DNA of 26,225 nt, taken from Vampirovibrionaceae bacterium NZW_1234 (GTDB lineage Bacteria > Cyanobacteriota > Vampirovibrionia > Vampirovibrionales > JAGQHJ01). The translations under genes were made by a program, and so were the position numbers. Every line of letters starts with the position of its first letter. Within the stretch, counting starts at the first letter, position 1. The notes under the pieces are model-generated. The model was not told where the DNA came from, ran no database searches, and was given only the letters and a program-made list of their open reading frames with translations. The stretch covers positions 1-26,225 of the forward strand of contig JBGUGD010000036.1 of the NCBI GenBank assembly GCA_041697335.1, written 5' to 3'. This document shows, one piece after another, positions 1 through 26,225 of this stretch.

Positions 1-1329
1 TTGTATCCCCAGTTCCAAGCCCTTCGCAAGAAGCGATTGTCCTGTGAAGAACTAGCACTCCTGTATCGGCATTTGGAGGAAAAGGCCTTTCCCCACTGGG
101 CCATTTGTCAGATCAACAATCTGCAGTTAATCCTGTGCCAAGGGTTTCTTAAGCGCTGCCTGACCCGATGGTGTCAGGATCCCGATGGGACCCTTCAGAA
201 CGAGGTTCTCTATGGTGGGTGTGTTCCCGATCCGGAGAATAACCTGATTAGTGCGATGGAGGCACTGGCAACCATACTCATTGCTTCTCCAAGCGAGCAA
301 ACCCTTTTCAGCACCGATAGCCTGGAGGCCATTGAAGCCTTTATTGCGGAGCATCCCGAGCGTCAACACCACTACGAAACCTTTTTGACACGATTTGGCA
401 ATCAATGTCTCGGCGACTCCAAACTGGAAAACCAAATGATACTGGTCGACCCCTTGCCGGTTTTTCGCACCTTAAGCTCCCTGGCCACCCAGACCAGCCA
501 CCGCCAGGCCACGGAGCAAAAAGACGCCCATGCCGATCAGATCCGCCAACAGGCGTTGGCACGTATCCATACACACCTCAGGCACAAACCCTTGCACCGG
601 TGGCTCATTCACTGGCTGATTCGCCACGCGCGTCAACGTCAATTGGAACGGCAACGCATCCACGATCGCTTCTGCCAGCTTTTTGGCATCCTCCGGGAAC
701 TCATGCTGAATTTAGGCGTTGAATTAACCCGAAACCAACTCCTGGCGCAGGCCCAGGATATCTATTACCTCTCCATCGAGGAGATCCTGGGCTACATCAC
801 CGGGACAGGCAGCGATATCAACCTTCATGACCTGGTATTACTCCGACAGGACCAATTCGAAAGCCACCGCACCGCCCCCATGCCCAACGGTCAATTTGAA
901 ACCCGAGGCATTGTAGCCCTCAGCACGCCGTGGTCCGCCGAGAGTGATGAGACAGCAGCCAGTCTATCCGATCAGGAGCGCAAGGGAACAGGCTGTAGCC
1001 CGGGTCTGGTCCGTGGCCGCGTACGCTTTGTTCATGGGGGAAGATCACCGGAAGACACATTACCCGAACCCGGCGACATCCTTCTGGCCGAGTTCAGTGA
1101 TCCCAGCCTGATGCCGTTGTATGCCAACGCTGCCGGGCTTATCTTCGAGCGAGGCAGTATGCTGTCGCATGCGGCTATTGTCTCCCGGGAGCTGGGTATC
1201 CCCACCGTCATGGCCGTTGCCGGTGTCACAAAATGGTTGAAAGATGGCGATTGGGTGGAATTGGATGGACGTACCGGCATCATCCGAAAACTTGAAGCCG
1301 CCGAGATGCCTTCTTCAACTGCTGTTTAG
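1..1329 (+). CDS. PEP-utilising enzyme (PEP synthase/rifampicin phosphotransferase-like), C-terminal part with phospho-His swivel domain; 5' end probably outside window
   Basis: C-terminal GTGCSPGLVRGRV...GDIL...LIFERGSMLSHAAIVSRELGIPTV...LKDGDWVELDGRTG matches the PEP-utilizers mobile domain with its catalytic His; the frame is open from base 1. Confidence 0.8.
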   Translation: MYPQFQALRKKRLSCEELALLYRHLEEKAFPHWAICQINNLQLILCQGFLKRCLTRWCQDPDGTLQNEVLYGGCVPDPENNLISAMEALATILIASPSEQTLFSTDSLEAIEAFIAEHPERQHHYETFLTRFGNQCLGDSKLENQMILVDPLPVFRTLSSLATQTSHRQATEQKDAHADQIRQQALARIHTHLRHKPLHRWLIHWLIRHARQRQLERQRIHDRFCQLFGILRELMLNLGVELTRNQLLAQAQDIYYLSIEEILGYITGTGSDINLHDLVLLRQDQFESHRTAPMPNGQFETRGIVALSTPWSAESDETAASLSDQERKGTGCSPGLVRGRVRFVHGGRSPEDTLPEPGDILLAEFSDPSLMPLYANAAGLIFERGSMLSHAAIVSRELGIPTVMAVAGVTKWLKDGDWVELDGRTGIIRKLEAAEMPSSTAV

Positions 1330-2873
1330 GCCCGGGTATAGCGATGCTTCACGCCAACGGGAAAATACTCGGGATCCCCATGGGGCAGTAACGTCACCCG
1401 AGGCCGTTGGTATTCGGTGGGCACGTAGTGGGCAAATTCACTGTTCAAGCGTTTCACATGCGTCAAAATGGACTCGGCAATCTGATCGGCCTTGGCCTCA
1501 TCAGCCAAAACCCCGGGAATCAGCTCGACAACAATGGACAGCACCCGGTTCTTGTCGGCATCCTCCAGGGCCTGCATTACGAACTTACCCGTTACCCAGT
1601 CCTTGACTGGCGGTTGTTCCAAGCCCACGGTCACGTTCTCCGGATAAATATTGGCGCCGAAGTAGGAAATGGTAAAGTTCGACCGGCCAAAGACATACAC
1701 AAAGGGCAGCGGCCAATCCCCTCGAACCGAGCCCCGATCAGCAGAAGCCTGCTTCAGGGCGGCTTTGGGATCAAAGCCGTGATCGGCCAGAAAAGCCAGC
1801 ATCCGGTCATAGGGGACAATCCCGCCGGTGTCGGCAATGTGATAGCGAATCAGTGGAATGCCGTTGTTGCCGGAAAAAAGGAGCGTCCCCTCATGGGTCT
1901 CGAAATACCGGCTACTGGGGTCATACTGCACCAGCGTCGGCAGGCGGGACTCGCCAAACAGCTCCCGGGCCGCCAGGGGGTTCTGGGCAAAAAACTGACG
2001 GATGACAATGCTTAACGGGGTCTCATTGCCGAGCACCCCAGCATCGGCGGTGCCATAAAGCGACGCCGAATTAAAATACAGATCTTTCATCCCGGTGCGC
2101 TCGCCCATCAGCTCTCGCCATTCTTCACTAAACACTTCCCCGGCCGTCACCAGCTTCAGCTTAAAGGGCGACCAATCGATGCCTTGGGCCATGCCGCTAT
2201 CAATCACATCTTTTAAAAAGGGCGGATAGCCCAGCAAAACCACCTGCTCAAATTCGGGCCCCAGTTCAGTTACAATCCGGAAGATTTCGGCCTTGTTGTT
2301 CCCCGGGGTCACCACCATCAGCGGGTAGCCTTTGGCCGCCAAATACCGACAACAGCTGGCCGTATACATCCCTCCCACCCAACTGCCCAGAGCAAAGCAG
2401 ACCACAGCCAGGGTGGTTCTCTCATCGGCCCGAAAACTGTCATGAAACACCTGCTCAAAGCGAGTGGCAATCTCCAGCTCATCGGTCATAAAGCGAGGCC
2501 AAAAGGTCGGAACCCCGGTCGATCCCGAAGACACAGCCATCATATCGCACTGGGACAATTGCCCGTGACGACACCGGTCAGCCAACGGGTAGCGCTGCAT
2601 GTAGTTCGCCTTGGTCAGCAAGGGCAGGGTTTGAAAGTCGGCAGGGGTGTTTATCCGGGACGGATCGATCTGATGATCCCGTAAAAACTGCTGATAGGCA
2701 GGCACGGTCTCTGCCACCGAACGAAAGAGATCGAGCGCCACGGTCTCAGGCGAGTGAGAGCCCGAGCCAGCAAGCCGAACGGACAAGGGTGTGGTTAAAA
2801 AAGCATTGAGGGTCTCAACCGCATGGAGATGGGGGGACACCCCGACATCCCGCGAGTTTACCGGCTGGGGCAT
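1326..2873 (-). CDS. Phenylacetate-CoA ligase (PaaK/CapK)-like adenylate-forming protein
   Basis: VPAY..FL, LPLLTK, SSGSTGVP AMP-binding loop, GYPPFL, AGEVFS, YGTAD, PLIRYHIADTG and GRS..GANIYP motifs. Confidence 0.8.
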   Translation of the reverse strand: MPQPVNSRDVGVSPHLHAVETLNAFLTTPLSVRLAGSGSHSPETVALDLFRSVAETVPAYQQFLRDHQIDPSRINTPADFQTLPLLTKANYMQRYPLADRCRHGQLSQCDMMAVSSGSTGVPTFWPRFMTDELEIATRFEQVFHDSFRADERTTLAVVCFALGSWVGGMYTASCCRYLAAKGYPLMVVTPGNNKAEIFRIVTELGPEFEQVVLLGYPPFLKDVIDSGMAQGIDWSPFKLKLVTAGEVFSEEWRELMGERTGMKDLYFNSASLYGTADAGVLGNETPLSIVIRQFFAQNPLAARELFGESRLPTLVQYDPSSRYFETHEGTLLFSGNNGIPLIRYHIADTGGIVPYDRMLAFLADHGFDPKAALKQASADRGSVRGDWPLPFVYVFGRSNFTISYFGANIYPENVTVGLEQPPVKDWVTGKFVMQALEDADKNRVLSIVVELIPGVLADEAKADQIAESILTHVKRLNSEFAHYVPTEYQRPRVTLLPHGDPEYFPVGVKHRYTRA

Positions 2874-2894
2874 AGCTTCGCGTGCTCCTCTCTC

Positions 2895-3770
2895 TTAAAA
2901 CGATGACGGATTCAAAACCGACGACGGGTCGTCCTCACTGGGGGACGGACCAGAGTGTGCCCCCAGGGGCTTCATACAGCGATAAATATCTTCCACAGCC
3001 AAGGCGTAGCGAGCCACCTGTTCTGGGGGCAACTGATGGGCAAAGGGGTCCACCTGGACCTCGAACCCGGCTTCAGCCAATCGCCGGGCATAGTCCCGAC
3101 CGTAAAGGCGCACATGGTCATCCTGGCCGAATAAGCGTTCTCGCTCCTGGGGCGAAGTCACTGTCGGATCTTCAAAGGTCTCGCCTAACGATTCATCCAG
3201 AGGCACTTGCAAAATAGCCCAGCCACCCGGCTTTAAGACCCGCAGAATTTCACGCATGGCTTGACCATCATCGCTCACGTGCTCCAGCACGTGGTTGCAC
3301 AGCACCACATCAAACGTGTTGTCAGGAAAGGTCATGGCCATCAGGTCCATTTTCATCATGGCCCGGGGCGAATCCAGATCAATGGTCACGTAGTCCAGAT
3401 TTTCCATAGTGCGAAAGCGGTTGTAATACACCGTTTCCGGGGCGACATGGAGCACTTTCAGCGGTTGCTCAAACAAAGAGGTTTTCTGCTGGAAATACAA
3501 CCATAGGGTACGATGCCGTTCCAGACAAAGGCAGTTTGGGCACTGGGCATTTTCCCGCTGAAGCCGTCCAAAGGAGAGAAAACGGGCATAGTGTTCACCG
3601 CAGCAAGGGCATGTCACTGAGTCCCCACGCAGCATCCAGCGCTGATACGCCCCAAGGGCCGAGCGACGGTAGGGCTTGGGAACCAGGTTTTTAATGACAA
3701 TTTCGCCAAATCGCATGGGGGAGCCCACTTTCTTTCTCAGCATCATAGCGGAGGCCCTCAACCAGGTCAA
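2895..3770 (-). CDS. Class I SAM-dependent methyltransferase with N-terminal Cys clusters (true start may be a downstream Met at 3743 or 3716)
   Basis: CPCCG and CPNCLCLERHR; VLHVAPE; FPDNTFDVVLCNHVLEHV; EILRVLKPGG. Confidence 0.8.
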   Translation of the reverse strand: MTWLRASAMMLRKKVGSPMRFGEIVIKNLVPKPYRRSALGAYQRWMLRGDSVTCPCCGEHYARFLSFGRLQRENAQCPNCLCLERHRTLWLYFQQKTSLFEQPLKVLHVAPETVYYNRFRTMENLDYVTIDLDSPRAMMKMDLMAMTFPDNTFDVVLCNHVLEHVSDDGQAMREILRVLKPGGWAILQVPLDESLGETFEDPTVTSPQERERLFGQDDHVRLYGRDYARRLAEAGFEVQVDPFAHQLPPEQVARYALAVEDIYRCMKPLGAHSGPSPSEDDPSSVLNPSSF

Positions 3771-3984
3771 CGGTATCTGCCAGTACTGCCAATGGTTCAG
3801 CCCCTTTTTACTCAGTGTTTATAGCATCGCAGCCGCATCCCAGCAAACTTTATTACATATTTTTAACATTTTAATGATTTAAATAACAAAAAATTAATAA
3901 TCCACGTTTTTATAAATCTACAGGACATTGGAAGAACCAATATCACGACTTTGGACTTAGGACAGGCAATGGGGGTATCAGAAC

Positions 3985-5067
3985 GTGACGACTTCTTCGA
4001 CTGGTTACAGCTACAGCTATTCGTATTCTTACAGTTATAGCTATTCTTATAGCGGCAGTGGTACGGTGCCTACTGTTCCGACGATGCCCACGGTTACTGG
4101 GGGTATTGGCGGCGGCGCCGGCATATCCGGCAGTATCGGTGGCGGTGCTGGTATTTCTGGCGGCATGATGCCCTTCCCAGGCATGAGTGGCAGTATTACC
4201 ATATCCGGCAGCATTGGCGGTGGCGCAGGCTTCTACGGTGGCGCTGGTGTCGGAGCCGGAATCTACGGTGGTGTTGGCGGCGGTGCTGGCCTCTATGGTG
4301 GCTTTGGCGGCGGCGCAGGCCTTTATGGTGGCGTTGGCGGCGGCACAGGCCTCTATGGCGGCGTTGGCGGCGGCGCAGGCCTCTATGGCGGCTTTGGCGG
4401 CGGTGCTGGCCTCTATGGCGGCTTTGGCGGCGGAGCCGGAATCTACGGTGGCTTTGGCACCGGCGGTGGGTTCGGAACCCCCGGCATGCCCATCGGCTTT
4501 GGGACCCCCGGCGTATACGGCGGGTTTGGGACCGGCGGCGGATTTGGAACACCGGGCATGCCCAGTGGCTTTGGCAGTGCGCCCATCATTATGATTAATC
4601 CCAACATCAACATCAATTTTAATCCCACGATCAACATCAACACGACACCGACAGCACCTGTGGCAACCCCACCGGCCGCTCCGGACACCAGTGAGAACCA
4701 GGCTATCCAGTGGATGCGAGCCTTGTTCCCCACCCTGGATCGAAACGCCAACGGTGTCTTAGAAGCCTCTGAACTGGAAGCTGCCCGGGAACTCTTCCGG
4801 GGCGTGAACCCCAACCTGGGTGAAGCAGTCAACCAGATGCTGAGCAATATGGATCAGTTGATGTTTGCCCAAGTGGACCCGGAAAACAAATCCTGGCACG
4901 GGCTCACCATGAACGATTTAAACGTCCTTTCTACTCGTACCGGTAGTGGGGAGCGCTTAAATCGCATCGCCCGCCAGCTCCAGGAGGCTATTTCGACAGA
5001 GCGTGGCATTGCCCCAGGCGGGTTTGCAGACCACGTTCGTGAAGAGCGGACTCGTCGTCCCCTCTAA
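3985..5067 (+). CDS. Low-complexity Gly/Tyr/Ser-repeat protein with C-terminal EF-hand-like domain
   Basis: (YS)8 tract, repeated GGGAG(L/I/F)YGG(V/F/A) decapeptides, Ile/Asn-alternating segment and EF-hand-like loop DRNANGVLEASE; synonymous codon variation between repeats supports coding in this frame; GTG start. Confidence 0.75.
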   Translation: MTTSSTGYSYSYSYSYSYSYSYSGSGTVPTVPTMPTVTGGIGGGAGISGSIGGGAGISGGMMPFPGMSGSITISGSIGGGAGFYGGAGVGAGIYGGVGGGAGLYGGFGGGAGLYGGVGGGTGLYGGVGGGAGLYGGFGGGAGLYGGFGGGAGIYGGFGTGGGFGTPGMPIGFGTPGVYGGFGTGGGFGTPGMPSGFGSAPIIMINPNININFNPTININTTPTAPVATPPAAPDTSENQAIQWMRALFPTLDRNANGVLEASELEAARELFRGVNPNLGEAVNQMLSNMDQLMFAQVDPENKSWHGLTMNDLNVLSTRTGSGERLNRIARQLQEAISTERGIAPGGFADHVREERTRRPL

Positions 5068-5192
5068 GCCACGGACTCTCTTCTCTCACACACCTACCTA
5101 CTTCCTACTTAAACATACAGCAGTCACACTGCTTCCAGCCCATCCCTGTTCTACAGGTGGTCTGGAAGGGAATCACACACCTACCTGATACA

Positions 5193-5228
5193 AGAAGCCC
5201 GGCTCCCTGAGGAACCGGGCTTCTCTTT
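5193..5228. terminator. Probable bidirectional intrinsic terminator between convergent genes
   Basis: AGAAGCCCGG...CCGGGCTTCT inverted repeat, A-rich before and T-rich after, lying between the stops at 5067 and 5257. Confidence 0.7.
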
Positions 5229-5256
5229 AATGGGTTGGCTCAGTGCCGGAGACGAC

Positions 5257-6921
<1,665 letters not shown>

Positions 6922-6951
6922 TCACTACAAATACTTGGATTTATCCGAAAC

Positions 6952-7263
6952 CTAGGACTCCAGGATGCCCAGGATGTCGCGTTCGGACAAGATTTTGTAC
7001 TCAGCATCGGCCAATTTCAGGTCGGTGCCGCCGTATTTCTGGAATAAGACTTTGTCGCCGACTTTGACGCTCATTTCTTCGCGTTTGCCGGATTCGAGCA
7101 TTTTGCCCGGGCCAACAGCAACAACAACGCCTTGTTGGGGCTTTTCACGAGCGGTGTCGGGGATATAAATCCCACCGGGGGTTTGCTCGTTGTCATTCAA
7201 AATTTCGATCACAACCTTGTCGCCTAACGGCTTAATGTTAGATTTGGTAGCAGTAGCAGGCAT
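6952..7263 (-). CDS. groS: Co-chaperonin GroES
   Basis: IKPLGDKV, TPGGIYIPDTAREKPQQG.VVAVGPG, VKVGDKVLF.KYGGT, ILSERDILG; AAGGAG RBS upstream. Confidence 0.99.
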   Translation of the reverse strand: MPATATKSNIKPLGDKVVIEILNDNEQTPGGIYIPDTAREKPQQGVVVAVGPGKMLESGKREEMSVKVGDKVLFQKYGGTDLKLADAEYKILSERDILGILES

Positions 7264-7658
7264 AATATTCTCCTTATGTCCTTATGTCTTGCTGTCATTA
7301 CTAACCGTAGAGAGGTGTACTAGTGGATTATATGTCTAAGAGCGATTGCAAAGTAAAGATGATTAATGAAACTTTAATGATTTAATAATATATCTTTTAT
7401 ATTAGCAAATTATTTACAAAAGACTGATTTTATTTGGATTTTTTTAAGAATCTCAGCCATAAACGCAGCAAATATCATCGTTTAGGCGTCCAGAAATGCC
7501 AAAATCCACTTTTTACAAGCCTCATGCCATTTCCATAGAGACTCCTCCAGATGAAGGAGCCTTGCGGACCAAAGTTCCAGTGAATAGGGGAGCAGCCTCA
7601 CGCCCCCCACGTGTAAAATTGGCTCATGGTGAAGTAATCTACCCTGCTGGACGACGCG

Positions 7659-8417
7659 ATGAGGAATCACAGCATCTATCCATTCAAAGCCTCACAAGGC
7701 GTGCTTTTGAAAAGCACGTGGATGGTGCTGCTGCCGATGGCATTGGTCTTGGGCCTCTGCGCCTGCGGCACGAGCACGTCCACTTCGGGCACTCCCATCC
7801 CTAGCCCAACAGTAGGAGCTTCCCCCAGCCTTATCAGTACTGAAAACATTCCGGTCCCAAAACTCCTGGGAACGGAAGAGCTCGAGGGCCTCACCCGCAC
7901 CAACCCCTTTACCCCCCTGCTGATTGATCCCAACAAACCCATCCTTCCGACAGGGGTCGAGCAACAACCGGCAACCCCGGTGGCCAGTGTCCGCAACCCT
8001 TTTGAAGGCTATAGCATCAGCGGCATCATCTTCACGGGAAAACGCCCGACCGCCATTTTAAGCCTGCCCGACAACAAAACCAAAATTGTTCACCAGGGTG
8101 ATACTTTGGCGCCCATGGAGAACTCGGGCAACACATTAAGTGTCACGGTCAGTAAAATCACCAAGGATTCCCTGACCCTGGCTGTAGTCGATCCTCCCGA
8201 GAATTTTCCGGAAGAAGCCAAAACCACCACACTCAGCCTGCCAACCCTTATTGGCTACAAAAGCAAATCCAAAGGCGGCACAGGTGGCTCCCGAGGTGAC
8301 GCCGGTTCCGATTTGGAGAATGCAGAAGCCCCGCCTCTGAGTGGGATTCCCCAGGAACTGCAAAATCTATTAAAAGAAGAATCCAAAGGCGCCATTGAGA
8401 CGCCGAGAGAACCATAG
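7659..8417 (+). CDS. Putative lipoprotein, PilP/GspC-like component of the pilus cluster
   Basis: Hydrophobic N-terminus with lipobox-like LCAC; RTNPFTPL and RNPF motifs followed by a beta-rich ISGIIF..AILSL..IVHQGD segment; lies directly before the secretin. Confidence 0.6.
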   Translation: MRNHSIYPFKASQGVLLKSTWMVLLPMALVLGLCACGTSTSTSGTPIPSPTVGASPSLISTENIPVPKLLGTEELEGLTRTNPFTPLLIDPNKPILPTGVEQQPATPVASVRNPFEGYSISGIIFTGKRPTAILSLPDNKTKIVHQGDTLAPMENSGNTLSVTVSKITKDSLTLAVVDPPENFPEEAKTTTLSLPTLIGYKSKSKGGTGGSRGDAGSDLENAEAPPLSGIPQELQNLLKEESKGAIETPREP

Positions 8418-8433
8418 GAGAGACGGTCATTTC

Positions 8434-10494
8434 ATGCTGAACCCATATTCGTATGCCCACAGCCCCATTGCCCGGGCCCTTAGAAAAACCCTGGCCAGCA
8501 CCTTGTTCGTGGCCGTTGTATTCTCGCAAAACCTGGTTTTTGCGGCACCCAACCCGGTGACGCAAAATTACGACAGCAAAGATACCATTCAAATCAAGGG
8601 CAGCATCAGCGTCGGTGCCAAGGGCCAGGACATCATCCCGTCCTTGTCCTTACGCGATGCGGAAATCAAGGATGTGTTGTACAGTCTCTCAGAACAAGGC
8701 GGTTTTAACCTGATTGTGGACGAAAGCGTCAAAGGGACCCTGAGTCTGGATCTCAAAAACATCTCCATCAACAAGCTCATCGAATACATCCTTACCTTGG
8801 CCAACCTGACCTACTATAAGGACGGCAACGCCTTTATCGTCAGCAGCACCCAACAGGCCAACGATCGGGCGTTGAACAAGCTGTATTTAAAGTCCATCCC
8901 TGTCAAATACAGCAGTGCCACGGACTTGACCAACGTCTTAAACAATACGATTTTCAGCGTCAATCGCCCCGGCGGAAATACCAGGGCCATTGCTACAGCT
9001 GACCCTCGGACCAATTCGATTCTGATTATGGGCAACGAGCAGGACTTTAACCTGGCCACCCGAGCCCTCGCCGAGCTGGATTTTCCCCTGCAACATAAGA
9101 CCTTCTTCCTCAGGCATGCAACCCCCAATGAAGTTGCCAATATCATAGCCCAAACCCTCTTTTCCGTTACGTTGAATAACGTCACCGGTGGGGGTGCCGG
9201 TGGTGGCAGCGCTGCCGGGAATGCTGCAGGTGGAGCTGGTGCAGCTGGGGCCGCCGCTGGCGGTGCGGCTGTTGCAGCGGCTGGAGGAGGAGCTGGTGCT
9301 GCGGCGGGTGCAGGTGCGGGTGCGGGTGCTGGTGCAGGTGCTGGTGGGGCTGGCGGAGGCGGCATACCTGCCGGATCCAATACAGGGATTCAGGTCTTAA
9401 AAGGCGGCCCGGTGACCTTTGTGGCCAACGGCCTAAACAACACCCTCACCCTGATTGGGACGGCCGAACAAATTTCCTTGGCCGAAGCGATGCTGTATGA
9501 CGTGGATGTCAAAGTCCCTCAGGTGGCCATTCAACTGTCTATTGTGCAGCTCACCGAAAGTAAAACCAAATCCGTGAGCCCTGGGATTAATAATCCCAGT
9601 GGCGCAGGTAGCCTGATAACGCCAAACGGCAACCTTGGCATGCTCTTTAACGGGGCTACCAGCCAGTTTTTCTGGGACCAAGGAGCCAGCGCCCGGGTGG
9701 GTTCCCTGGTTGAACAACTGAATTTCAGCACCACCTTCAGCACCACCAAAGCCAAGATTCTGGCCAACCCCACGATTGTGGCGGTCAGTGGGTCAGCTTC
9801 AAATATTAATGTCACCAACGAAGTCTTTAGCGGCACCAATACCACGGTCAATCCTGTAGGCGGCTTTATCCAGACCACCCCTATTTTCAAGCAGGTCGGG
9901 GTCCAGATGAACATCACCCCCATTGTGTCTGCCGACGGGATGATCAGCCTTCAGATTCAACCGACCATCTCGGCCCCTTCGGGGACGGCGGTGGATGCCA
10001 ACAACAACACCATCACCCTGACCTCCCAAAGCACACTGAACGTGGCTCAAGTCCGGATTCGAGATGGGGAAACCCTGATATTAGGAGGGCTCATTCAGGA
10101 GAACAACAGTAACACCCTGAACAAAGTACCCTTCCTGGGTGATATTCCTGTGGTTGGATCGCTGTTCCGACCGACCAACCAAACCAGCAATGGCCGTACC
10201 GAGCTGGTCATCCTGGTGACCCCGCATATCATTAAAGAGGAAGGGGTGCCTTATTTCCGCAACGAATGGAAGAACACCTTATCCTACAATCAGCATCACT
10301 CCAATGAGCCCACCCTGAACGCAACAGACACGGCAAAAAACATTATTCCGGCTGCAAACTCAGCCACCACCCCGGATTCCAAGGCCATTCAAACCCTGGA
10401 AAACCGGACCGGAACCCCTCCCAAATCCTCGTGGCTGTCTCCCAAACGGACCGGCAATAGCCCGTTAAATACCTACAGTGAGGTGCTGAAATAA
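8434..10494 (+). CDS. Secretin (PilQ/GspD family)
   Basis: Signal peptide; SLSLRDAEIKDVL N0 domain; ADPRTNSILI and NGLNNTLTLIG N-domains; DVKVPQVAI, KILANPTIV, VRIRDGETLILGGLI, KVPFLGDIPVVGSLF and TELVILVTPHII. ATG at 8434 after AGGAG is preferred over TTG at 8395. Confidence 0.92.
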   Translation: MLNPYSYAHSPIARALRKTLASTLFVAVVFSQNLVFAAPNPVTQNYDSKDTIQIKGSISVGAKGQDIIPSLSLRDAEIKDVLYSLSEQGGFNLIVDESVKGTLSLDLKNISINKLIEYILTLANLTYYKDGNAFIVSSTQQANDRALNKLYLKSIPVKYSSATDLTNVLNNTIFSVNRPGGNTRAIATADPRTNSILIMGNEQDFNLATRALAELDFPLQHKTFFLRHATPNEVANIIAQTLFSVTLNNVTGGGAGGGSAAGNAAGGAGAAGAAAGGAAVAAAGGGAGAAAGAGAGAGAGAGAGGAGGGGIPAGSNTGIQVLKGGPVTFVANGLNNTLTLIGTAEQISLAEAMLYDVDVKVPQVAIQLSIVQLTESKTKSVSPGINNPSGAGSLITPNGNLGMLFNGATSQFFWDQGASARVGSLVEQLNFSTTFSTTKAKILANPTIVAVSGSASNINVTNEVFSGTNTTVNPVGGFIQTTPIFKQVGVQMNITPIVSADGMISLQIQPTISAPSGTAVDANNNTITLTSQSTLNVAQVRIRDGETLILGGLIQENNSNTLNKVPFLGDIPVVGSLFRPTNQTSNGRTELVILVTPHIIKEEGVPYFRNEWKNTLSYNQHHSNEPTLNATDTAKNIIPAANSATTPDSKAIQTLENRTGTPPKSSWLSPKRTGNSPLNTYSEVLK

Positions 10495-10567
10495 AGTTCT
10501 TCCTGGATTGGACGATACATTCTGTGGCACTTGGAATGCTCTGCAGTCTCAATCATGAGGTCAGCCC

Positions 10568-12352
10568 TTGGTTACGTCTTCGCAACTCTCTTCAAGCCAA
10601 TCCGGGTCATCGGGTGACTTAAGCGCACGCGGTCAAAAACGGCTCGGCGAAATTTTAGTCGAACTCGGCTTTATCCAGGACTCGGAAATCATGGATGCCC
10701 TGATCGAGGCCAAAAAAACGGGCCAATATATCGGGGCCGTTCTCGTTAAACGGGGTAAAATCACCAAGGAACAGCTGGGCAAAGCCCTGGCCCACCAATT
10801 TAATATTCAGTACATTGCCCTGGGCAATGTCGACATCGACAAGTCGGTTTTAAAACTGCTTCCCGATGAATTTATGCGGGAAAATCAGGTCCTGCCCATT
10901 GCCAAGGAAGGCGGCCGACTGGTGGTCGCCATGGTGGATCCGAGAAACCGCCGGGTTTATGATGAAATTACCTTTATTACCGGGATGCGCCCTCAGGTCC
11001 TGGTGACCACGTCCTTGGAATTCACCGAGACGTTCAACAAATTCGTACAGCAAGGGGCCGCCTCCAGCCTGCTCGATGAACTCCACAGCCTGTCCAGAGA
11101 AACGGCGGAAAGCCGCGATGATATCATTCGCCAGCAGCAGTTGGCCGAAATTTCGGACACCTCCAACCCGCTGGTCAAACTGGTCAACTCCCTGATTGAA
11201 GAGGGCATTGAGAAAAACGCCAGCGACATTCACATTGAAACCCGCAACAAAACTTGCCTGGTGCGCTTTCGGGTGGACGGGATTTTACGCTCCATTCTGG
11301 AAATCCCGCCCAATATGCAAAGCAGTTTTATGACCCGGGTAAAAGTTATGGCCCGGATGGACATTGCCGAACACCGACGCCCACAAGACGGCCGCATCAG
11401 CTTGAACTACAAGGGCACCGAATATAACCTCCGGGTCAATACCCTGCCCATTGGCGTCGATGGCCAGGAAAAAATCGTCATCCGGATTTTGCGCCCTTCG
11501 AAAAACATCACCGACTACAAAGATCTGGGCTTGAGCCCCAACAACATCAAAAAAATCGATGCCCTGTCCAGAGCCCCTTATGGCATCGTCATTGTCTGCG
11601 GCCCCACCGGTTCCGGGAAAACCACCACCCTCTACACGATCCTGCACAAAATCAACGATGACATCCGCAATATCTCTACCGTCGAGGACCCGATTGAACT
11701 TCGCATCGAAGGGTTAAACCAATCCCAGGTCAACCCGAAAGCCGATTTTACCTTTGCTTCAGCCCTTCGGGCCCTCCTTCGCCAAGATCCGGACGTCATT
11801 ATGGTGGGTGAGATCCGGGACTTTGAAACTCTGGAAGCCGCCATTCATGCCTCGCTCACCGGCCACCTAGTATTCAGCACCATTCACGCCAACACCACTG
11901 CCGCCACCGTGACCCGCCTCATCGATATGGGAGCCGATCCAAGCCTCATCAGCTCAGCTTTAATCGGCGTTGTGGCTCAGCGCCTGGCTCGGGCCGTGTG
12001 TGAAAACTGTAAAGTTTCCTATGAAGCCAGCCCAGAGGAAAAAGCCATTATTTTTCCCAAAAACCCCGAGCATCAGGCCAAGGCCCTGACGCTTCACAAA
12101 GGCACGGGCTGCAATCTGTGTGGCAACTCCGGTTTTGCCGGACGTATCGGCCTGTATGAAGTCATGATGGTCGATCGTCACATTCGCCATCTCATCAACG
12201 AGCGAAAACTGGATATTGAAATCGAGGATGCCGCCGTAGCCGCCGGGATGAAGACCTTGTATATGTCAGCCCTGGAACTCCTGATTAAAGGAAAAACCTC
12301 CATGGACGAATTATTACGTGTACTAGGTCCAAACCTGGGACGAACCATCTAG
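10568..12352 (+). CDS. pilB: Type IV pilus/T2SS assembly ATPase (PilB/GspE family) with MshEN-like N-terminus
   Basis: ASDIHIE, RFRVDG, PQDGRI, Walker A GPTGSGKT, TVEDPIE, LRQDPDVIMVGEIRD, TGHLVFSTIH and the tetracysteine CENC...CNLC. Confidence 0.9.
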   Translation: MVTSSQLSSSQSGSSGDLSARGQKRLGEILVELGFIQDSEIMDALIEAKKTGQYIGAVLVKRGKITKEQLGKALAHQFNIQYIALGNVDIDKSVLKLLPDEFMRENQVLPIAKEGGRLVVAMVDPRNRRVYDEITFITGMRPQVLVTTSLEFTETFNKFVQQGAASSLLDELHSLSRETAESRDDIIRQQQLAEISDTSNPLVKLVNSLIEEGIEKNASDIHIETRNKTCLVRFRVDGILRSILEIPPNMQSSFMTRVKVMARMDIAEHRRPQDGRISLNYKGTEYNLRVNTLPIGVDGQEKIVIRILRPSKNITDYKDLGLSPNNIKKIDALSRAPYGIVIVCGPTGSGKTTTLYTILHKINDDIRNISTVEDPIELRIEGLNQSQVNPKADFTFASALRALLRQDPDVIMVGEIRDFETLEAAIHASLTGHLVFSTIHANTTAATVTRLIDMGADPSLISSALIGVVAQRLARAVCENCKVSYEASPEEKAIIFPKNPEHQAKALTLHKGTGCNLCGNSGFAGRIGLYEVMMVDRHIRHLINERKLDIEIEDAAVAAGMKTLYMSALELLIKGKTSMDELLRVLGPNLGRTI

Positions 12353-12368
12353 AGGCAAGGGGACGTTT

Positions 12369-13625
12369 ATGGCCATTTACCAATATACCGCCGTCCGACC
12401 CGGAAACAAAAATAAAATTATGGGCACCATCAACGCCGACACCGAGCGCCAGGCCCGAGAGCTTTTACGCGAGCAGGAACTCTACCCCACGTCGGTCAAA
12501 CTGCTCCGGGTCAACAAGATGGCTGAGAAAACGACCAAAGCCTCTGCAAGCCAGTCGAGCCTGAAAAACTATATTGCCGAAAACCTTTCCAAAGTGGGGA
12601 TGCAGGAAAAAATTGCCTTTACCCAAAACCTGGAAATGATGGTCAAGGCGGGGATTCCCATCACGGAATGCTTGCTCTACATGGAAAGCTACATGGACAA
12701 TCCCAGTTTCAAGCGCCTGGTCAACCGGATTCGCCTGGACATTCTGTCAGGAGCCACGTTTAGCAAGGCCTTAGCCCGGCACAAGGATGTTTTCAACGAC
12801 GTCTTCATCAGCATTGTGCAAGCCGGGGAGGCAAGCGGGGAGTTGGAAACCGTCCTACAACGTCTGGCCAGCATGCTGATTGCCGAAGCCAAGCTCAAAA
12901 AGAAAATCATCTCGGCCCTGGTCTACCCCGTGATGGTTATCGTCATCGCGGTGCTGGTGTTGGCCGTGATGTTCGTCTTCGTATTGCCGACCTTTGCCGA
13001 AATGTATGCCAAAATGGGCATCAAGCTGCCTATGATTACCCAGATTATGGTCGGCATCAGCGACTTTCTCAGAAATTTTTGGTACATTACCCTGGCCGTC
13101 CTTATTGGTGGCGGGATTGGCCTGAAGAAATTTATCACCTCACCCACCGGCAAATTGGTTCAGGACAAGCTGCTTCTGAAAATACCGGTCGTGGCGCCCC
13201 TGGCAACGGCCATTGCCTGTAGCCACTTTATCTCCACCCTGCATGTCTCCTTTTCAGCCGGTTTGCCCATTACGGACTGTATTTTTATGGCCTGCCAAAC
13301 CGTCACCAATAGCTTTATCCGCAATTCTTTTGACGAGGTGAACCTGAAGATTCAAGCCGGTCAGCGCTTGGCCTCCGCTCTGGCCGATGCCGAAATTCTG
13401 CCGGCCATGGTCGTCATTATGGTCTCGACCGGGGAAGAATCCGGTTCGCTGGATGAAATGCTCAAGCACAGCCTGGTGCATATTGAAGGCGAAGTTAATC
13501 AGAAAGTCGACATTCTGATGTCCATGATGGAACCCTTGCTCTTGATTCTCCTGGGCGGGGTCACGGGGGTTATGGCATTGGCCATTTACCTGCCGCTATT
13601 CGGGATGTACGAAAAAATCCACTAA
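12369..13625 (+). CDS. pilC: Type IV pilus/T2SS inner membrane platform protein (PilC/GspF family)
   Basis: MAIYQYTA..G.I.A N-terminus, AGEASGEL, ALVYPVMV TM helix, LPMIT, GEESGSLDEML and MEPLLL...LPLF. Confidence 0.9.
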   Translation: MAIYQYTAVRPGNKNKIMGTINADTERQARELLREQELYPTSVKLLRVNKMAEKTTKASASQSSLKNYIAENLSKVGMQEKIAFTQNLEMMVKAGIPITECLLYMESYMDNPSFKRLVNRIRLDILSGATFSKALARHKDVFNDVFISIVQAGEASGELETVLQRLASMLIAEAKLKKKIISALVYPVMVIVIAVLVLAVMFVFVLPTFAEMYAKMGIKLPMITQIMVGISDFLRNFWYITLAVLIGGGIGLKKFITSPTGKLVQDKLLLKIPVVAPLATAIACSHFISTLHVSFSAGLPITDCIFMACQTVTNSFIRNSFDEVNLKIQAGQRLASALADAEILPAMVVIMVSTGEESGSLDEMLKHSLVHIEGEVNQKVDILMSMMEPLLLILLGGVTGVMALAIYLPLFGMYEKIH

Positions 13626-13716
13626 AACATCCGGCACTCCTCTCTGAATCACAACGGCTCAAAGCGCGATAAAAAAGCCTCATGATCCTCACAGGGGTTT
13701 CGCTCCCCTGCCTTTG

Positions 13717-13725
13717 TGATATAGT
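13717..13725 (+). promoter_or_regulatory. Putative extended -10 promoter of the SOD gene
   Basis: TG-A-TATAGT about 60 bp upstream of the ATG; GAGGAGGT RBS follows. Confidence 0.45.
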
Positions 13726-13785
13726 ACCCTGACGTTACGTTAATGTTCAGTCAGCAACAAATCATTGTGATGAGGAGGTAAAGTC

Positions 13786-14391
13786 ATGCCTGCTGCAGTT
13801 ATGGAAAAATACGTTGCCAAAACGTTTCCTGAAATTGAAAATGGCCTGGAAGGCATTTCCAAGGACCAGTTAGCCGTTCACTTCAAACTCTACCAAGGTT
13901 ATGTGAACAACACCAACACCTTGCTGGAAAAAATCGGCAAGTTCATCGAAAACAGTGACTTCGGCAGCCCCGAATACGCTGAATTGCGTCGTCGTTTCGG
14001 CTTTGAATACGACGGAATGATCCTGCACGAATACTACTTCAGCAACCTGAAGCCCAACGGTGGCGCCTTGGCCCAAGGGTCCAAACTCTACCAGAAGCTG
14101 GTCGAGCAATTCGGCAGCTACGAACAATGGGAACAGGATTTCAAGAAAACCGGTGCCATGCGCGGTATTGGCTGGGCCATCCTGTACCAGGATCCCACCA
14201 ACGGTCGCCTGATGAACTTCTGGGTCAGCGATCATGAATACGGCCACCCTGCTGGCTACACCCCCATTCTGGTGATGGACGTATGGGAACACGCTTACAT
14301 GGTGGACTACCAAGCTACCGAGCGCCCCAACTACATCGAAGCCTTCTTCAAGAACATCAACTGGGACGCTGTTGAAGCTCGCTTGAAGTAA
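13786..14391 (+). CDS. Fe/Mn superoxide dismutase family protein
   Basis: Metal ligands in AVHFKLYQGYV, GMILHEYYF and DVWEHAY; GIGWAIL; YIEAFFKNINWD. Metal specificity cannot be assigned. Confidence 0.93.
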   Translation: MPAAVMEKYVAKTFPEIENGLEGISKDQLAVHFKLYQGYVNNTNTLLEKIGKFIENSDFGSPEYAELRRRFGFEYDGMILHEYYFSNLKPNGGALAQGSKLYQKLVEQFGSYEQWEQDFKKTGAMRGIGWAILYQDPTNGRLMNFWVSDHEYGHPAGYTPILVMDVWEHAYMVDYQATERPNYIEAFFKNINWDAVEARLK

Positions 14392-14413
14392 GTCTTTTCC
14401 GTCCTTGACGAAC

Positions 14414-14449
14414 AACCGGGAGCCTTAATCACAAGGTTCCCGGTTTTTT
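14414..14449 (+). terminator. Intrinsic terminator after SOD
   Basis: AACCGGGAGCCTT-loop-AAGGTTCCCGGTT followed by a T run. Confidence 0.85.
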
Positions 14450-14525
14450 CATGCACCAATGCCCCGGTCGGGGAGGCCTGAAACGAATCGTCTTTTTGTG
14501 GCGATCCGTGATTGGGTCCGCTATA

Positions 14526-14534
14526 TGCTATACT
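14526..14534 (+). promoter_or_regulatory. Putative extended -10 promoter
   Basis: TG-C-TATACT upstream of the AAGGAG RBS of the 1236-aa gene. Confidence 0.45.
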
Positions 14535-14600
14535 CAGAGAGAGATACCCTTGGTATTGCTGGATAGTTGAGAGAGAGAACACAGTCTCTTAAAGGAGTCC

Positions 14601-17600
14601 TTGGTGCACTGTCCGCAGTGTGGCATAAATATCCCAAACCCCGGTACCCATTGCCCGGCCTGTCAGGCCAGCTTAATGAAGAGCTGCCCGGCATGCCATT
14701 ATAAAAACCTGAGCCATCAGCAGTTTTGTGGGCAGTGTGGTTCGGATTTAAACGCCACGGCCCATCAGGGGCTTCAGACCAAAACCCCGGCCGAGCCAAA
14801 AACCGAAGCCCTGAGCTATATGCCGGTGTTGAGTGCCGAGATTTTAAACCTGGATAAATTGGGCGAACGCCTCAACAATCCGGGCCAACTGGCCCGCCTG
14901 ACCAAAGACTTGATGGGACGCCTGGAAAGCCAGTTGACTGCCCAGGGGGCGACCATTGAATCCATTCGAGACAGTGTGATTTTCTTTTCCTTCCGCCATG
15001 GGACGGTCCTGGGTGAAGTCCTGTCGCGAGCCCTGAAAGTGGGCATTGCCCTGGTGAAAAAGACCATTCGTCTTCAGGACATCGATCTGCAAATTCGTGT
15101 TGGGCTGGATGTGGTTCACATCAACGAGCGAAGCCCGATGACGGGGGTTGCCGAACGTCTGGTGGCAAGGCCCGGGCAGATCGTAGTGAGCTACAACGTC
15201 TTTCAAATGACCAACAAGCAGCTGCCCTACGAAACCATTGGCCCCATCAAGGTTCAGGGCGAAATGAAGACCTTTTTCAAAATTGCCATGGAGCGCCAGG
15301 CTCCGCCTCCCTCGCCCCCTCAGGCGGCCATGCCCCAGGACCCGACGCCGCCTAATCCTGTGGCTCAAGAGTCCGCTCCTGAGACTGGAGTACCGGAAAA
15401 TACCCCAGAGTACGTGTCTCACGAGGCTCAGCCCAGTACACCGCCCCCTCAAGAAATGGCCGCTCCCCCGCCAGGGTTGATCACGGAAGCCCCGGCAACA
15501 CCCCAGCGGATTGCCCCCATGGAACGCAAGATTGAACCGGTGGAGCAGCCTGGGAGCCTGAATTACGAGCCTCCCGACTGGGTGATGCGCCAGAAAGAGT
15601 CCAAAATCAGCAATATTTCCTACCAGCATGCCATTCACTCGCTGGAAAACGAACTGAAGGATGCGCTTCAGAATCCCAAGAGCAAAGTCCGGCTGGTGGC
15701 TCTCGCCGGGCCATCGGGTTCGGGGAAATCGACCATTCTTAATATGATCCGCTCCAACATGCAGCAGGACGCCCAGTTCTGGGTGGGCGGGCATTTTTAC
15801 GAAGGGTATTTCAAGAACCTGTTTCCATTGCAGTACTGGTTCATGGTCATCCAGGATTTGGTGGGCTTTGCCCTGGAAGGCGTACCCCAGGATCAGGGGC
15901 GGGAACACCTTCAAAATATGCTTCAATCGGTCTTCGCCGAAAACTACACCCCGGACAAGTTGGATTTCTTTGAAACCTTTTTGTCGTTGAAACCCCTTCA
16001 CGGGATCCAGCCCGATTCCCGGCAATACCTGGGCCGTCTGATTCCCTTTATTGCCGATCTGTTGAACGCCATGGCCAGTATCAAGCCCCTGATGCTGGTG
16101 ATGGAGGATCTGCAATTTGCCGATTCGGCCTCGATGGAGCTGTTTTCCCAACTGTTGCAACACAATCTGCTCAGTCCCAACATCACCATTATTATGACCT
16201 ATACGCCGGATCTGGTGCTTGCCGGCAACCTGCAACAGCTTTTTAATCTGTCGCCCTTCAAGGAACTGATTCTGGATCCCCTGGATGAAGAGAATCTGGT
16301 GAGCATGGCGGAAGTTCCGCTGACCATTCCCTGGAAGAAGCTGCCCGATGCGTTTCGAGCCCAGCTTCTGGAAAAAGGCTCGCCCCTGTTTCTGGAAGAA
16401 GCCTTTCGTTGGCTGCTGCTCAACGGCGGGTTTTCCATTCATCCCAAAAGCGGCAAGTTCAACCCGGAAAAGAAGCTTAAAACCCTCACGGCGCCGGAAG
16501 ATGTGCGGCAGCTGATCTATGACCGCATTCTTCACATGGACGATGCGGGACGCTATGTGTTGCAAGTGGCCAGTGTCCTGGGCGAGCGGTTCTCGACCAA
16601 GGCCCTGATGGATATGACCCAAATGCAGGACAAGTTGGAGACGGTCTTGCAGATGCTGTGGCAAAACGGCTTTATCGTCCCCGATACCGGCAACTCGGCC
16701 AAGTTCCGGCACCCCTTGATTTGGCAATTGGCGTATCAGAGCCTGGAAGAAGATGTCAGGCGTCAGCAGCACCAGTTGGTCCTGGACTACATGCTGCATA
16801 TGCAGGGCCAGGGCTTGGGCATTAATCCTGTACTGATCGCCTACCATGCGATGAATTCGGGCAATATGAGCCAGGCTATGGCGATGTGGCAAAATGCCGC
16901 CGTGTGGCTGACGGATGTGGGTTCCATCACCGGGGCCAATATCGGCTTTTACTTTGTTCAGCGCTTTATGGAGGCCGACGCCACCAACATCGATCCGATG
17001 CAACAAAAGCAGGTTTACGAAAGCTTGGGTATCCTGAACATGGACGCCTCGCCCGAGTATGCCAAGAACCTGTTTTTGACCGCACTGCGGTTCCAGGGGC
17101 AGAGTATTTCGGCCGAGCAGATCCAGATGCAGATTTTGCTGGCCCAGACCTACGAACGCCTGGGCTCCTACCCCATGGCCACCTCCACCATTTATCGGGC
17201 CCGCGAATCCATCAACCCCAATGAGCACCCGGTCGAAAGCGTTGCGCTGGCCCTTCAGGAAGTCTGGTACCTGCATATTCTGGGCAACTACCAGGAAGCC
17301 CTGTGGGTGTATCAGGAGTACGTGGCACCCCGGCTGCCGGAGGTGGAGAATGCGTTTTTGTCGGATCTCTCGCTTCGCTCGACGCTGTTTCGGGGCGAGT
17401 TGGCCCGCACCCGGGCCGGCCTGTTCCAGTGCCAGCCCTGGACCATGGATGTCATCGACAAGCTTCTGGCGCAGTGCGATATCAGCGATGATCGGTTTAT
17501 GGGCATTCATTTTCGCATTGCCCGCAGCCTTGGCATGTTGTTGAGGGGCAACTATGAGGGTTGCCAGCGGGAGCTGGATCCGTTGATTGCCGATGTGGAA

Positions 17601-18311
17601 ACCCTTCCCCAGCAACAGCAGCCGGAGCTGATGGTTTGGTGGGGTCTGGTGGTGTTGCTGTATCACATTGACCAGGGCGATTGGCAGAATGCCTCGATGC
17701 TGGTGCCCAATACGAGTTTTCAGGCCGAGCAGGCCCGGGATTTTCTGGCCTGGAGTTTGTGCCAAACACTGGCCGGGCGGATTTCCAGTGCAAGCGGTAA
17801 CCATAGCGAAGCCCAGCAGATTCTGGAGCAGGCGGTCACGGTTTCGGCCCAGTACTTCCTGTCGCACCCGGCCTTGTTGGGCTGGCGAATGCTGACCGAA
17901 AACGATCTGGCGTTGAACAACCTGGATACTGCCGAAGAGATCTGTCAGCGGGCGCTGGACATTGCCCAAAAGCCGCATATTCATAACACCTATGAGTTCT
18001 ATCAATTGACGATTACGCATGCCAGACTCCTCTTGGCCCGTAAATCCTTTAAAGAAGCCGGAGCCCTGTTGGAAAAGCATTGGCCCGCCCTGGTGAAATC
18101 CGGGTATATGCCGCTGGTCGCGGAGGTCGCTTTTCTCATCAGTCAGCTTTATGGGCAATTGGCCGCCACCTTGCCGGAGCCGCACCAGTCGAAGTACCGG
18201 GGGCAACAGCAGAACTTCTTGCAGAAGGCCAAAACCCTGTGGCAGGAACAGGGAAACTCCTATCGTCTGGCCCCGCTCCTCCAACAAGAAGCTGCATCGG
18301 CCTCGTTTTAA
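14601..18311 (+). CDS. Double zinc-ribbon + degenerate class III nucleotidyl cyclase-like + STAND/AAA ATPase + TPR-like protein (start may be GTG at 14604)
   Basis: CPQC/CPAC/CPAC/CGQC; cyclase-like VLSAEI..RDSVI..IRVGL..ARPGQIVVS..GPIKVQG; Pro-rich linker; Walker A GPSGSGKS; Walker B LVMEDLQFAD; GSPLFLEE; LQVASVLGERF; FRHPLI; helical C-terminus. Confidence 0.8.
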   Translation: MVHCPQCGINIPNPGTHCPACQASLMKSCPACHYKNLSHQQFCGQCGSDLNATAHQGLQTKTPAEPKTEALSYMPVLSAEILNLDKLGERLNNPGQLARLTKDLMGRLESQLTAQGATIESIRDSVIFFSFRHGTVLGEVLSRALKVGIALVKKTIRLQDIDLQIRVGLDVVHINERSPMTGVAERLVARPGQIVVSYNVFQMTNKQLPYETIGPIKVQGEMKTFFKIAMERQAPPPSPPQAAMPQDPTPPNPVAQESAPETGVPENTPEYVSHEAQPSTPPPQEMAAPPPGLITEAPATPQRIAPMERKIEPVEQPGSLNYEPPDWVMRQKESKISNISYQHAIHSLENELKDALQNPKSKVRLVALAGPSGSGKSTILNMIRSNMQQDAQFWVGGHFYEGYFKNLFPLQYWFMVIQDLVGFALEGVPQDQGREHLQNMLQSVFAENYTPDKLDFFETFLSLKPLHGIQPDSRQYLGRLIPFIADLLNAMASIKPLMLVMEDLQFADSASMELFSQLLQHNLLSPNITIIMTYTPDLVLAGNLQQLFNLSPFKELILDPLDEENLVSMAEVPLTIPWKKLPDAFRAQLLEKGSPLFLEEAFRWLLLNGGFSIHPKSGKFNPEKKLKTLTAPEDVRQLIYDRILHMDDAGRYVLQVASVLGERFSTKALMDMTQMQDKLETVLQMLWQNGFIVPDTGNSAKFRHPLIWQLAYQSLEEDVRRQQHQLVLDYMLHMQGQGLGINPVLIAYHAMNSGNMSQAMAMWQNAAVWLTDVGSITGANIGFYFVQRFMEADATNIDPMQQKQVYESLGILNMDASPEYAKNLFLTALRFQGQSISAEQIQMQILLAQTYERLGSYPMATSTIYRARESINPNEHPVESVALALQEVWYLHILGNYQEALWVYQEYVAPRLPEVENAFLSDLSLRSTLFRGELARTRAGLFQCQPWTMDVIDKLLAQCDISDDRFMGIHFRIARSLGMLLRGNYEGCQRELDPLIADVETLPQQQQPELMVWWGLVVLLYHIDQGDWQNASMLVPNTSFQAEQARDFLAWSLCQTLAGRISSASGNHSEAQQILEQAVTVSAQYFLSHPALLGWRMLTENDLALNNLDTAEEICQRALDIAQKPHIHNTYEFYQLTITHARLLLARKSFKEAGALLEKHWPALVKSGYMPLVAEVAFLISQLYGQLAATLPEPHQSKYRGQQQNFLQKAKTLWQEQGNSYRLAPLLQQEAASASF

Positions 18312-18412
18312 GGTAAATTTTTAACCTTTTTCCTTTCATGAATGCTTTTTAACTGAAACGCTCCCGCAGACCCAGGAACGCGGGTAGGTTTGGGGGATTT
18401 TATGACGGATAA

Positions 18413-18648
18413 ACATCCATATCGCCGTTCGGCCAAATTGGCCGAACGGTGAATGGGGCTGACACGACCGTGTGGCCAAATTGGCCACACGGTAAATGGG
18501 GGTATGATTCCGTACGGACATTTTGGCCGTACGGCAGATCGACATTCATATCGCCGTTCGGCCAAATTGGCCGAACGGTGGATGAGGCTGACACGACCGT
18601 GTGGCCAAATTGGCCACTCGGTAAATGGAGGTATGATTCCCCGTAAGG
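18413..18648. repeat. Array of five 25-bp palindromes (CCGTNNGGCCAAATTGGCCNNACGG) with 17-19 bp linkers, nested in a 129-bp higher-order duplication
   Basis: Palindromes start at 18425, 18468, 18510, 18554 and 18597; 18413-18511 recurs at 18542-18640. Confidence 0.92.
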
Positions 18649-18722
18649 TGAAGTCGCCCCTAAGAGGCAGAGGTTAAGCTGTGGGTTGGATATCGGCGTA
18701 AGCATCGTCATCATGTGGGTTG

Positions 18723-18750
18723 AGCCTTGGCTTTTGGGGCTTTTTTTGTT
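18723..18750 (+). terminator. Possible intrinsic terminator downstream of the palindrome array
   Basis: AGCCTT...GGGGCT stem (with G-U pairs) followed by TTTTTTTGTTT. Confidence 0.5.
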
Positions 18751-18852
18751 TATATTCCCAAACTCAAGGCATTCTAAACCCACCTTAAGACTTTCTTAAT
18801 GATTTAGAGGGACTTTTCGCCTTTAAAACACATTCAACGCGATAGTGATGGG

Positions 18853-20001
18853 CTAGGTCAGGTTGCCGCGACGTTCCTGATCCCGTTCGATAGCTTCAAA
18901 CAAGGCTTTAAAATTGCCTTTTCCAAAGCCTTCGGAGCCTTGGCGCTGGATGATCTCGAAGAAGAAGGTTGGGCGGTCCTGGATGGGTTGGGTGAAAATC
19001 TGGAGCAGGTAGCCTTCTTCATCGCGGTCGATGAGGATGCCAAGCTTGGCCAGTTCGGCCAGGGGTTCGGCAATATCACCGACGCGCTGGGCAATGTCAT
19101 CATAATACGCTTGGGGTACGGTCATCAGGTCCACACCGTTTTGTCGGAGGGCCGAGACGGTTTCGATGATGTCATCGGTGGCAATGGCAATGTGCTGGGC
19201 ACCGGCGGAGCCATAGTAGTCCAGGTACTCCTGGATCTGGGACTTGCGTAACCCGGCAGCCGGTTCGTTGATGGGCATTTTGACAGAGCCCGAGCGGTTG
19301 GCCATGACCTTGGAGACCAGGGCCGAATACTGGGTGCTGATGTCCTTTTCATCGAAATGGCGTAGGACATAGAAGCCAAAGACCGATTCGTAGTAGCGGA
19401 CCCAGTGATCCATAAAGCCGGTTTCCACGTTGCCCACAATATGATCGACCCGCTTGAGGCCCGTGGACCGACCCGGCACATGCAGGGGCTTAAACCCGGG
19501 CTCATACACCCCTTGATACCCTTCTTTGCTGACCAAGGTATGGGTGGTGTCGCCATAGGTGGCCAGGGTCGCCTTGGTCACCACACCAAATTCGTCTTCC
19601 AGGGTGATGGGGGCTTGAACCGACGTGGCGCCCCGGTCAACGGCCAGGCGATAGGCCGCCTCAACATCAGACACCTTCATGCCGATGTCTTTCACGCCGT
19701 CCCCATGGCGCTGGACATGGAGGCTGGCCGGATGGTCCGGTAACAGGGCCGAGGTCACCACGAACTGGATATTGTTCTGGCGAAGAAGATAAGAGGCCGT
19801 CTCCCGATAGCCGGTTTCCGGGCCGCGGTAGGCCACAATGTCAAAGCCGAAAAGCTTGTTGTAAAAGTAGGCCGCCTGCTTGGCGTTGCCCACATAATAC
19901 TCGATGGCGGCAAAGTCCGAAACCGGAATTTCGGACACGGATGTCGAGTTGGCGTTGGGGTTGGTCATGGGCGGGGTCATGGGTTCCGTGGTCATCATCA
20001 T
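18853..20001 (-). CDS. hppD: 4-hydroxyphenylpyruvate dioxygenase
   Basis: EYYVGNAKQAA, HGDGVKDI, DHIVGNV, KMPINEP, SQIQEYL, QHIA, YLLQIFT, FFEIIQR and GFGKGNFKALFEAIE; start placed at ATG 20001 after GGAGG. Confidence 0.95.
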   Translation of the reverse strand: MMMTTEPMTPPMTNPNANSTSVSEIPVSDFAAIEYYVGNAKQAAYFYNKLFGFDIVAYRGPETGYRETASYLLRQNNIQFVVTSALLPDHPASLHVQRHGDGVKDIGMKVSDVEAAYRLAVDRGATSVQAPITLEDEFGVVTKATLATYGDTTHTLVSKEGYQGVYEPGFKPLHVPGRSTGLKRVDHIVGNVETGFMDHWVRYYESVFGFYVLRHFDEKDISTQYSALVSKVMANRSGSVKMPINEPAAGLRKSQIQEYLDYYGSAGAQHIAIATDDIIETVSALRQNGVDLMTVPQAYYDDIAQRVGDIAEPLAELAKLGILIDRDEEGYLLQIFTQPIQDRPTFFFEIIQRQGSEGFGKGNFKALFEAIERDQERRGNLT

Positions 20002-20060
20002 CCTATCCCTCCAGAGGTTTCCGGCCCCATGGGCATGGCGTCGGGCCGGGATCAATGAAT

Positions 20061-20089
20061 ACTATCGCGATGCTCTTATCAAAGCGCAA
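20061..20089 (-). promoter_or_regulatory. Possible sigma70-type promoter of hppD
   Basis: TTGCGC-17 bp-GATAGT on the minus strand. Confidence 0.3.
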
Positions 20090-20103
20090 ACAAAGCCGTT
20101 TGA

Positions 20104-20469
20104 CTATCCACCGGGGCGCCCATGGGGCACGAGGCCCTCGGGGGCGTAGGTGCACATGAAGTCTTCAAACTCGCCGACGGCCACCTGGACCAGTTGGGGC
20201 AGTTGGGGCTTCAGGGTGTCGTAAAAATGGCGGGCCAGGTTTTCGCCGGTAGGGGCAAAGTCATAGCAGGCATTCAAGTCCTTGTCATGGGGCAAGAGCT
20301 TTCGGACCCGAGGGACCAAGTCGAAATAATTGAAGACAATACCGGGCTCGGCCAAGGTGTCGGAGCCCAGCGTGACACGCACCACCCAGTCGTGGCTGTG
20401 GGGCTGGGGCCGAAGGGTATCGAGCGAATGGGTCGCCGTGAAACGTTCGGTCAGCGTAACGTAATACAT
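20104..20469 (-). CDS. QueD/PTPS (T-fold) family protein with atypical HSH motif
   Basis: FTATHSL, PHSHDW.V.V, HDKDLN and PTGENLA. Confidence 0.75.
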   Translation of the reverse strand: MYYVTLTERFTATHSLDTLRPQPHSHDWVVRVTLGSDTLAEPGIVFNYFDLVPRVRKLLPHDKDLNACYDFAPTGENLARHFYDTLKPQLPQLVQVAVGEFEDFMCTYAPEGLVPHGRPGG

Positions 20470-20477
20470 ACGGCAGC

Positions 20478-21029
20478 TTAGCGAAGCACAAAGGCCTGCT
20501 GGGTTTCGATGGTATCAAGCCGCCGAGGTTCCGGGTATTCCAAGCGATAAATGGCGGCTTGGCCACGGGATTCTTCGACCGAAAATTCCACCTTGCGAAT
20601 GGCCGCAGTCGGATATTGGGCCTTCAGGGCTTGCAGGGTGCGGTGGCACAGGTATTGGCCCAAGCGCTCGGCACTGGTGTTGGGCACCGGCAGGACAATG
20701 ACATCGCGCATGGGAATGACCCAGCGATCGCCGTTCTGGTAGGTGGCCTGGATGTGGTTGTCATCCAACTGCGTGACCGTTAGGTATTTGCTGAACTGGG
20801 GCAGCAGGGTACGGTGATCAATCTCATCGCACACGGCTTTGACCATGGGTTTAATGTGCAAAAAGTCGATAAAAATATCGTTTTCAGCGTCCAAGATCCC
20901 TTCAATCTGCATTTGCACCTGATAGTTGTGCCCATGCAGTTCTTCCCGGCTGCCGTCTTCAAAAATCAAAAAGTGGGCTGCGGCAAAGTTGAAGTATTCC
21001 TTGTAGATTCGAATGCCAAAGGTTTCCAT
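20478..21029 (-). CDS. QueD/PTPS family protein with E-x2-HGH (PTPS-III-type) motif
   Basis: FAAAHFL, REELHGHNY, IDF..IK, DHRTLLP, NTSAERL and VEE. Confidence 0.85.
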   Translation of the reverse strand: METFGIRIYKEYFNFAAAHFLIFEDGSREELHGHNYQVQMQIEGILDAENDIFIDFLHIKPMVKAVCDEIDHRTLLPQFSKYLTVTQLDDNHIQATYQNGDRWVIPMRDVIVLPVPNTSAERLGQYLCHRTLQALKAQYPTAAIRKVEFSVEESRGQAAIYRLEYPEPRRLDTIETQQAFVLR

Positions 21030-21067
21030 CGCGAGGGTTTCCTGTGGGTTGGCTGTTGCTTCAGGCT

Positions 21068-21096
21068 ATTGTAGCCCAAGGCCACACGCATGCCAA
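21068..21096 (-). promoter_or_regulatory. Sigma70-type promoter of the PTPS pair
   Basis: TTGGCA-17 bp-TACAAT on the minus strand, about 40 bp upstream of ATG 21029. Confidence 0.55.
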
Positions 21097-21167
21097 GCCA
21101 AAGGGGGCAGCCCCACTTTTCCGGTACGTGAGTGCCATGGTGCGACTCTGAATAAGAACCTGTGCGC

Positions 21168-22514
21168 CTAGGCGTGTTCGGAAATAACCTGCTCCAGAAT
21201 ATCCACGGCCGTATCCACGTCTTCGGCATCAATCACCAGAGGCGGGCTGAAGCGGATGGTGTTTTCACCGCAGCCCAGGATCAAGAGGCCTTTTTCAAAG
21301 CACTTGTCCACAATGGTATCCCGCAAGGCCGGAGCTTTAGCTTTGGTCTGCTTGGATTCGATGACCTCCAGCCCAATCATCAGCCCGCGACCGCGCACTT
21401 CACCCAGGCAATCGTAGCGAATCACCAGCTCCTGCAAGCGGGTCATCATATATTGGCCTTGCTGGGCACTGTTTTGCAGCAGGCCGTTTTGCAGCAGATC
21501 CATCGTCGCCAAGGCAGCGGCACAGGACACGGGGTTGCCGCCAAAGGTCGTGGCGTGGCTGCCCGGAGGCCAATCCATCACATGAGCCTTGGCAATAATG
21601 GCCGCGAGCGGCATGCCTGAAGCAATGCCCTTGGCGCTGGTCATAATGTCCGGCTCAATGCCGTCATATTCGCACGCCCACATCTTACCGGTGCGCCCCA
21701 TACCGGCCTGGACTTCATCGGCAATGAGCATGATGCCGTATTCGTCACACAACTGGCGCAGGCCCGGCAACCAGTTCTTGGGTGGCACCACGTAGCCGCC
21801 TTCGCCCTGCACCGGCTCCACGAGAATCCCGGCCACTTCGTCCGGGTGCGTAATCATTTTGAACAGATAGTTGCGGATGTAATCCAGGCAGGCCTCGGCT
21901 TCGGCTTCCGGCGTGCTTTGCCCGAAGAACGGGCGGTAAGGATAAGGGTAATGGGCATGAAGCACGTTGGGTAGAAACGGCGCAAAGTGCCGACGCTGCA
22001 TATACTTGCTGGCCGTCACCGACATGGCCCCATAGGTGCGCCCATGAAAGCTGCGAAAGAACGAAATAATGTTGGGCCGCTTGGTATGCGAGCGGGCCAG
22101 CTTGAGGGCCCCTTCCGTGGCCTCGGCCCCGGAGTTGCCGAAAAAGACTTTTTTCGGTGTCGATCCGGCCGAGGTTTCATCCAGGCGTTGGGCCAACTCG
22201 GCCATGGGCGCATAATAGAAGTCCGTACCACTCATGTGGAGAAACTTTTCAGCCTGCTCCTGAATGGCCTTGACCACCTTGGGGTGGCTGTGCCCGGTGG
22301 AATTCACCGCAATCCCGGCACAAAAATCCAGGAACCAGTTACCATCCAGATCCTGCACCATGGCCCCTTCCCCCCGGGCAATGGCAAAGGGATAACCCCG
22401 GGTGTAGGAAGGAGAAATGTATTTCTGATCCTGCTCGATGAGGGCTTTGACCTGGGGACCCGGCAACGGGGTCGAAATGATGGGGCGCTTAGGGGCAGTG
22501 GTGGTTTCTGGCAT
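21168..22514 (-). CDS. Class III PLP-dependent aminotransferase (4-aminobutyrate/acetylornithine aminotransferase family)
   Basis: DLDGN.FLDF, NSGAEA, FHGRT, EPVQGEGG, DEVQAGMGRTG, SAKGIASG (PLP Lys), TFGGNP and RGRGLMIG. Confidence 0.92.
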   Translation of the reverse strand: MPETTTAPKRPIISTPLPGPQVKALIEQDQKYISPSYTRGYPFAIARGEGAMVQDLDGNWFLDFCAGIAVNSTGHSHPKVVKAIQEQAEKFLHMSGTDFYYAPMAELAQRLDETSAGSTPKKVFFGNSGAEATEGALKLARSHTKRPNIISFFRSFHGRTYGAMSVTASKYMQRRHFAPFLPNVLHAHYPYPYRPFFGQSTPEAEAEACLDYIRNYLFKMITHPDEVAGILVEPVQGEGGYVVPPKNWLPGLRQLCDEYGIMLIADEVQAGMGRTGKMWACEYDGIEPDIMTSAKGIASGMPLAAIIAKAHVMDWPPGSHATTFGGNPVSCAAALATMDLLQNGLLQNSAQQGQYMMTRLQELVIRYDCLGEVRGRGLMIGLEVIESKQTKAKAPALRDTIVDKCFEKGLLILGCGENTIRFSPPLVIDAEDVDTAVDILEQVISEHA

Positions 22515-22633
22515 GGGGCTTCTCCTTTCCTCGACGTTCCCTCCTTAAGGGCTAATGGAATGGTATCAGAAAATTACCCAAAAATTGACCCACCTGCCTG
22601 AGGGTCTGTCCTGGATGAGCTTCCGGCCCAGGG

Positions 22634-22662
22634 TTGACATGTCCGGTCGGGGCTTTTATGAT
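22634..22662 (+). promoter_or_regulatory. Sigma70 promoter of tRNA-Ala
   Basis: TTGACA-17 bp-TATGAT, 36 bp upstream of the tRNA. Confidence 0.8.
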
Positions 22663-22698
22663 TTCCATACTTACGGTGTGTTTTGCACATCCCTTCCT

Positions 22699-22774
22699 GG
22701 GGCATTAGCGCAGTTGGTAGCGCGTCTCAATGGCATTGAGAAGGTCAGGAGTTCGAATCTCCTATGCTCCACCA
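22699..22774 (+). tRNA. tRNA-Ala (GGC)
   Basis: 76 nt from GGGGCAT to ATGCTCCACCA; D-arm GCGCAGTTGGTAGCGC; anticodon stem TCTCA/TGAGA with loop ATGGCAT; T-loop GTTCGAATC; G3-U70 alanine identity pair; encoded CCA. Confidence 0.97.
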
Positions 22775-22890
22775 GTTTTAGACATCGGAATCTCCCGCAA
22801 CCTTCTCAGTTTCAGAAATTGGGAAATAATTTTGGTGCGTTTCCCTATATAGATTATGTAGATGAACATAACAAAAGGGAAACTCACACG

Positions 22891-24021
22891 ATGCGTGGAA
22901 AACGACGAATCAGCCCAACTTCAAAACAACTTCAAAATTCTAAGAATGCTCTGATGAATAGTGGTGCAGCTTGCTATACAGTTGCCGAAGCCGCTCAAAT
23001 CTTGGATAAATCCATTCAAACCATCACCAATTGGTGTAAAACAGGAAGAATCCAAGCTCTTCCTGTTCCATTTGGACTTAAAGTCACTTGGCAAATTCCT
23101 CAAATCAGCATTGAACTCATTAAACAACAAGAAAAGGTCAAAGAAGCTCGTAAAAACAGCTTTACGCCTATAAAAGATACTGAAAAACAGCTCGATTTAC
23201 TGCCAGTATTCGATAAGGCTTGCTTAAATGGAGTCATTGGCGGGAGATCCTTCAGTGAAAGAACCATTGAGGTCAATCACTACTATATCGACAAGTTTCT
23301 CAATAAGTATGGTGTCGCCAATTCAAAGACCTTAAAACAAGAGCTAGCCGATATTCATCCTGAACTGTTTGCCAAAAGAGAGAAAACCTGGACTGCTTTA
23401 CGGTGCTTTATGAAATGGATGGTCGATGAAGGTTTTGCTGATGTCAGAATCCTTGAAGGATTCCCTGACAAACCTAAAAGACATAAACCGCCCAAAAGGA
23501 CTTCTTTAACGGAAGAACAACTTGATCAAATGGAAGCTGCTTGTAAGAACATTTACGAAAAGACGGTTGTAATTGTCCTCTCTCAAACAGGTATCCGTTC
23601 TGGGGAATTCTGTAACCTCAGATGTGAGGACATTGATCTGGAGAATCGTGTCCTTTATATAAGGAAAGCCAAATGGGGTAAAACCCGTAAAGTCGCTTTG
23701 ACCCGTAAAGCGGCTGAGACGTTACAGGCGTATCTTGAAGAGCATCCTCGTAAGCCCAAGGATAGGATGTTTTTGAACAGCTTGGATAAACCGCTTCATC
23801 GAGATGGTTTAATCAATCGATTAAGGAGAATTGGGCAAAGAGTTGGCGTTCATGCTCACCCTCATGCCATGAGAAGAGCTTTTGTAACCATTAACATTGC
23901 CAAAGGACGAAGTATCGTTGATATTCAGGTGCTTTGTGGACATACGAGAATCTCTACTACAAGAGAATACTGTCAAACCACGAATGATGATGCGGTTAGT
24001 CGGATGAAAGATTGGGATTAG
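22891..24021 (+). CDS. Tyrosine recombinase/integrase with N-terminal excisionase-like HTH
   Basis: Catalytic set TGIRSGE (R), KAKWGK (K), HAMRR (HxxR), LCGH (H) and TREY (Y); N-terminal YTVAEAAQILDKSIQTITNWCKTGRI. Start at 22891 (or 22954); the listed 22555 start reads through the tRNA. Confidence 0.9.
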   Translation: MRGKRRISPTSKQLQNSKNALMNSGAACYTVAEAAQILDKSIQTITNWCKTGRIQALPVPFGLKVTWQIPQISIELIKQQEKVKEARKNSFTPIKDTEKQLDLLPVFDKACLNGVIGGRSFSERTIEVNHYYIDKFLNKYGVANSKTLKQELADIHPELFAKREKTWTALRCFMKWMVDEGFADVRILEGFPDKPKRHKPPKRTSLTEEQLDQMEAACKNIYEKTVVIVLSQTGIRSGEFCNLRCEDIDLENRVLYIRKAKWGKTRKVALTRKAAETLQAYLEEHPRKPKDRMFLNSLDKPLHRDGLINRLRRIGQRVGVHAHPHAMRRAFVTINIAKGRSIVDIQVLCGHTRISTTREYCQTTNDDAVSRMKDWD

Positions 24022-24176
24022 GATATTCTCAGTAACAGGCTCATAGAAGCTCTGACCTACCAAGGCTTAGCCATGTGTATAATGAAGAAGAGGCACCTAG
24101 CCTGAAGCTGATGGTGTCCTTGATTGAATTCTCAGTATTTGATTGTCGAGTTTGTTGGAGCAAGGAGCATAAGTAG

Positions 24177-24803
24177 ATGGAAGAACAGACCTTAGAAGAA
24201 GAGCTGAAGCAGAAGAGGCATCTTGAATACCCTTTTATAGATTTAAGTGGTCATCATACCATATATGCTAGCTTTTCTGACATAATGAGAGAGTTATCTG
24301 AGCATTGTATAGGCTTAAACAGAGTCTCTATTATTGTAGATTGTGTGCATAAAAATCCTAAATACCCACCAACGAAGGATAATTTTAAAGATTCTCAATA
24401 TTATAGTGCTTTTGTATGGCCTGTAGAGAGTGGATATAGTGCTATGAAGCAAATGAGAGCATTCTCTTTCAATTGTATTGACCTTCCCCAAGAGCTATGC
24501 TATCCACATCTTCATGAATTTATTTATGATTTTAGCCATGATCCAGAAGATTATACTCATCTTATAGGCTATGCTCGAAATTTCAAAAAAGAAATACTTG
24601 AGATTGTTCTTAAACATCAGGGTAATCATGAAAAACTTGGTAAAGCACTTGATAAAATATCTGACCAAGTAGATAAAGAGCAAGGTGATTTCTCATTCGG
24701 TGCTATATGGAGTGAGCTTGAGAAAGATAATTATGTAACACTTCAAGAGACTTGGTGGCATCTCACAGATAAAGGAATTCAATATCTGAATGATCTCCAA
24801 TGA
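24177..24803 (+). CDS. Hypothetical protein with possible C-terminal winged-helix
   Basis: 208-aa ORF with AAGGAG RBS; C-terminal ELEKDNYV...WHLTDKGIQYL pattern. Confidence 0.6.
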   Translation: MEEQTLEEELKQKRHLEYPFIDLSGHHTIYASFSDIMRELSEHCIGLNRVSIIVDCVHKNPKYPPTKDNFKDSQYYSAFVWPVESGYSAMKQMRAFSFNCIDLPQELCYPHLHEFIYDFSHDPEDYTHLIGYARNFKKEILEIVLKHQGNHEKLGKALDKISDQVDKEQGDFSFGAIWSELEKDNYVTLQETWWHLTDKGIQYLNDLQ

Positions 24804-24865
24804 TGACATCGAAATACTCCCCATGAGACTCTAAGGTGGTTTAAAAACTATCCTCGCATTATTTA

Positions 24866-24904
24866 TTAAACAAAAACAATGGGTCACTTTTTTAAGGTGA
24901 CCCA
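24866..24904 (-). terminator. Intrinsic terminator of the leftward element genes
   Basis: TGGGTCAC/GTGACCCA stem followed on the minus strand by TTGTTTTTGTTT. Confidence 0.75.
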
Positions 24905-24913
24905 CCTGTGCTC

Positions 24914-25267
24914 TTACTGCTCTGCCCATACTTTAAGGCGGTTAAAACTTATATAATACTCGCCTTTTTCTTCAAGGGTTTGCGTTATATAAGCCCTCGC
25001 ATAACTTTTACCTATTGCTGTGATTTCATAATCGGGGAGATTCCCACACTCATCATCAAGAAACCCTAAGTTAGAGAGTTTTCTTGTTAATTTATGAGGA
25101 AATCGTGTTTTATCATCGAAAGAATCCCGAGGTAATTTATCGAACATAAAACCGCAATAAAGATCCTCAGGAAATCTATCGGTCATGTAATATATTGCTA
25201 GCATATCCCACTCACTTTTTGTAAGTGTTACGCCCACATTTATTTCAATATCAGGATTGTCTAACAT
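24914..25267 (-). CDS. Hypothetical protein, possible winged-helix (start likely at MLDNP)
   Basis: ORF with AAGGA RBS before ATG 25267; KLSNLGFL...YEITAIGKSY pattern. Confidence 0.55.
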   Translation of the reverse strand: MLDNPDIEINVGVTLTKSEWDMLAIYYMTDRFPEDLYCGFMFDKLPRDSFDDKTRFPHKLTRKLSNLGFLDDECGNLPDYEITAIGKSYARAYITQTLEEKGEYYISFNRLKVWAEQ

Positions 25268-25294
25268 TGATTTTATTCCTTTTTTTGCTACTGC

Positions 25295-25330
25295 CTCAGA
25301 ACCCAACCAATTCCCCAAAGCCAGCTACCT
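25295..25330 (-). repeat. 36-bp intergenic motif, copy 1
   Basis: CTCAGAACCCAACCAATTCCCCAAAGCCAGCTACCT (plus strand). Confidence 0.85.
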
Positions 25331-25340
25331 GTTAGGTCAA

Positions 25341-25556
25341 TTAGAACAAGAGAAATCGCTTGGCTTTTTCCTTGTTTTCACAGAACTCTCGAAACTCCTT
25401 AAAAAAGTCGTCAACATCATGCTTGGTTAATAGGATGAATATATCGCTGTCCTTTATTACCACCTGTCTTCTTGTTTGGCTAGGGTGCATAATCGTGCAA
25501 ACAACGGAATCAAAACGGATTGCACCATAATCATGAGTGAAATAATAATTTTTCAT
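25341..25556 (-). CDS. Small hypothetical protein
   Basis: 71-aa ORF with AGGAG RBS, collinear with its neighbours. Confidence 0.55.
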   Translation of the reverse strand: MKNYYFTHDYGAIRFDSVVCTIMHPSQTRRQVVIKDSDIFILLTKHDVDDFFKEFREFCENKEKAKRFLLF

Positions 25557-25581
25557 ACAAATACTCCTATATTTTTTCTAA

Positions 25582-25617
25582 CTCAGTCCCCAACCAATCC
25601 CCCAAAGCCAGCTACCT
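25582..25617 (-). repeat. 36-bp intergenic motif, copy 2
   Basis: CTCAGTCCCCAACCAATCCCCCAAAGCCAGCTACCT; 33/36 identical to copy 1. Confidence 0.85.
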
Positions 25618-25633
25618 TAGCTAATTAGTGGGA

Positions 25634-26224
25634 TTAAATCCAAGGCTCATCATCTACAAATGAAAAGTCATCATCATCGCTTTCTGTATTTGACTCCTCA
25701 GGTAAGTCCTCACTAACCGGCTGTTGGATAGGCTCATCAAAAATTGGCTCTGGAGGAGATGTTGTTTTCTCCACAACCGTTGTCTCCATGCCTGGGTATT
25801 CACGCAAAACATTAAAGTATTCATACCAATCAATCCGAGAGATGAACTGGTTCGCTATTGCCATTTCTTCTTCTGTAAGAGGCTCAGAAGGCTTCCAGTT
25901 AATTTGGTACTGAGTTGAATAGCTTTGACCAGTATAAGAAACCCGAAAAGTATAATCTTTCCATACATCAAAGCCCCCTAATTCTTGCATGTATTTCATT
26001 TCATGCTTAGGTGAGAGAATATATACCTTTGGACTGTCTTCGTGCCAAACGATAGCAAGGTATTTACGTTGCCGTTTCAGACCTTGAGTACAGCCGGGAC
26101 AATTTTGGGGTAAACAATCATATCGAACAGACTGCTTCCCTAATCCTGATGAATGGTAAGTAAACGCAACCGGCTTGGTTAAAACACGGTAAATAACTGG
26201 CTGGCCAGCTCGAAGGACTAGCTC
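25634..26224 (-). CDS. Putative phage gp32-like single-stranded DNA-binding protein, 5'-truncated by the window
   Basis: My manual translation shows the frame open from the window end: ...IYRVLTKPVAFTYHSSGLGKQSVRYDCLPQNCPGCTQGLKRQRKYLAIVW...DYTFRVSYTGQSYSTQY..., ending in an acidic tail ESDDDDFSFVDDEPWI. Confidence 0.6.
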   Translation of the reverse strand, partial: ELVLRAGQPVIYRVLTKPVAFTYHSSGLGKQSVRYDCLPQNCPGCTQGLKRQRKYLAIVWHEDSPKVYILSPKHEMKYMQELGGFDVWKDYTFRVSYTGQSYSTQYQINWKPSEPLTEEEMAIANQFISRIDWYEYFNVLREYPGMETTVVEKTTSPPEPIFDEPIQQPVSEDLPEESNTESDDDDFSFVDDEPWI

Positions 26225-26225
26225 A

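Follow-up and report, generated by a model that had tools for sequence, protein, structure and literature searches.

Dispersed 25-bp palindromes in a Vampirovibrionaceae genome, one of them repeated inside a phage-type ParB-like gene

KorB of RK2 is a ParB-fold clamp at dispersed OB palindromes near promoters, and spo0J of B. subtilis contains a parS. Small dispersed repeats of cyanobacteria were reportedly described by Elhai in 2008. Noc, which works with NBS in Bacillus, is a ParB paralogue, and in Caulobacter the recognition helix of ParB enters the major groove of its palindromic site, with few residues switching specificity (both from the accessible text of PMC7383237). REP/BIME elements and untagged stem-loop repeats are extragenic palindromes of 20–40 bp, lineage-specific and single or grouped, according to the accessible part of PMC3733652. 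Orphan proteins with the ParB-CTPase fold and without parA are enriched on phages and plasmids (PMC12704722); in the accessible portion of that source neither in-gene sites nor chromosomal spread are described.

The window (the whole stretch of DNA analysed, 26,225 nucleotides; contig C19 of a 3.70-Mb genome, G000, 94.75% complete) carries an array of 25-bp palindromes between an ATPase/TPR gene and hppD, whose 3′ ends converge on it (Table 1). The earlier note had described five units, and these were recovered, with perfect 12-bp arms about one base at 18425, 18468 and 18554 and, as claimed, one arm mismatch at 18597; its unit spacings (43, 42, 44 and 43 bp) and linkers (17–19 bp) are also correct. 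The 129-bp recurrence of the linkers is real and is a tandem duplication (18401–18511 and 18530–18640, 91% identical), so that only three units of the array are independent, and the three-unit module has an 82% match at C2:8475–8590. The description of the spacing as not a codon multiple does not hold, since 42 and 129 are codon multiples. Pieces 99% alike were found in two DNA runs, none of them covering the array. On the 3′ side of hppD, array and promoter were absent in all four same-family genomes (4/4), and the ATPase gene is not adjacent in those loci. The terminator-like stem listed in Table 1 is no better than the chance level for the region and may be the end of the upstream ATPase/TPR transcript. 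Elsewhere in the window, behind a tRNA-Ala(GGC) at 22699–22774 come a tyrosine integrase and orphan genes of low GC, and the region 22699–26225 is the edge of an integrated element; at 3985–5067 lies a protein rich in glycine, on a 30-bp tandem repeat basis, with an EF-hand-like tail.

Table 1. Coordinates of the array, its flanks and further repeat sets (window positions, or contig:position in G000)
Feature	Position	Strand
Unit 1 (family A), perfect arms	18425..18449	.
Unit 2 (family A), perfect arms; same sequence as the copy in the ParB-like gene, G000 C2:170454	18468..18492	.
Unit 3 (family A), arms with two mismatches	18510..18534	.
Unit 4 (family A), perfect arms; copy of unit 1 by duplication	18554..18578	.
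Unit 5 (family A), arms with one mismatch; copy of unit 2 by duplication	18597..18621	.
Sixth unit, start only, truncated; sits where unit 3 falls in the duplicated module	18641..18648	.
Tandem duplication, 129-bp period, 91%	18401..18640	.
SigB-type promoter motif GTTTAG-N14-GGGAAT, predicted, directed into the array	18754..18779	-
AAGG, Shine-Dalgarno-like	18725..18728	-
ORF, 104 codons, open across all five palindromes; no NCBIfam match	18400..18714	-
Terminator-like stem + T tail	18722..18742	+
Flanking gene: double zinc ribbon, AAA_16 ATPase, TPR protein; 3′ end toward array	14601..18311	+
Flanking gene hppD: 4-hydroxyphenylpyruvate dioxygenase; TIGR01263 above cut-off	18853..20055	-
Second module behind a SigB-type motif	C7:39647, C7:74126, C10:160775, C13:91376, C17:1047, C21:1955, C29:92815, C34:215365, C38:11544	
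CCAAAGGGCC-type palindromes, first of two listed sets	C5:33, C9:115344-115461, C16:51255, C25:90519-90636, C39:31112	
CACGCGTGA-type palindromes, second listed set	C5:151895, C8:4895, C9:66658, C10:47954, C25:24510, C26:101179	

The whole genome was counted with three patterns, allowing up to 3 mismatches. The array is the largest cluster of family A (31 copies at 15 loci), and two sister families that share its geometry occur as singlets, B with 16 and C with 17, so that A, B and C together comprise 64 copies at 48 loci on 23 contigs; the same patterns gave 0, 0 and 0 matches in the reversed genome, compared with 31, 16 and 17. The genome search proposed in the earlier note finds the unit dispersed rather than unique, with a copy inside a ParB-like gene and RAYT not found. 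Five of the 64 copies fall in ORFs of 200 aa or more, and neither origin clustering nor strand bias was seen among the 48 loci; no motif common to the flanks of B or C occurs in more than 4 loci. Perfect arms are carried by 19/31 copies of family A (4.4 expected under random half-site pairing), 13/16 of B (7.9 expected) and 13/17 of C (7.1 expected); arm symmetry thus belongs to the family as a whole, and the two arm mismatches of unit 18510 had not been flagged. Among the half-sites of family A, G occupies position 7 in 62/62 and position 8 in 60/62, with positions 5, 6 and 9 variable. Within clusters, 11/16 spacings lie no more than 1.5 bp from whole helical turns (8/13 with duplicates collapsed, p 0.035).

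Several known roles or classes were considered for the palindromes and set aside: a terminator role, as the flanks lack a common U-tail pattern on inspection; a CRISPR array, as the units differ, the 17–19-bp linkers recur with the duplication and most loci are singlets; and a MITE, as terminal inverted repeats with a target-site duplication were not found (in any one register, no more than 1 copy has direct repeats on its flanks). The genome also contains two more small families of imperfect palindromes, of CCAAAGGGCC type and CACGCGTGA type (Table 1). Three long ORFs, radA among them, hold in-frame palindromes of families C and B (C7:142487, C9:125563 and C14:9053), reminiscent of Rickettsia palindromic elements.

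The repeat is the palindrome carried by a ParB-like gene. With repeats masked and flanks compared, the copies at C2:170454 (A) and C13:204145 (B) proved to have homologous flanking DNA, and each lies in frame in one of two paralogous genes (314 and 318 aa), at codons that align with each other. Both paralogues match ParB_N (PF02195) above the Pfam cut-off (37 bits vs 26.3), and Box II GxxR, as SGxHR, is invariant across 9 aligned genes; scores for canonical ParB (TIGR00180; 35 and 46 bits vs 58.45) and for Noc (TIGR04285; 41 and 45 bits vs 315) fall below the cut-offs, and the closest families are the phage ParB-like phrog_4715 and phrog_3264. The genes are neighboured by a HEAT-repeat gene and an unknown gene, with no adjacent parA. 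Canonical ParB (TIGR00180) was found in none of the 49 genomes of the order searched, near-complete ones included, and the search for canonical parS gave one parS-like site with 2 mismatches in the genome. In the predicted structure (mean pLDDT 74.6, pTM 0.44), helices 155–163 and 167–182 form the candidate central HTH, the palindrome encodes a low-confidence linker directly N-terminal to the predicted HTH, and Foldseek places Noc, ParB and KorB at the top (Noc/ParB E 7e-9 to 4e-8, Noc as 7nfu; KorB as 8qa8 with E 1.7e-7, all for this pTM 0.44 model). Paralogue A has a branch of 1.16 compared with a median of 0.11 on the tree, which fits either a new function or decay. The third ParB_N match in the genome is a 214-aa gene on C26 adjoining a methyltransferase-like ORF; a third paralogue carrying family C was not found in the genome, and the in-gene palindrome of a relative (G020) resembles family C, which suggests such a third paralogue.

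The in-gene palindrome is a family-wide trait. Each of the 9 close genes (2 from this genome, 7 from 5 of 80 relatives) has its own in-phase palindrome with 0–3 mismatches. For phages and the phylum, 94 loci were collected, and after removal of 18 without the anchor motif and 9 duplicates, 67 remained; a palindrome (24–27 bp, mostly 25 bp, at most 2 mismatches) stands at this place in 55/67, with 1/67 and 0/67 in control windows, and 85 further loci, mostly N-domain matches, were left out of this analysis. All three reading frames are represented among these palindromes, which points to DNA rather than peptide as what is maintained. Back-translation of 151 distant proteins gave enrichment in one frame (40 vs 5/3), a weak signal in another (63 vs 44/42) and none in the third (28 vs 35/21).

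Dispersal was found in this genome only among those compared. Among 60 relatives, 2 genomes have a single match each to pattern A, both times inside a ParB-like gene, and none has a match to B or C; the exact A pattern is present at 5 loci of a 185,579-species collection, essentially single-copy per genome, and in those genomes the ParB matches cover the N-domain only. None of the 5 relatives having the ParB-like gene has dispersed copies, although G004 has one additional copy ahead of the gene, and a second palindrome copy was found in the flanks of 0/62 phage/phylum ParB-like loci, so the family's normal role does not need spread. This second G004 copy of the in-gene palindrome is operator-like in its position, ~300 bp upstream of the ParB-like gene (L154:368–392, C64:1767). 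Another 24-bp palindrome occurs in two copies upstream of ParB-like gene A, within a 132-codon ORF (C2:171179, C2:171368). A Luteolibacter gene without a Pfam match (L008:2824–3588) has an A-type palindrome before an HTH-like segment, and a Mycobacterium palustre contig holds a cluster of three related 25-mers (L006:3001, 4029, 4066). The in-gene trait may extend past ParB-like genes.

A residue of the predicted recognition helix co-varies with the palindrome. In 38 close proteins (295 alignment columns), residue 168 is Arg or Lys in 11/11 proteins that have Gly at palindrome codon 3 (GG, bases 7–8) and in 0/27 of the others; this residue lies close to where the predicted recognition helix begins and is, besides the defining column, the only exception-free column of the 295. 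On a tree from which these columns were left out, each trait changes 7 times, and independent pairs agree in 5/5 (p 0.0625, above 0.05). The next best columns lie near residue 168, all within one 35-residue block, so the same pattern could also come from block transfer by recombination or from a contact within the protein, without recognition of the site. Paralogue A has Arg at 168, and family A sites keep G7 and G8. A second helix pairing, for Ala at codon 6, was unsupported on the tree.

Family A loci share a layout of promoter motif and open frame. Aligning them gave a common motif, GTTTAR-N14-GGGWAY, which agrees with the SigB consensus (GTTTAA-N14-GGGTAT-like, as given in the accessible text of PMC9847131). 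The genome contains 28 matches at spacer 14, compared with 0–5 at spacers 9–13 and 15–20, and 9 for the reversed pattern, so some matches are due to chance. The motif precedes and is directed into 14/14 non-genic A loci at a distance of 87–186 bp (12 exact, 2 with one mismatch), compared with 19/600 random intergenic points (3%; 8 exact), and it stands at 0/16 and 1/17 copies of families B and C. In 13/14 A loci the first ATG follows 29–39 nt past the −10 box, mostly after AAGG or GAGG, and the frame (44–105 codons) is open through the first palindrome in 13/14, compared with 8/28 alternative frames (p 1.7e-4); because the loci are partly homologous, neither the promoter nor the ORF counts are independent. 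The candidate sigma factor (C28:9555) is SigF-like, with scores below the cut-offs (SigF 198 bits vs 261, SigBFG 191 vs 234).

The motif is also enriched in the same-family genome G004 (16 vs 1 in the control), and no 25-bp palindrome family was found downstream of it at the 15 G004 and 7 G003 matches examined. In G004 it often stands ahead of another repeat, AAAATGGCTTCGTTCG-like (L152, L153, L159, L160, L161, L165), and at C9:124836 of G000 it is followed by GAGTAGAAA-type repeats with a 10–11-bp period. A second intergenic module behind the same SigB-type motif occurs in ~10 copies in G000 (Table 1) and consists of short CGACAAA-type direct repeats, an inverted A/T-rich core at the centre and then reversed repeats, a layout that we take to resemble the arm-core-arm order of an integrase attP site.

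Since the in-gene palindrome is identical to an array unit, the repeats are likely docking sites of that ParB-like protein, and we lean towards reading the array and the dispersed family A copies as docking sites of a domesticated phage-type ParB clamp. The dimer, a predicted nucleotide-gated DNA clamp, would load at chromosomal palindromes, with its HTH reading the palindrome as double-stranded DNA. The in-gene copy may let the protein regulate its own gene or load onto the parent phage. The lineage would have retained two ParB-like genes, A and B, a third for C being lost or unassembled, and the sites would have been copied to the 48 chromosomal loci as whole units, followed by local tandem duplication. 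Loading of the clamp at A loci would take place ~100 bp downstream of a promoter of SigF/SigB type, where spreading or a roadblock would couple it to transcription, leaving the promoter repressed or blocked, and the unconserved ORF would ensure translation of the transcript across its hairpins, not yield a specific peptide. Of the options offered by the earlier note, phased dimer-binding sites tied to ParB appear the best supported, judging by the copy of unit 2 within the ParB-like gene and by spacings near whole turns. The symmetric arms of 19/31 copies point to whole-unit copying or hairpin repair and are left unexplained by docking sites; this excess counts against the docking model, because a duplex site need not match its arms at tolerant positions. 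Further points against it are that the 5 relatives with the gene show no spread, that a gene for C was not found, that families B and C lack the promoter motif and that paralogue A has its long branch. A more elaborate version, speculative and decidedly doubtful, is that phage ParB-like genes are self-addressed, each with its binding site in its own coding DNA and the site switching along with the recognition helix, and that the host, in an order where canonical ParB was not found, displays site variants in translated mock genes driven by a stress promoter, as a sink or sensor for its own clamps and for those of incoming phages. It rests on the array variants, which as peptides are close to those of other members of the ParB-like family, and on the same promoter motif fronting the attP-like module.

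A selfish repeat of untagged REP/BIME-like kind, seeded by the in-gene palindrome and spread by some nuclease, perhaps since lost, would persist between genes regardless of any continued use by the ParB-like protein. Restriction to the lineage, the occurrence as singlets, doublets and clusters, the insertions within the reading frames of radA and two further genes and the excess of arm symmetry are all in keeping with it, as is the position of families B and C between convergent genes (16/28 intergenic copies vs 232/1426, or 16%, in the background; p 1e-6). The genome (94.75% complete), however, yields no Y1_Tnp match (PF01797) at E≤1 and a single match to the REP tyrosine transposase model NF047646, at 11 bits compared with a cut-off of 80; a GTAG tag occurs in 0, 1 and 0 and a CGTC tag in 1, 2 and 1 of the 31, 16 and 17 copies of A, B and C, and target-site duplication is absent. 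The promoter, ATG and open frame of the A loci and the helix co-variation would also be left unexplained, and we regard this origin as unlikely. The REP/BIME-like option of the earlier note thus survives in the layout, dispersed and clustered, and falls on the missing GTAG/CGTC tag and RAYT; a tagged REP/RAYT system was rejected in the same way, dispersed palindromes being present and the tag and a cognate Y1 HUH transposase not found.

The A loci might instead encode stress-induced RNAs, with hairpins that serve the self-complementary 25-mer of the ParB-like mRNA as decoys or as antisense partners, which would suit the promoter motif at 14/14 loci, the strong predicted folding (z −7.9 and −7.3, although perfect palindromes fold whichever strand is used) and the central base, oriented as in the gene's sense in 24/31 family A copies. 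Arm mismatches on the promoter strand show no G-U bias, however (5 G-U, 5 A-C, 6 other), Rfam gave nothing at the gathering threshold (7 weak matches, the best 29.9 bits compared with 83), no conserved terminator was found on the promoter strand in the window, and families B and C lack the promoter; such RNA genes seem quite improbable, and the same mismatches and Rfam result give no support to the multi-hairpin ncRNA of the earlier note. Highly improbable, in our estimate, is that the A loci are small-protein genes with the palindrome-coded peptide as the working part: the ribosome-site-like word, the placement of the ATG and the open frames in 13/14 loci would suit it, but the first palindromes of these ORFs are read in all three frames and the window ORF has no family match. 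In small samples, the window duplicate has pN 0.098 vs pS 0.076 and the differences among three homologous leaders are even across codon positions, so that on these comparisons the A-locus peptides give no clear sign of purifying selection.

Docking of the ParB-like clamp, the reading that we prefer, would give a REP-like palindrome family without a transposase a traceable origin, with its source copy in coding DNA, within the gene of a DNA-binding protein, and would tie an untagged repeat to a named protein, a kind of tie that the accessible part of PMC3733652 lists as an open question. The analysis also offers a natural candidate recognition code, one helix residue against bases 7–8, in a large unstudied phage ParB-like family, and suggests how domestication can give rise afresh to a system of the Noc or KorB kind in a lineage for which the searches found no canonical ParABS. 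The literature searched, whose subscription coverage is incomplete, gave no account of palindromes inside genes of the ParB-like family or of their spread, so that one may already be published; what is new is the chromosome-wide spread of the in-gene palindrome, seen in no relative, and its layout.

By its features, the system falls outside tagged REPs, MITEs, CRISPR (by repeat and spacer), canonical ParABS and Noc. The likeness to Noc, as far as the accessible text on Noc goes, lies in an orphan ParB fold with a predicted HTH, best matched by 7nfu, in palindromic sites chromosome-wide and in few HTH-region residues setting specificity; the sites here are, however, 25 bp rather than 16, one of them lies in the protein's own gene, they are accompanied by predicted promoter-ORF cassettes, and the TIGR04285 scores are far below cut-off, with phage ParB-like families nearest. 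Chromosomal ParABS shares ParB_N with GxxR, the HTH (predicted here) and a palindromic site, and the parS of spo0J is a precedent for a site inside parB, but here there is no adjacent parA and no canonical parS, the sites are unclustered, and the site varies from gene to gene along with the helix. Like the orphan ParB-CTPase-fold proteins, the ParB-like genes here are without parA. REP/BIME elements, in the accessible account, are likewise often between convergent genes and sometimes in frame in genes, whereas the palindromes here have no tag, no RAYT, a one-base centre and a source copy in the gene of a DNA-binding protein. KorB/OB of RK2 shares the ParB fold, with 8qa8 matching the model, and dispersed palindromes by promoters, and differs in that the sites here are chromosomal, lie downstream of the promoter in short ORFs and include one in the protein's own gene. 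By analogy, the system would work most like Noc-NBS or KorB-OB, and it looks like REP/BIME.
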